From Dimorphilus gyrociliatus (taxonomy: Eukaryota; Animalia; Annelida): a stretch of 64,000 nt of DNA. Below, one piece after another: positions 1 to 64,000 of this stretch. Made by a program: the position numbers and the translations under genes. The notes under the pieces are model-generated. The model was not told where the DNA came from. It ran no database searches and saw nothing but the letters and a program-made list of their open reading frames with translations. Each line of letters begins with the position of its first letter. Position 1 is the stretch's first letter. Location of the stretch: assembly GCA_904063045.1 (NCBI GenBank), contig CAJFCJ010000009.1, forward strand, positions 1,158,942-1,222,941. Reading direction: 5' to 3'.

Positions 1-840
1 ACTCCACCACGATTTCAGTATAAGAACTCTTTGCAGTTTGAGACCAACGCCCCTTTCAAATTCCTTTGCTTCGCTTTTCAATTTATCAAATTCTTTTTCA
101 GTTGTTAGAGGTTCAACAGACAGCAGCCATTTATCGATCGTATCTGCTAAATTAGGAACGGGTAGAGTTGGCAATGAACTTTGATAAGAATTCGTAGACG
201 GATGATAACCAGATATAAGTTTTACGAAAAACGCCCATACTGCAGTTGACCAGCTAATTCCTCTTCCAGGTCTCTCATCCATCCATCCTGTGTAACGCAA
301 TAATAAGCGTAAAGTCCATCTCCTAATGTACATTAAGCCGATAAAGAAAACCACTCCTCCGGCAAATGATACAGTAACAATTTTTAAAGGCTTTGGATTT
401 TCTACTGGTATATATTTTTCCAATTTGTGCAATTCATCAGTCAGAGGTTTTGCAAATTTTGGTTCTTTTGCAAGAAGTAGTGAAAAAGCACCTGTAGTTA
501 CTCCTAAATTATAAATATGGGTTGGCCATAGACCATTAGCGAGTAGGTTCCTGTTGAAAATGAAAATTATTAAAGTTATAAAGGCTAAATGAGCACTAAT
601 TATGTAAAAAAAATTGATTATAATTGTCAGATATATTTATCAGAACAAAAGTAATAAATAATTCAATATATCCATGTCAAACACGCCAGAGAAAGGAAAT
701 CTAGTTGATAAGTACCTCGTTGTATAAAATCGACGGACCCAATTCTTCCGCAATCCCCTAATAAAGTCTTGAGTTGGTTCCCTTCCCTCCTCCAAATGAT
801 AAACATTAAATTCTGCAACCGCTTGACGCGCCTCTGCCAT
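1..840 (-). CDS. CPT1: Carnitine O-palmitoyltransferase 1 (5' part; runs off the window start)
   Basis: Exon 1 (840-716) begins MAEARQAVAEF, like the CPT1 N-terminus MAEAHQAVAF. A GT-AG intron spans 715-551. Exon 2 reads ...SYQSSLPTLPVPNLADTIDKWLLSVEPL...GVGLKLQRVLILKSWWS, matching the CPT1 LPRLPVP...LKSWW segment. Confidence 0.93.
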
Positions 841-1362
841 AGCCAGTATCTATAAGCTTATCATTATTGCCAACAGAGTTTTCACTTTCTGAATACAATG
901 CAGTTAGCCTCTTGATGCAAAATATAAACAAATTCACAATCCGTCTCACTTTCTCCCTGCCTCTTTATAGACGCGGAGCGGGTACCGTTAAAAAACCAGT
1001 TTTTAATAAGAGTATGAAGGTTGCTGATTGGCTAACATCTCTAAACAAAATTATACTCTATACCGCGAAAATCTCAAGAGAGAATTATTTAAATATTTTC
1101 ATTACTTGTAATTTTTTTTAAAATCGCACGTGGTATAGTTTAAGAAAGATTTTAATTTTTATTAATATTCATTTTTGAAAAAAATAAAACTGCATCCATT
1201 TTTCAATCAGCTGCTAAATGAAAATACCAATTTTTCAATAATAATTATAAACACATTGTGATCGATCTGTTAATGTTAAAGTTTATCAAACACTCTTAAA
1301 GCTGCAGGTATATCAAATATATCTATTACATGATTGTTGCCTTTCTATGTTTTTAAAACATC

Positions 1363-4300
1363 CTAAGTACTGGATTCATCTTTTTCGGTTATGGTTTTGG
1401 CTGATCTGTCAGCTTGACTTAATTCACTTTTTTTACTTTCTATTCTTAATCTCCTATTTTCTTCCATTGTACTCTTCCAAACTTGTTCAAGATCTTGTTC
1501 TAGAGACTCTTTTTCGCATCGTGTGCGTTCTAATTCGGACTCTTTATCTCTTATCAGCAATCTAAGATGTCTCATCTCTCTTTCGTACTGATCAGATAAT
1601 TTTTTCATTTCTATATCCTTCTCCTTCAGTGACTCACAGACTTCTTCAATCTTTTCTTCAGCTTTCAGCTTAACTGACTAGAATTGAAAAGTATGATGAG
1701 TTTATTATTGAAAATTTAAAATATACATTCACTGAATACAAACTTTTAACTTTTCTTTATTTACTAATTTTTGCTTTTCTATTAAGAAGTTTTCCTTAAG
1801 TATTTTTTGTCTTTCTTTTTCCTTATGATGTACAGTTTTTTTCAGACTATCTCTCTCAAATGCCGCTCTTTCAGCCTATAAAATAAAATTGTTATATAAA
1901 AAACAAGTTAACTAGCCGAAAAAAGATATTAATCTATCTTTTATACTAACCGCTTTCACAACGGCTTGCAAATATTGTTCAATAGATTGACCCTTAAGAT
2001 CCGCTTGTTTTAGAATGTGTTGCATCAGCTCAACCTTTCTACGAGATTTACGTAAATGTTTGGATAATTGTTTTATTTCATTTCTTAGTTGTTTATTAAC
2101 AAATTCCAAATCTTCAGCTTTTACAACCGCCGTTGTTTTCTCAGTTACAGCTTCTGAAAGTTTATCTCTTAAAATATTTTTTTCTGATTCCCATTTATCC
2201 AATTCCTCAGATCTCTTTTGTTTAAATTCTGCAATGGCTTTGGAATGTTCGTCATGTGGTACATTACATTGGGCATCTATAAGGGCATCATCTAGTGATT
2301 TTTTTAATGTAACGCACTTGTCTCTTAATTCTTTTACTTCAATCTGAAGAGCTTCTTTCACTGCTTTAGATTCCGTGAATTGCTTTGTTATTTTATTAAT
2401 TTCATAAGAATGAGCAGCAATTATGTCCCGTTCTTTTCCTTGTTGAACATCTAATTGTTCCAAGAGAAGCTGATTTTCTTCTATGACAAGTTTACAGTGC
2501 TCTTGCATTTTCTTCCATTCGCTCATCGTTATTGGTTCACCTCCTGCTTCTTGTTCCAAGCGTATATGTAATCTATTGTTCTCCTCAATTATTATTTGAA
2601 GTTCTTCTTTCAATTTAAAAAATCCTTCTTTGTATCTGGAGAACTCTTTTAATCTCTCGTCATATTCGAGGAAAAGAGGAGATAGATATCTGGGATCAAT
2701 CTTTATAGATTGAATAAATTAATGAGAAATTTTTTCGAGTAATGAAATTTAAAAGTGATACTAACCCACCAGGAAGGAACACTCCTGCCATCAGGAAATA
2801 ATTCTTGAGATCTCGGAGGGGGCTTGTAGTGAAGTTGATAATCGGATAATTCTTTCGTTAATTTGTCAACTTGGTCTTGAAGCCCTTTTATCATATTTCT
2901 AGACGTTCTTGGTGTTTGCTGCTGGGGTTCTAATTGAAAATTATTTTAGTTCAAACCTAATAAAATTTATTTTGAAAAAACCTGATCTGCCTCTCTCGAG
3001 TATCTTCACCCTTTCCAGTATGTTCATCCATTCTCTGTCTTTAGCTATCATTTCATTTTTTAAGTTCTTGATATATTCATCTTGCTTATCAATTGTCACG
3101 GATTGAAGAGTGCTCTGAACTTGAGATGGTTCATCGTCGTCAAGGCCACTTTCCTCGTGTCCTCTTGATCTATCTCTTTCTCTTAATTCTTCTATTTCTC
3201 TTTCGAGTCTTTCGGTTTTTTCTCTCAGTTGGGCAATTTTTGGGGAAGTTGATAGAGTTGAAAGTAAATCTTTAAAAATACAACATATTTACTACTAAGA
3301 AACTATTCGAAGAAACTATTTCAAACTACCTGTTTGTCCTAAAGGTAAAGTAGCTTCCCCTGGTGAAAGAGCCCCACTAGCTTGTTCGAAACTTACTCGA
3401 GTGGAGGGGATAATTTGCTGTAAAACAATCCACATTAATAATTTTGTTGTTAAGATTTTCAAAAAATTTTAAGGCCTATTCGGTGAAAAATAGAACCCAC
3501 ATCTTCTATCGATCTCATAGTTGACTTAAGAGATGATTTGGTAACATTTAATGAGGATTTTGATACTCGAGACCCTCTAGAGCCGTATGAAAGTCGAACA
3601 TCATCAGTAGCGTCACGAGATCTAGGCCATTGGGATTTCGTGGCGGTTGGTGAGTTTCGTGAAAGCTCAGGCTATAAGTGAAAATTATAGTATTTATATC
3701 AAGTAATCTCTTCTGACATACAATATCAATCAATCAAAATAAAAATTAATCACTCAGAAAGAAATAAATTATATCAAAAAGAAAAAGTAATAATGAATTT
3801 TTTTGTGGGGATATACAGTGGAAGAATAGTTTAGAATGGATAAAAAAAATTATTCACACAAAGAGAAGTGGAAACATTTGCTTTTTCATGCAAATCACCT
3901 GATTCACCCTTGAAGAAATCCTATCGAAGGCTGAAAAAAATAGCATAAACTAACTCCATGCATACCAAATCATAAGAGTATAAATCAATATGTCTATAAA
4001 TGACAGTGAAATATCTTCTAGTAATTACATTTACAATTACAGATTAGTTCATTTAACTTTTGTAATAGAAGCAAGCTATTGTGATCAGAAGCCCAGGTAT
4101 TTCACCTTATCACTATGGAAAGAGAAAGGGGTCGTGGATCTATTTCCTAAGGTATTTACTTCCTGATTTTCAATTGGAGCTTCTTCAAAGGAATTGTTAT
4201 CTTCTGTTACAGAAGTAATGCTATCTGAATCGACTGTTGCTTTTTTTTCAACTTCATGCACTTCAACAGTGGTATGAATGGGCGATTGTTTTTTTACAAC

Positions 4301-5537
4301 AGTTTCTAAAACATTCCTTTCAAGCGAAGTTTTATTTACGCTAGAGTACAATCCTTCAAGGAGGTTATCAACTTTTTGAGGCACTATATATTAGTGGTTT
4401 GGTTTAAGAATATGGGCTGTACATTACAAAACTTGAATATGGTTTTACCTGGTGGGGAAATATCCCCATCTAAATCATCTTCACTATCATCTCCTCGAAA
4501 TCCTTCTGGAGGTAATGGGGGATCCGGTGATGTTCTCCAGTCACCCCGTCTTTCAATGGTATCGTAGCTTTTGTAATGTGATAAATATTAGTATAGCGAT
4601 ATATAACAACAAAAATTAAAGCAGAAAATGAAACAGTAATAATTATTACTACACAAATAATCTGATCAGAAAAATAGAAAAATTAAGAGATAAATCTGGA
4701 TGTGTCACGAGTTTGAATCTTAAATACTTAAGATGATTGTTAGGCTTACCAGGGATCATTTATATTATCTACATTTGAATAAGAATTTGTAGTTGGTCCT
4801 ATAAGTTCTGTAACAATTCGTGCTGATGAAAAGGCAACAGCTTGAATATTGTTTTCAGGCAGAGGATAGTGATAGGGTAAACCGACGAATGCAGCTTTCG
4901 GTAAGAGATATTTGCCAAGAGTGTGCTTAAAGGCGTTAATAACAGATTAGAAAATATTAGGTGATTCTATTCTGAATGCAGAAATACATAAAAGCGCTAT
5001 GTTGAACTAACACAAGAAAGAGAATAAACACAATATCGAGATTAAGCAAAGAAAGCCTATTTAAGTTGGTTTTAAAGATAGGAAACTAAGCAAATTAACT
5101 TCACATACGGTGATGGACTTCGTGCGTTGGCGTAATCGTATAAAGTTGTATCTGTATCCGTATGAATTTCTATATCATGATCGGGAGGGGAGAAAAACCT
5201 GTGCATTATTGACGAATTTAATACTGTAGAAGCAAGGCCCGAATTCATTGTTGTTGATACATCCTGTTTTGGAACAGGAGAACTTCTTGGAGAAGCAGTA
5301 ATAGCTACCGAAGGAGTTACTGCTGTTGCAATAGTCATCTGTTTGGAAGTTGATCACGAAAATCAGACAAGCAATATCAATCAACTGGTTATTTATCAAC
5401 AGGGCGATAATAAAACAACTTTCTTATTTTTAAAGAAACACCTCCCGCATAAAACTTACGCCATCGTTCTTTAAACCTTTTCGCTTCCCTTTCTTTGTAG
5501 AAGAGCTTTTTTGTTTATTTCCTTTTTTTTCAGCCAT
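1363..5537 (-). CDS. CEP89: Centrosomal protein CEP89/CCDC123-like coiled-coil protein, multi-exon
   Basis: C-terminal exons match CEP89 motifs: VPSWWIDPRYLSPLFLEY, EWKKMQEHCKLVIEENQLLLEQLDVQQ and QYEREMRHLRLLI...LEQVWKSTMEENRRLR. The low-complexity upstream exons I checked (4384-3093) link with consistent phases. The proposed ATG at 5537 (MAEKKGNK) and the 5' boundary are less certain. Confidence 0.8.
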
Positions 5538-6072
5538 TTTACAAGAAAAAACGGATGATGAAACTTGTTCGCTCTTGTTCGCGGTGGAATTTGAAAACGA
5601 CTGGTTCCCTACTCCAACCCGACAAAAAGAGTGGCAGTAGTATTTCAAAAAATCTAAATAAGAAGAAATTTATCCAAATAGAAAATAATTTCAAATAAAT
5701 GAATAATATTAAAGATTAGGTATTATTTAAAAAAAGATAATCATTCTTTAATATACTTTATTAGTATTTATAATAAATCATAGAAAAACTAGACAGAATT
5801 TTAAATGAATCGTAGAATCTACAAACTATTAAATATGTCCAATTAAAGACAACTTTCAATGGGTATTATTGAAATTAAACGTGATTTTATAAACTAATTT
5901 AAATTTTAAACAGTTTAAAAAATGCCGCTGTATTTGATACTTTTACTAATTATCGGAATATCAATTACCCCTTTCCTCTATTATAATAATCGGTTATGTT
6001 TAGACTATATAAGGCAACCGTACGTATTCTTTTGCTTAAAGGTTACTAAGTTAATATTTTGAATATTATCGC

Positions 6073-8007
6073 ATGAACATGTTATTTAGGAGGATATCGA
6101 TGGATTATCCTCCAAGCCAAGACACGCTTAATGCCACGGAGAAGGAAATTAAATCACCCTATGTACATCTTGTTCGACAATTAAGAACAGTATTTCAAAA
6201 ATATCCCAATAGACATATTGCTACTCAAACAAAACCTTTAAATTCCGATACATCAATTAGTTATGACGTTTCTGTTGAAGCTTGCTCTGATATAAGTTCT
6301 TGTAGTAAATCAGGAAATGAATCTTCATTGGACAGTAATTGGTTAGATGTCGATGGAGGTCAACTGTGTATCCACAGGATATCAAGCAGTGATGAGGAAG
6401 ATGTGGTAAAATCAGGTATTAGCGATAAAATTGGTAAAGAATACAGCGGAAATACGAATGAAAAGGGACATTCTAAGTTAGAAAGTAAAGATGATATAAA
6501 GGAAATACCAAAAAGGGTCGATTATAGAAAATTTGATGAAAAATTTAAATCAAAGGAAAGGAAAAGGAATATTAAAGGAAAGTCTTTAATTACTATCGAT
6601 CAGGATGCTTTGAAATTTGTTATAAAAAAGAATCCCGATGACGACGAAGATAGCGACTATGACGAAAATGAAAATAAAAATTTGAGAGAGTTTTCAATGA
6701 ATTACGTATTAGAATCAGTTATATCTCAATTCCAATCAAGCATAAAGAATCATGATTCATCTTTTGAGAAATCAAAGAAAAAATGTTTAGTAATTAAACT
6801 TAAATTGGAAGATGGATATAGTAATGTATCAGCATTGTCTACTTCCAGGAAGAAGCTGAATGATTGGTCAGCATATTATGGAAATATAATTTTATCTGTC
6901 ATAGTGTTTTTTATTGTTGGTTTATATATCCTTAAAAAAGTATACATTGAAAATAATAGCAATAATAGCGAAGATAGAAACGATCAAACTCCAACTAAGC
7001 TATTAGAAGATATTCTCTCACTCTTCTATAACGCCTCTAAAAATGATATTCGTACGGGGTTGGAAAATTTTTTCCAGATGACATCAAATAAGAATCGTAG
7101 CTATAATAACAATCATCCACCAGTATTGAATGGGTCAGGCGATGATAATTTAAATGATGTTGAAACGAAAGTAGTTACAATAATATCTCAAGAAATCTAT
7201 TCAATATTCTATAGAAATATTCAGAGGAAATTAAAAGAATTTCAAAATGCCTTTAAAAACGGCTTGAAGAATCCGATTAAATTCTTTCAAGTTTTTATAG
7301 TAACATTAACGTATTTACTTGTTGAAATGGTAAAATTTGGCTTAGATGTTATTAGTAAAACACTCCAGCTGACAGCTGTCATTACTTTAGCTCTTATCTA
7401 CCTAATTGTTAACTTAAGTAATTGGATTATTTATAATATTAATGAAAATGTTTCAAATTTGTCTATTTTTATAATTAATCTATTATCATTCCCTATTCGA
7501 TTGTTTAGGAGAGGATTTAGCATTTTTTATCGTAAGATAAGATATTTTATATATAGTAAAGAATCGGATGATTGGACGGAACAAGAGGATATTGAACTAA
7601 TGGAATTGAGAAGAGCAAACTCATTTAATTTACTCAATCAGAATAATAATGCTGATCTTTCTTTAACAACTGATAATTCTTCATTTTGTTGTACATGTTC
7701 GTCCCAAAGTTCTTTTACATCCCTTAATGAATTGACTGAGGTTGATGATAGAAACAGTATTAAAGAATTAGAAGAAGATGAAGAGAGTGAGTGTAGAACA
7801 GCAATAAACAATCTAAGTGTTAATTTAAACTACTTAGACGAGAAAATATATCAGAATCCATACGAAAATTTAGTAAGAAAAGATTTTAAATTATTTCAAT
7901 CAAGAAGTATAAGAATTATGAAAGGATTAACTAATCCACATTTAATATTAAGAGATTTAATAAACTTTTATATAAAATATGATAATTGCAGTATAAAGAA
8001 AAAATAA
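6073..8007 (+). CDS. Intronless 644-aa orphan protein with predicted transmembrane segments
   Basis: A 1.9-kb uninterrupted ORF in very AT-rich DNA is unlikely by chance. It has hydrophobic stretches (NIILSVIVFFIVGLYIL; FFQVFIVTLTYLL...AVITLALIYLIV) and acidic/Ser/Asn-rich regions. I recognise no family. Confidence 0.75.
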   Translation: MNMLFRRISMDYPPSQDTLNATEKEIKSPYVHLVRQLRTVFQKYPNRHIATQTKPLNSDTSISYDVSVEACSDISSCSKSGNESSLDSNWLDVDGGQLCIHRISSSDEEDVVKSGISDKIGKEYSGNTNEKGHSKLESKDDIKEIPKRVDYRKFDEKFKSKERKRNIKGKSLITIDQDALKFVIKKNPDDDEDSDYDENENKNLREFSMNYVLESVISQFQSSIKNHDSSFEKSKKKCLVIKLKLEDGYSNVSALSTSRKKLNDWSAYYGNIILSVIVFFIVGLYILKKVYIENNSNNSEDRNDQTPTKLLEDILSLFYNASKNDIRTGLENFFQMTSNKNRSYNNNHPPVLNGSGDDNLNDVETKVVTIISQEIYSIFYRNIQRKLKEFQNAFKNGLKNPIKFFQVFIVTLTYLLVEMVKFGLDVISKTLQLTAVITLALIYLIVNLSNWIIYNINENVSNLSIFIINLLSFPIRLFRRGFSIFYRKIRYFIYSKESDDWTEQEDIELMELRRANSFNLLNQNNNADLSLTTDNSSFCCTCSSQSSFTSLNELTEVDDRNSIKELEEDEESECRTAINNLSVNLNYLDEKIYQNPYENLVRKDFKLFQSRSIRIMKGLTNPHLILRDLINFYIKYDNCSIKKK

Positions 8008-8286
8008 AAATTAATCAATCATGAAAAAAGTATGAAAAGATTATAAATCAACAATTATTTAATGAAGTTATTTATATATAAATACTGTATATATAGCATT
8101 CAATTATTAATATAAATAAGCTTAATAATATATTTTTATTTATACTCTGTCAACTTTGAGTAGGATTAAATTTATTCAATAAATCAATTAATTCCAATTC
8201 AATATGCTGTGTAAGTAACAATTTTGCTCTTCTTTCCTAATTTAATGATATTACATTAATCAAAGTTGTAATTAATTATTTTTATA

Positions 8287-10810
8287 TTAACTAACTGCTA
8301 TAATTTCTTCATTTCTTATTGTAACATCTTTCTTTTCCATATGAATTTCATAGTCACTCTTCTCTTGTGCTCTTTTTGTACTTTCGTCTAATAACTTGAT
8401 AAGTCTATAGCAAGTTAGTGGCATCACTAGAAGGAGAAAGATTCCGGCAAATACCGGAAGATATAAATTATTAAAGTCTTGTTCGAATTTGTCCAGAAAC
8501 TTTTCCATATTGATATCTTCTCCTAAGCATTGTCTTGTTTGAGCCGCAACTGTTTTCGGATTTCGATATTGACCATTCGATCTACATGAACTATGAAAGA
8601 AATTACAAGATCTATGAGTTCAATAAAGTACAATATTTTGTTTTGTATGAAAAATAATAGAAGACGAAAAACCTGCAGGAAGTTGATGCAAAACCTGAAG
8701 AAAAATAAAAAGGTGGGCAAGGTAGGCATCGTCTATAGAATCCAATTCTTGGTTGATAGTGTCCAGCTTTACAAGGTTTACATATGTCTCTTTCAAGGCT
8801 TAAAATTAGAGTAAATTAGTTTAATCTATCCAATTTACATATTTACAGGCAATTTACAAATAACCAGCCGGACAAGCGAATGTCAAGTTAAATCTGTCAT
8901 CCATGAAGGTTATATTGTAGTCATTTTCGTCGAAAGTTCGCCTATCTTTCCGCCACTCGATAATAATATTTCTTATCTATAGTAATACATGTTAAATGTG
9001 CACATTTGAATGAAGCATTAAAAGTATTTACGTGTTTCAAATGCTTAGAAATATGCCGAAGGGTGCAAACATCCTTACAAATTCTACCTAATTTTAGAGT
9101 AACGTCCAATATGTAAGTGTTTAGTCTTGAATAATAAAAACTGTGAAATAAAATAGCAAATTGCATTCATTTCTATTATTAACTTATTTTCTCTCTCTCT
9201 CTCTCGCAACATTACTAACGTAAAGTCTAAAGTTGGACCTTTTCCACTCTCTTCGTAACAATCTTGATAACCTTGAAATGACAAGGATCTCTTTTTTGTA
9301 TTCTAAATATACACTTGTATATACAATATATATGTATAAATTTATACCTATAACGATGCAAGGTCTCGAATCGTATTCTTTTATCTTCTCGCATAATTCT
9401 GTAACATAGTTTTTGGACATAGCATTCCTCCTTTCAACACTAGGACACTTACTGTCGCTTGTGACTGTTAAAAATATCTATTTTTTATTAATGATAAAAT
9501 AAATGGTTATTTTTTATAAATATATATTTTACCTTTGTATAGCCAAACATCTGAGTTGGTAGAGTAGGGGGACTTTGATTAAATAATCTATAATTCTCAT
9601 GCTTCTCTAGTACGATATCACTTATATTTTTTATTAAGAGTATGTGTCTTTGACATTGGGAGATTGAAAGTGCTGCAAGTTTATTCGTCGTAAAACCTTG
9701 TGGACAAGGAGTACATTTTTGTATGTGAAATCCCGTTTTATAAAAGCCATATGGGCAAGGAATGCATAAATCAGGATAATACGGATCAATATAATTAAAT
9801 GTAAATCCTTCCTGACAAACTTGATTGTACTTAATATCTTTTTCGGTAGGCATTTTAGTCTGTAAGAATCTATTGTGTATATTGAAAAATGGATATATTG
9901 AGCTTATTATTGGATCTATATGATCTCTTTTTAAATATTTAGATTGTTTAAGAGAATAGGTCATCCATTCTATATCGAAGTATAAATTAGATACTGATTT
10001 CCAGATGTCAATTGCCTCCACTGATATATTAAACAGAAGGATATCAAAATGTTGTCTACCTTTACCTAATATTGTATGTTCATCTAACCAATTTATTCTA
10101 TTGCGAACAGCATCATAGCAACCAAATTTTGTTAAATTGAAAGAGCATCTTCGAAAGAAACGATAGTTTGTTTGGCATAATTTCTTTTTAATATATTTAA
10201 CAATGTGATCGTCGTGTAATAAATAATAATTACATGGATTAAACCATTCGTTATTCTTTTTGAGTGGCATTGCTATTCGCCACGTGGATGAGCTTTTAAA
10301 CCTTAAAGGTTTAGTTGAATATACAATTCTTTCAATTGACATTTCACTCCATTTATTAGTAAAAATGTCTTTAAATTTTTGCCTACAACGATATATACCA
10401 GTACTATTTACTCTTGGATTCCATACAATTAATGAATGAAGATAGTCGGATGAGTTTTTTCTGCTAAGATCTATAGAAAAAATTTCTTCTTTGTTCTCTT
10501 TATTTATTCTGACAAGATTTTGCAATATTACGTTAGAATTTAGAAATATATAAGAAGCATTATTCATCGAAATATTTCCGCGATGAGTTATATTACCATC
10601 CGGTGTTACCCATAGAAACGAATGATTTCTCTGCCGCTTTAACGTGTTATTTTTCTTTAAACCGCATTTTATCAAACTAGGTCTATTTTGATAGATATAA
10701 GTTTCATTTCTATCTAATAATTGATGATTAATAGCTTCAAATATTTTTACTTTAATAACAGTAGACTTTGCGGCAAAAGCAGTTGTTAATAAAATCAATA
10801 AGGAACACAT
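8287..10810 (-). CDS. Type I membrane protein: signal peptide, Ig domain, two Sp38/ZPBP-like plus GCC2/GCC3 (ephrin-receptor-like) Cys modules, TM helix, short tail
   Basis: The long exon 10810-9533 has a signal peptide, an Ig-like C...W...GIYRC and CQEGF...CIPCPYGFYK...CTPCPQGFTT...C. Downstream exons splice to CPAGYF...CKPCKAGHYQP...CLPCPPFYFSS...C and then in frame into ORF 8508-8287 (TM LYLPVFAGIFLLLVMPLTCY). One internal donor near 9240 is weak. Confidence 0.75.
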
Positions 10811-11555
10811 ATCTATCTATCAATTAATATGGCATAGAGAGAGAAAAAATAACAAAGTTTTGAAAAAGCTTTAATGACATGAATTAAAAAAACAAAAAGA
10901 AAAATTGTTCCAGCAAGAAAGACTTTTTAACTAAATTCTATATAAAGTACGAAACAAAGCCTAGTAGAGATTATCTAACTTTTCGTATCAACTTTTACTC
11001 ATAAAATATAAAAGACTTTGAACAATTTGTAGAGATTTATTAGATGGATCAAAATATATATAAATTTATATATATATATATATAAAACAAGTAAAGAACC
11101 ATCCAAATATGAAATATCAAACAATTCGAAAAAGAAGTTTTTACCTCGTTAACATTTCCATCTTTTCTTTTTTTAATTATATCTCTCTTGAATGAAAGAT
11201 AGAAGAAGTTCTGTGAAAAAAAAAAGGACAAGAGATACAACAAAAAGAAAGAAAAGGCAAAAGATAAAAAAATAAAGAAACAGGAAATGTTTTCTCTTTG
11301 TAAATGATGTGAAAATGTTCTCTCTCTTGTTTTTTTCCAAAAAAACATGAATTAGACCGTTAAAAAAATAATAAAAAATAATAAACTGGATAAGAAAACA
11401 ATAATAGGTCAACTGCGAAGAAGATTTTTCTTTATCTAACACAAAATATATGAAGAAAGGATTTATAGCCAATTTTTTTGTTGTTGTTTCAATCCGTGTT
11501 AAATTTCTTCTTAAAATAACTATTTTTTTATACACATTTTTTTGTACTTCAACTA

Positions 11556-14407
11556 TTATAATGTTTCATCTATAGTCTGTTGAAATAGGACAACTGGTTC
11601 ATCACCATCTCTTTCAATTGATTCAAATTTTATGCAGTTAGAATGCTGGAGGAGCATTCTTTTCAAGGAAGCATTCTCTTTTTCTAGTTGACAAATTTTT
11701 TTCTAAAAGTAAATAAGAATTAATAACATCATTCATTTTGAAATTAGAGGGCTTTACTTGATATTGTTGAAGTGAACGCTTGGCTTCGTCGTATTTTCTT
11801 TCTAAATCACCCATTATTTTCTTTTTTTTGGCTCTTGATCTGGCAGCGGCAGCTCTATTCCTCTCTAAATATTGTTTCTTTTTGTCTTCAACATCCTCAG
11901 AACCACTAAATTGTTCGCCAAAACCTCGAGAACTCTCAGTTGGAGTTGAAGTATCGGCAGCACTTTTAACTGGTTTATTCGAAAATCCAAAACTAATTGG
12001 CCTCCTTTCCGAAACTATAATAAACAAACAATTACAAATATTTTTGCAATGAGACAATTGTTTTGAAGAAAATACCAAAAGAAGTGCAAAGCCGGACATC
12101 CTCAGTTGGTGTAGTAGCAGCACTATTACCACTCCTTATGGCTTCTTTCAATTTTTGTTTTGCAAACGAGGACTTTGAGGATTCGCTTCCTGACGATATA
12201 GGACTACCAGCAGAAAAAGGAGTAGTACAAGACCCTGAAACTTGCACCGGTTGACCAATTTGCGCCGGTATACTTATTGGAATAACGCCACCATTAGCCA
12301 ACGGAAGCATCAACTGTACTGATAATGGCTGCAATTGATGTTGGACGGTAGTTGGTATGGCTGTCGTTGGTTTAATTCTAAATTCGAAATAGATATATAA
12401 AGATAGAGAAGAGAGTCAAGAAATCAGTGTGTTATAAAATTTACTCTTCATTTTTGGCGGCAATCACACTAGCACCATCAGTAGCCGATTGTATATTGAC
12501 AATATCCTTTTCGATATTTGTTATAGGAGTATTTCCATGGGAAATGTGATTCTTAAAAAAAAATTCTACTTTTAATGTTTATCTCATAATAAAACAAACG
12601 ATAATTTAAAAAGAAAGAGCAATGAGCTCTCTTTTTTTGTTTTCTAGATGTATAAATGTACATATTTACCATCTGTATATAATTAGGACTGACATCCACT
12701 CCTGTAACTTCGGAAGAATCCAACGGTAGAACAACATTCGAATCATCAACAACATCGTGAAACTGCATAAAAATCAAAGAATCAGATTGCATAACCTGGT
12801 TTAATATTATCGAAAAAAAAGTATTAAACAGCTTAGACCTATATATTGACTGCTTCAGATAAACAAGACAAAAATATATATATAAAAGTAAATAAAATCT
12901 ATATTGTCATTCTTGTCATTGACAAAAAAATGGATGCTATTTATTTTTTTTGTAAGTTGTAAGCAACTTTATCGATTATCGAATATAAAGAAGATCTAAT
13001 ACATTTATTATCGTAGGATAAAAAAACAATAGAAAAATATTTTCCTCTATTTCACCTACTCTAATACAAATACTGTAAATCTATATTTATACATCTACAC
13101 GAATATGTATATTTCTATAGTAATAATACTATACTGTTTATTCAATTACATACATAACATAGAAGATATTGATATAAAATTATTTATTATTGATAAATAA
13201 AGTATCCTAATGATGATGATACTATTACTAACATGAAGGCCGGAGATAGTTGCACCTTAAGGTAAACTCTTTAAATAGTAATACAATATTCTATTGAATT
13301 GCCGAGAAATAAGCAGAATTTATTGCTTAGAAGAGCATTTCTTTGAACAGCATATATTTGACATGTCAGCAGATTGTGTTCACTCCTTATAGGGGCTATA
13401 ACTCTATCTTTCATAAACAATCTCTTTATGTAATTAATCGAAAACTGATATTATTGTATAAAATAGACCTATATTTTGATAAAAATGAATAATACAATTT
13501 AAAAATTTATTAAAAGCTTATTACGTGGCTTATATTACACCTTTTGAATAAACAATCAATTGGTATAGGCATATAGAAAGTATAAGGAGATTTTGAATTG
13601 TATACAAAAAAGACTCCAGTAAAATACTGTGCTAATGCTAAGGAAATATTTAATTCTACATAGGTGGCTATGTATATAGACATTACATTCGAAAATTTAC
13701 GTCACGTATGCTGGAATGAGCCTTATCAGTAAAAACTGTACTTTCTGATTGTAGAAAGTCAATACGTAAATGTCAAATTTCAAACTCTAGAATATAATGG
13801 GACACTTAAAACGTTTTTCGAAATGTGACGAATCTTTATTCTAATCGGAAATATATAAAATCTTACCTTCCGTTTTTTTCCCGTTGAAACCAAACTGGGT
13901 TGGGGGGTTTCCAAAACAGTAACCACATCATTAACGTCTAAAGAATGTTGACTATCATCTACTTCTAATTGTGATGAAATTTCTTTTCTAAAGGCTATGT
14001 CGAATGGATTTGTTTCTGTTTGTCCTACAGATTTTAAATCGTTAAACAGTCCTACTTCATCACCATGTCTGATAATAGAAGTTGGTGTCGGTGTTTGATC
14101 TTTTTTAAAAAGGAACAGAGACGAAATATATTATTATACATTTTTATCTTTATATAAGAAAATTAGTTTTAAGTTTTAGTTTATTTAAATTCTTACCTGT
14201 AAATTGCAAGTTTGGCTGTTTGCCAGCCCTTGATAGGTCTAAATCTAAGTTATGTTTTAGATTATGAGCTATCATCGTATCATGTTTCGAGAATTTCTGA
14301 TTAAAAATTAAAATCACTTAATAAAATATAGATGAAGGTAAAATCAATCAAACCTTCTTGCAATAATTGCATTCGAAAGGTTTATCATCGTTATCCTCGC
14401 TCGCCAT
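11556..14407 (-). CDS. ATF2: ATF2/ATF7-family bZIP transcription factor with N-terminal C2H2 finger
   Basis: MASEDNDDKPFECNYCKKKFSKHDTMIAHNLKH (C2H2), DQTPTPT (MAPK-site motif of ATF2) and EVGLFNDL; the basic region is KKKQYLERNRAAAARSRAKKK, and the last exon is KENASLKRMLLQHSNC. Confidence 0.92.
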
Positions 14408-14952
14408 AGAGTAATACAGTGTCGACTGATTCGTTTTCAGACTAACCGAATGATCATGACACGTCTTTTGAAAACGGTCAAATCTTTCGATTCGACGTTA
14501 ATCACCGTAAATTATGAGATAAAAATACTCTGAAGGCAGTAAATACAAGTTGAATAAATAAAGTTAAAACGTAAAATCCTTAACAGGAAGTTCAAGAACG
14601 GAAGTCAATTTATGTAGTTTTGTAAGTTCGTTTTCCGAACGCGCGAAAATTTTTAAAAAGAATACGAAGAAAAATACTATGTCAATCATTCCACACACTA
14701 ACAACCATAAAAACATTTTTATTTCAAACATTTTTTAATATATACATGTTATCCCTTGTTCTGATATTTTAAAATTCAAATAGAATTGACACTATAATAC
14801 TAAATTTTCTTAAATAAAAAAGATATAAGAATAATTTGTGCCTATTTCAAATTAATTAATGAAGGTTTAACCAATGACAGAACATTACTGTAAATAACAA
14901 CGATAAGTTCAAAATTAAACTCTTCAAACATAACAAGCATATAATAAATTCT

Positions 14953-15510
14953 TTATCTATAATCTGCCCAAGGATCAGGTTCGGGTTCTATGCGAATATC
15001 ATCAACATATAAATCATGAACGATTCCGTCTCTTTTCTTGCCAGTAGTTGTCGCTTTAATAAATGCTGAATGACCATGAGCAATAGCAAAACTAGTTTCA
15101 GTCCCATCGTCTACAAATTCCCCAGTTGTTTCCATTCTTTTGCCATTGACGTAAACGTCCATTGTGTCTTTTTCAAGGGCGACTCTTATTGGTTGTCCAT
15201 CAAGATCGGCAATAACCCATGATTTGCTGATTTTTCGTTGATTCTCTGCAAACTTTTTTAGTGTCTTTCCATTTATAGTCAGGAGATACTCATAGGCAAA
15301 GCCTGACATTGCCTCTATACTAATTGTACATTTTACTTTTCCAATATTAAAGGTTTCCGAACCGACTAATTTAAACATCCAATCTTTCCTCATAATCTCC
15401 TTTCCGTCCACAATAACCACTCTCTTACCAGTTGTGGTGCCATGCTCAAATTCCAAAATATGACGTCCATCTGCCAAAGCAATCTCCCAAACTGCTACCC
15501 GATCACTCAT
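14953..15510 (-). CDS. FAIM: Fas apoptotic inhibitory molecule 1
   Basis: MSDRVAVWEIALADGRHILEFEHGTTTGKRVVIVDGKEIMRKDWMFKLVGSETF closely matches the FAIM N-terminus. The CDS is a single exon. Confidence 0.96.
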   Translation of the reverse strand: MSDRVAVWEIALADGRHILEFEHGTTTGKRVVIVDGKEIMRKDWMFKLVGSETFNIGKVKCTISIEAMSGFAYEYLLTINGKTLKKFAENQRKISKSWVIADLDGQPIRVALEKDTMDVYVNGKRMETTGEFVDDGTETSFAIAHGHSAFIKATTTGKKRDGIVHDLYVDDIRIEPEPDPWADYR

Positions 15511-15675
15511 AGCAACGATCAAATAAGAAAAAAATATTACTGTATTCGCTCTAAAAGTTAGATTGAGTTTGATGATTTGTAATTTCTAAATTATTAATTG
15601 TTAGATGTAATATAAAATCAATTTTTTGTCCGAACAAGTCTCGTAGTTAATATAAACAGCAAAAATGTGATGATA

Positions 15676-15685
15676 GCGACATCTA
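15676..15685 (-). promoter_or_regulatory. CTCF-like motif TAGATGTCGC in the FAIM/CEP70 divergent promoter
   Basis: Matches the recurrent TAGATG(G/T)CG core and resembles the CTCF core AGRKGGCGC. Confidence 0.5.
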
Positions 15686-15836
15686 TCGTTAATATCCTCA
15701 GTTACAGGTAGGCATGCAGTATTTATTTTATTACCTTGGATTTTGTTTATTAACGGTAGTCTTGGAAAAAGATTCGGCCATTTTTAAAACCCAGTCTAGT
15801 TATTAATCTCATTTTACAGTCGGTAATTTTTTAGTA

Positions 15837-17407
15837 ATGGCTGGTTTTGCGCCAGAAATTGTAAGTTTATTCCTTTAAAGTTAAAACTATTTAATTATAT
15901 ATTAATTTTAATATTTTTTGATAAGTTTAATAACTTATTATCTATATTAATACATCCTTCAATATCAAACAAAACGTTGATCGTTTATTTAAAATATTCG
16001 AAATTTATTAACGTGTAACAGCAAGTTCTTAGTATACAAAAAGGATTAAGAATTTTTAAAGGAGTTTTATTAATGTAAACAGCTTGTGGAACAAGACGAA
16101 TGGCACCGCTTAAACGATGATTTAAAACACCACGGCCTTCTCCCATTGGATATTCGTCTTTCAGATTCTGGTGAAATTTTCCTGGGATCAAGAGAATCAA
16201 GTCGATTACGTCATATACTAATTACTCTTCTATCAGACACCGACAGAAGGCAAAAATTAGTTCATGAATTACTTGTAACAAATCAACAATTAAGAACTGA
16301 TATACCGGAACGAGATAACGTACTTGTTGCATATAAGAGGAAAATTGAACAATTAGAAGAACAGTTGGACAATCATGAAGGCTTAAGGAAGGACACCGTT
16401 AAACTCAAAACTCTTGAAGACGCAATTGAAACTGCTGAAAGAAGAGTTAAACGAGCAAGGGGTAAAGCAAACGAACTTCAACAGGGTCATTAGAACGAAA
16501 GCTAGTCATTACTAAATCAAAAAAATGTTAATAAACAAATATTTAAAAGTTAAGTTCATAAAGTAAATATTTAACTTACGTTCTATTGACCTAAAATAGA
16601 ATTAAATGATATATATTCAAAATTGGATGTTAATACATCGGATGAGGCTAACTGCGCTTTGGACGCTCTCCTAAAACTCGCTACAGAAATACGGTCGGAA
16701 TTTGATGATGAACCGAGGAAAAAACATACAGTTTGGTGCAATAAAACAGTTCACAGATTAACTTCCAGAATAAGTCAGATGCAAGCTGACTATCAACTGC
16801 ATAAATCGGCTCTTGATTCAGTATGCTGTAGGTACTTGCCAAAAATCAAACCGGATTCATCGAAACAGGCATTACACGTCATCAAATTAATTGAAGAAGA
16901 GGGTCGGAAACATAAAAGATCTTTGAACGATATACCTGAAAATGTTACTCGACAAGTAATTCTTCATTTCATGGAGGTTTTCAATATTCGTGACTTTGGT
17001 GGAATTTACACAGCTATCAATAGTTTGTATACAAAGACTTCCGAATATACAAATGTATTGAATGCTCTAGCAAGAACATTAGGTCTGGATGAAGATATTT
17101 CCCCATTCCAGGTTGGTTTTCGACTTTAAAAGGAAAATTAGCATTATTTATAATATTCTTTTCTATTCTAAAGATAGTAGATTCTGTTGCTGATTTGGTT
17201 GATATAGCAAATGATGCTGCTGCCAAGCGTGTATGCGATGCGCTTGGTGTCACAGATATTGAAGATGCAACAGCGAAGATACGAGAACAACAAGCGTTTC
17301 TTCCAACTTTTAGGAATATCATTAAACAGCTCATTAGTATTTTAAGATTACAAACTATGGAGGAAATAGTACCAGCCGTTAGAGCCCTGAAACTCTTGGC
17401 TTCTTGA
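15837..17407 (+). CDS. CEP70: CEP70-like centrosomal coiled-coil protein (about 390 aa)
   Basis: Exon 1 is MAGFAPEI|gtaagt. EWHRLNDDLKHHGLLPL and LVHELLVTNQQLR match the CEP70 N-terminus; HFMEVFNIRDFGGIYTAINSLY and EIVPAVRALKLL match its C-terminus. Splicing at G|gtcatt (16486) removes the stop at 16493. Confidence 0.8.
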
Positions 17408-18495
17408 ACATCAAGTGACAAGAAACTCTTCACATATCAGGAAAAAACGAAAAATAGTTATAAAATACGGACAATATTATTTTTCACAAGGATTGTAGTT
17501 TAAATAGAGATTGTAATTTACTTTATATTTACAATGCAGTTGAATAAAACGAAAGATGATATATCAATGCAAACTCTCCAAAAGTTTTATAGTAAGGTAT
17601 AAATTAGTCAACAAATCGTGTTTCTAGCATGGTATGACATTTAGCTAAGCCTTTAATAGACACCTTCTATTATACTTTATTACATATCAGAACAAATTCA
17701 CTTGCTTTTCTGGGCCAATAACTATATATACTAATATATACATAAAGGTATTTTCGCTTTTCGTAGGCTTATATAAAAATATATCGTAGGCTTGATAAAT
17801 TGTAAATGGGATCGGTGCTCCGCTTTTTACGTGAAAAAAAATCCTTTTCAGGTGAACCACTCTAAACCGGTGATGCCCTCTTCACCGTCGCCATTTTGTC
17901 ACTGACCAGCGGTAAGCTGTAATTTTAATTTACTGAATTTTCTTATCGGGTTAACTTTTTTTGAGAAATAATGATTTTTCTATAAATCAATCACTTATAC
18001 TCGGTAACTTTTTTTCGTTTTTATCATGGGATATTGTCTAGTAATACCTTAAAGATCTATTAGTGATTCAGAAAGAATCTATTTTTAATCTAAAAAAGCA
18101 TTGTCTAAATATATAATGGAAAATGAAAGAATCGTTTAGGACATCGTGATCTTTATTTATCTTTCTAGGTTATTAGTGGAGAAAAGTCATTTTAATTTAT
18201 TACTTTACGCATGTAACAATTGAAAAACATTATTTTAAATAAGCATCATTTAAATGGAACTATAATGTTTTATAACCCGGGTTTTGAACAGCGAGATCCT
18301 ATATCAAAGGTCTCTTTAAATCCTATAAAATCTTTTTTTTTACTAAATACAATGCTAATTTAATGTTTTAGCTATCTATATAACCTGGTTATTTTAATTT
18401 GCAGTTATACGTTTACCTTTTTATTTTCGAAAAAATAAAAATATCTAATTTTTTATATATCATATTCATAGCTGGATCTCGGTGAAGAAAGAAAT

Positions 18496-19743
18496 ATGAA
18501 CGTTGAGATACAACAAGTCGATGAACAAGAATTGGAAATTGTTGGTTTGTATAATAATATTTTTATTAGCAACTGTAAGTTGTGAATCTTAATCTTGAGT
18601 AGATATTTCAGAACATAATCTTGATGAGAAGAGGCTAAGCGAAGATTCATCGGGAGTCAGTAAATCATGGCCTCATGCTGCTATTTTGTGTTTATTGGAA
18701 AATTATAAAAAATTTAAAAATGCCGTCTTTTCAACTGATGATGAATCAAAACCAGCTAGGTGAGCTGTTAATCTTCTTGAACTCTGAAAAAGATGAGACA
18801 AATTCACATCTTATCAATGTTTTATACAGGCAATTTAAGCGAAAAATTTGGGAGTTGGTCTCAAATGAATTACGTGTTAAAGGCTTTAGCATGAGTGCTG
18901 AGGAATCGAATCAAAAATTTAGAAACCTAAAGAGAACTTTCCGAACACTAGAAGATGGTAAAAAGGGTAGAGATTCCATTGTTAGATGGAAATATTACGA
19001 TCTAATGGAGGATATTTTGAGAGACGACGAGAATACTGATGAATCATTAATTATTGTAACAAAAGAAGATCATCCACCTTCTTATAGTAAGATCTATTAT
19101 TTTATTAATACATTCAGATCTTTACTTTATTTTCATAGAATGGACAGATGATTCTATTCACACACTCATGAAATTATATAAAGAACTTCGAGATGAGTTC
19201 TTATCTACAAACACTAAAAGAAGGGTCTGGGAAAAATTAGCCAGAAGCATGCAAGAATCCGGATTTATAGTTGGCGCTGATGAATGTGATCAGAAGTTCA
19301 GAAACTTAAAGAGAACATTTCGGGTTTGCCTCTATAATAAATTGGGAAAAGAATCGATTACTTGGCCATTCTTTAATATGTTTTGGGAATTATTTAATCA
19401 CGAATATAGCGTCATAACAGTAGACGAACAGGGTAGAACAATATCAACTGACAACAAAATAGAGATTACAAATATGGTAAAAGTGAAGGATGAAGTGAGA
19501 AAGAGACCTGTACCAACAGAAACAGGAGCCAGCTCTAAAAAAGTAAGAGTTGAAGAATTACCCGTTGAGACAGCACCTTCTGAAACATTAGAGTGGGAAG
19601 AATTCGTAAAAAAAGATATCGAATTCAAGAAATCAGTCAAATATTCTCTCGAATTATTACATGAATTAATGAAAGAGCAACATTTAGAACAAAAAAAGTG
19701 TTCAGAACTATTGGCCAAATTGTGTCAAAAATTTGGCGATTGA
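18496..19743 (+). CDS. Protein with tandem Myb/SANT-like trihelix (Myb_DNA-bind_4 / MSANTD-type) domains and a C-terminal coiled coil
   Basis: The spliced product has two repeats, W...LL..Y...R(K/R)(I/V)WE...EE(S/C)(N/D)QKFRNLKRTFR...W.(Y/F)(Y/F)..M. Introns at about 18545-18603, 18760-18829 and 19087-19138 have consistent phases. There is a non-coding upstream exon with donor cg|gtaagc near 17912. Confidence 0.85.
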
Positions 19744-19960
19744 CAAACTTGTTTAAGATATTCAGAAGTTCAATTCTGTTTATTTTCTCTTGTAATTAAG
19801 TTAACGAATATTTAAATAGTTTCCTTTGTAGAGTGATTGTAAATATATGAATTATTCAAGTATTAATAAATTCGAATAGTATGTTGGAACTAAATACCAT
19901 AATTAGAAATTATTTTAAATTTATTGTTATAACTTATGTAACAAAACAATGGTTGAAGCT

Positions 19961-22415
19961 TTAGCCCAATTTCAAAGCAGCAATATCTCTAGCTTTAACA
20001 TCCTTTCTTAACCTTAATATCCTTCTGACGTCATTTGGCGATAATCGCCAAGTAAATGAAGATGATGCGCCACAATAATCCTTCAGTTCATCAACATTTT
20101 CAACGCTTAATACGAGAGCCATTTGTTGAATCCTGGCAAACTTATCTCTCACCGTCCAAGAAGTTAAAGATGTTATATAAGTGAGAAGAGTTCGTAAATC
20201 ACGTTCTAGTTGCATACCTCCGAGTCTGTTGTAAAAAAGAAAAAGTAGACAAATTAAATATTTATAGAAATATTCTCACATACTGTATAATAAAAAGGTA
20301 GTAATTCTTAAATAGATAATTAGATATTTTACAACGAAAGTTTTCACTCTTAATTACACAAGATTGAAGTTTTTTCATTCTACAAACCTGTTGAATGTTC
20401 TACTTAATATGGCTTTCTCTAGTCTGATACTAAACTCATGTGCTGATTGATTAATTAGAGTATCAAAATTCTCGGTAGAGAGATCCTCCTGCAAAGATTT
20501 AAAAGCCATATCCATTGTAGCTATAGCTTGAAACGTCCAAGGATCGTCCACTTCGTAGCAATCCAAATCTTGTTCATTTAAAACATGACTGACATTTGAA
20601 AAAAAGTCAATTGCCGCGACTATTTTTGCCTTTACAACATTCAAGTGCAGCTTGGCACAAAATTCATTTTGTAAAGAGGTAAAGTTTGACATAGAACTAT
20701 TTAATTCACAAACAACAGCTGTCAATTTTGCAGATTCCTTAACCGTTCTATCATCTTCGAACTTCGATTTTAACTTTTTAACATTTTCTATTGCCCTTTG
20801 GGTATTATTTGCGTATAAAGCTAAAACTTGTTTATCCACCGAAGACAATTTAATCTGAGCAAAAAGAAAAGGTTAAATTATATATATTTGTTTACAAGAT
20901 AAGATGACGAGAAAAAGTTATTATTACCTTTAAATTTTCTAATAAATTACTTTCCAGTAAAGTTACGGCATTGTTAATAACTGCACAGGCAGCTTGAACA
21001 CTTGCTGTACTTAAAGACCTAGTGATACACTTTTCCAGTACATAGAATATATCATCTACAAATGAAGAAACTGTTGCTGTATTTAAAGAAAATGTACCAT
21101 CCATTTGTTTAGCCTTAAAAACGCTTTCTGTCATCCATCTCTCTTCCAAAGCAACGTATGACGATATCAAATCATGTATTCTCCTCGATAATTTGCTTTC
21201 GGGCATATCGGGAGCTCTTCTTTGTATGAATCTTGCGTATAAATGGGCTCTATATGATAACGATGATATTTCTGCCAAAACAGGATCAATTTGTCTGGCA
21301 TCGTCTAAATCGTTTAACTTCCGTTCATTTTCAAATGAGGTTAAAAGTGTCAAAGCGTGTTTATCGCATTCAGCTTGGACATGTAATAGAGCATCCTTTA
21401 AACGGTCAGAACCATAATATGCATTGACTAATGGTTCTAGAGTATTCACTAACCCTGCAGCTTCTTCTAGTAGTATATTAATAGAATCAGCAAATTTAAC
21501 ATGATATCTAACGTTATTGTCCAAAGCAGCTTTAACGTCTGCATCCATAATCTTCGATAAACGATTACTAAGGTTGAATTTCACATTTTTGAAATAAAAA
21601 TTTTTATATAAACTTAAAAGGAAAACGCTGAGTTTAAAAGATCAAACTTTGAATCTATAGCTATATAAAGAAAAATTGTGATATTCAACCTTATATGAGT
21701 GCAGTATGTAGCTAAACCAGTGTCGTGTTCGCCTAATTGTGGGAAAAGTTTGAAAAACCTTTCAACTGTTGCTGTGTCTTCATTTCTTGCAGCTGAGTTC
21801 AATCGATCTTTAACAACACTCTTAAGTTTTTCATGAGCTTCGTGTAAAACTTTTAGAGAAGCTTCTAAAGCACTACTAGTATCCATTTTTCTCAAAACCG
21901 CTTCATCTAGAGCTAAGAATCTTTTTATATGTGAGGCTGCGAGCTCGTAGTCTTCTTCATTGAGAGCATCCTTTACCCCATCCGCACACAATTTTAAGTC
22001 GAGAATATCGTCTACTCTACGAAGACAGGCGCTTATTCTGCTTCCCGCCTCATCAATTTTTCTTACTTTGCAACTAACTCCGTCTGCCAGAGTTGCTGTA
22101 GAACGAAGCTCCTTAGCCAAGTAATAGGCGTCTGACTTGACAGTATTAAGAGAACTAGTATCAAATTCTGGTATTCTTTGTTTACATAGCTCATTGATCG
22201 AATTCTGAATTTTAGTCTGAAATAAAAAAACCGGTGAGATGTTCAGTTTAAAAGTAAACGATAAATATTGTTTGATATTGTAATAGCTGTTAAAAATTGA
22301 ATATGGAATTTTATCATACTTCTTCTACACATAGTTTGTCATAAGCTTCTTGTAACTGCTCTAATGTTTGTAAACTGTCGATGTTTAAAACATTTGTCGA
22401 GCTGGCATCCGCCAT
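19961..22415 (-). CDS. COG4: Conserved oligomeric Golgi complex subunit 4
   Basis: The start is MADASSTN...LEQLQEAYDKLCVEE. It contains RLDDILDLKLCADGV and ERFFKLFPQLG, and ends WTVRDKFARIQQM...TWRLSPNDVRRILRLR, all typical of COG4. Confidence 0.95.
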
Positions 22416-22525
22416 GTTTGTTTACAACAGCTTTTCCGGTCAGGTTCGTGATCCTTAAAAGACATTTGATTCTGAAAAACGCTTCCGAGCACTATCCCTA
22501 CTTTTTAGAATTAAATCGCCAGTTT

Positions 22526-23141
22526 ATGAAAAGAACAAGAATGCCTAAAATTAAATTAGTGGCACATAGACGTTTTATGCAATATTCAAAGTTATCCGTT
22601 ACAGAAAAGATAAAGAGAAGAATGGAAATCGAAAGACTTTTTTCAGATTGGAAAAAGGCTAAAAATGAAAAAGGATGGCCGAAATGTTCGAAAAAGAAGG
22701 ATACTTTTGAAACTAATGAAACTTATGTTGAACATGAAAAAAGTTACGATATATTTGAGAGTGATACTTCTACCACAAAATCTGTCTTATTCAAAACTAA
22801 TGATGAAAATGAATGCTCAACTGACAATGACGGAATGATTTTCGATAAAAATACGTTTCAAACTTTGGTAAAAGATGTTGCCTTAGAAAACCGGAGAGGT
22901 TTAAAAATTACAAAGGTTGCATTATCTCTAATTCAGGTATAATGTTATATAATCTGCTTAGATTCATTGATATTTATAAAAAAAATTAAATTAATTCCAG
23001 CAAAGCTGCGAAGATTACCTTGTTGATATATTTAGGGATTGCGGTAATTCTTCACTAATGAGAAATAATCAAGCTATAGACCTTAAGGATTTTTACATGG
23101 CATTAAAGATGAGATTTAGTTTTTCAAAAAATTTCCAATAG
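22526..23141 (+). CDS. Highly divergent histone H3-like histone-fold protein (183 aa, one intron, long N-terminal extension)
   Basis: Exon 1 is 22526-22936, a phase-0 GT-AG intron is 22937-23000, and exon 2 is 23001-23141. The joined fold KNTFQTLVKDVALENRRGLKITKVALSLIQQSCEDYLVDIFRD...IDLKDFYMALKMR aligns without gaps to H3 [43 protein letters not shown]...IMPKDIQLARRIR. Confidence 0.82.
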
Positions 23142-23527
23142 TAACATTTCTGCCTATAATTTCAAATAATCTTGAAATTTAATTTTTATGAAGTTTCGTT
23201 TTATTGTAGTTGTTTCAAATTTTTGCTCTTTAAAATATAAATAAACTTGTATATCTAGAAAAACTGTTCATATTTGGGTAATTCTGATAACCTTCTTCAA
23301 TATTTTAAAGAATGCACTTTACATGACAGAAATATCTTATTTTCGACAAAGCATTTTCTCTTAAAAAAAGAGAACTTTTTCATGAATGCAGCAAATTCAC
23401 AAACTTATAGATATAAAATCTGTTAGGCATCTATATATTAACGACTTAATTTGTAAATATTAACAGTCACATTTATTTATATATACTGTATATATCTTTA
23501 AAGAAAATGGTAAGCAACACAAAAGAA

Positions 23528-25604
23528 TTAGTATAGGGGAAGAGATTGATCAACACTTTTCTGCCAAGCGTACAATCCTCCTCTGATATCTTGGAAGCAG
23601 ATTCCCAACGACGTTAACTTTTCCTGAAAGAATTTGACGGCGATTTGGGAATCATTGCCTTTTCGACAAACCACAAAAACTGTATAAAAAAGCTTAGATT
23701 TATATCTTGGTTATACTGTATATCAGCTAAAAGTAATACCTTTATTGATATTATTGTCTTTTATTGTGTTCTCGATGCATTTTAGTTGGTCTTCCTTTTC
23801 TATACTTCCGATGGGAATATCTTGATAAGAAAGATAGAATATTTTATATAAGGGTCAAATATACATTAATTATATCATAATTACTTAAACATTCTCCTAA
23901 ATCGCATATCTCCAATTCAACTGGCGACCTTACATCAATTAATAAATGTTTTTCTTTACTCTTCAATATCTCTGAAAACTCCTGTACAGAGACTAAGTTT
24001 AAGATTATTGTGCAAAAAATGATAATGAAACCTTACTTTTGCTGAAATTCTTTGACTTTGTTCCAAAATAGTCAAATTTTTGCCCTGAAGTGTATAAAAA
24101 GTTTTATTTATAAAGTAATAATAAAAATATGATTATTAAAATCTTTTTAACCTTATCATCTGCTTTTGCCCCACAAAATTGCTCATAGTCAATTAACTCT
24201 TTTATCGAAGGATCATCCCCACAAACAGCGCAATTTTTTTGCCTTGGTCTCAAGCCAATATTTCTAAAAGACCCTGCGAGACCATCAAAAAGAAGCAGTC
24301 TCTGCTTAAAGGTATCTGTAATATATTACGATATAGTATACTATACAATCATTTCAATTCCAGATAGAATTTACCAGGTAACCCAATAGCAATTTTTATT
24401 ACTTCTAATGCTTGTAATGAACCAATTATTCCAGGCACTTTTGGGAGTAAAATAAATTGCTTTATTATATAGTTGTTAAATAGGAAGTACTTTGAATATT
24501 TTTATGAGATTTACCTACTCCCAAGACTCCTCCGTCTGAGCAATTGGTCACCGTCTCCGGTGGTGGAGGTTTAGGGAAGAGACATCTAAAGCATGGTCCA
24601 TTTTGGTAATTATACACAGTTAACTGCAATATTAGAGTATATTTTTATGAAAGCAATTATAGAGTGAATATAAATAACCTGGCCTTCAAATTTTAAAGCA
24701 CTTCCAGAGACTAGAGGCTTCTGACATAAAACAGCAGCGTCATTCAATAAATATCTTGTTGCTACATTATCAGTAGCATCTACAATTATATCATATTGAT
24801 TTATCAATTCTAGGGCATTTTTACTGCTTAAAACCGTATGATACGGAATACATTTAACTGACGAGTTCAAGCTGTTAAAAACATCGTAAGATTAATAGGC
24901 TATCTGTTTAAATTTAAAAATAGTTATTTTACTTAGAACACGATGCAGCTACAGAGGCAGATTTCTTTAGACCGGTTCTCGATTCAGTATGTAAAATTTG
25001 ACGGTGTAGATTACTTAATTCAATTTCATCATAGTCAACAACACCAATAGTTCCTTTAGAAAATTTGAAATTATCACTTTAGATTTACATACATATATTA
25101 CTCTTTACCAATTCCTGCAGCAGCTAAATAAATTGCTGAAGGACATCCTAAACCCCCTGCTCCAACGATTAGTACACTTGTGTTTGAAAGTCGAAGTTGA
25201 CCTGATATAATACAATAACTGAGTCATCTGACAATACATAAATAAAACAATTATTGGCAAAGAAATATAAAAACACATGGAAACTTTATCACTATTAAAC
25301 CTAAAATTATTACCTTTTACCCCAATCTCTGGTAGAATTAATTGCCTGCTATATCTTAATATGTTTTCATTGTTTAGATTGCTTATTGCCTCCTTGTTTA
25401 GCGAATAATCTAGAGACTGAACTTTGGGTAATTTTTCCTAGCGATAATAGGATAAAAGTTAGAATTTTTTGTTATATCTATCTATTTCCTTACGTCTCCA
25501 TTAAGAGAGTTATTCAATTGATTTATAAGGTCATTTTTATCCTTTAGTTCTTTTTTGAGCTTTTCAATCTCATTTATATAGCTTAATTTTTCATGAGAAT
25601 TCAT
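23528..25604 (-). CDS. MOCS3: Adenylyltransferase/sulfurtransferase MOCS3 (UBA4)
   Basis: [53 protein letters not shown], and a C-terminal rhodanese with CRKGNDSQ and GGLYAW. Confidence 0.96.
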
Positions 25605-26317
25605 ATTTTCATTAAAAAAAGACTATGCAAAGCGAAAATTGTTCGCTCAAGAATACATATTCAATATGTTCATCGTCTTTATATTTCTCATGATATAGGC
25701 TTTATTGAACCACGTTGTCTTACCTACTTTCCGTTAATAAGGTCTTAGAATATAGGTTACTCTAAAATATGGTCGATATTAATATGAATGTTGCATAAAG
25801 TATAGAGAAGTAACTTTAGAAATAAATAAGCTTTTCCTATTGTTTCGTGGACGTCGTTTCAAAAACTTTAAAATATAAAAATTAATATAGCAGCCCAAAT
25901 AGAGCCAGTAAAATCTATCGAGATTCTCTAAAAGGATAACATGGTTCAGTATTCTGATAAGAACATGAACCCACATTAGTTTGCAGTAAATGGAATGATT
26001 ACAATTTTTTTAATTATTATCTCGTGCGGGTTAAACAATTATCAAAGATTTAGATATCAAACCATCATCAATATTAATAAATTATAATTTTATCAATTTT
26101 ATTCGTAAAATAGAAAATATCAAGTAAAGTCACACAAAAAGATAACGTCAAAAATTCTAAAAAAAAAAAAACTATATTCTTCTCAATATGAAAGTGTTCT
26201 GTCGGGCTATAAGCAATAATTACTCAAATACTTCAAAGGCAATCAGTAATATTCTTTCATTATCTCTGTTTTGGAGGTTATTTTTTGATAGATTTAATCT
26301 GAAAGCTAGGTATTCTG

Positions 26318-27534
26318 TCACGTAGACGCGATTCTTTTAGCCAAATTGATCCAATCGTCCCTTAGATAGTAACAACCTGACATTATTCTTTTTCCAGTGA
26401 AAGAGTTTCTACCGTGTAAAACTCTCCAGTTGTCTATCAATATGGTAGTTCCTGGACGTAATTTTATTTCAAAAATTGAACTTTCGTCTTCCATTATCTT
26501 TGATAGACACTTCAATGCCTTGTACCATGTTCCAATATCTTTGTCCGGTATATTGAGAATTGTAGATCGATCGTAGTGGTTGTATCTTACACCTTCTAGT
26601 TGGCCGTAGCAGTCTGTTGACAGGATGGAATGTTCAGCGTATAATTCATTGCCATGATCGCCGGTATAGACGTGCGGTACTCTATACTTGAGAAGAATAT
26701 CAAAATAGTCCGGATTCTGCTTACGCAGCTCTTCAGCAGCTCTAAATCCATCTGCTAAGAGTGTCTCACCACCCTCTCCTTCGTGATGGAGGCAATGAAA
26801 AATTTGAATGCCCATCGGGTTAACATAATAACTAGTGTCGGTATGAACTCCCAACTTCAGACTTGTATAAGCTGTATCAGCCCTATGTTGGTCTGACGTA
26901 AAGGTCCAAAAGCCACCAAAAATTGTATTCTGAATAGGAACAATTGACTCGCAAAGTTTTTCAGTATCTATCAAAAAAAAAATAATGAATAAGTTCAATT
27001 TTAAACAAATCCACAGTTATAAAAACCTTCAGGAGTTGTGGGTACATTTTCCACTATTCCTAATCCATGGATTGATAAGGAATTCATTAAATTAGTTACG
27101 TCACCAGATATAATTTGATCATAGGTGCTACTGCCCAATTTATCTTTGGACATTGATGAGTCATCCCACAGTTGCTTTTCTGGTAATGTTTTAGGATAGG
27201 TCTTCTTGAATAAAGTATCCGTATCGTAGGAAGACTTATGTCCATCTCCCCAAGTAATATTTAGTTGTGTACCGTTTATATCCGCTTGAATTGCTCGTAT
27301 CTTGGACGGAATGATGGGAGGTATAATAATTTTTTGTTTCGTGTTATTGTTGAAACATTTGGGACAGTGGCAATTATCTCTAAGCCAAATATTATTAACC
27401 TCCTTTATTTTACCTTTGTATCTTAAATGAACAGATGAACTTGTAAAATCGACGATTCGTGTTGCAAACTTCCTGTATAGTAACACGTCTGGAGAAAAAT
27501 TTTTCAGGAGCTGTAGAGACTTAAAGAGAGCCAT
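26318..27534 (-). CDS. TMLHE: Trimethyllysine dioxygenase (carnitine biosynthesis)
   Basis: WLRDNCHCPKC; TIFGGFWTFTSDQHRADTAYT...HTDTSY...GIQIFHCLHHEG...RYNHYDR...DNWRVLHGR. The motifs fit TMLHE better than BBOX1. There is one short intron near 27030-26970. Confidence 0.9.
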
Positions 27535-28543
27535 ACTTTGTATAATCTTGCTTTATTTTCTCTCGTACTCTTTATATGACCGCTATAGGTCAAATTCCAA
27601 AATTCAATGTATTATTTCAATAGCAAAGACACAGATGCATGAATTAGACTGTTAGGCCTATCTTTCAGAAGTATTTTTTTTGAAATTAGACAAATGTTAC
27701 GGTTAAACTATTTCCGATTTTATTATTATAAAATTATCCCAAAGAGAAAGATGAATGTCGAATAAATCTTGAATATATATTCATAAATCAGCCTTGTCAT
27801 CATTACTTGATATTTTGTCGTTTATGCAGGCGAAAGACATTACTTTTCACTTTCTTATATAGCTACAATAGTATATCATTTTTTTCGAAAAAGAAAACTA
27901 AGGTACTACTTGACATATTAATAAATTCTCTAATGATTATTATCTTATCGTTAAGTCTATGGTATTATCTTTACTTTCCCTTTAATCCTTCACAGTAGAG
28001 CTGATTATTTAAATATAATACATTGTAGAAGTGGCTGTTAATCAACTTAATTTTAGCCTATTGGTAAAAAAAAAAAGGAAATATACAATTGAAAATTCTT
28101 TGACCTCAAGTAATAAATCTTACTTTCGCTTTGTGTCCTTGTTTAAAGTGTGTTGTTTTTTTTATTCGACAATTATCAAAAGAAAGGATATTAGATAATT
28201 TACATATATGATACATCTATATACTTCTTCCTATTAAATCATATTTCAAGTTGTACGTTCTCAAAGAAATATTTACAATCCTTTATTGTTTTTTTTTTAA
28301 TAAAAAATAAAGCTGTTATATTTGTAACTATTCACGCTTTTAAGGTTCTATAAATAGCTTTTAGAAGCTATGGGGGGGGGGGAAGAAAGAATTAAAGTTT
28401 CTTTAGCTACATAACGCTTTTTTAAACAATGTTCTTTCAATCGATTGTTATTAGGAAATACGTAACGTCATTTAAGAATGATACTGATTATTTTCATTAA
28501 AGAATATCATTACGTTCTATTACTGTTTAAAAACTTTCAAAAC

Positions 28544-30328
28544 ATGTCCACTGATGATCAAAATGGGGTTTATGGGGATGAAAAAGGGTAAGACGGATTA
28601 AATCTAATCGGAATTATTTTAAGGTATGATTTAATCATATAGGAAGCTTTTCATTGGCGGATTAAGTTGGGAAACTTCGACAGAAAATTTAGAATCATAT
28701 TTTTCAAATTACGGAAAGCTCATCGACTGCGTTGTCATGAAAAGTTCTTCAACAGGTAGATCTAGAGGATTTGGATTCGTAAAGTATGAAAAAATTACTG
28801 ACGCCGAACGTGTGGTTAACGAAGGTCCGCATCGAATAGATGAAAGGGATGTTGATGTTAAATTATGTAATCCCCGTCATCTTAATAAGGGAAGTAAGGC
28901 TGAAATTCAAAAGAATAGAAAAATATTTGTTGGAGGATTACCAGTTAGTTGTACTGAATCAAAGCTAAGAGCGATTTTTGAACAATTTGGCCGTGTCGAA
29001 GAAGCTTGTATTATGTATGATCAGCTCAAATCTAAAAGTAGAGGTAAAAAACATCTACACGTATAAATAATAATAATAACTGCTTAAGTCTTACTCAATG
29101 TTTTATAAATAGTTTAAAAAATTCTTTTGTTCTAAAAAAGCTAAAAAAAAAAACTTTTCGTGAAAACTGGTATGTTTAGAGACTTTTGGGCGCCAACTAA
29201 AATTTCAACTGTTTTCTTTTCTTTTTAGCTAGGCTTATTAGTTATTAAATAATCTTAATATATACATATATAAATAAAGTATAAAGTCTAAGATTTAAAA
29301 TAAGATTTAGTATTTCGATTGAGTAAAGCTATTTTTCAGGTTTTGGATTCATTGTTTTTGCTCAGGAAGCTGCTGTCGATCGAGTTTGTAGTCTTCATTA
29401 CATCACTCTAGATGGAAAGCAGGTGTGGTTAAGATCTTTCAAACTTTTCTCTTTATAACTTCTCTTTTTTCCCATGTTTTAAATAAAAGTAAACTAAGTA
29501 GACGAAAACTGTTTTGATAAAGTCTAGATCAATTGTACTTAGATGATTAAGGATAAATTATAAGTTAAAAATCTTTATATGAAATGACAAACCATTGAAA
29601 TATAATAAATTATTTAATACTATATTTATTTCGTGTACCATATTCAATCGTACATTGTTTTACATTCAATTAATTATTCCATCTTAAAGGTTGAATGTAA
29701 GAGAGCTCAACCAAGAGAGGAGATTGAGAAAGAGACGAAGAAGGAATCATTTGAAGGTCAATTTGAAGAAGATGTATTCAAAGCGGCAGCTGCTGTTGCA
29801 ACTGCTGTAGCTACTGGAAAAATTTCAAATACTCAAGATTATATTGAATCATTTTCACAACAAATTGAAAGTACGGCCTGCCACCAACCAGTATATCAAG
29901 CAGTCTTTCCCATTCCAACTCCACGGCAGTATCTACCAGTTTTACCACCTCTTCGACCAGAGATTGATAGAAATATTGTACAAGCGCAACTATCCGCTCT
30001 CCAACAATTAGCATCTTCAGATTCAAAGACTGGAGAGGATAGAAAGATATTAGAGAAAACTTTGATGCCTGTTTCAAGAAAGAGTGATTGCAAAAATTAC
30101 AACATTCAAACAGCAGCTCAGGCAGCAATTCAAATGGCTGCTCAAACATCTCCTAAAGTTGCTAATCCAACTCCTTTCATACCACTTAATTCTTATGGAA
30201 GTGAGATAAATCAGGTAAAGGGGTCCTATGGCGCTATACGTCCCTACACCAGGCATATTGTGTTTGCTCCATATCCATATGTTCGCGCAGCCTTCCTACC
30301 TAGTCCAGGAAACTTTCCAAGAACATGA
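28544..30328 (+). CDS. DAZAP1: Two-RRM RNA-binding protein, DAZAP1/Hrb27C(hrp48)-like
   Basis: DEKG|KLFIGGLSWETS, GRSRGFGFVKY, KLCNPR, KIFVGGLP, IMYDQLKSKSRG|FGFIVF and VECKRAQPRE, followed by an Ala/Pro/Gln-rich tail. Confidence 0.85.
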
Positions 30329-30723
30329 GACGATAGTATAAGATATATTTATTTTATGTGGCACAGTTTTACCTATTTTTTTACATTTTTCGTTGTATGA
30401 TAGACATTTCCTTTTAGTTAAGTTTTGTTTTTTACAATTTTATTTATTGATAGGTATGCGTGTCGTTTATACTGATTCTAATTAACATATTACAAAGCTG
30501 AAAACTAAATTTCTTACTAATCGGACAATTAGTTCTATAAATAATCATACTAATGGCAAATATAATTGAAGGTGGTGTCAAAGTGATGAGACAATCAAAC
30601 TAAACTTTTATTTCAAATTTTTATTCAAATAAATGCTTCATTTAGTATACAATAGCCTGCTAAAATATCACATATAACATTCGAACGGTATTTTTTAACG
30701 GAGAAATAATAAATAAACTCGAC

Positions 30724-32277
30724 TTAATCATTCGAGTTTTCTGTTAACTTAAGTTTACTCATTGCTAATTTAGGACGAATTGCGCTAAGGGCGATTAAGA
30801 GAGCCTCCTGAATAGAAAAAAGAGTTTTTACTTAAAATTATGCATAAATATTTATATATTTAAACTGATTTGAGAAAAAAATTACCTCAGTTCGTATCGT
30901 CCTTGATCCTTGATAAGGACAAACATTTACATAATATTCAAAAAGTTCTCTAGGATCTCCTACTGTTAACTTTTCGTCAGATTCAAGACTTGCCTCAAGT
31001 CCTTTTAGTCCACCGAAAACGATAAGAGCATGTCTAATTTTGAAAGAGATATTATTAAATTCTTAAGCAAATTGGCTAAAATAAAACAAACTTAAAATTT
31101 TCTTCTGGTTCAAAACGATCAATACTATCTCCTTTATCTGATGTTCCAATTACTAAGTCGTAACCGCCCTTATATGGGGATTTAATAAGAACGGATGAAA
31201 GATTTGGAGCAAGCCTAACTGAATAGCCCCAGTATAAATTACCTAATTCTCTTGGTTCATCAGGAGAAACGACAACACCTGTTTTTATTTTTAAAGATCA
31301 TATGAATAGGCAGGCTATTAGACATTTTGTAATACCTCTTGGCTTCTTATTATCCATCGTTGTTTTATCTAATCGAACAGTTACGCGGAATCCTGGATCT
31401 AGCTGTTTGTCAATTCTTACTAATTTCTCTAATCCGACGTCAACTAGAGAGCCTTTATCTTCTTTAACTTTCATTTTAGTAACTACTCCTTCTCTATAAG
31501 TAGCGTCATCTTCACTTCTATAATGATGAACTGAATCTAAAGGATTTAGAAGACCAGCATATTTTAAATCTTCATGAACAGGAAAGAAATTTTTTCGTAG
31601 ATATTGCGGACATTCAAGATATTGAAGAATTCTTGCTAATTGAATGTTACAGTTGGATGTTTTTGTGCTTTTCCCAATGCCTTCAAAAGTTCCTTCAGTG
31701 GTCAAAGCAGCTTTACCAACTTCATCAAATATTATAATTTCATTTACATTAAATATAGCGGCCGAACGGGCAATCTGACCGGCTAAATAGGTTCTTAATT
31801 CAGGTGATTGAGCATTATCTAGTATAGAACCAGGCAAAGCTATGCTGACTGTATAACAATTCTCTGTTAGGAATAAAATTGAATTTTTATACTTTTATAG
31901 ATAATTCTATTTGTTTATACCTTTTTTTTTTAGTTTACTTTCTTCTTCCAATTTATTTATCTGCTCTGTTTCTTCACGTTTCTTTCTCTTTTCTAAGCGT
32001 TTTATTAGTTTTTCTTCTTTCCATTTCCTTTTACGTTCCTTTGCTAATAAATCATCAAGATTGGTTGTTGTCTGATAGCTATTGAGTTATATTAAGAATT
32101 TACCTTCTTTTCTTATTTTTTTCAAATCAGGTTTCGATTCCTATGAAAAAGTTTGTGCGGTTATATTAAAATATTGCATTATCGCTCATTTATTTTTTAA
32201 ATGTCGTTCAAGAAAATTTTTCTTACAACTATATAAATATTTTTAAACGTATTAAAACTCACATTATTTGACGACAT
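30724..32277 (-). CDS. SPOUT1: SPOUT-domain methyltransferase (C9orf114/CENP-32)
   Basis: PGSILDNAQSPELRTYLAGQIARSAAIF, ARILQYLECPQYLRK, LKYAGLLNPLDS, YWGYSVR, IVFGGLKGLE and RTEEALLIAL. Exon 1 is MSSNN|gtgagt. Confidence 0.95.
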
Positions 32278-32367
32278 TCTTAAATTATATAATTGGGAAC
32301 TTTAACAATTGAATATATTTAGTTTTTGATAAAGCTATGAAGACAGTCACGTTTTTTTTGAGCGTTT

Positions 32368-32377
32368 ACGCCATCTA
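32368..32377 (-). promoter_or_regulatory. CTCF-like motif TAGATGGCGT about 90 bp upstream of SPOUT1
   Basis: Same core as at 15676, 41240 and 56828. Confidence 0.5.
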
Positions 32378-32715
32378 TGTTTTGTAAGGAAGAAGCACTC
32401 TTGAGCAGTAGGCCTACCAAAAAGATAAATTACATCGACATAAGTACTGTGTGTCTTAAAACAAGATTATAAGCTGATATAGAAACCAAAATCTATAAGC
32501 TTCGATTAATTTTTTTATTTATAATAACGCAGTCAAGTCGTTTATTATCTAACTTAAAATTACAATCACATTCGCCTAAGCGTTAAGTAATATATACAGA
32601 AAGTCATATGCTACGTAAAGACGATTAAATCCAATTGCGACAATTTGTCGACATACAACACCAACTGTTGAAATTTTTCGTTTTTTTTTGTTTGTAAACT
32701 ATCCAAAAGTTCTGC

Positions 32716-35344
32716 CTAAATAGGCTTGTATAAAAGTGTCGTTACGTATTTCTTTCTGTATCGATGGGTTGCGCTTAGAACCATTACTCCATCCTGTTTA
32801 TGTTTGAAAAGAGTTATTTTAAAAGTATGTTATCATTAAATACTTATGTGACAATTGTAATCTAACCTTGATTGATAACGCATAAAGGTGATTTAACATA
32901 ACGTGGTTCGGTTCAGGCAACAGAGTTGGCTCACACTAAAAGATAAATAAACAGCAACGTAAACAATATAATTATTGCATATCAGATTTGAAATATAAAT
33001 ATGTTCTGTATAAATTTATAGCATATATTTGTTACTTACATGTACTGGTATTTCCTTATTTAAGATCACCTGTAGTAGGTGAGGGGGTAGTATCGGAGGT
33101 CCACTATGGGAGAAACCATGGGATGAATGTCGGGGGGGAACTTCCTGAGAATAATCACCAGGAGGCGAGCCGGTAACTGATGTTATTTTTAGAGGAATTA
33201 CAAAATAAACATTAGAAGATATTAAATTTTTATATATAGAAAAAAGAAACAAAAGCCAACAGAAGACAGAGAAATACGAAAAAAAAGTACAAACATAATA
33301 AATATAAAAAATGACTCTCTAAAAGCGGCTTGAAAAAATTATGTGCTTGGATTACGTTTTAATAGGCATATAGAGTAAAAAAAAAACACATTCTAAATAT
33401 TTTAAGCTCATAGCATCGTTCTTTTTAGGTTCTTCCTTTTTTATAAACAAAATATAAATAACAAGATAAAAAGTATAAAATTTCTTATTATGAAAACAAA
33501 AAAGAAGGAACGTGCTAAAAAGACTTTAAATATCTAGGGAAAAAAAACAAAATATATATATATATATATATATTAACAATTTCAGAAGTTTTTTTTTGGT
33601 TTTAGGTAAATATTATTCATTCTCTAAAAACAAAGCAATTAGTAAGTCGGGTACCAGAATATACGGGAAGGTGGTTCTTAGCCTCACTGTGTCGCTCTTT
33701 GCCTTTGGATTGTCGGCCATCTACTTCCAATGCATGGAAGACTTCGAAGTCCGAATGTTTGACATTAATCACGTTATTGTTGGTTCCAAAAGGATTTTTC
33801 GTTTTGTCCTACAAAACGATATAGAAAAAACGTGTGACGTTCCAAAGTTAGAAACACAGTCAGAACTAAAAGTTTGGTAATTTAAAATAAAATGTTTAAA
33901 ACAGTCTGGAACAACAAAATGGAGCTACTACACTTTCAAATATTCTCTTAAGCTCTTACAAAAAACTCAATATGTTGCTTTGACCGAAACTGTCTTTCTT
34001 ATTATTTCTACAGTTATTTAAAAAACTTCGATAATAAAAAAGAAATAGATATTTTTTTTTTTTGGATTTTGAAGAAATTAAAGCAACTTTTAATACTTAA
34101 TTGCAGCTGATACTGTTTCTAATGCTCTATTGTTATTAATATAAAACAGTATATAGTAATATAGCTGCGTTCTTTGGTTTCTCTATAATATCTATTAAGT
34201 TTTTATCCGTAACATTTCACCAAAAAAAAAGAATATAGCGATAATAAAGATTAGTGGAATCATAAGCATTAATTGAACAGCTTCTATCAAGCAACAACTA
34301 TTAATAATCGAATTTATTTGGCGTCCTTCTCTACCTTCATCTTTGCTATAATGCCGGCCTGTCCCTCGGTTCTGACCGGAGTTGACACTGTCCGTTGCCA
34401 AAGCTTCAAATACTTCGAAATCTGAAGCTCGAACTGTCACTATATTGTTTTCTGTACCCAAATCACTTTCTGTTTTTTGCTATATGTGCACAATATATAT
34501 ATCTTTAGCTAGACTATGTTAATTGAAAATAACAAAAGGTTTTCTTTTTTATATTCCCTTTCTGAGTCTTATTAAGGGAAAACCTAAATTTCGGAAATAA
34601 TTGAATTACATTAGTAACCTCTTTGGAATCGCATAGCCATTGTCCGTCAACATAAAACTTGTACTGGTGAGTGCCTTCAGGAAGATCTATAATTGCATAA
34701 AAGTCTCCAGTGCTGTTTGGATAAAAGACATATGTGTCAATATTAGTATTGAAGTAACATTCGATCCATGGCGCTAATCTTGAAACTAATAAATATGATT
34801 TCTTATTACCTCTTGACCATAGATATTTTCTTCTTCCAACTATTAAATGAGCCAGAAATGAATACATTTTTTCCTCCGCCTTCCCATTTAAAGACAGTGG
34901 GCAGTTTTTTCTTGTCAATATTCACTGTTGAGCTCAAAGTGCTAGCTCTTACTCTCCTTTTAGGTTCGAAGTCATTCTCTTCAGCAGTCAGGTTCTGTTA
35001 AATAGTATTATTCAATATTTTTTATTCCTTTTATCGTAATAATTTATATAATTAACATGTTTTCTCTGTCTAAAAGCGAAAAAACCGCAATCGGCTTCCA
35101 TTTTGGACAAGTAAAAAAATCTAACCAAATGACATTGGTCTTACGAGTTCTATTCAAATTTTTTTTTTAATCAAAATTTACGCAAAGTAGTGGAGAAAAA
35201 GACGTAAAAATAACGTACTGAATAAGGAGCGAGGTTAGGATGATTTGCTTCACTGTCTACATCTTTCATCCAGTTTTCATCTTCTCTGATAACGCTGTCG
35301 TCTGTCGATTGAGACAGACTTCTTTTACCGCTGTTATTCCCCAT
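32716..35344 (-). CDS. PRKAB: AMP-activated protein kinase beta subunit, with two alternative copies of one exon
   Basis: It starts MGN (myristoylation Gly). The CBM reads PTVFKWEGGGKNVFISGSFN...DLPEGTHQYKFYVDGQW, and the tail reads PPILPPHLLQVILN, CEPTLLPEPNHVMLNHLYALSIK and ATHRYRKKYVTTLLYKPI. Confidence 0.97.
33655..33808 (-). other. PRKAB: AMPK-beta alternative exon B (154 nt, phase 0 to 1)
   Basis: Encodes DKTKNPFGTNNNVINVKHSDFEVFHALEVD...PVYS, a paralogue of exon A. The acceptor is ttttgtag| at 33809 and the donor is G|gtaccc (non-optimal). Confidence 0.8.
34335..34479 (-). other. PRKAB: AMPK-beta alternative exon A (145 nt, phase 0 to 1)
   Basis: Encodes QKTESDLGTENNIVTVRASDFEVFEALATD...KDE. 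The acceptor is tatag| at 34480 and the donor is G|gtagag. Confidence 0.85.
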
Positions 35345-35750
35345 AGTTTCTGAAAAAACTTTATTTTAAACTTACACCAAAAATGTCTCGTCCGACGAGC
35401 AGCGAGTTGGAGGGCGACTGTTCGTTATTTACGATAACACTATATTATCTCAAGTGTACGATATTAAATTAACTATATACCAATTCTATTATATTTAAAT
35501 GCTTAGTTGCATATTGTATAAGTTGTAAAATGTATTCGACATGGGCAGGGAGAGACAAAAAAGTTTGTACTTACACTGATGTAAACAAGTATGGCCACCC
35601 GTCGTCTGCAGGGAGCAAAAACTGGTATAAGCACACGTGATTTCAAAAGTGTTTTACGCAAATTGTAGTGGACACGTGACCTTTGGCGCTTCCAGACTTT
35701 GAGTACTTGGATGTAGAATATTTCTTCAATCAGAGGTATACAATAAGGAA

Positions 35751-38700
35751 ATGGCATCTATTTTGGATGGAAAAGTTATTTCGGCGTGAGTTTACATTCT
35801 TCCCTTGTATAGTATATATGCAATATAACGAATTTATAACTTCCTATTCAATTGGATCAAAATATTGAATTGTCTTACTCCTTTAAGCCATTTGTCCTGC
35901 TAACCTAATTCTGATAAATTTATTCCAGTGAGATCCGTAAGGATATTACCCAGATAATAGAAACACATCGAAAAGATGTTCCTAACTTTACACCAGGATT
36001 GGCTATTGTACAGGTAATAAATAATAATAATGATAAATTATTCTAAAAATATTAATTCTACAATATGTTATATAAGGTCGGCAATAGAGAAGATTCTAAT
36101 GTATACATTCGAATGAAGGAGAGAGCTGCAAAAGAATGTAATATTGAATTTAACCTGATAAAATTAGACCGAACGATAACGGAACAGCAAGTTAATAAAA
36201 ATATTTTAAAAAATATTGCATGTTTTATTCATATAATCGTTAAGATGTTTTGTACTTAAAACAGCTTGAAAACGTAATTAGTACCCTAAATAATGACGAA
36301 AAAATCAACGGAATAATTGTTCAAGTAAGAAGTTTGTTTATCTTTCTGTTTTGATATCAACGTCATCATCTTATACATGTATATATAACAGTTACCTTTG
36401 GATTGTGAACACGAGATAAATAGCGAGTTTATTTTGAATAGAATCGACCCTCGGAAGGATGTTGATGGCCTTCATACATTAAATGCTGGTAAACTTGCTA
36501 GAGGCGATATTGAAAACTGTGTTGTCCCATGTACACCTAGGGGTTCCTTGGAACTTATATTAAAAACTGGAATAGAGTTAAAAGGGAAAAAAGCAGTTGT
36601 TTTAGGCAGAAGTAGAATTGTTGGTGGTCCTATGTCAGCTCTTCTCACTTGGAATCATTGTACGGTTACAACATGTCATTCGAGAACACAAAATCTAGAG
36701 GAATGCGTTAAAGATGCTGATATTCTTGTTGTAGCCATTGGTAGGCCTGAAATGGTAAAAGGAGAATGGGTCAAAGAAGGTTCAATTGTTATTGACTGCG
36801 GCATTAATTCAATCCCAGGTTATTTGTACTAAAAGAACTTAAACAATGAGTTAACTTTTCTGATTATGCTATCAGATTCTACAAAGAAATCAGGTCAGAG
36901 ATTAGTTGGCGATGTCGAATTTCAAGCGGCAAGCAAAAGAGCTGCCTGGATAACACCTGTTCCTGGAGGGGTTGGCCCAATGACTGTCGCAATGCTTTTA
37001 AAAAATACACTTGATGCTGCTCTTAGAAACTTTCACGAGTCTAAGCAACTATCCAATTGGAATTTGAGAATTCTTCCATTGACACTAAAAGATCCTGTTC
37101 CATCAGACATTGCAATTGCTCAAGCTCAAACTCCTAAAGACATCGCAACGTTAGCTTCGGAGATCAACTTGAAATCGTCTGAGGTTGATTTATATGGAAA
37201 GAAAAAAGCCAAGGTTTCCGTTAAGGTCCTAAATCGGTTAAAGGATTGCGATAGTGGAAAATATGTTGTAGTTTGCGGGTAAATTTAATCCTTATATAAA
37301 TCTATATGAAGTGCCTAATAAATCTCCTTCAGAATAACGCCAACACCGTTGGGTGAAGGTAAAAGTACAACCACAATTGGTCTTGCTCAAGCTTTAGGAG
37401 CTCATAGTAAAAAGAATGTTTTTGCCTGCGTTCGACAACCATCGCAAGGACCTACATTTGGTATTAAAGGTGGAGCAGCTGGTGGTGGTTATTCGCAAGT
37501 TATTCCCATGGAAGAATTTAATTTACACTTAACTGGTGATATTCATGCAATAACTGCAGCAAATAACCTTCTGGCTGCCGCAATTGATGCTAGAATTTTT
37601 CACGAAGCCACTCAAACTAATGAACAGCTCTTTAAAAGACTTGTACCTGAAAAGAAAGGCGCTCGAAAATTTTCCGATATCCAACTAAAACGGTTAAAGG
37701 TGGATAAAATTTTTTCAATTAAATATTTCCCCTATATTTTTAATGATATTAATATAAACCACATTTTAAAATTTCTATTATTAGAAACTTGGGATTGAAA
37801 AAACTGATGGTAATGATTTAACATCGGAAGAGATAGCACGATTTGTAAGATTAGATATCGATATTGAGACAATTACATGGCAGAGAGGTTTGTTTTGTCT
37901 TTCATAAATAGAGGCTTAAATTTCATTATTGCCAGCGATAATGTTTTACATTTTTCTCAACAGTTATCGATACAAATGACAGATTTCTTAGAAAAATTAC
38001 TGTTGGACAATCAGATACTGAGAAGGGGAAGACAAGAACTTGTCAGTTTGATATCACTGTTGCGAGTGAAATAATGGCTGTACTTGCTTTGAGTACAAGT
38101 TTAGCTGATATGAGAGAAAGGCTTGGACGCATGGTTATAGCCAGTAATACGGCCGGTGAACCAATTACTGCCGAGGATCTAGTTAGTTAAGATAATTCTT
38201 TTAATATAGGATATTTTAGAAATAATTATTTTAAAAACAGGGAGTGAGCGGTGCATTAGCTGTTTTAATGAAGGACGCAATCAATCCAAATCTAATGCAA
38301 ACTTTAGAAGGTACTCCAGTCTTTGTTCATGCTGGTCCATTTGCTAATATTGCTCATGGAAATTCATCAATTCTTGCTGATCAAATTGCTCTGAAAATTG
38401 TTGGCAAAGATGGATTTGTTGGTATGTTCTTTTTGTTTTTCATTAATAAAAGTAGAAATTGTATTTTTTAAACGACCCTTTCAAATAGTAACTGAGAGTG
38501 GATTCGGAGCCGATATTGGAATGGAAAAATTTATGAATATTAAATGCAGATACTCTGGCTTAAAACCAAACGCAGCTGTACTTGTAGCGACTGTCAGAGC
38601 GTTGAAAATGCACGGTGGAGGTCCCACTGTTGTACCAGGAGTACCATTACCAAATGAATATACAGCTGAAGTATTTAATGTTTTAAACACTTTCATTCTC

Positions 38701-39616
38701 AAATATCTTATATACTGAATCTTGTGCAGAATATAGATTTAGTAACCAAAGGTTTCTCAAATTTGAGGAAACAAATCGAAAATGTTTCATTTTTTGGCGT
38801 CCCAGTAGTCGTTGCAATTAATTCCTTCTCGTAAGTATTTCAATACTGCTCCGTAAGGAAAAAAAACACTTTTATGTTTCATTTATAGCACCGATACTGA
38901 AAACGAATTAGAAACTGTTCAACGATTATGTAAAGAAGCAGGAGCATTTGACGCCGTAATTTGCCATCATTGGAGTAAAGGAGGAGCTGGTGCGGTCGGT
39001 TTAGCAGATGCGGTTGATAGAGCATGTTCATCTCCGTCAAATTTTGAATTTCTCTACGATTTAAATGTATAACTTATTTTTTGAATGTTTTCATTTTATT
39101 GACATCAAATTTGTCTTTCTGTTTGTTCAAACAGCTGCCTTTAGAGGACAAAATTGGGATTATTGCTAAGAAAATATACGGAGCAGATGGGGTTACATTT
39201 AGTGAAATGGCAACTGAACGTTTAAACAGATACAAGAAGCAGGTAACTCGGCACACTTTAGTCTTATATTTGTGTTTACAATATTTCAAAACAGGGTTTT
39301 AATAATCTACCGATTTGCATGGCCAAAACTCATTTATCCCTTTCCGATAACCCACAATTAAAAGGATCACCAAAAGGTTTTACACTTCCAATATCAGATG
39401 TTAGAGCAAGTGTTGGAGCTGGTTTTATATATCCATTAGTAGGAAAGGTAAGATCTCTCCTTATTCTCTCAAAGAAAACATACTTCTTTAAGATTATTTC
39501 ATATCTTGATATTTTGCTTTTATCAGATGAGTACTATGCCTGGACTACCAACAAGACCTTGTTTCTATGACATCGACATTGACTTGGAAACGGAAGACAT
39601 TAAAGGACTATTTTGA
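35751..39616 (+). CDS. MTHFD1: Trifunctional C1-tetrahydrofolate synthase (cytosolic type)
   Basis: [73 protein letters not shown] and [11 protein letters not shown]; ends [14 protein letters not shown]...IKGLF. No mitochondrial presequence is evident. Confidence 0.97.
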
Positions 39617-39854
39617 ATATAGTAATTAAATAATTATTTCAAAAATAGCAATTTCTTCAGATTTTATGTGTATATAGTATGTAGACATATACATACTGTA
39701 TATCTATAGCATTGTATATGCAAAATACATTTGATATAATGTAAGAGTACATATAACATATATTTACATAAATTGCATATAAATATATATCTATGTATAC
39801 ACTTGTATAATTACATACTAAGATACGTGTGCCAGTTGTTCATGTTTGTCACAT

Positions 39855-41139
39855 CTAGTCATCAACAGATATATTCTGGAATAGATGGGACATGCTCTCT
39901 TGGTTGTGCATTCTTCGTATTGCCTCAGAAAGTAGTACAGATATATCAACAGTCTTGATCTTGTGGCACTGCATCTTTTGCATTTCGTGCGGAACGGTAT
40001 TTGTGACAACCACCTAATGGAAAAGTTGAGAAAATACATTTAGAATGAATAAAAACTATCGTAATTCTTACTTCATCGATAGGTGAATTTTCAATCAAAC
40101 GTGGTGCATCAGCTGACAAAAGACCATGAGTAGCCATCACGTAAATTTTATAAGCTCCTCTCTCTCTTAATAATTCGGCTGCAGCTACAAATACTTGAAC
40201 GTCGTCAATCATATCATCTACTAGAATAGCAATTCGACCTCCAACATCACCAACAACACTTATGGGAGGTTTTTCTTTTGCTTGTAACTTTGGCAAAAAT
40301 TCCATGTTGAAATTAGATATTCTCCTTTGTTCGACCTCTGGTAAAGGAGGTGAATTTCGACCATCATCTTTTTCCGATTCTGGAGATTTTTCTTCTCCAT
40401 GTATAACAGCGATAGTTAATCGAAGTCGTTCAGCGTATGAGGTAGCTCTCTTTACAGCACCAGGATTACGTGCTACAATGACAGCATTTCTGTAATCTGA
40501 AATGGATTCCCGAATATACTGAATGAGAAAAGGTGATGCTCTCAGATTGTCAACTGGGCAATCAAAAAATCCTTGAATTTCTTTTTGGTGCAGATCCATT
40601 GTAATAATCTGATTAAAGCCGGCACGGCTGATCAGAGATGCAACTAGTTTAGATACTATACAGCCGCGTTTTCTCATCTTTGACTGTTTGCAATATGGTA
40701 AATAGGGAATGACACCAACAATATTTCTAGCTGATGACGTTTTACACGCGTATGCCATTATTAACATTTCCATTATATCATTGTTAACATCTCTGAAAAA
40801 CAGATATTTTTCTAAGATACACAACAAGTACTGTACTTTGGTGTATTTTAATACTTTGTAGTGCCAGTTTGAATGATAAAAATGTCCTTGCCACGTACTG
40901 ATTCGCTTATTTCCAAAGCCGTTTCTCTATTTGACTTGTGGAATACGGTTGCTTGGCACAGTCTAGTACCTAGTTTCCTATCAAAATTAAAGAAAATACG
41001 TTGTACGTTATTAACATGTTTCAGGTTACTTATTATGTCGAAGCCCTTACTTTGCAATCTCAGCAGCCAGCTCCCTGTGAGAATTCCCTGCCATTAACAT
41101 CATTGGAGGCCTTGCCGATCTATTAGGAAGGTGAGCCAT
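39855..41139 (-). CDS. PRPSAP: PRPP synthase-associated protein (non-catalytic)
   Basis: [43 protein letters not shown], the PRPSAP-specific insertion [12 protein letters not shown], and [15 protein letters not shown]. Confidence 0.95.
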
Positions 41140-41239
41140 TTTTTTCAAATTGGTTTGTTCCTTACAAAAACAGTCGTTCTGCAATTGTCAGAGATCCCAT
41201 GTCAGAAATACGCACAGGAAACTATACTGATTGACCCTA

Positions 41240-41253
41240 TCGCCATCTAGCGG
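41240..41253 (-). promoter_or_regulatory. CTCF-like motif CCGCTAGATGGCGA in the PRPSAP/PECR divergent promoter
   Basis: Close match to the CTCF consensus CCACYAGRKGGCRS. Confidence 0.6.
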
Positions 41254-41354
41254 GTAGAGCATACATAAGCCTTATACATATAATTAGTTTTTGTTAGATT
41301 TTTAGAGGATACAGAGGGCAATAGTCTACAACCATAATAACATAGACAGATACA

Positions 41355-42639
<1,285 letters not shown>

Positions 42640-42761
42640 TTCAAGATTACAGAGACAGAATACTGTTATGCAATTTTTTGTAATCTAACTCAATATTTTA
42701 TCAATTGGAAAGATTTTTAAAACATACATATACAGTATATGATGATAGGCTGTTGAGCTTA

Positions 42762-43781
42762 TCAATAGCCTAATTCTTCTAACAGCGTTCTCGGCATGTA
42801 AAGTAGAAGATCCCTATCATCTTCCATTGTTCGTTTTGCGGCTTCAGCTTCAAAATTACTGAAAATAACTTCTTCGTATTTGAGTAGGGCATCAAAATAG
42901 ATTTTCAGTGGTTGTGCTTTAGGATGAAAAGTCTTTAGAAAATCCCAAGCTTCCTTCAGAGATAGCATTTTATCTTGCATCATAAAACCGAGACAAAACG
43001 CTGCTGATGAACTCATGCCCTTTTCTGAATAGATCAAAACTTTACCTCCAAAGCTTTTATGTCTATTTATAAAATTAGTTACATCTTCAAAAAATGGAAA
43101 AATATCAGTCCGTTCATCTTCAGTCATATTTATGTGAATCGTATCCTTCCCTATCTCTCTTAAGTAAAATCCAGACGTTTCCGTACAGTTTACCGAACCT
43201 GATATGTGAAGGTCTTTAAGAATAAATGGTAAAGCTGCTTGTTTAGAATCACCTTTTCGTTAAAATTTTCAATCTTGGTAAAATATGAATAAAAGTACCA
43301 AATATATTAACAAACCAATATAGAGAAATTCCGGTATTATTTCAATGGGATAGGTAAGAAATTGATCAAGTTCTCTTGGGTTCCATATCATTTTTTGTGT
43401 TTTCATAAATGGGTACAGTCTTGAAAAGAGTTCAAAACCTCCTTTCAAAACTTTAACCGTATTTCTGCTTCCAGAATCCCAAACTTTTAAACTACAAGAA
43501 TTTGCATAACAACAATCTTTGAATGAATTAGCGTTATTATCATAAACAACAACATTTTGTTTATAAGGCAAGCGATATTCCTCTGGAATAACAAATTCAA
43601 AATATTTGTTCATTTTGCAATGTTTAGCTAAAACAATATGATCTTCTTTGTACGATAGGTATTTTCTGGAATCCAATATTAACAGAAAATTGTCATCGCT
43701 AACTAAAGGATATTGATCATTTCTGTTTATAAGATTGAATAGTTCATGGGGCAGGATAAATTCCACTGGCTTTTTCATCAT
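42762..43781 (-). CDS. STYXL1: MK-STYX pseudophosphatase (rhodanese/CH2 domain plus inactive DSP domain)
   Basis: ELFNLIN...LLILDSR, VKVLKGGFELFSRLYPFM, YPIEIIPEFLYIG, and the degenerate signature LIYSEKGMSSSAA where HCxxGxxR is expected. Confidence 0.9.
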
Positions 43782-43992
43782 TTAAATTATCTACTTTACT
43801 GCCTATGTTCAGTTGTTGAATGTGTACCTATTTACAAAGTCTTGTTCTTAATATGACATTGGAATTATTGTGGTTTGAAAGATGTTTGAGAAGATTAAAT
43901 GAATCCTACAAGCAAGGGAAAAGAAGTAAACACAAATAGTTCGATTTCAAAAAGTATTTCTCTCATCATCAAATGTATTTTATAATTTGAAT

Positions 43993-44757
43993 TTAACGGT
44001 TGGCTGGAGCTCCAGTTTGACCTGGTCTGTTACCACCAGCATTATCCATTCTCATTCCTGGTCTGAATCTTGGAGGAGGAGTACGATCCTTCCTGGCTTC
44101 TCTAGACCTATTTCTAACAACTTTGCTGTGGATAGCGCACGATACACAGTAATGCATCTTACAATAGAGTTTAGGGAGAGCGTAGGCTGAAGAAAAAAGA
44201 TCATAGTATATTGCATTTGAAATACGTGGTACAAAAAGAAAAGGTAATGTTATATTGCTATCTAGTAATAATACTTTTAATTAATACCCTTGTGTGTGTG
44301 TCGTATCGATTATGTATTAATATTATCGTGACGATATCACTTAATGAAATAACTTACTTTCATAAACGCTAGCCTCGGTAACATCTCTTACTGCGGCAGC
44401 TTCAACGATATTACGGATAACGAACTTTTTGATCGCCTTATCCTTGGGAACGCATCGGGCACAGTTGGTACATCTAACGTGCTTGACATGTCCACGTCCC
44501 TTTTTAGACCTTCCAGCGTTTCTGCGCTTAAACGGCTGAAATAAAAATAATATAAGTCACGAAATAAAAAATCGCCTTGAATTTTTGGACTCCTTTGACA
44601 TTTTACATTAAATTGATAATGGACTCTTTATTTTTCAATTTGATATTACTTGTGGTGTTCTTAATAAAGATTTCGTAAATAAATAATAATTAATTAATTC
44701 ACGTTCAGTCTACAATACATGGAAACACATGTAAAACATGCTAAAAGTACCAACCAT
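43993..44757 (-). CDS. RPS26: 40S ribosomal protein S26 (eS26), copy 1
   Basis: ATG|gt at 44757-44755, exon 44535-44358 ([38 protein letters not shown]...), and exon 44186-43993 ([40 protein letters not shown]...). Confidence 0.97.
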
Positions 44758-44770
44758 GTTGGAGATTTTC

Positions 44771-44849
44771 GCAAAAAGAAAGTGTGTCTAAAATTTTTTT
44801 TAGATATCGGGATATCCCGAAGAGAATTTTAGACGCACTTCCTTTTCGC
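44771..44849. promoter_or_regulatory. Palindromic bidirectional promoter of the RPS26 pair with a pyrimidine (TOP-like) tract on each strand
   Basis: Inverted arms 44781-44795 and 44825-44839 match 14/15. A perfect 14-bp palindrome TCGGGATATCCCGA lies at 44807-44820. CTTCCTTTT (+) and CTTTCTTTTT (-) precede the two ATGs. Confidence 0.75.
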
Positions 44850-44863
44850 AGAAAAACTTAAAC

Positions 44864-45614
<751 letters not shown>

Positions 45615-46413
45615 TTTTTGCATATTAAAGAATACATTTGATGAACGGAAATTGTTTTTATTTTTATTATAGGTTCTTTGATATATTAGATATCTCACTA
45701 AGTAGTGCAAAGGCTTTACAAGATTCGACAAAAATTAGAGTAGTATTTGAAGATTTAGTTTACAAGTATTGTATAATCCCGATTATAACCAGTTTATGGA
45801 TAAAAAATATATACGAAATGAGTTTATGACAATAAATATACGATATGTTAAATTAAATACAAAAGGAAGGTTACAGATATTACGAATGTTCTATTTAGAA
45901 ATGACTGAAACTAAATGGCAAAAAAAGGGAATTGTCAAAATACAAAACATTTCTGTCAGTAGTTTGTGACTGGAATAGTGATAAATATAAAAAAAGGAAT
46001 TTAATTATCTAAATCATTAACTCTCTGACGCCAGTTGATTGAAAACTATTTTTCATTTATTTTCTTCGAATATTCCATACATATACAGAGTAATATATGT
46101 ATATAAGCATGTATATTTATGAAATTTATTATATATACTTTATAGTCAATATATTCGAACATATGTAACATGAAATAGAAAAGTATTCCACTTTTTAGTA
46201 TTATCTTTTATTTATTCAATTGTTAAATTCGACATTCAAATTATTAATAATTTGTAATCGTGGGAACAATTCATTAACGTATTGCCATTACAATTGACGA
46301 GATCACAATGTTGACATTAAAAAAAATTTCTTTTTCTCAATACTCACAATGCAAATATTCGGAGACAAGCACCACGAATGATATGAGATTTGGATGAGGT
46401 AATTAATTGTTAA

Positions 46414-49400
46414 TCATACAGAGACATCATTAGAAACTGCCTTAGGTTTCTTCTGTTTTTTGTTATTTGATTCTGATTCTTTCAGTCTGGAAGAACATTT
46501 ATGTTTTATAGTATTCGTTAAAAAGTGTAATTGGGAACATAACAAAAAAATATAAGTAAAATATTAGTACCTTTTTGCTGCACTTCCGCAACTATTCGGA
46601 CCCAGTGTTACCAAGCAACTGGCTAATGCTAATCCACTTTGCATGTATGGAGGATAGTCACTATCGCCTGTAGGCAATCTCATAAAAACTGTCACTATAC
46701 CAGACTTATGACTAGCCATTGGTTCAAGTGAAATTAGCGGAGACTTTTTCCTTCTAGTGTGCTAAGGGAAGAATTTTTCAAAACGCTTATTACAAATATT
46801 AATGTCAATAGTAAGCAAACATAAAAGAAACAATTAGCTTTATTAAATTAACATACTCGTTTCTTCTTTGTAAGTTTTACTTGCTCAGTATCGACCACTG
46901 CTGGCTGGATAACTTTAACTGGATTGGAAGTAAGATCTAAAAGACATTTCGCAAATGGTCGGCTGGCCATTTGCCTTAGCTCAATTCTAGCTCTCTGAAA
47001 GAGTAAAATAAAACCATATAGTTCATGTATATTTTATACTGTAATAAATTTCCATTATCGAGTAAAAATTCTACCTGGCGCCGTCTATATATGTCATATC
47101 TCTGCTTTATTTTCCAGAATACGGCAGCCACTAGCAGTAGAGAGATAAAACAACTGAAAATGACATTTATCGTTATTATTAACAATACTTTAACAAAGAT
47201 AAACAAAGGAACATTCGAAAAGCTCAAAAAGGAAGCAAATAAGCAAAAACAAATGAAAAATAATATAATAAGAGAACTTATAAAAAATTGTTTATTCTTT
47301 GTTCAGCTTAAATTATTCATACTTCAATAAATGATAACTTTCATAATTTAATATGCTTCTAACTGTGTTCCTTACTTATAAACCGCTATTTCACAAAGTG
47401 ATGCTTCTAAGGGATCTATTAAAAACCATATCTTGTTACTATAATTTTTTAAGCTAGAAACCTCATCAAAAACAGCTATAGAGAAACTTCAGATGCTGTT
47501 TTTATAAAAGACATATATATATATATATATACTAAATATGTACAGTATTTATAAATTTAATAAAGAGTTCTGCTAACGAGAACATAGAGTTTTCTCTTTC
47601 CTTTCTATGCGTCTTTCTTTTTATGTTACTCCTCAAAAAAAAAACTAACTCTACTCTTTTCATCAGTAACGTATGCAAGTAAAAAAAAACGGAGATGATA
47701 GATTCTTTTATCAATCAAATACACTAAAAAGAAAACAAAGTTAATCACGCTACACAGTAGAAATAATTAAAAAAGAAAAAGAAGAAATTAATTAAAGTTT
47801 TCATTATTATTAAATAACAGTACTATAAATTGAAAGGTAAAAATCGAAATCCAAGTGATTTTAAGATAATAATAAAATAATAGCAATGATAAAAAAAACA
47901 CAAAGAGTGTACTTTTTCTAAGCGTGCTGTGAGAAAAACAACAAATAGAGACTAGAAAAGAAATACTATAGAAAACTAGATATTTTTCGAAGTATGTAAG
48001 TACAATTTTTATAATGATGAGTTTTATATATCACTGCTTGTTCAAGAGATATTGGATACGCTTGCAAAAAATTAATCAGTGCACTTGTCTCCAGCTATTT
48101 TTTACTGATATTTTTTTATTATTAATAAACTTCTTCCATTTTTAATTGTTTTTTTTTTGTTATATAAACTCTACTTATTGTAAATATGTCAAAAATTAAA
48201 TATTATATCAATAATAAACTTTTTTACTTATTTAACCATTAAAAAAGAACAAACAGCTAATATATTACTCAATATTATTATATATACAGTTTCATACAAA
48301 CCTAAAAAATGTTATAAAAAACTGTATTAAATCGATATGTGGTATTTGAGACACTGAGACCTGTTTGAATTTTACATATTTTGTAGAAGTAGAGAAAAAA
48401 GAATAATAATACAAGTAACTTTTAAAAATAATCTAAACTATTTTGTTACTTTAATAATTTTTGTTTTTATATAAAAAAAAAGAGGATAATATATATATTA
48501 TATATATATATAGAAAAGAGGGCAATTTAATAAAGTAAGCTACCTTTATAACTATTCGTGGAACTTTGAAATTTGATACGAAGATATATAGAGTTGTATT
48601 ATATTTCGGACCAATTCTATATTTTTTATAATCAATCTGAAGAAAAAAAAAGAAACAAATGAATAAATTAAGAAAGTAATTAAAATAAATCTCTCTCTTT
48701 CAACCTTATGCCTTATATAATCGCATTCTTGTTGATGTATTATAGTATCTCTAGGATAAGGACCGGGTCCAACGTCTATGTTGATAAAAAGAATTCATAA
48801 AGCATAACAGATATTTTAATGACTAGCTAATATTATATGGTGAGAGAAAAATGATAATTACTCCACGAAATATAAGCTTCTACCATTGGAGTTGGTGAAC
48901 CACTCTCATTATTGTTATGGCAAGATATTGAAATGTCAGCATCTTTGTCATTCTTAAAATTTGCAAATTTAAAAAAAAACACAATATTAATAAATTATAA
49001 ATATGATAGTCCATATTGATAACAAACTCTTATAGGTCTATTCATAAAATTCCAATTTTTAATATGGCTGTCGGACGGTTCGTCCAAAGTAAATGTAAAT
49101 GCAAAATCAGTTGCCAACTCGTCTGGAAATAGAAAAAAATGAATAAACTAAATATCTTTATGGAACGCTTTATAAATGAATATTTAGAATTTAGATAAAC
49201 TTACAAAAACAAGTTCCATTTCCTGTTATGTTAACTCCACCAAAACCATTATCATAGTGACTCTCCCTATCGCACTCACTACACGTTTTCTTTATCATTC
49301 CTTTCGTGGAACAAGAGCATCTACCATCTTCATTGCACGACTCAGCACGGTTATTGCATTCGCATTCTATTCAAGGCACGTTTAATTAATTAGAAAATTT

Positions 49401-52400
49401 GATTAGACGTTTAGAAATTATTCGATAAAAGTCGATTTACTTTTGCACTTTTGTCCGTTAAATGGGAGACCATAGAAGCCTTTGCCACACTTTTCACATC
49501 GACGACCTTCCATAGGGTCATCGCATTCATCGCAATTACTTCCATCGTCACAACTCGCGTGACCATTACATTGGCAGTCTAATATTATTTATTTTTTAAA
49601 TAATTGTACACTTCAATTCTAATTAATAATAAAACATGACCGAAGAATCATTATCTTACCTGGACAGGAACTATAGAACCAATCACCTTGACATTGTTGA
49701 TTTTTTCCAAAGTTGCCTTCCATGCATTTACCCTTTTTTAAGAAACAAACACATATATATATATATTATATTTTGATCCAATATAAAACATACTTTTCCA
49801 GTGTTTGCTTTATTATTACACCAACCGCAATGCGGTTGAGTTTGACAAGAAGAACAATTCTGATAGTGGTTACAATTATACACTATAAAGAAAGGAGAGA
49901 AAACAGAATTTAAATCATGATTAATAAAGAAAACTTGTGTTTTTTTACTTACAAGGACATTTATTAACATTGCTGATCCATTCGAAACATTGACCATAAG
50001 GATAATTAGCAAGATAGGAATTGGCATATATACATCTATTAGAGTAGTTTCAATATTACTTACAGAAAACGTTAATTAAAATAAAAGATTAATCTTACTG
50101 TTTTAAATTAGAACACCACATGCAGTAAACTCCATTTACATGGCTTGTGCAATTACCGCAGGTTGTAAACTGAGAGCATACGCTGCATTCTTCTTTTTCT
50201 TTAATTGATTTCTGAGTATTTTCTTTTCAATGAAAAAAATAAAAAGAAGACACAATTTTTAATTATATTTTAGACAAGGAGAGAAAAATATATGATAATT
50301 ACTTATTAAACAACTTTTTTCTTTATTATTCTGAAATTTCCAAGTACATTTGTCCGATTCATGACAAGATTTACAACTTTGCAGAGAAGAGCAATAATGT
50401 TCAATATTGTTGGTAGGTGGCTTAACTTGGTGTATCTTATTTGTACAAGTCTTTCCATTCCAATAGCATTTCGGCAACTTATTTGAACAAGTCTGATAAT
50501 CATCCTCCATTGAGCAATGATCTTTAGTTGCTGAAAATAGTTGTTTTGCTTGAAAGTCCTAATAAAAATTTTTTTTTTATCAGTCTACCTGGTTGTTTGC
50601 ACTCGGAAATCTTTTCGCTTAGATTTTTCGTATCCTTAGCTAAATCTCTATGCCTGTAGCAAGTAATATAACTATATATTTCCTACAGAGGACAAAACAA
50701 TTTTTTTCTGTTACAAACCAGCAAATTCCATCCGCAAACACGCAATTACTACCCGTATTGGCATTAAAACATTCCGCTTTAGTTTTAAAATTTTTACACG
50801 TGCCAGGAGTGAATTCAATAAGATCATTTTTTAGTCTAGAGCCAAAACCTCCGAATATAAACATTTTACTATGGGAATAAAGAGCCTTCTAAATAAATAG
50901 TTTAATACTTTAATTAGGTTAATTACCTTTCGGTAGTGAAGGCTGTGTGTCCATATCTTGATATGTCATATTGTAGTTTTATTGGGTTCAGAACTGTCCA
51001 TTTCTCGCATTTTAATTTGTAAGAAATAAACGTGGAAGAATGACATTTAACTCCGGTCGAAGAAACGGTATCACTATGTATGTTTCCTCCAAAGATTAAC
51101 ATCTGATCATTGATAACAACTGCTGAGTGAAGGTAGCTTAATTTTCCAGAAGAAGGTAATTTAGTCCTAACAAATAAAAATAAACATTACGACATTTTAA
51201 TGCAAATTCATTAAATAAATCATACCAAGTGTGATTAAGAAGATTAAAGGAATATAGTTCATCAACTAATTTCGAATTTTTCACGTCTCTAGCAATTAGT
51301 CCACCATAAACGTAAACATTGTTTTCATATATTACACTGGAATGTCGATATCTTCCTAAAATCCGTGCTCCTCTAACTTGCAATCTTTCGCATGAAAAAT
51401 TTTCTAAAAATGGCAAAAGTAAATATACACAAACTGAATACAAAGAAAGGAATTGATATTAAAAAATGACGTAGTAATATTTACTTAAATTACATTCCTG
51501 GACCCAGTTGACGTATCCAAATTTTGGTGAAAATCCCAAAAATATATATAATTTCTCTCCAAATATATGTGAAGTATGCCCTTTAACGGCTAAAAATGGA
51601 TGAGAGGGATTAGACAATGCTTCCCATTTGGATTTTTTTATATCGAATTTCCAAACTTCATCTTTCGTTTCTTGGTTATAGCTACCGCCAGTCATATATA
51701 AATTATCCTAAAAAACATTGTTCTCTAATTATCGTAAATGTTAATTAATAATGGATATTTTATATCTCTTTACCGCAAAATAGGACACAGCATGATCATA
51801 TACAGATTTTGGTCTTGTATCAGACACTTTTATTTTCTGGGATGAATAGGTGTAGTCTAATGTCGTATTCTTTTTAAACCTATTGGGACAATAGAGTTTA
51901 ATTAGAAAAGAAAATAAATAAAACACAATTGATTTTTATAATCTCACTTAAAAATCTCCGTGTATTCTTCCTTTTGCCATGTTTCTCCACCAACAATATA
52001 AATATCGTCACTTTCAGTAGCAGTCGCGTGTGACGCTCTTCCAACAACGTCATCACCTTCGATCATAAATTTTCGCCAAGTTCCGTCTGAACTAGACTGA
52101 TTACACGCCTCGCCTGTTTGTAGCAAATAATTGAATAAGAAATTCTAACTGGAATAAATCCGCATATAAAAATAAAAGATAATATCAGTGGTGCACTTGA
52201 AACCACACAAATAAAATTAACACGAAAATATTACAAGCAGATCGCGAGCTGCGAGAAATTTATCACATGTAAATATAGATGGAAACAACATTTCTTTTAA
52301 TATTATTTTATAATGAAGTCAGATAACTGTTACAAACGAAATTCGATCTAATTACCTGCATATCCGTGGGGACATTTACAACCGTCTGGTCGACATTCGC

Positions 52401-53343
52401 CAAGACTACAATTATTAGGACATATCTCGAAAGAGCAATCTTCTCCCGAAAATCCACTATCACAGATGCATTTCCCTAACCAACATTTCCCTCGATTACT
52501 ACAATCAGATGGACAAGCTTCAACTTCATAATGGATACGAAATCCACTCATATTATAAGCTGCATCACTAAAGAAATGTATGAAGGTAGTATTGGTAGTT
52601 GTAACAAAATCGGACATTTTATTCCCCTTTGGGTCAAGTAATATACCACTGAAAAAAGAAAAAGTAATTTAAAGTGGGTAATGGCGGAATTTTTTACTAA
52701 GTAAGTAATAAACCTTAAAGCTCCTATGAGCTCTTTATTTTGATTCGCTCCATCAAAAATGTAGAGGTGATCCCATCCACATTCAGTTTGAAACTTGTCT
52801 ATTCGAAAGCGAATATTTGGTCCGGTGGTCTGTAATAACCAGGAACATTTTGTATTGAAGGTGTAGTTGCCAGGACCATCTGTGATAACACCAGTCTGCC
52901 CAGGTTTCAGAGTTATATTACTGAAAGAAGAAAAATGTTAGTTTTTTTCTTTGAAAAAGAACGGAGAAAATTCCTACATTCTAAACTATAACTATTATCC
53001 TTAATAAAATTAGTAAATAAAATTAGAACAAATAGATCAATGGAAGGAACCAAATCAACATGAATTTATACAATAGGTACAACAAAAAGAAGCGATCAGA
53101 GGAAAAATACCTGACTCTGCCGTAACATCTATCACATTTAGCACCAGTAAATCCCTGGAAACATTCACAGAAACTATTTTCGTCTCCTATACTGGGTGAA
53201 ACACACTTCCCATTTAAACAATTGTGTTCGTTACACGTATTTCTTGATACGGTATCCGCAATCTTACTCTGAGTTATAACGATAATGAAGAAGAATACAA
53301 TTATATGTGATCGAATAAGCGAGAGATGAGGCGATTTTTTCAT
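46414..53343 (-). CDS. ATRN: Attractin/ATRNL1 (distracted)-like type I membrane protein
   Basis: Signal peptide, EGF, CUB (GPGNYTFNTKCSWLL, FQTECGWDHLYIFDG, FFSDAAYNMSGF), EGFs, Kelch repeats, PSI and laminin-EGF domains, then DLIQFFITFFSCFISLLLVAAVFWKIKQ and QMASRPFA, PISLEP. Confidence 0.94.
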
Positions 53344-53993
53344 TATTTCATTTACTTCCTTGCTTCTCTGTTCATCCTTTATCAAATGTTGTTCGAAATT
53401 ATGTTTATTTCGCAACAGTGTCCGCAGTTAACGTATTGGGTATGACTAAAAAAGGGCTGTCATGAGCGTAATGGTTTTCTTTACAACTCCGTTTAAGTAA
53501 CAAACTGACTTCAACTCAACAAGTGAAAGTATTAGTTTAATTATTTAAATGCACAAGATCGTTTTATTAACATATTTAATATTTTTACAATCAAATTACA
53601 GTAACAATAGCTTTACATGATAACTACACTAGAATTCAAATATTCATACCAACTTCCCAGATAATTGTTACAGGTTTTTTAAGGAAATTTTAAAAAATAC
53701 CTGTTTTTAAAAAATAGTAAAACATTTACTTAGAAAAAAGAAATTTTTCTGCAATATTAAGAATTTTTGCCTGTTAACGGTGGCATTACGTAATTACAAA
53801 ACCTAATATTATACCTTTTAGTATTACCCCTTTGAAAAAAATTTTGCCGTTAAAACTACCATCATAGAGTATTATATACTGTCACAAGTTTAATATTGAG
53901 TAACTTTGAGTCTCCTTTTCTAAATTCAAGCAACTAGAGACTGTCTGAAAGCTCGAAGGGATCAAACTGACAAGAGAAAATAATAATTTCACA

Positions 53994-56548
53994 ATGTCCG
54001 ATATAAGCGAAGGAGATTTGGAAAGCTCGTCCCAAACCCCGAAAGTATACATTATTCATTTCTGTCGTTAACCAAGCATTTAATATGACCTTTAATCACA
54101 AAACTTACACTTTTAAGAAGCGCATTCTTACGGAAGAAGAAGAGAAAATGAAAAAAAGATCAAAAGAAGTATGTGAACGATTTACCTATTTGATAAATGC
54201 TAGGTAGCACTTTTTCTTTCTTTTTTCTTAACTGATATTCATGCTATTTACACTCTTTTCCTTTTCTATCATAGTAAAGAAACTATATTAAGAAATTTGA
54301 TGAGTAACGATCCAGAAGATTTTAAAAAAGTTCCAAACATGACTCATACTCTAGAAAAAGCCTATTTAGGTATTTATACAATTAAAAAGAGCAACGTTTA
54401 ATTAACTTTCCAGTTTATTAATCAGTTTTTTCTTTTGGTTCATTTATTTACCCTCCTTTGTTTTTTTGTAGATGCAGAAATGATTTTGCAAAAACTGCTT
54501 GGAAATCGACATAAAAAGAAGCCTTTGAGTCTGTATTTGAAATAAAGTTACCTCTACTGGGTTAAATTTCTAAATTATTAATTAAATGTTCTTGCAGGCA
54601 AAAAGAATCCTAACGTGAATTATCTACGGGCCAGTTGTAGTAAAGACTATGAATCTAATCGCCGATTTTCGGATGAAAGCCTAAAAAAGCATATAATGTC
54701 TGAGGAGTCACTTCGAGCAAAAGGAGCTAACAAACCAAAAGCAGAATTTAGACATTATATGCCTTATGCCCAGTCTGCATCCGCAAACAACTCACCCATT
54801 AATCTTTACGCTGAGAGATACGGATTGAAAATAATGATAACTAATATTCTATCTCCCAACGAAATTTGGTACAGAAATACCGAATACGAGAAAGAATTGT
54901 ATACCATGGAAAACGAACTAGCTACTCTTTATACTTTAAACGATTACGAAAAACTAGAACTATTAATAGGTGAAAGATATATGGTTAAGCTGTCTGACGT
55001 AAGTAGCCTCGGTGAAACCAAGGTGTACAGATGTAAATTGATTGGTTTCGGATCGGGAAATGAGTCTGGTTTGGTGAAAATTTTAACAATTGATCATGGT
55101 ACCTATCATAATGTTCAAGAGGAAGACATTAAATCATTATTTGATAGCGACTACTACGAAATGAATCCATTCGCTGATAGAGGTTCTTTACCTAACTTGA
55201 GGCTATGCCGACAAGATCAACAGTGGTCGTATGCTGAGCGTCTTGATATATTTGAATTCCTAAACTCTTCTTATAATAAAGAAGTATACGTTAAGGAAAT
55301 TGTAAGTTTCCCTAAATATTAATAAATTCTAATATTATAGTTAATAACGTCTTCACCAGAATCCCAATGAAAAATTATTCCGAATTCCGGTAATATATTA
55401 CCATATTTTGCTATTTAAAGGTAAAAGACTACAGCCCAATTAATTTATCTCAAAACCCTACAGAATAAACCTACCGACGTAGAGATAAATATAATCCAAA
55501 TAACAGAAAGCGGTGCTCTAGAACCAAGTCAGAGAATTGTTATAAACTTTTCCAACTATCTACTGGATAATGGATTTGCTAATCGAATTCAACGGGAAAA
55601 AATTAAAAGCAAGAAATTACCGTAATAAAATATTCAGATTCAATTATTACGATTTCTTACTCTATTCGTATCCTCTTTAGGCCGGCTATTAATTATGCAG
55701 AAGTTGAAGATTGCGTAAATCAACTGACTGACCTCCTGAAGTTAAAAATGCCTTATCATCCCCAACTGGAGCAAACAGCAAACGATGCTTCATCTTATAG
55801 CTCCGTATCATCCTCTAATAACAGGAATAATATAACACCGAGTTTAGACAACCGCTTGGTTCATATTCAATCTTATGTTCCGGATAGTTGTTCAAATTTC
55901 GAATTTATGGAAGGAATTTGCAGTTATGTGAATGAAAATGGAATAATATCTTTTCAACACAAAACACGACGTAAATATTGGAAAATGTATAACTGTACTG
56001 ACAATACTTAATGTTTTCTTCATTTAGATATTGGAGAGTCAGATACGTTGCAAACACTATTACAAGATGCACATCAACACGGAAATTATATCCAGTGTAA
56101 CGATTTAATGGAACTGAAGGATAATCAACCGATAGTTTGTCGCTTCTCGGCAGACAAGCAGTTTTATAGAGCAAAAGTTTTGAAAGTAATTGATAAAGTG
56201 TCAGTGAAAGTACATTACGTTGATTTTGGCAATAGCGAAGTAGCTTTGAGGCAAAATATTCATTTGGCACCGCTACCTTTACACAAACCTATACTGTGCT
56301 ATAATATTAAGCTGCACGGCTTAATTCCAATCAATGGGAGTAGCAAATGGTCAGAAAGGGCGTTACTTCTTTTGTATAGACAATTATTTTCTCGTAAGAT
56401 TAAAGTGCGAATCATTAAAAATATAAGCTTCAACCTATACGAAGGAGAAGTAATTCGAATGATGCAAAAGGATTGCGATCAAGAATTGAAAGTTAGTGAT
56501 CTGCTAATTCGCGAGAAACACGCTTCAAGGGTGATAGACACTCCTTAA
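53994..56548 (+). CDS. Tudor-domain protein with two extended Tudor modules (TDRD-like)
   Basis: ITNILSPNEIWYR...YRCKL...VKILTIDHG (Tudor 1) and VCRFSADKQFYRAKVLKV...VKVHYVDFGNSE (Tudor 2). The 5' exons from the ATG at 53994 are plausible, but some donors are weak. Confidence 0.78.
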
Positions 56549-56827
56549 AGACCTAAAAGACTTTGTTTATTATTATTATTTTTTGATATTCAGTTTATGT
56601 TATTATATTGAAAAGTTGATGTTGAAGTTTCGAAAATAGCTATGAAGTTCTTAAACTGATAATTAGACTCCTTTCTTAGACATTTTTTTCATCTGTATAT
56701 CTACTAAGTATATTCTCTTTCGTTTTTTTTTAATGTTGTGTTCGTACAACCGCAAAATACAATTATATCTACAAAACAGGCACCAGCTACGATTGAAAGT
56801 TAGCAATACCAACTTATATTATTACTG

Positions 56828-56837
56828 TAGATGTCGC
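56828..56837 (+). promoter_or_regulatory. CTCF-like motif TAGATGTCGC about 100 bp upstream of MRPL22
   Basis: Identical 10-mer to the site at 15676-15685. Confidence 0.5.
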
Positions 56838-56929
56838 TTTGTCAAGGTCTTCATCTTTTTCTTATATTATAGAACATCAGGTTTAATAACCATAATTATT
56901 CTACGCTAAAGTAAAATCCCTTTAATAAG

Positions 56930-57835
56930 ATGCTGGCAACAATTTCGCGACTAACTTTAAATGAAAGGTAAGAACAAATAAGATAATATTTGAGCTCAAA
57001 TTCAACTATGCTTTAATTTCGTAGTAGAACGTGGTTACCCGCTGTTCAATGCATTTCCAAATATATTCATACCACGGATATCAATTTACAAGAGTATCAC
57101 AAGATACGAGACACAAAGGTTTGGAATCGAATGAATGAAATTGTATACCCTCCTCAAAGAAATGATGAAAAACGTCGCCCGGCAGTAAGTGATTGTTTAA
57201 TAAAGTGATATGTCAAAGTTATGATTTTCTTCCAATAGGAAATATGGCATAGTCGAGAAAATATTAAATATAGTTATAAGAAGTTATGGTATATTGCTGC
57301 AATGGTGTGTGTGTTTAAGTAATTTATTTTAAACTAATCAAAGTGAATTATCATAGATTCGAGGTATGTCAATTGATGAAGCTCTAAAGCAATTATCTTT
57401 TTATCCAAGAAAGGGAGCTATCCCTGTGAGAGAGGTTAGCTTCTTTTTTGTAAATGTTCTATGGAATAACCAAATTGTTTTAGGTGCTATTAGAGGCTCA
57501 AGAGAAAGCGGTTTTAGAGAATAATGTCGAATTTAAATCCAACTTATGGATTGGTAGGAGATTATTTCTTTAAGCTTAATTAAGTTTGTAAATTATATAT
57601 GACATGTCTTTCAGCTGAATCAAAAGTTGAAAGAGGTTTGATTGTTAAGGGTATTCGAAAGCATGCTCGAATGAGATTCGGAACAATTCACTACCGTTAT
57701 ACGAACTACTTTGTTAAGCTCCAAGAAGGAAATCCTCCAAAAGACTATTATACACCAGTTGATCCATCAGGTAAAGAAAAATACGAGGAGAAAATGAAAA
57801 ATTTACGAAAAAGGACAATAATATTTGGTTTATAG
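56930..57835 (+). CDS. MRPL22: Mitochondrial ribosomal protein L22
   Basis: NEIVYPPQ...RRPA|EIWHSRENIKYSYKKLWYIAAM|IRGMSIDEALKQL, NNVEFKSNLWI and KHARMRFG. Confidence 0.94.
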
Positions 57836-58167
57836 ACAATATAACATTTGTACTTTGTACATATAAGAAACAAAATAAAATATTATATGCTGTGTATCTG
57901 ATAATTTATTACTCAATATCATTTAAATTAAGTCTTTTAGGAATTATGTATTCAATATATTACAAACTCGTTTCAACAACAAGCCAGTAAACAACAACGA
58001 ACCATAAGGAAGAAACGAGAAAGGCGTCCAATTTTTACGCATGCACAAACAAATGTGAATTCGTCCGTGACGTCCTTCCGAATAACAGTTTATACTCTTT
58101 TCACGATCGAGTAGTCCACTGCCGTTGCTGCTGTCCTGCAAACAAGGCAGTGTACACAAGTTGAAAA

Positions 58168-59996
58168 CTACGGGCGACTGTACGGATGGTACGTAGGCCT
58201 ATTGCCACTGCCGCCATTTTTGGTCGGAGCTGTTGGGGCTGCTTGGTAATGATCTGCTTCTCCTGCAACGATAACATCTCTTCGTGACCAAAAAGGCGGA
58301 CAGACGGCGGCTAAATATCAAAAACATAACTTACCACCATTGTAATTAGCTGCTGAAGTACCGCCTCCAGACTGGTCGTAACCCGTTGCACTACCTCCAC
58401 CTCCACCACCTCCTGCATAATTACCACCGTAACCACCTCCCCAGCCCTGATTTCCATATCCGTATGAAGAATAGTCGTTTGCATATCCCCCAGTACTGCC
58501 ACTATAGCCACCTTGGCTATAGTCGTACCAACCGTATCCGGTTTGACTATAATCGTAGGGATAGCTGCCTCCCTGATTCCATTCGTTCCAATTATTCATA
58601 CCGTAACCCCTACCTCGACCCATACCCCTCCCTCTGGTTGACCCTCTAGCCCTAAAGGCTGCCTGTTGGTGGTGAGGTGTGGCTTTCTTAACATCAACCT
58701 ATAAATAAGTAAATATATATTGTAATTGTTTCCAATAAAATCCAAATATCAGTTACACAATTTACACAATTTACACAATTTACATAGCGAGTTTACACAT
58801 TAAACTTAAAAATACTATACAACATTGGCTCGCTCTTTTTTCTTTAAATACGCCAATGTTATTGGAGAAAAAACTGATCCCTGAACCTGTTTCGAATCGT
58901 CTTGTTTCACCAAGTCACATTGACAAACAACAACTGCTACTCAGGTTGCTGTACATCTGCTGTAAAGTTAAAAACAAAAATTAATAAGCTGGTCAACGCC
59001 TAGTACCCGCGTTATGATTTTTTATCGAACCAAGAGCCCTTCCTTTTAATTACACAACGTTTTTAAAATCTGTAAAAGTTAACTAGATCTTTATAAACAT
59101 AGAAGTTAATTACTAGGAGCGTTTTATACACTTAATTTGCAAAACGCCGAGTTAGGAAATTATTCTCACCTCCTTGCCATGGATGTTAATTTTTGGCGTA
59201 GCAGTTACCGATTCTACAGCATCTTCTGATTCAAATGAAACGAAGGCGAATGCTCTCCTTTTATTTGTCGTTTTATCATGTGGCAAATCTATTTGTTCTA
59301 CCTAATATAGAATAATTTGATTAGTATAGATCACTTTTTCTTCTAACTTCTCTTACTTTTCCATATTTTTCGAAAAATTCCTTGATTTGATCTTGAGTTA
59401 ATTCAGGGTCCAGACCTCCTACAAATATCTTTGTTATGGGATCTTTCTTATCCTTCGATTTGGCAGGTTTCGGATCGATGTGTTTGCCTAATAATGTATG
59501 CTTACTGTTCGGATCCTGAAAAAAATAGACATATTAAATCAAAATTAAACAAATTATATCACTCAGAATACGTACAGTAGCTGGTTTGATAGCATGTTCG
59601 TTTTCGAAAAGAACAAATCCGAACCCCCTGGATCGGCCCGTAACCGGATCCTGTTTGATCAATGCTTCTTCTACTTTGCCAAATTGACCAAAGTAATCTT
59701 TTAATTCCTCTGGAAACAGAAACAGATGCAACATGGTACATTTTTTACGTATTTAGCGACTTACTCGTTGTAGTATCCCAACTTAAACCACCAACAAATA
59801 TTTTGCGTCCATCATCCTCCGGGCGTGCCATACTGATTATGCTTTGAGCCGTTTGATTTTGACCATCACCGCCAGCCTGTTGTTCGATCGGTTGTTGTAG
59901 TGGTTGTTGCTCCATTTGGGCGGTATCTTGAATGAAACCGGACGAGAAATCTTCTGTGCCGGTAGCGCATTGATCCGCGAAATTTTCTTCAGCCAT
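58168..59996 (-). CDS. hnRNP A/B/D (squid-like) two-RRM protein with a Gly/Tyr-rich tail
   Basis: RKIFVGGLSWDTT, DPVTGRSRGFGFVLF, IDPKPAK, KIFVGGLDPE, RRAFAFVSF, an RGG box, GY-rich repeats and a terminal RPTYHPY (PY-NLS-like). Confidence 0.92.
58753..58784. repeat. Tandem 9-mer (TTACACAAT)x3.5 in an intron of the hnRNP gene
   Basis: Seen directly; reads AUUGUGUAA in the sense strand, about 55-85 nt upstream of the 58699 acceptor. Confidence 0.9.
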
Positions 59997-60188
59997 CTTG
60001 ATTTCTTCAAATATGGCCGCCAGCCTATTCTGTCACGTGATCAGAAATTCTCTGACGTCATAGTCAAGGATCGCCATTTGGTAAGTTTCATTTTCAATTG
60101 GTTTATTTTAATATATTCTGACTATCAATCGAATTAGAAAGTGATATTAACGAAAATAACACCTGTCATTTGTTTCCGTCTAGGCGAA

Positions 60189-61653
60189 ATGATTCCCTTA
60201 CGATCCATTCTAACGGTTCTGCCATTTATCGTGGCAAGCTGTTTAGCCTGGCAAGTAAGCCTAGATCATCATCACAATTATGAAGAAGTGATGAGTGTTC
60301 TGAGGAAAATTCATTTGAAATGTCCAAAGATTACCCACCAATATAACCTCACAGGAGAAACAGTTGAGGGACGAAAGCTAGGAGTACTAGTAATATCTGA
60401 TAATCCCAAAGAGCACGAGATGGAAGAGCCAGAATTTAAATATATCGGAAATATGCATGGTAATGAAGTGACTGGAAGAGAAATCCTCCTTAAATGGCTT
60501 GATGAGTTATGCGAGAGATATAACAAAGGAGATACCGAAGTTGTTCAATTAATCAATTCCACCAGAATTCATGTTATGCCCACAATGAATCCCGATGGAT
60601 GGGAAATTGCCAATAGACAAAAGGGTGTTAAATCATGGACAACTGGCAGGCAAAATGCTAATAATATCGATCTTAATAGAAACTTTCCAGATCTGGATAA
60701 GAAATATTTCAATTACCAAAAACACGGTGTAAAGTGGAATAATCACTTGCTTGAAAGAGCCGATATGATAAAGGGATTACAGCCTGAAACTAAAATGGTA
60801 ATTCAATGGATTTTAAACAATCCATTTGTTCTATCGGCAAACTTTCACAACGGTGACTTTGTTGCCAATTATCCTTTTGATGAATCTCGCTCAGGCCGTG
60901 GTCAAGGAGAATATACACCATCACCCGACGATATTCTATTCCGTGATCTTGCTTTAACTTATGCTGGGAACCACAAGGTTATGGCTAGCAAACATGAACC
61001 ATGCATGGCTGGTGATAACGATTTCTACAAAAGCGGAGGAATCACCAATGGAGCTGAATGGTACAGTTTACACGGAGGAATGCAGGATTTCAATTATTTG
61101 GCTTCTAATTGCCTTGAACTAACTCTGGAGATTGGATGCGAAAAATTCCCTCCTGCAAGCAAGCTACCTAAAGTTTGGGACGATAACAGAAAATCCATGT
61201 ATGAGTATTTGAAGAAAGTGCATTCGGGCATTAAGGGAAGAGTTTTCGATAAAGTATCGGGATTGCCCATTGAAGATGCAGCCATCAAAGTAACAGATTT
61301 GGATACTGATTACTACATTGCACATGACGTAAGTGTCGTTTTCTTGAATATAGTGTGTATACAGTGAAGTGACGTTAATACTTTATTTTAACAAACAGAT
61401 ATTAACTAACAAAGATGGTGAGTACTGGCGTCTTCTTGTCAACGGAACATATTCTGTGACGGCAGTAGCGAGAGGGTATGAATCTGAAGAAGTAACCGTT
61501 AAAATTAATAATGATGGAATATCAGCCAAGAAAGTCTATTTCAAATTACAACCAGCAGCAGAACTTGACAAAGTAGAGGAAGTTGATGAAAACAACGCAG
61601 AATTGCAAAGGCTTTTTCAACTTTTGGAAAGAGAATATCAAAATTCCTCCTAA
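60189..61653 (+). CDS. CPE: Carboxypeptidase E (M14B prohormone-processing carboxypeptidase)
   Basis: Signal peptide, EPEFKYIGNMHGNEVTGRE, IHVMPTMNPDG, DLNRNFPDL, LSANFHNG, GGITNGAEWY, GGMQDFNYL and the catalytic Glu in EIGCEKFP. There is an intron near 61330-61398 and an amphipathic C-terminal helix. Confidence 0.9.
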
Positions 61654-62045
61654 ATCAAAGAATATACCAATTTTCAATTAATATATTGATGTTGTAAGCC
61701 TCGCCTAACAATCAAATAAGAAATCAAAAATTCTAATGAGAAAATATTTGTTGTTTGCGCAATAAAAACCTGCAAAAAATTAGTAACTTTTGTTGATAAT
61801 AAAACGAGAAATACTGGTTTAGATAGAAAAAAAACCATTCGGCGACAAAGGCTAGATATAGAAATTCCTTTTTGTATAAAATACCAAATTATAAAATTTT
61901 AGGCCTAAACACATTCTCGTAACGTGTTTTGAAAAGAAATACGACACATTTCTATTTTGCAATACAAATTTTAAGTATGAATACAATAGAATAGAATAAA
62001 GATAAGAAGAAAAGAATCTGATAGAGCCATACTATACCAAAAAAG

Positions 62046-63591
62046 ATGCATGGGATTTGTGGAAACAATATATTATATTTTTGGATAATTGTTACTCTAG
62101 TGACAATTTACATTGCAGTTTAGTTTTATCAGTTATCTTTTGTAATTCTTTATCCTTTATCTGTAACTTCTCCATTTAGTATTTTATGAATAGCCTTCGT
62201 ACACTAAATAATAAAAGAAAGTTCAACGTAAATGATAGAAAAGCCTACTCTATTCGTGAATTCGTTCATATTCAATCATTTATATTAAATTATTACAAGG
62301 CTTGTAAAACTTGTGAATTGACCTTGAATTTTCAAAAAGATACTCTAAAGAACAATCTATGTCCTTGCTATCCAATTAGAAAAACTGAAAGTTAACCTCT
62401 ATTAATATTACAATTATCATTATTATTATTTACAATTTGTTTTTTTATAATTTTCAAATAGTTTTAAACCCTTATTTGGAAGTTAGAAAATCGTTGCAGC
62501 TACCAAATGAGCTAACCATCTTGACAAAGAGAGCTGAAAATGGTATTTGGATTCCTATTGATTGCATTTATCGTCAATCTACATTAGTAGTTATTCCAAT
62601 TGAATCAGATATTGATTCAAATTTACTGAACACTACCATTCAACATTTAGTAAATTTACTAATACGTCAGATGATCTCCTTTTCTATTTATATCATAAAA
62701 CAGGTTATTGAAAATTCCTAGCTAATAATTTAAAATGATTTATTAATTTCTGTACAACTTTTTTTTTAATATAGGAAACCGCAGCTGGCGTTGGTTCAGC
62801 TATTAATTCAGTTTATCATTTTATAAAGGATGTTTCCTCTCTAACTTTCGATTGTCTTATTATACATGATTATCGAATATTAGCGGCGAACGAGTGGAAT
62901 TTTTATACATGTGCAGGATTAACGGGTAAGTTTATAAAGCCGAATAAAATATATAGAATATAGAAGAATTACGATTTTAACATGTAAAATACTCTTAAGG
63001 AATTAGGAAGTTAGTAGGTAAAATAATTGGTACCAACTTCCGGTATATACTTTTAAATAATTATACTAATTGAAATCAAATATAAATTGCAATAGCAGAA
63101 ATGAAAGAATGGAGAAGTTACTTAATATATCTTCCATAGCCGTTCCATTTAAAATATTTGAAAAATTTAACGGATTTTCTAATTTAATAAATGATAATCT
63201 GGGAGCATTTCTTAATTTTTATAAAAGGTAAAAAGAAAGAGAAATTACAATTTTGTTTGTACATTTCAATTTATCTTTAGAGTTAAATTGAATGAGAAAT
63301 ATTCCAAATATCAACAATATCCATTTCCTATATCTAATTACTTCTTGATAAATGAATCATTATTAATTGATAGACCAACTTTGGGTTATGATGAGAATCT
63401 AATGTTCAAGTTGATATATTTAAATATAGTTTCTGTTTTCATAAAAATCTAACATATCTCATTTATAATAGTAATTTAAATGTAATTGAAGAAAAAGGCT
63501 TAAACGTAAAAGATGGTCTAAATACAGTAAACTATTCAATAATTCAAAAAATTGAAAAGAGATACTATACTGAAATAAATCTAAAAATAGG
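62046..63591 (+). CDS. Divergent beta-1,4-galactosyltransferase (GT7)-fold type II membrane protein lacking catalytic motifs
   Basis: Exons join with consistent phase: TM (ILYFWIIVTLVTIYIAV), LCPCYP, GIWIPIDCIYRQSTLVVIP, LIRQMISFSIYIIKQ, FDCLIIHDYR...NFYTC, FEKFNGFSN and KDGLNTVNYSIIQKIEKRYYTEINLKI, collinear with B4GALT1. Both ends are approximate. Confidence 0.72.
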
Positions 63592-64000
63592 TATAATTAA
63601 GTTTTTATTCCAGTTTTCTCTCTCTCTCTCTCTCTTTATTAATAGTGAATATATTCTTTTCTTTCTCTATTCCTTTTCGCTTATCTAATTAATTAAGATG
63701 AAATTAAGTAACTTAAATATTGATTCTCAGATAATTACTTTGCAAAGTTTAATAAAACGAAGATGAATATCTGTTTGATGGATAATGATTTAAAGATGAA
63801 CGTATCAATTGAAGTCTGTTCTGGAATATGTTATCTAAAGAACTGTAAAGGCTTTTCCTATAATTTAATTTTGAGTGAGTGCTATCTGCATTTATGCACT
63901 CGTAATCCTAGTATGATTTTTAATTATTTACTTATATATGGGCTTTTTTCTCTATATTAATTCATTTATTTTTTATAGGAAATACAATTTCTTCTAGTAA

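Follow-up and report, generated by a model that had tools for sequence, protein, structure and literature searches.

Few known proteins evolve as slowly as the core histone H3, and the locus described here raises the question of what a gene is whose product ends in an H3-type fold but is otherwise hardly recognisable as H3: a nucleosomal variant, a centromeric histone, a member of another histone-fold family, a pseudogene, or an H3 copy that has taken on a role outside the nucleosome. The gene lies in Dimorphilus gyrociliatus within what we call the window, the whole 64,000-nucleotide stretch of contig CAJFCJ010000009.1 that was analysed. It consists of two exons on the plus strand (22526-22936 and 23001-23141) and is carried in the public annotation as the hypothetical DgyrCDS7508. 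Its parts are as follows.

22526..22936, plus strand: coding sequence of exon 1, 137 codons, with an ATG at 22526
22526, 22541 and 22622, plus strand: candidate start codons Met1, conserved Met6 and annotated Met33, taken from orthologues and annotation
22541..22720, plus strand: basic N-terminal domain, residues 6-65, pI 10.7, 21/60 Lys or Arg
22721..22834, plus strand: acidic variable linker, residues 66-103, pI 4.05
22835..22936, plus strand: first half of the fold, residues 104-137, corresponding to H3 60-93 (alpha1, loop 1, start of alpha2)
22937..23000, plus strand: intron, GT..AG, 64 nt, phase 0, separating the codons of the residues that align with H3 Q93 and E94
23001..23141, plus strand: exon 2, 46 codons, in which residues 138-175 finish the fold and are followed by an 8-residue tail and TAG at 23139-23141
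within exon 2 from 23001, plus strand: second half of the fold, residues 138-175, corresponding to H3 94-131 (rest of alpha2, loop 2, alpha3)

Transcription and splicing of the gene are seen in run X1 (2017), the only public run in which this stretch occurs, evidently a transcriptome because its contigs are without the introns of genes on both strands. A contig of 4025 nt from this run spans 21200-23152 with no mismatches and omits exactly the 64 bases 22937-23000 (the joint is reported as 22933->22998 with 'cut +3', equal to 22936/23001). The earlier note on this DNA, made from the letters alone, had proposed a phase-0 splice across 22937-23000 that joins a complete, gap-free H3-type fold; this is now seen in the transcript contig as well as in the sequence, and the absence of spliced reads, which the note had named as evidence against the gene, is contradicted by the contig spliced at 22936/23001. 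The same contig crosses the 110-bp spacer unbroken into the neighbouring gene COG4, whose minus-strand introns are also removed. As one contig continues into both genes, the transcription units of COG4 and the H3-like gene abut or overlap at their 5′ ends, and as the contig is merged with COG4 its depth can be assigned to neither of them. A second X1 contig of lower depth (about 3 versus 346) tracks the H3-like gene up to 22781, beyond which come 255 letters that resemble nothing in 21200-24800; a rare isoform, a chimera or a trans-joined read-through product might account for it. Rows labelled 'DgyrG7508' in the differential-expression tables of PMC7854359 were dropped as data for DgyrCDS7508, as the numbering differs: P and T identifiers are counted per isoform (one gene has both DgyrP13078 and DgyrP13079) and G identifiers per gene, so that DgyrCDS7508 is probably not DgyrG7508. 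In that paper the row counts of Supp Data 1 and 2 also seem to be interchanged when compared with those given in the legend to Extended Data Fig. 8.

The translation of exon 1 is 100% identical to the NCBI protein DgyrCDS7508 (151 aa, here P0001), a model that uses the same splice junction and starts at the internal Met33. Both orthologues described below start at MPK[IV]K, the equivalent of which in D. gyrociliatus is Met6 (22541), so the conserved start is Met6 or the nearby Met1, not Met33, and the protein is 178 or 183 aa long. The 183-aa protein beginning MKRTR that had been put forward before is indeed present in the frame, with the correction that the start conserved in the relatives is the Met of MPK[IV]K at 22541. 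The public model is probably 5′-truncated, so that 27-32 N-terminal residues, which both relatives conserve, are missing from it. On the other side of the start codon the H3-like frame remains open (22364-22525) across the antisense of COG4 exon 1, and ORF callers lengthen the protein through it, as in a 192-aa ORF in the window and in P0002 of the relative L001. In the relative L002 in-frame stops lie 15 codons upstream of the MPK[IV]K start, and as the frame is closed there, the upstream extension is non-coding.

The gene is flanked on both sides by other genes at close range.

22320..22415, minus strand: first coding exon of COG4 (Pfam COG4_N, COG4_m), start codon at 22415
22416..22525, no strand: spacer between the start codons of COG4 and the H3-like gene, 110 bp
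23142..23300, plus strand: 3′ flank with AATAAT and AATAAA hexamers, tail to tail with the MOCS3-like gene
23195-24800, minus strand: MOCS3-like gene, with a ThiF domain, a rhodanese-like exon and seven short introns; its transcript contig starts at 23195

The start codons at 22415 (minus strand) and 22526 (plus strand) bear out the 110-bp head-to-head arrangement with COG4 that had been described earlier, and the spacer between them is presumed to be a shared bidirectional promoter together with the 5′ UTRs. Directly beside the COG4 start codon, window positions 22417-22446 (679-708 in L001, 4777-4806 in L002) form a conserved element containing TTCCGG, which we take to be an ETS-like core. 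In the three-species spacer alignment (A5) 27 of the 31 first columns are invariant and the remainder has diverged, neutral sites being saturated. This element of ∼30 nt may act as the core of a bidirectional promoter common to both genes, or belong to the COG4 5′ UTR. At the other end of the gene, Rfam gives neither a histone 3′ stem-loop nor any other family in 22300-23600, in agreement with the earlier description of a gene without a 3′ stem-loop.

Orthologues of the gene were found on contigs from two relatives, L001 (run ERR14224705) and L002 together with L003 (runs SRR23372229/31). Run ERR14224705 is cited in a Tara Pacific coral-microbiome paper (PMC13083261), and L001 apparently stems from a dinophilid-like meiofaunal worm that was sequenced together with coral. 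In word-based searches of 5.8 billion protein clusters, for which exon 1, a three-species exon-1 profile and a fold profile served as queries, only the D. gyrociliatus protein and those of the two relatives came up. The same three proteins only were recovered by an HMM search of 1.84 billion representatives, whose profile (A2, 132 positions) covers exon 1 only and could miss distant relatives recognisable solely by the second half of the fold; a JGI metagenome scan likewise gave no H3-like relative. In both relatives COG4 lies head-to-head with the H3-like gene at a distance of about 125 bp, exon 1 is the same, exon 2 is intact, and a phase-0 intron (68 and 75 nt) interrupts the same codon position. 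The downstream synteny differs, as the MOCS3-like gene of D. gyrociliatus is replaced in both relatives by a TauD/GBBH-like dioxygenase gene on the minus strand (L001 1954-3169, L002 6013-7244).

The comparison of the three species also gives the rate at which the gene evolves. Amino-acid identity between species is 52-63% for the H3-like gene versus 91-98% for COG4, and dN (Nei-Gojobori) is 0.23-0.33 versus 0.03-0.05, so the H3-like gene evolves 6-10x faster than COG4, and vastly faster than H3. Synonymous sites are saturated in both genes (dS 1.0 to >2 in the H3-like gene), and intron identity between species (33/64) is at the random level; the reading frames are intact in 3/3 species despite these saturated neutral sites. 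With dN at 0.23-0.33 while dS is saturated, the H3-like gene is under purifying selection. The proportions of changed sites are in keeping with this (pN 0.20-0.27 versus pS 0.55-0.73), as is a dN/dS of about 0.23 for the least saturated pair, with lower values in the other pairs. The earlier note had held that a ratio near 1 would point to a decaying pseudogene; the observed ratio is well below 1.

For the fold itself, Pfam and PDB searches were made with the annotated P0001 (151 aa, same splice) and with exon pieces in place of the 183-aa protein. Pfam PF00125 (Histone) matches P0001 at 35.7 bits (E = 1.2e-8; cut-off 26.4 bits), exon 2 alone gives E = 0.043 with the same family, and hmmscan with E up to 10 places none of the other histone-fold models (CENP-T_C, CENP-S, TFIID-31kDa/TAF9, CBFD_NFYB_HMF) on P0001. 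The best PDB matches of P0001 in phmmer are H3.1, H3.2 and H3.3, its residues 72-143 aligning gap-free to H3.1 60-131 with 21/72 identities at E about 1e-5. When the three-species fold profile (A3) is used, H3.1 is matched at E = 1.7e-9, and the best 60 PDB matches are H3 types in 60/60 cases and CENP-A in 0/60. The order alpha1-L1-alpha2-L2-alpha3 is collinear with H3 without insertions or deletions, and the C-terminal end comes about 0-8 residues after alpha3 in the three species (8, 4 and 1 residues in the alignment). Because the alignment to H3 60-131 is gap-free, loop 1 is not lengthened. Similarity to H3 begins only at H3 residue 60 in the HMMER alignment, and a local alignment of H3 24-68 (tail and alphaN) with the N-terminal 100 residues was no better than shuffles (p = 0.18-0.64).

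These searches reproduce what the earlier note had drawn from a hand alignment: the same 21 of 72 residues are identical to H3 60-131 in the phmmer alignment, no gap runs through loop 1, and alphaN is absent, the alignment starting at H3 60 and shuffles scoring equally well in that region. A best match to a different family such as TAF9 or CENP-T, the outcome it had named as adverse, did not appear, the best matches being to H3. Structure prediction contributes less. The ESM Atlas model of the H3-like protein matches H3 clusters at a TM of about 0.5, whereas the AlphaFold2 models are too poor to rely on: pLDDT was 40 for P0001 with a 4-row alignment and 60 for the fold alone (with a kinked alpha2), the secondary structure of the latter running, at low confidence, helix-strand-helix-strand-helix. 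Foldseek of this low-confidence fold model against the PDB returned EF-hand noise and no match at E ≤ 0.001. Judged by sequence comparison, the C-terminal histone fold is descended from histone H3.

Which parts of H3 have been kept is informative. Each of the three orthologues has 19-21/72 positions in common with H3, and fourteen positions are both identical to H3 and invariant in the three species (F67, Q68, V71, A88, Q93, C96, E97, Y99, L100, F104, D106, D123, A127 and R131). We infer that these residues make up the buried core of the H3 fold and its internal contacts; the remaining core positions stay hydrophobic in the three species, and the D. gyrociliatus copy retains K122, D123 and R131. 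At the following positions the alignment gives, in the order D. gyrociliatus, L001, L002:

R63: D, D, D
R69: T, N, S
R83: K, R, R (kept basic)
H113: M, V, M
A114: R in all three species
K115: N, S, N
R116: N, N, R
T118: A, V, A

Among the DNA-contact basics R63, R69, R83, K115 and R116, only R83, in loop 1, is thus kept across the three species. H113 is a residue of the H3-H3′ four-helix bundle, and position 114 lies within the surface of that bundle. The PDB alignment confirms the substitutions H113M, R63D, R69T, K115N, R116N and T118A that had been listed for the D. gyrociliatus protein before. The pI of the fold is 9.1 in D. gyrociliatus and 5.3 in both L001 and L002.

The part of the protein that is most conserved between the species is the N-terminal domain (residues 6-65), with 38/60 identities to the L001 orthologue compared with 39/72 in the fold and 16/37 in the linker. 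It includes the stretch SKKKDTFE, which is invariant in three species. The acidic linker that follows differs in length by 10 residues between species. The earlier description of a tail of ∼100 aa with basic and then acidic blocks can now be given as a domain of pI 10.7 followed by a linker of pI 4.05. The N-terminal ∼100 residues match no Pfam family, and against the ESM Atlas they give nothing above noise. A conserved N-terminal stretch (RRY...EKRRRK) was considered as a displaced alphaN and found to be unsupported (shuffle p = 0.18-0.64).

Taken together, our data show a functional, expressed two-exon gene, a fast-evolving H3 offshoot that turned up in no species but D. gyrociliatus and two close relatives. 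The description of the gene as a lineage-specific, highly divergent, intron-containing H3 variant of replication-independent type is therefore supported. For its role, we give about an even chance to a lineage-restricted H3 offshoot whose fold would still pair but would build no normal nucleosome. As the hydrophobic core is kept (F67, V71, A88, Y99, L100, F104, A127 and the D106/R131 pair), the handshake dimer of the histone fold is probably retained, and from the residues alone the most simple partner would be H4. Because the tail, alphaN, H113 and most of the DNA-contact basics are lost, and two of the three species have a neutral to acidic fold, the protein would not be expected to wrap DNA in the manner of a standard nucleosomal H3. 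It would then act as a non-nucleosomal histone-fold module, or at most as a very atypical nucleosomal one, and its targeting, whether nuclear or to nucleic acid or a partner, may be the task of the conserved basic N-terminal domain. That the H3 copy has turned into a new non-nucleosomal histone-fold protein, in which the fold is a dimerisation module only, for H4 or some other partner, and the new N-terminal domain carries the function, is a possibility that we advance more tentatively; such a protein might, for instance, buffer or escort H4 in eggs and embryos, or serve as an adaptor at chromatin or kinetochores.

Alternatively, the gene may encode a nucleosomal, replication-independent H3 variant, for example of the germline, sperm or early embryo, whose nucleosomes would be open or unstable as alphaN and several DNA contacts are missing. 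Such a variant would explain a fold that runs collinear with H3 to the same C-terminal end, a basic residue at the R83 position, the retained K122, D123 and R131, and the basic fold of D. gyrociliatus itself (pI 9.1); an intron and the lack of a stem-loop are also found in replacement variants, and germline histone variants commonly evolve rapidly. It is more difficult to reconcile with an invariant Asp at R63, with the loss of R69 and K115 in three species and of R116 in two, with the loss of H113 next to an invariant Arg at 114 within the four-helix-bundle surface, and with a protein that has neither alphaN nor an H3-like tail. Given an acidic fold in two of the three orthologues, we would favour the non-nucleosomal role, at its roughly even chance, over a destabilising nucleosomal one, which we consider unlikely. 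A fast-evolving fold, a likewise fast-evolving N-terminus that does not align with H3 and a single-copy, lineage-restricted gene would also fit a second centromeric H3, that is a CenH3 paralogue serving, for example, in meiosis or the male germline like the Drosophila Cid paralogues. The unlengthened loop 1, the absence of alphaN and the lack of CENP-A among the best 60 PDB matches (0/60) make this quite improbable, and the known histone complement of the worm adds to the case. By homology mining Martin-Zamora et al. (Genome Biol 2025, PMC12153100) list 17 D. gyrociliatus histone genes, namely h3c1, h3c2, h3-3, h3uv1, h3uv2, cenh3 and eleven H2A/H2B/H4 genes; DgyrCDS7508 is absent from this census, and its cenh3 is DgyrT17426, a protein of 139 aa with loop 1 lengthened by three residues (Table S6). 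The search for another CenH3 in the genome that the earlier note had proposed thus ends with one assigned gene, and the H3-like gene is not the worm's main CenH3, as a separate conventional cenh3 exists. In a hand count the fold shares 14/72 identities with this cenh3 and 21/72 with H3, which, together with the existence of the 139-aa protein, weakens the 'atypical CenH3' option that had been offered before.

In its layout, with a long tail ahead of a C-terminal histone fold, the protein recalls CENP-T, and CENP-S/T, TAF9 and TAF12 clusters appear at TM 0.48-0.51 in the Atlas structure search, as would be the case if the protein belonged to one of these or a similar histone-fold family and merely resembled H3. 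However, Pfam at E up to 10 gives only PF00125 for the fold, all top PDB matches are H3 and gap-free, and the protein ends 0-8 residues after alpha3 without extra C-terminal helices of the CENP-T type, which leaves this explanation with very little credit. We give equally little to a decaying pseudogene or a transcribed, functionless ORF, even though the gene is very divergent and its transcript contig is merged with COG4. The frame, both splice sites and the intron position are kept in three species in which synonymous and intron sites are saturated, pN (0.20-0.27) is far below pS (0.55-0.73), and a frame of 183 codons in DNA of 70% A+T would not remain open by chance; the pseudogene reading is thus largely refuted.

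To our knowledge, clear cases of an H3 copy leaving the nucleosome are rare and mostly ancient (CENP-T/S, TAFs). The gene described here would be a young and traceable case: sequence statistics still reveal its H3 ancestry, it is expressed and evolves under purifying selection, and it has acquired a new conserved domain and lost most features specific to the nucleosome. If a non-nucleosomal role is true, a core histone would recently have given rise to a new histone-fold family. D. gyrociliatus has, as far as we know, one of the smallest canonical histone gene sets among animals, and its homology-based census of 17 genes is incomplete, as exonerate-style mining misses divergent variants. Because the worm is culturable and has a compact genome, tagging and knock-out are feasible, and these could reveal the role of an H3 fold outside the standard nucleosome.

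Finally, for comparison we set the gene against the known systems that it most resembles. With H3 and H3.3 it shares a fold that is collinear with H3 60-131 and sits at the C-terminal end, and with H3.3 in particular an intron and the lack of a stem-loop. Unlike H3, the protein is without the ARTKQTARKS tail and the K4/K9/K27/K36 motifs, as well as alphaN; most of the DNA contacts, T118 and H113 have given way to other residues, two of the species have a neutral to acidic fold, an N-terminus of ∼100 residues is new, and evolution is fast where H3 is almost invariant. CenH3/CENP-A and the Drosophila Cid paralogues are likewise fast-evolving H3 derivatives, which combine an N-terminus not alignable to H3 with a single-copy gene of the replacement type, but CenH3/CENP-A differs in its lengthened loop 1 and its alphaN. 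The likeness to CENP-T is one of layout only, a long and mostly non-globular N-terminus with conserved short stretches being followed by a C-terminal histone fold. CENP-T carries extra C-terminal helices after its histone fold, whereas the H3-like protein has no such helices after alpha3, gives no CENP-T_C match and has a fold derived from H3. The nearest comparison within the same genome is with h3uv1 and h3uv2, which are also non-canonical genes of the H3 family (PMC12153100, Table S6); these keep alphaN and a nearly canonical fold, in contrast to the far more divergent H3-like gene.

Follow-up and report, generated by a model that had tools for sequence, protein, structure and literature searches.

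Does a single AMPK-beta gene of the annelid Dimorphilus gyrociliatus encode two versions of the carbohydrate-binding module by exchanging one small exon for another, and, if so, how is the second version used? The question is raised by a 64-kb stretch of DNA (the whole of the sequence analyzed, hereafter the window), in which two similar exons, designated A and B, lie side by side within a gene for the beta subunit of AMPK, the central energy sensor of animal cells, this subunit being the one that links AMPK to glycogen and forms the pocket for direct activator drugs. A preliminary description of the locus had suggested that one gene may produce two beta isoforms by mutually exclusive use of the two exons. 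The pair is real, old and selected, with exon A as its default, and the explanation that accounts best for the data, and which we consider probable, is that A and B are tandem-duplicated alternative exons of a single AMPK-beta gene, exon B being the minor or conditional choice of the two.

Organization of the AMPK-Beta Gene

The window is A/T-rich animal DNA (approximately 30% G+C), the minus strand of which carries a complete AMPK-beta gene, as follows from reading the sequence together with spliced contigs from three public runs. According to tblastn, this is the sole AMPK-beta gene in the window and there are exactly two copies of the alternative exon, and in a protein tree the encoded AMPK-beta is placed within a well-supported annelid clade. 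All of the features given below lie on the minus strand. The gene opens with a non-coding 5′ UTR exon, the 3′ end of which occupies 35575..35604 and is followed by a donor GT at 35574-35573 that continues as gtaagt; in all three runs, the loose contig end found at 35349 matches, as its reverse complement, window sequence that ends at 35575. Exon 1 (35219..35349), bounded by the joints at 35349 and 34994-35219, holds the initiator ATG (35344-35342), and its translation begins with MGNNSGK, i.e., the N-terminal Met-Gly start is present, with a Gly of the kind myristoylated in AMPK-beta that is here a putative site.

Exon 2 (34810..34994), the joints of which were recovered in three runs, encodes a linker together with the opening portion of the carbohydrate-binding module (Pfam AMPK1_CBM positions 2-30, E = 2.8e-10), while exon 3 (34619..34712; joints 34712-34810 and 34479-34619) encodes the middle of the module (AMPK1_CBM 34-62, E = 1.8e-10) and ends with ...CDSKE in phase 0. 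Reading across the junction of these two exons gives ...MVKS|TGDFY, in which a putative Ser108-type site precedes GDF. Jointly, exons 2 and 3 cover profile positions 2-62 of AMPK1_CBM (PF16561; E ~1e-10), and exons A and B align to the remainder of the module in PDB beta chains; in a full-length relative, the mRNA contig L005, the exon-4 segment begins at residue 153, inside a CBM match at 91-173. Exon 5 (33040..33176) is entered in phase 1, reads (V)TGSPPGDY and starts the alpha/gamma-binding domain (Pfam AMPKBI). It is followed by exon 6 (32867..32935; AMPKBI, E = 3.2e-7), both exons being placed by their joints, and by the coding part of exon 7 (32716..32793; AMPKBI, E = 8.3e-10), which supplies the C-terminus of the domain, ...TTLLYKPI, and the stop codon (32718-32716). 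Exons 5, 6 and 7 cover profile positions 3-71 of AMPKBI (PF04739), and the 3′ UTR extends at least to 32610, as judged by the reach of the contigs.

An Exon Pair within the Carbohydrate-Binding Module

Between exons 3 and 5 lie exon A (34335..34479; 145 nt; acceptor AG at 34481-34480 and donor GT at 34334-34333) and exon B (33655..33808; 154 nt; acceptor AG at 33810-33809 and donor GT at 33654-33653), separated by an A-B intron of 526 nt (33809..34334) and each running from phase 0 to phase 1. The peptide of exon A begins with QKTESDLGTENNIVTVRASDFEVFEALATD and supplies the module with a Leu-type hairpin (DLGTENN) and its final strands, followed by the C-interacting helix and one version of the linker, whereas that of exon B begins with DKTKNPFGTNNNVINVKHSDFEVFHALEVD and comprises a Phe-type hairpin (PFGTNNN), a helix with His for Glu at position 164 and another version of the linker, with no Met codon anywhere along its length. 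The two peptides agree at 16 of the first 30 positions, after which, in the linker, they are wholly different. When used as tblastn queries against the window, A and B retrieve each other (E ~4e-9) and no other significant match, and both align to residues 144-175 of the human AMPK beta-2/beta-1 PDB chains (E = 2.5e-5 for A and 1.2e-4 for B). In that alignment, position 146 is occupied by Leu7 in A and Phe7 in B, and Gly147, Thr148 and Asn150 are present in both; in the C-interacting helix, Val162, Phe163 and Leu166 are identical in A and B, and the neighboring positions differ (Glu vs. His at 164; ATDS vs. EVDG). The Ser182-type SPP motif sits in exon 5 and is common to both versions. Adjacency, homology, equal phase, similar length and AG/GT splice sites are, in other words, all found in this pair.

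As the lengths of A and B are both 1 mod 3, only messages with a single one of the two exons stay in frame: in translation, a message containing both meets a stop 11 codons into exon B, and a message containing neither meets one within exon 5. The preliminary description had placed two paralogous exons of these lengths between the exon ending with DSKE and the one starting with VTGSPPG, had predicted that including or skipping both would shift the frame, had mapped the pair on the L146-G147-T148-x-N150 hairpin with Leu or Phe at its tip, and had noted different linkers ahead of the Ser182-type SPP; its coordinates and these four points hold up to the reading, translation and alignment given above. 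The C-interacting helix (Val162, Phe163 and Leu166), which is encoded by the very same exon, had escaped it.

Selection and Conservation among Annelids

Over the 30 codons that can be aligned between A and B, 79% of the synonymous sites differ (i.e., are saturated) versus only 31% of the replacement sites, and 14 residues, Val162, Phe163 and Leu166 among them, are invariant across four annelid exons. A diverged strain represented in run X2 carries two synonymous changes in exon A and, over the 107 nt of exon B that are covered, one replacement and zero indels, next to approximately three substitutions and four indels in the adjoining intron. Both copies are under selection as coding sequence.

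The search for the pair in related genomes, which the preliminary description had put forward as a check, was successful in two siboglinids, one of them the tubeworm Ridgeia piscesae. A search with the reading frame of exon 3 returned one fragment, located on an 83-kb metagenome contig, and the flanks of this fragment hold two tandem copies of exon 4. At this Ridgeia piscesae locus (L004), a pair of 118 + 124 nt with AG/GT splice sites, running from phase 0 to phase 1, lies between exons 3 and 5, its first copy being Leu-type (DLGTENN) and its second Phe-type (TFGTNNN), and the exons match GenBank record KAK2190462.1 of this species at 100%. The second siboglinid (contig L080) has the same ordered pair (118 + 127 nt), so that a Leu-type copy comes first and a Phe/Tyr-type copy second in both siboglinids. 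The gene model behind KAK2190462.1 wrongly contains both exons, bridged by a translated intron, and the exposure of this error by the exon pair is a gain for annotation in its own right.

Comparison of the two tubeworms at the DNA level gives 87% identity for exon A and 83%, with one in-frame 3-nt indel, for exon B, whereas the introns around the pair align at only 49-58%, which makes exon B a conserved coding island; by the same comparison, exon B evolves somewhat faster than exon A. A different arrangement is seen in clitellate-like hosts (gutless-worm-type metagenome contigs and Helobdella P0081), which have two separate beta genes with a single copy of exon 4 in each (e.g., L018 and L051) instead of one gene with two copies. 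The exon of one of these genes is Phe-type (e.g., DKVPNSFGTHNN) and that of the other A-like (DSGGQNN).

In a tree of the exon itself (32 columns), the annelid B exons and the clitellate Phe-type exons group together (SH-aLRT 92). Duplications that took place independently in each annelid lineage remain acceptable under an AU test (p = 0.23 and 0.36), and a single old annelid A/B duplication is, on the strength of this short tree and the test, favored rather than established. A tree built from the protein outside this exon does not resolve the relation between the two clitellate beta genes, which may or may not have arisen by the splitting of an ancestral A/B gene.

Use of the Two Exons in RNA

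The RNA data consist of assembled contigs from three public runs, from which rare forms are dropped and for which depth is available as a mean only; two of the runs are metatranscriptomes, and the third, X3, behaves as RNA given its zero depth on most introns. RNA shows exon A to be the default, its junctions with exon 3 (34619-34479) and exon 5 (34335-33176) being found in all three runs. The donor of exon B is joined to exon 5 (33655-33176) in run X3, on a single 739-nt contig that is unspliced from 34364 to 33655 (30 nt of exon A, the A-B intron and exon B) before continuing at 33176. This contig has a depth of 230.7 vs. 1594 for the A-to-5 junction contig, that is, approximately 13% of the summed junction depth at the exon 5 acceptor, and the depth is 44.9 over the 3′ portion of the intron between exons B and 5 and zero on the other introns of the gene, including the one between exons 3 and A. 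Our reading is that roughly one transcript in eight in X3 uses the B donor after exon 3 has been spliced to exon A, upon which the A-B intron stays in; this intron, left unspliced in a sizeable share of the RNA of that run, appears to resist splicing, which is what exclusive use of the pair would demand.

Three of the four junctions by which the preliminary description had proposed to judge the pair are accordingly present in contigs, and the fourth, exon 3-B (34619-33808), is absent from the contigs of all three runs, the assembly of which drops rare forms. An A-B junction (34335-33808) is likewise missing from these contigs, which by their nature cannot prove absence. Modest splicing of exon 3 to exon B is compatible with the data, as contig assembly removes low-coverage side paths, and a productive B message would be at most a minor species in the sampled runs. 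A word search with exon B among protein fragments retrieved none carrying it, a result made uninformative by the eligible proteins being only 28-89 aa long. The two-isoform proposal draws its support from the frame-locked, conserved pair and from exon swaps in clam RefSeq models (see below), the only complete message in the three runs being the one with exon A; since exon B is seen solely by its 3′ junction, we infer rather than observe two beta isoforms in Dimorphilus gyrociliatus.

The alternative that survives this evidence best, although we hold it to be unlikely, is that exon B is not protein-coding here and that its donor competes with that of exon A, whereby the A-B intron is kept with a premature stop and either the output of AMPK-beta is lowered or the whole amounts to the noise of a relic exon. 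The RNA itself speaks for such unproductive splicing, as the sole B-containing form, accounting for the share of depth given above, runs through exons 3 and A and the retained intron to exons B and 5; with exon 3 already spliced to exon A and the reading frame past exon A meeting a stop in the retained intron (34197-34195), it cannot become a B mRNA, and the missing exon 3-B junction points in the same direction. A poison or relic exon, however, need keep no frame, whereas exon B has preserved its reading frame, both of its splice sites and every one of the 14 invariant residues in spite of synonymous saturation, its counterpart stands out from introns of about 50% identity between the two siboglinids, and the B-type sequence is similar to the exon that an expressed clitellate beta gene carries in single copy. 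On such evolutionary grounds, exon B is likely a coding exon in Dimorphilus gyrociliatus as well.

Far less probable is the transcription of exon B from an internal start within the A-B intron, producing a transcript that lacks most of the module and encodes the C-terminal scaffold only. The roughly fivefold depth of the A-B intron and exon B over the intron beyond exon B, with the remaining introns at zero, is what one might expect of an internal start, but the contig crosses the unspliced A donor and reaches 30 nt into exon A, meaning that at least part of this RNA starts upstream; furthermore, the lack of a Met codon in exon B does not favor such a start, which would also leave the conserved hairpin and helix residues of exon B unexplained. 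Finally, chance resemblance or an artefactual duplication in the assembly can be rejected, as A and B are only 59% identical in DNA over their core, the copies are present in independent runs and other species share the arrangement.

Splicing Choice and Its Possible Safeguards

If A and B are alternative exons of one gene, as we favor, then the inclusion of exactly one of them would keep the reading frame, and messages with both or neither, carrying early stops, would be discarded. The safeguard would, in that case, be made up of the frame-lock and the decay of out-of-frame products; the frame-lock is present and is the sole safeguard visible at this locus. The choice of exon B would be a minor or conditional one, e.g., limited to a certain tissue, stage or sex, and would lead to a beta subunit with another hairpin tip, helix surface and linker.

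Other devices by which exons are made exclusive fare worse. Steric hindrance is rejected for Dimorphilus gyrociliatus, as the A-B intron is 526 nt long; it may, however, play a part in the clam-like and brittle-star-like pairs, the introns of which measure 68 and 74 nt, respectively. Incompatibility of U2- and U12-type sites is rejected by a reading of the splice sites, both introns being GT-AG and free of any U12-type donor. As for the pairing of docking and selector RNA elements, the worm locus offers only A/T-rich low-complexity inverted repeats, leaving this model unsupported, and nothing that would connect the relevant introns was found in Ridgeia. The pair is similar to classical mutually exclusive exons (reviewed in PMC9013439 and PMC9741552; surveyed in human in PMC5740500) in being adjacent, homologous, of the same phase and similar length, conserved and placed so as to swap a homologous segment of the protein, yet different from them in that neither a short intron nor competing RNA structures nor any U2/U12 incompatibility is evident.

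Exon Pairs in Other Phyla

Scanning of metagenome contigs with a profile built from the four annelid exons yielded 75 loci, several of which carry exon pairs outside the annelids. Tandem frame-locked pairs are found on the clam-like contigs L012 and L014 (121 + 121 nt, with an intron of 527 nt), on the brittle-star-like contig L019 (112 + 112 nt, with an intron of 74 nt) and on contig L061 (127 + 139 nt); a tandem genomic pair is also present on another clam-like contig, L081, and a Mercenaria-like genomic contig has two versions of exon 4 lying 68 nt apart. Named relatives were obtained with the full-length mRNA contig L005 as a query. In Mya arenaria, isoforms X1 (XP_052769806) and X2 (XP_052769807) are distinguished, within the compared segment, by nothing but a swap of exon 4. 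In Mercenaria mercenaria, isoforms X1, X2 and X5-X8 are built from either of two exon-4 versions, either of two exon-3 versions and an optional micro-exon; the isoforms of both clams are RefSeq models predicted by a pipeline. Among the metatranscriptome mRNA contigs, all of the candidates for isoform pairs came from different organisms. The C-terminus of AMPK-beta is nearly invariant across phyla, for which reason isoform pairs were screened by identity of the N-terminus.

These bivalve isoforms (in Mercenaria, e.g., XP_045171012 and XP_045171053) are akin to the Dimorphilus pair in that the same exon of the same gene exists in tandem versions of length 1 mod 3, one per isoform. They differ in the kind of residues exchanged (Leu-Gly-Thr vs. 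Leu/Met/Val-Gly-Ser, with the Phe type absent), in the additional duplicated exon 3 and optional micro-exon of Mercenaria and in the intron between the copies, which measures 68 nt in the Mercenaria-like case vs. 526 nt in Dimorphilus. In the exon tree, the clam versions group by type, and both of the brittle-star copies fall among echinoderm sequences; as the clam exons group by type within bivalves and apart from the annelid ones, the clam pair is probably a separate duplication.

Tandem exon pairs are a known kind of arrangement, and the exon-4 alternatives were already contained in the RefSeq models of the two clams. A prior description of alternative exons in the carbohydrate-binding module of AMPK-beta was not found in the open-access literature, and two papers on mutually exclusive exons, searched in their main text, do not name AMPK-beta.

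What the Swapped Segment May Do

In the hairpin of the beta1 module, L146, T148 and N150 are the residues that contact the sugar. [quoted passage not shown] With the exon encoding this C-interacting helix, the swap could affect the coupling of the module to the kinase domain as much as the binding of glycogen, and the two proteins may differ in function.

Vertebrate PRKAB1 and PRKAB2 offer a close parallel, one that the preliminary description had drawn already. There, too, the beta carbohydrate-binding module exists in two versions of different carbohydrate affinity, that of beta2 binding tighter than that of beta1 (PMC11752127), and residues 144-175 of both paralogues are where exons A and B align. 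This part of the parallel stands; the affinity difference is, however, partly due to Thr101 (PMC11752127), which falls outside the segment encoded by exons A and B, both paralogues have Leu at position 146, and the vertebrate versions are two whole genes as opposed to one swapped exon in Dimorphilus.

One might go further and, tentatively, with rather less confidence than we place in the exon pair itself, propose that the exon for the hairpin and C-interacting helix is a recurrent hot spot for the diversification of AMPK-beta isoforms: tandem-duplicated, probably separately, in annelids, heterodont bivalves and a brittle star, and kept as versions in separate genes by clitellates, like vertebrates, with the Phe-146 version of annelids perhaps conferring different glycogen binding or module-kinase coupling in particular cells or life stages. 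The natural module pairs, in which nothing but the hairpin, the linker and the C-interacting helix is exchanged, provide ready-made material for testing glycogen affinity and kinase coupling. Taken together, the pairs suggest that, whereas vertebrates vary the beta subunit by means of two genes, many invertebrates vary the same small segment of it by the swap of an exon.

Transcripts and neighbourhood of the AMPK-beta gene

Reading through exon A, the Leu-type copy of the alternative exon 4, into the following intron (window 34198-34334) would add, before the stop, a 46-residue tail that includes the hydrophobic run LMLMIPLIFIIAIFFFFG; this is probably nothing other than T-rich intron sequence. 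At the 5' end of the gene (window 35349-35604 and beyond), a contig of 2996 nt from run X3 (from one organism), which carries exons A, 3, 2 and 1, runs on for about 2.4 kb beyond the junction with the 5' UTR exon. The extra sequence may represent a long 5' leader or overlap with the neighbouring gene upstream, or the contig may be chimeric. The next gene downstream lies on the same (minus) strand, starts less than 1 kb past the AMPK-beta stop codon, and encodes a SPOUT-type RNA methyltransferase (window 31079-31894; Pfam Methyltrn_RNA_3, E 2e-61).

Exon 4 and AMPK-beta genes in other animals

The GenBank model of Ridgeia piscesae (KAK2190462.1, 296 aa; L004:16982-17790) includes both alternative exons in a single protein, connected by a translated intron that reads ...STGSKPAALPLYVCAFQPPQMPHVFHCTFQTNIGNTFGT..., together with an additional 17-residue piece taken from the 13-kb intron; this seems to be an error of gene prediction brought about by the exon pair. 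In Mercenaria mercenaria, the RefSeq isoforms (P0270, P0073, P0271, P0268, P0269 and P0022) show that exon 3 of the module exists in two versions too, NGDFFTIVELPEGEHQYKFYVDGNWLHNVNE and HGDFYTIINLPEGEHQYKFSVDGSWQHNASE, and that there is an optional micro-exon of 12 residues, DDIQDRDHKTTV; combined with the two versions of exon 4, these give rise to combinatorial isoforms, numbered X1 to X8. A brittle-star-like contig (L019:4731-5028), whose nearest named protein is from Amphiura filiformis, holds two very similar 112-nt exon copies, the Phe-type followed by the Leu-type, only 74 nt apart; by its appearance, the pair arose independently and more recently, or gene conversion has made its copies alike.

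Host AMPK-beta genes were also seen on contigs L018, L051, L045, L025 and about 50 similar ones from symbiosis-type metagenomes (Ga0056xxx, Ga0126xxx and Ga0209xxx), which may be gutless oligochaete samples. The host DNA in these carries two separate AMPK-beta genes with a single exon 4 apiece, that of one gene being Phe-type (KVCNTFGTCNN), and the hairpin of the other reading DSGGQNN, without Leu/Phe-Gly-Thr.

Close relatives in public RNA data

Run X2, a marine metatranscriptome, contains a strain or sister species whose exons are about 1-2% diverged (window 32610-35349), and a protein fragment from another run (P0123) offers a further diverged version of exon A (…NSGHSRGPGRHYSKDEGRDGTP…); close relatives usable for comparative tests are, therefore, present in public data.
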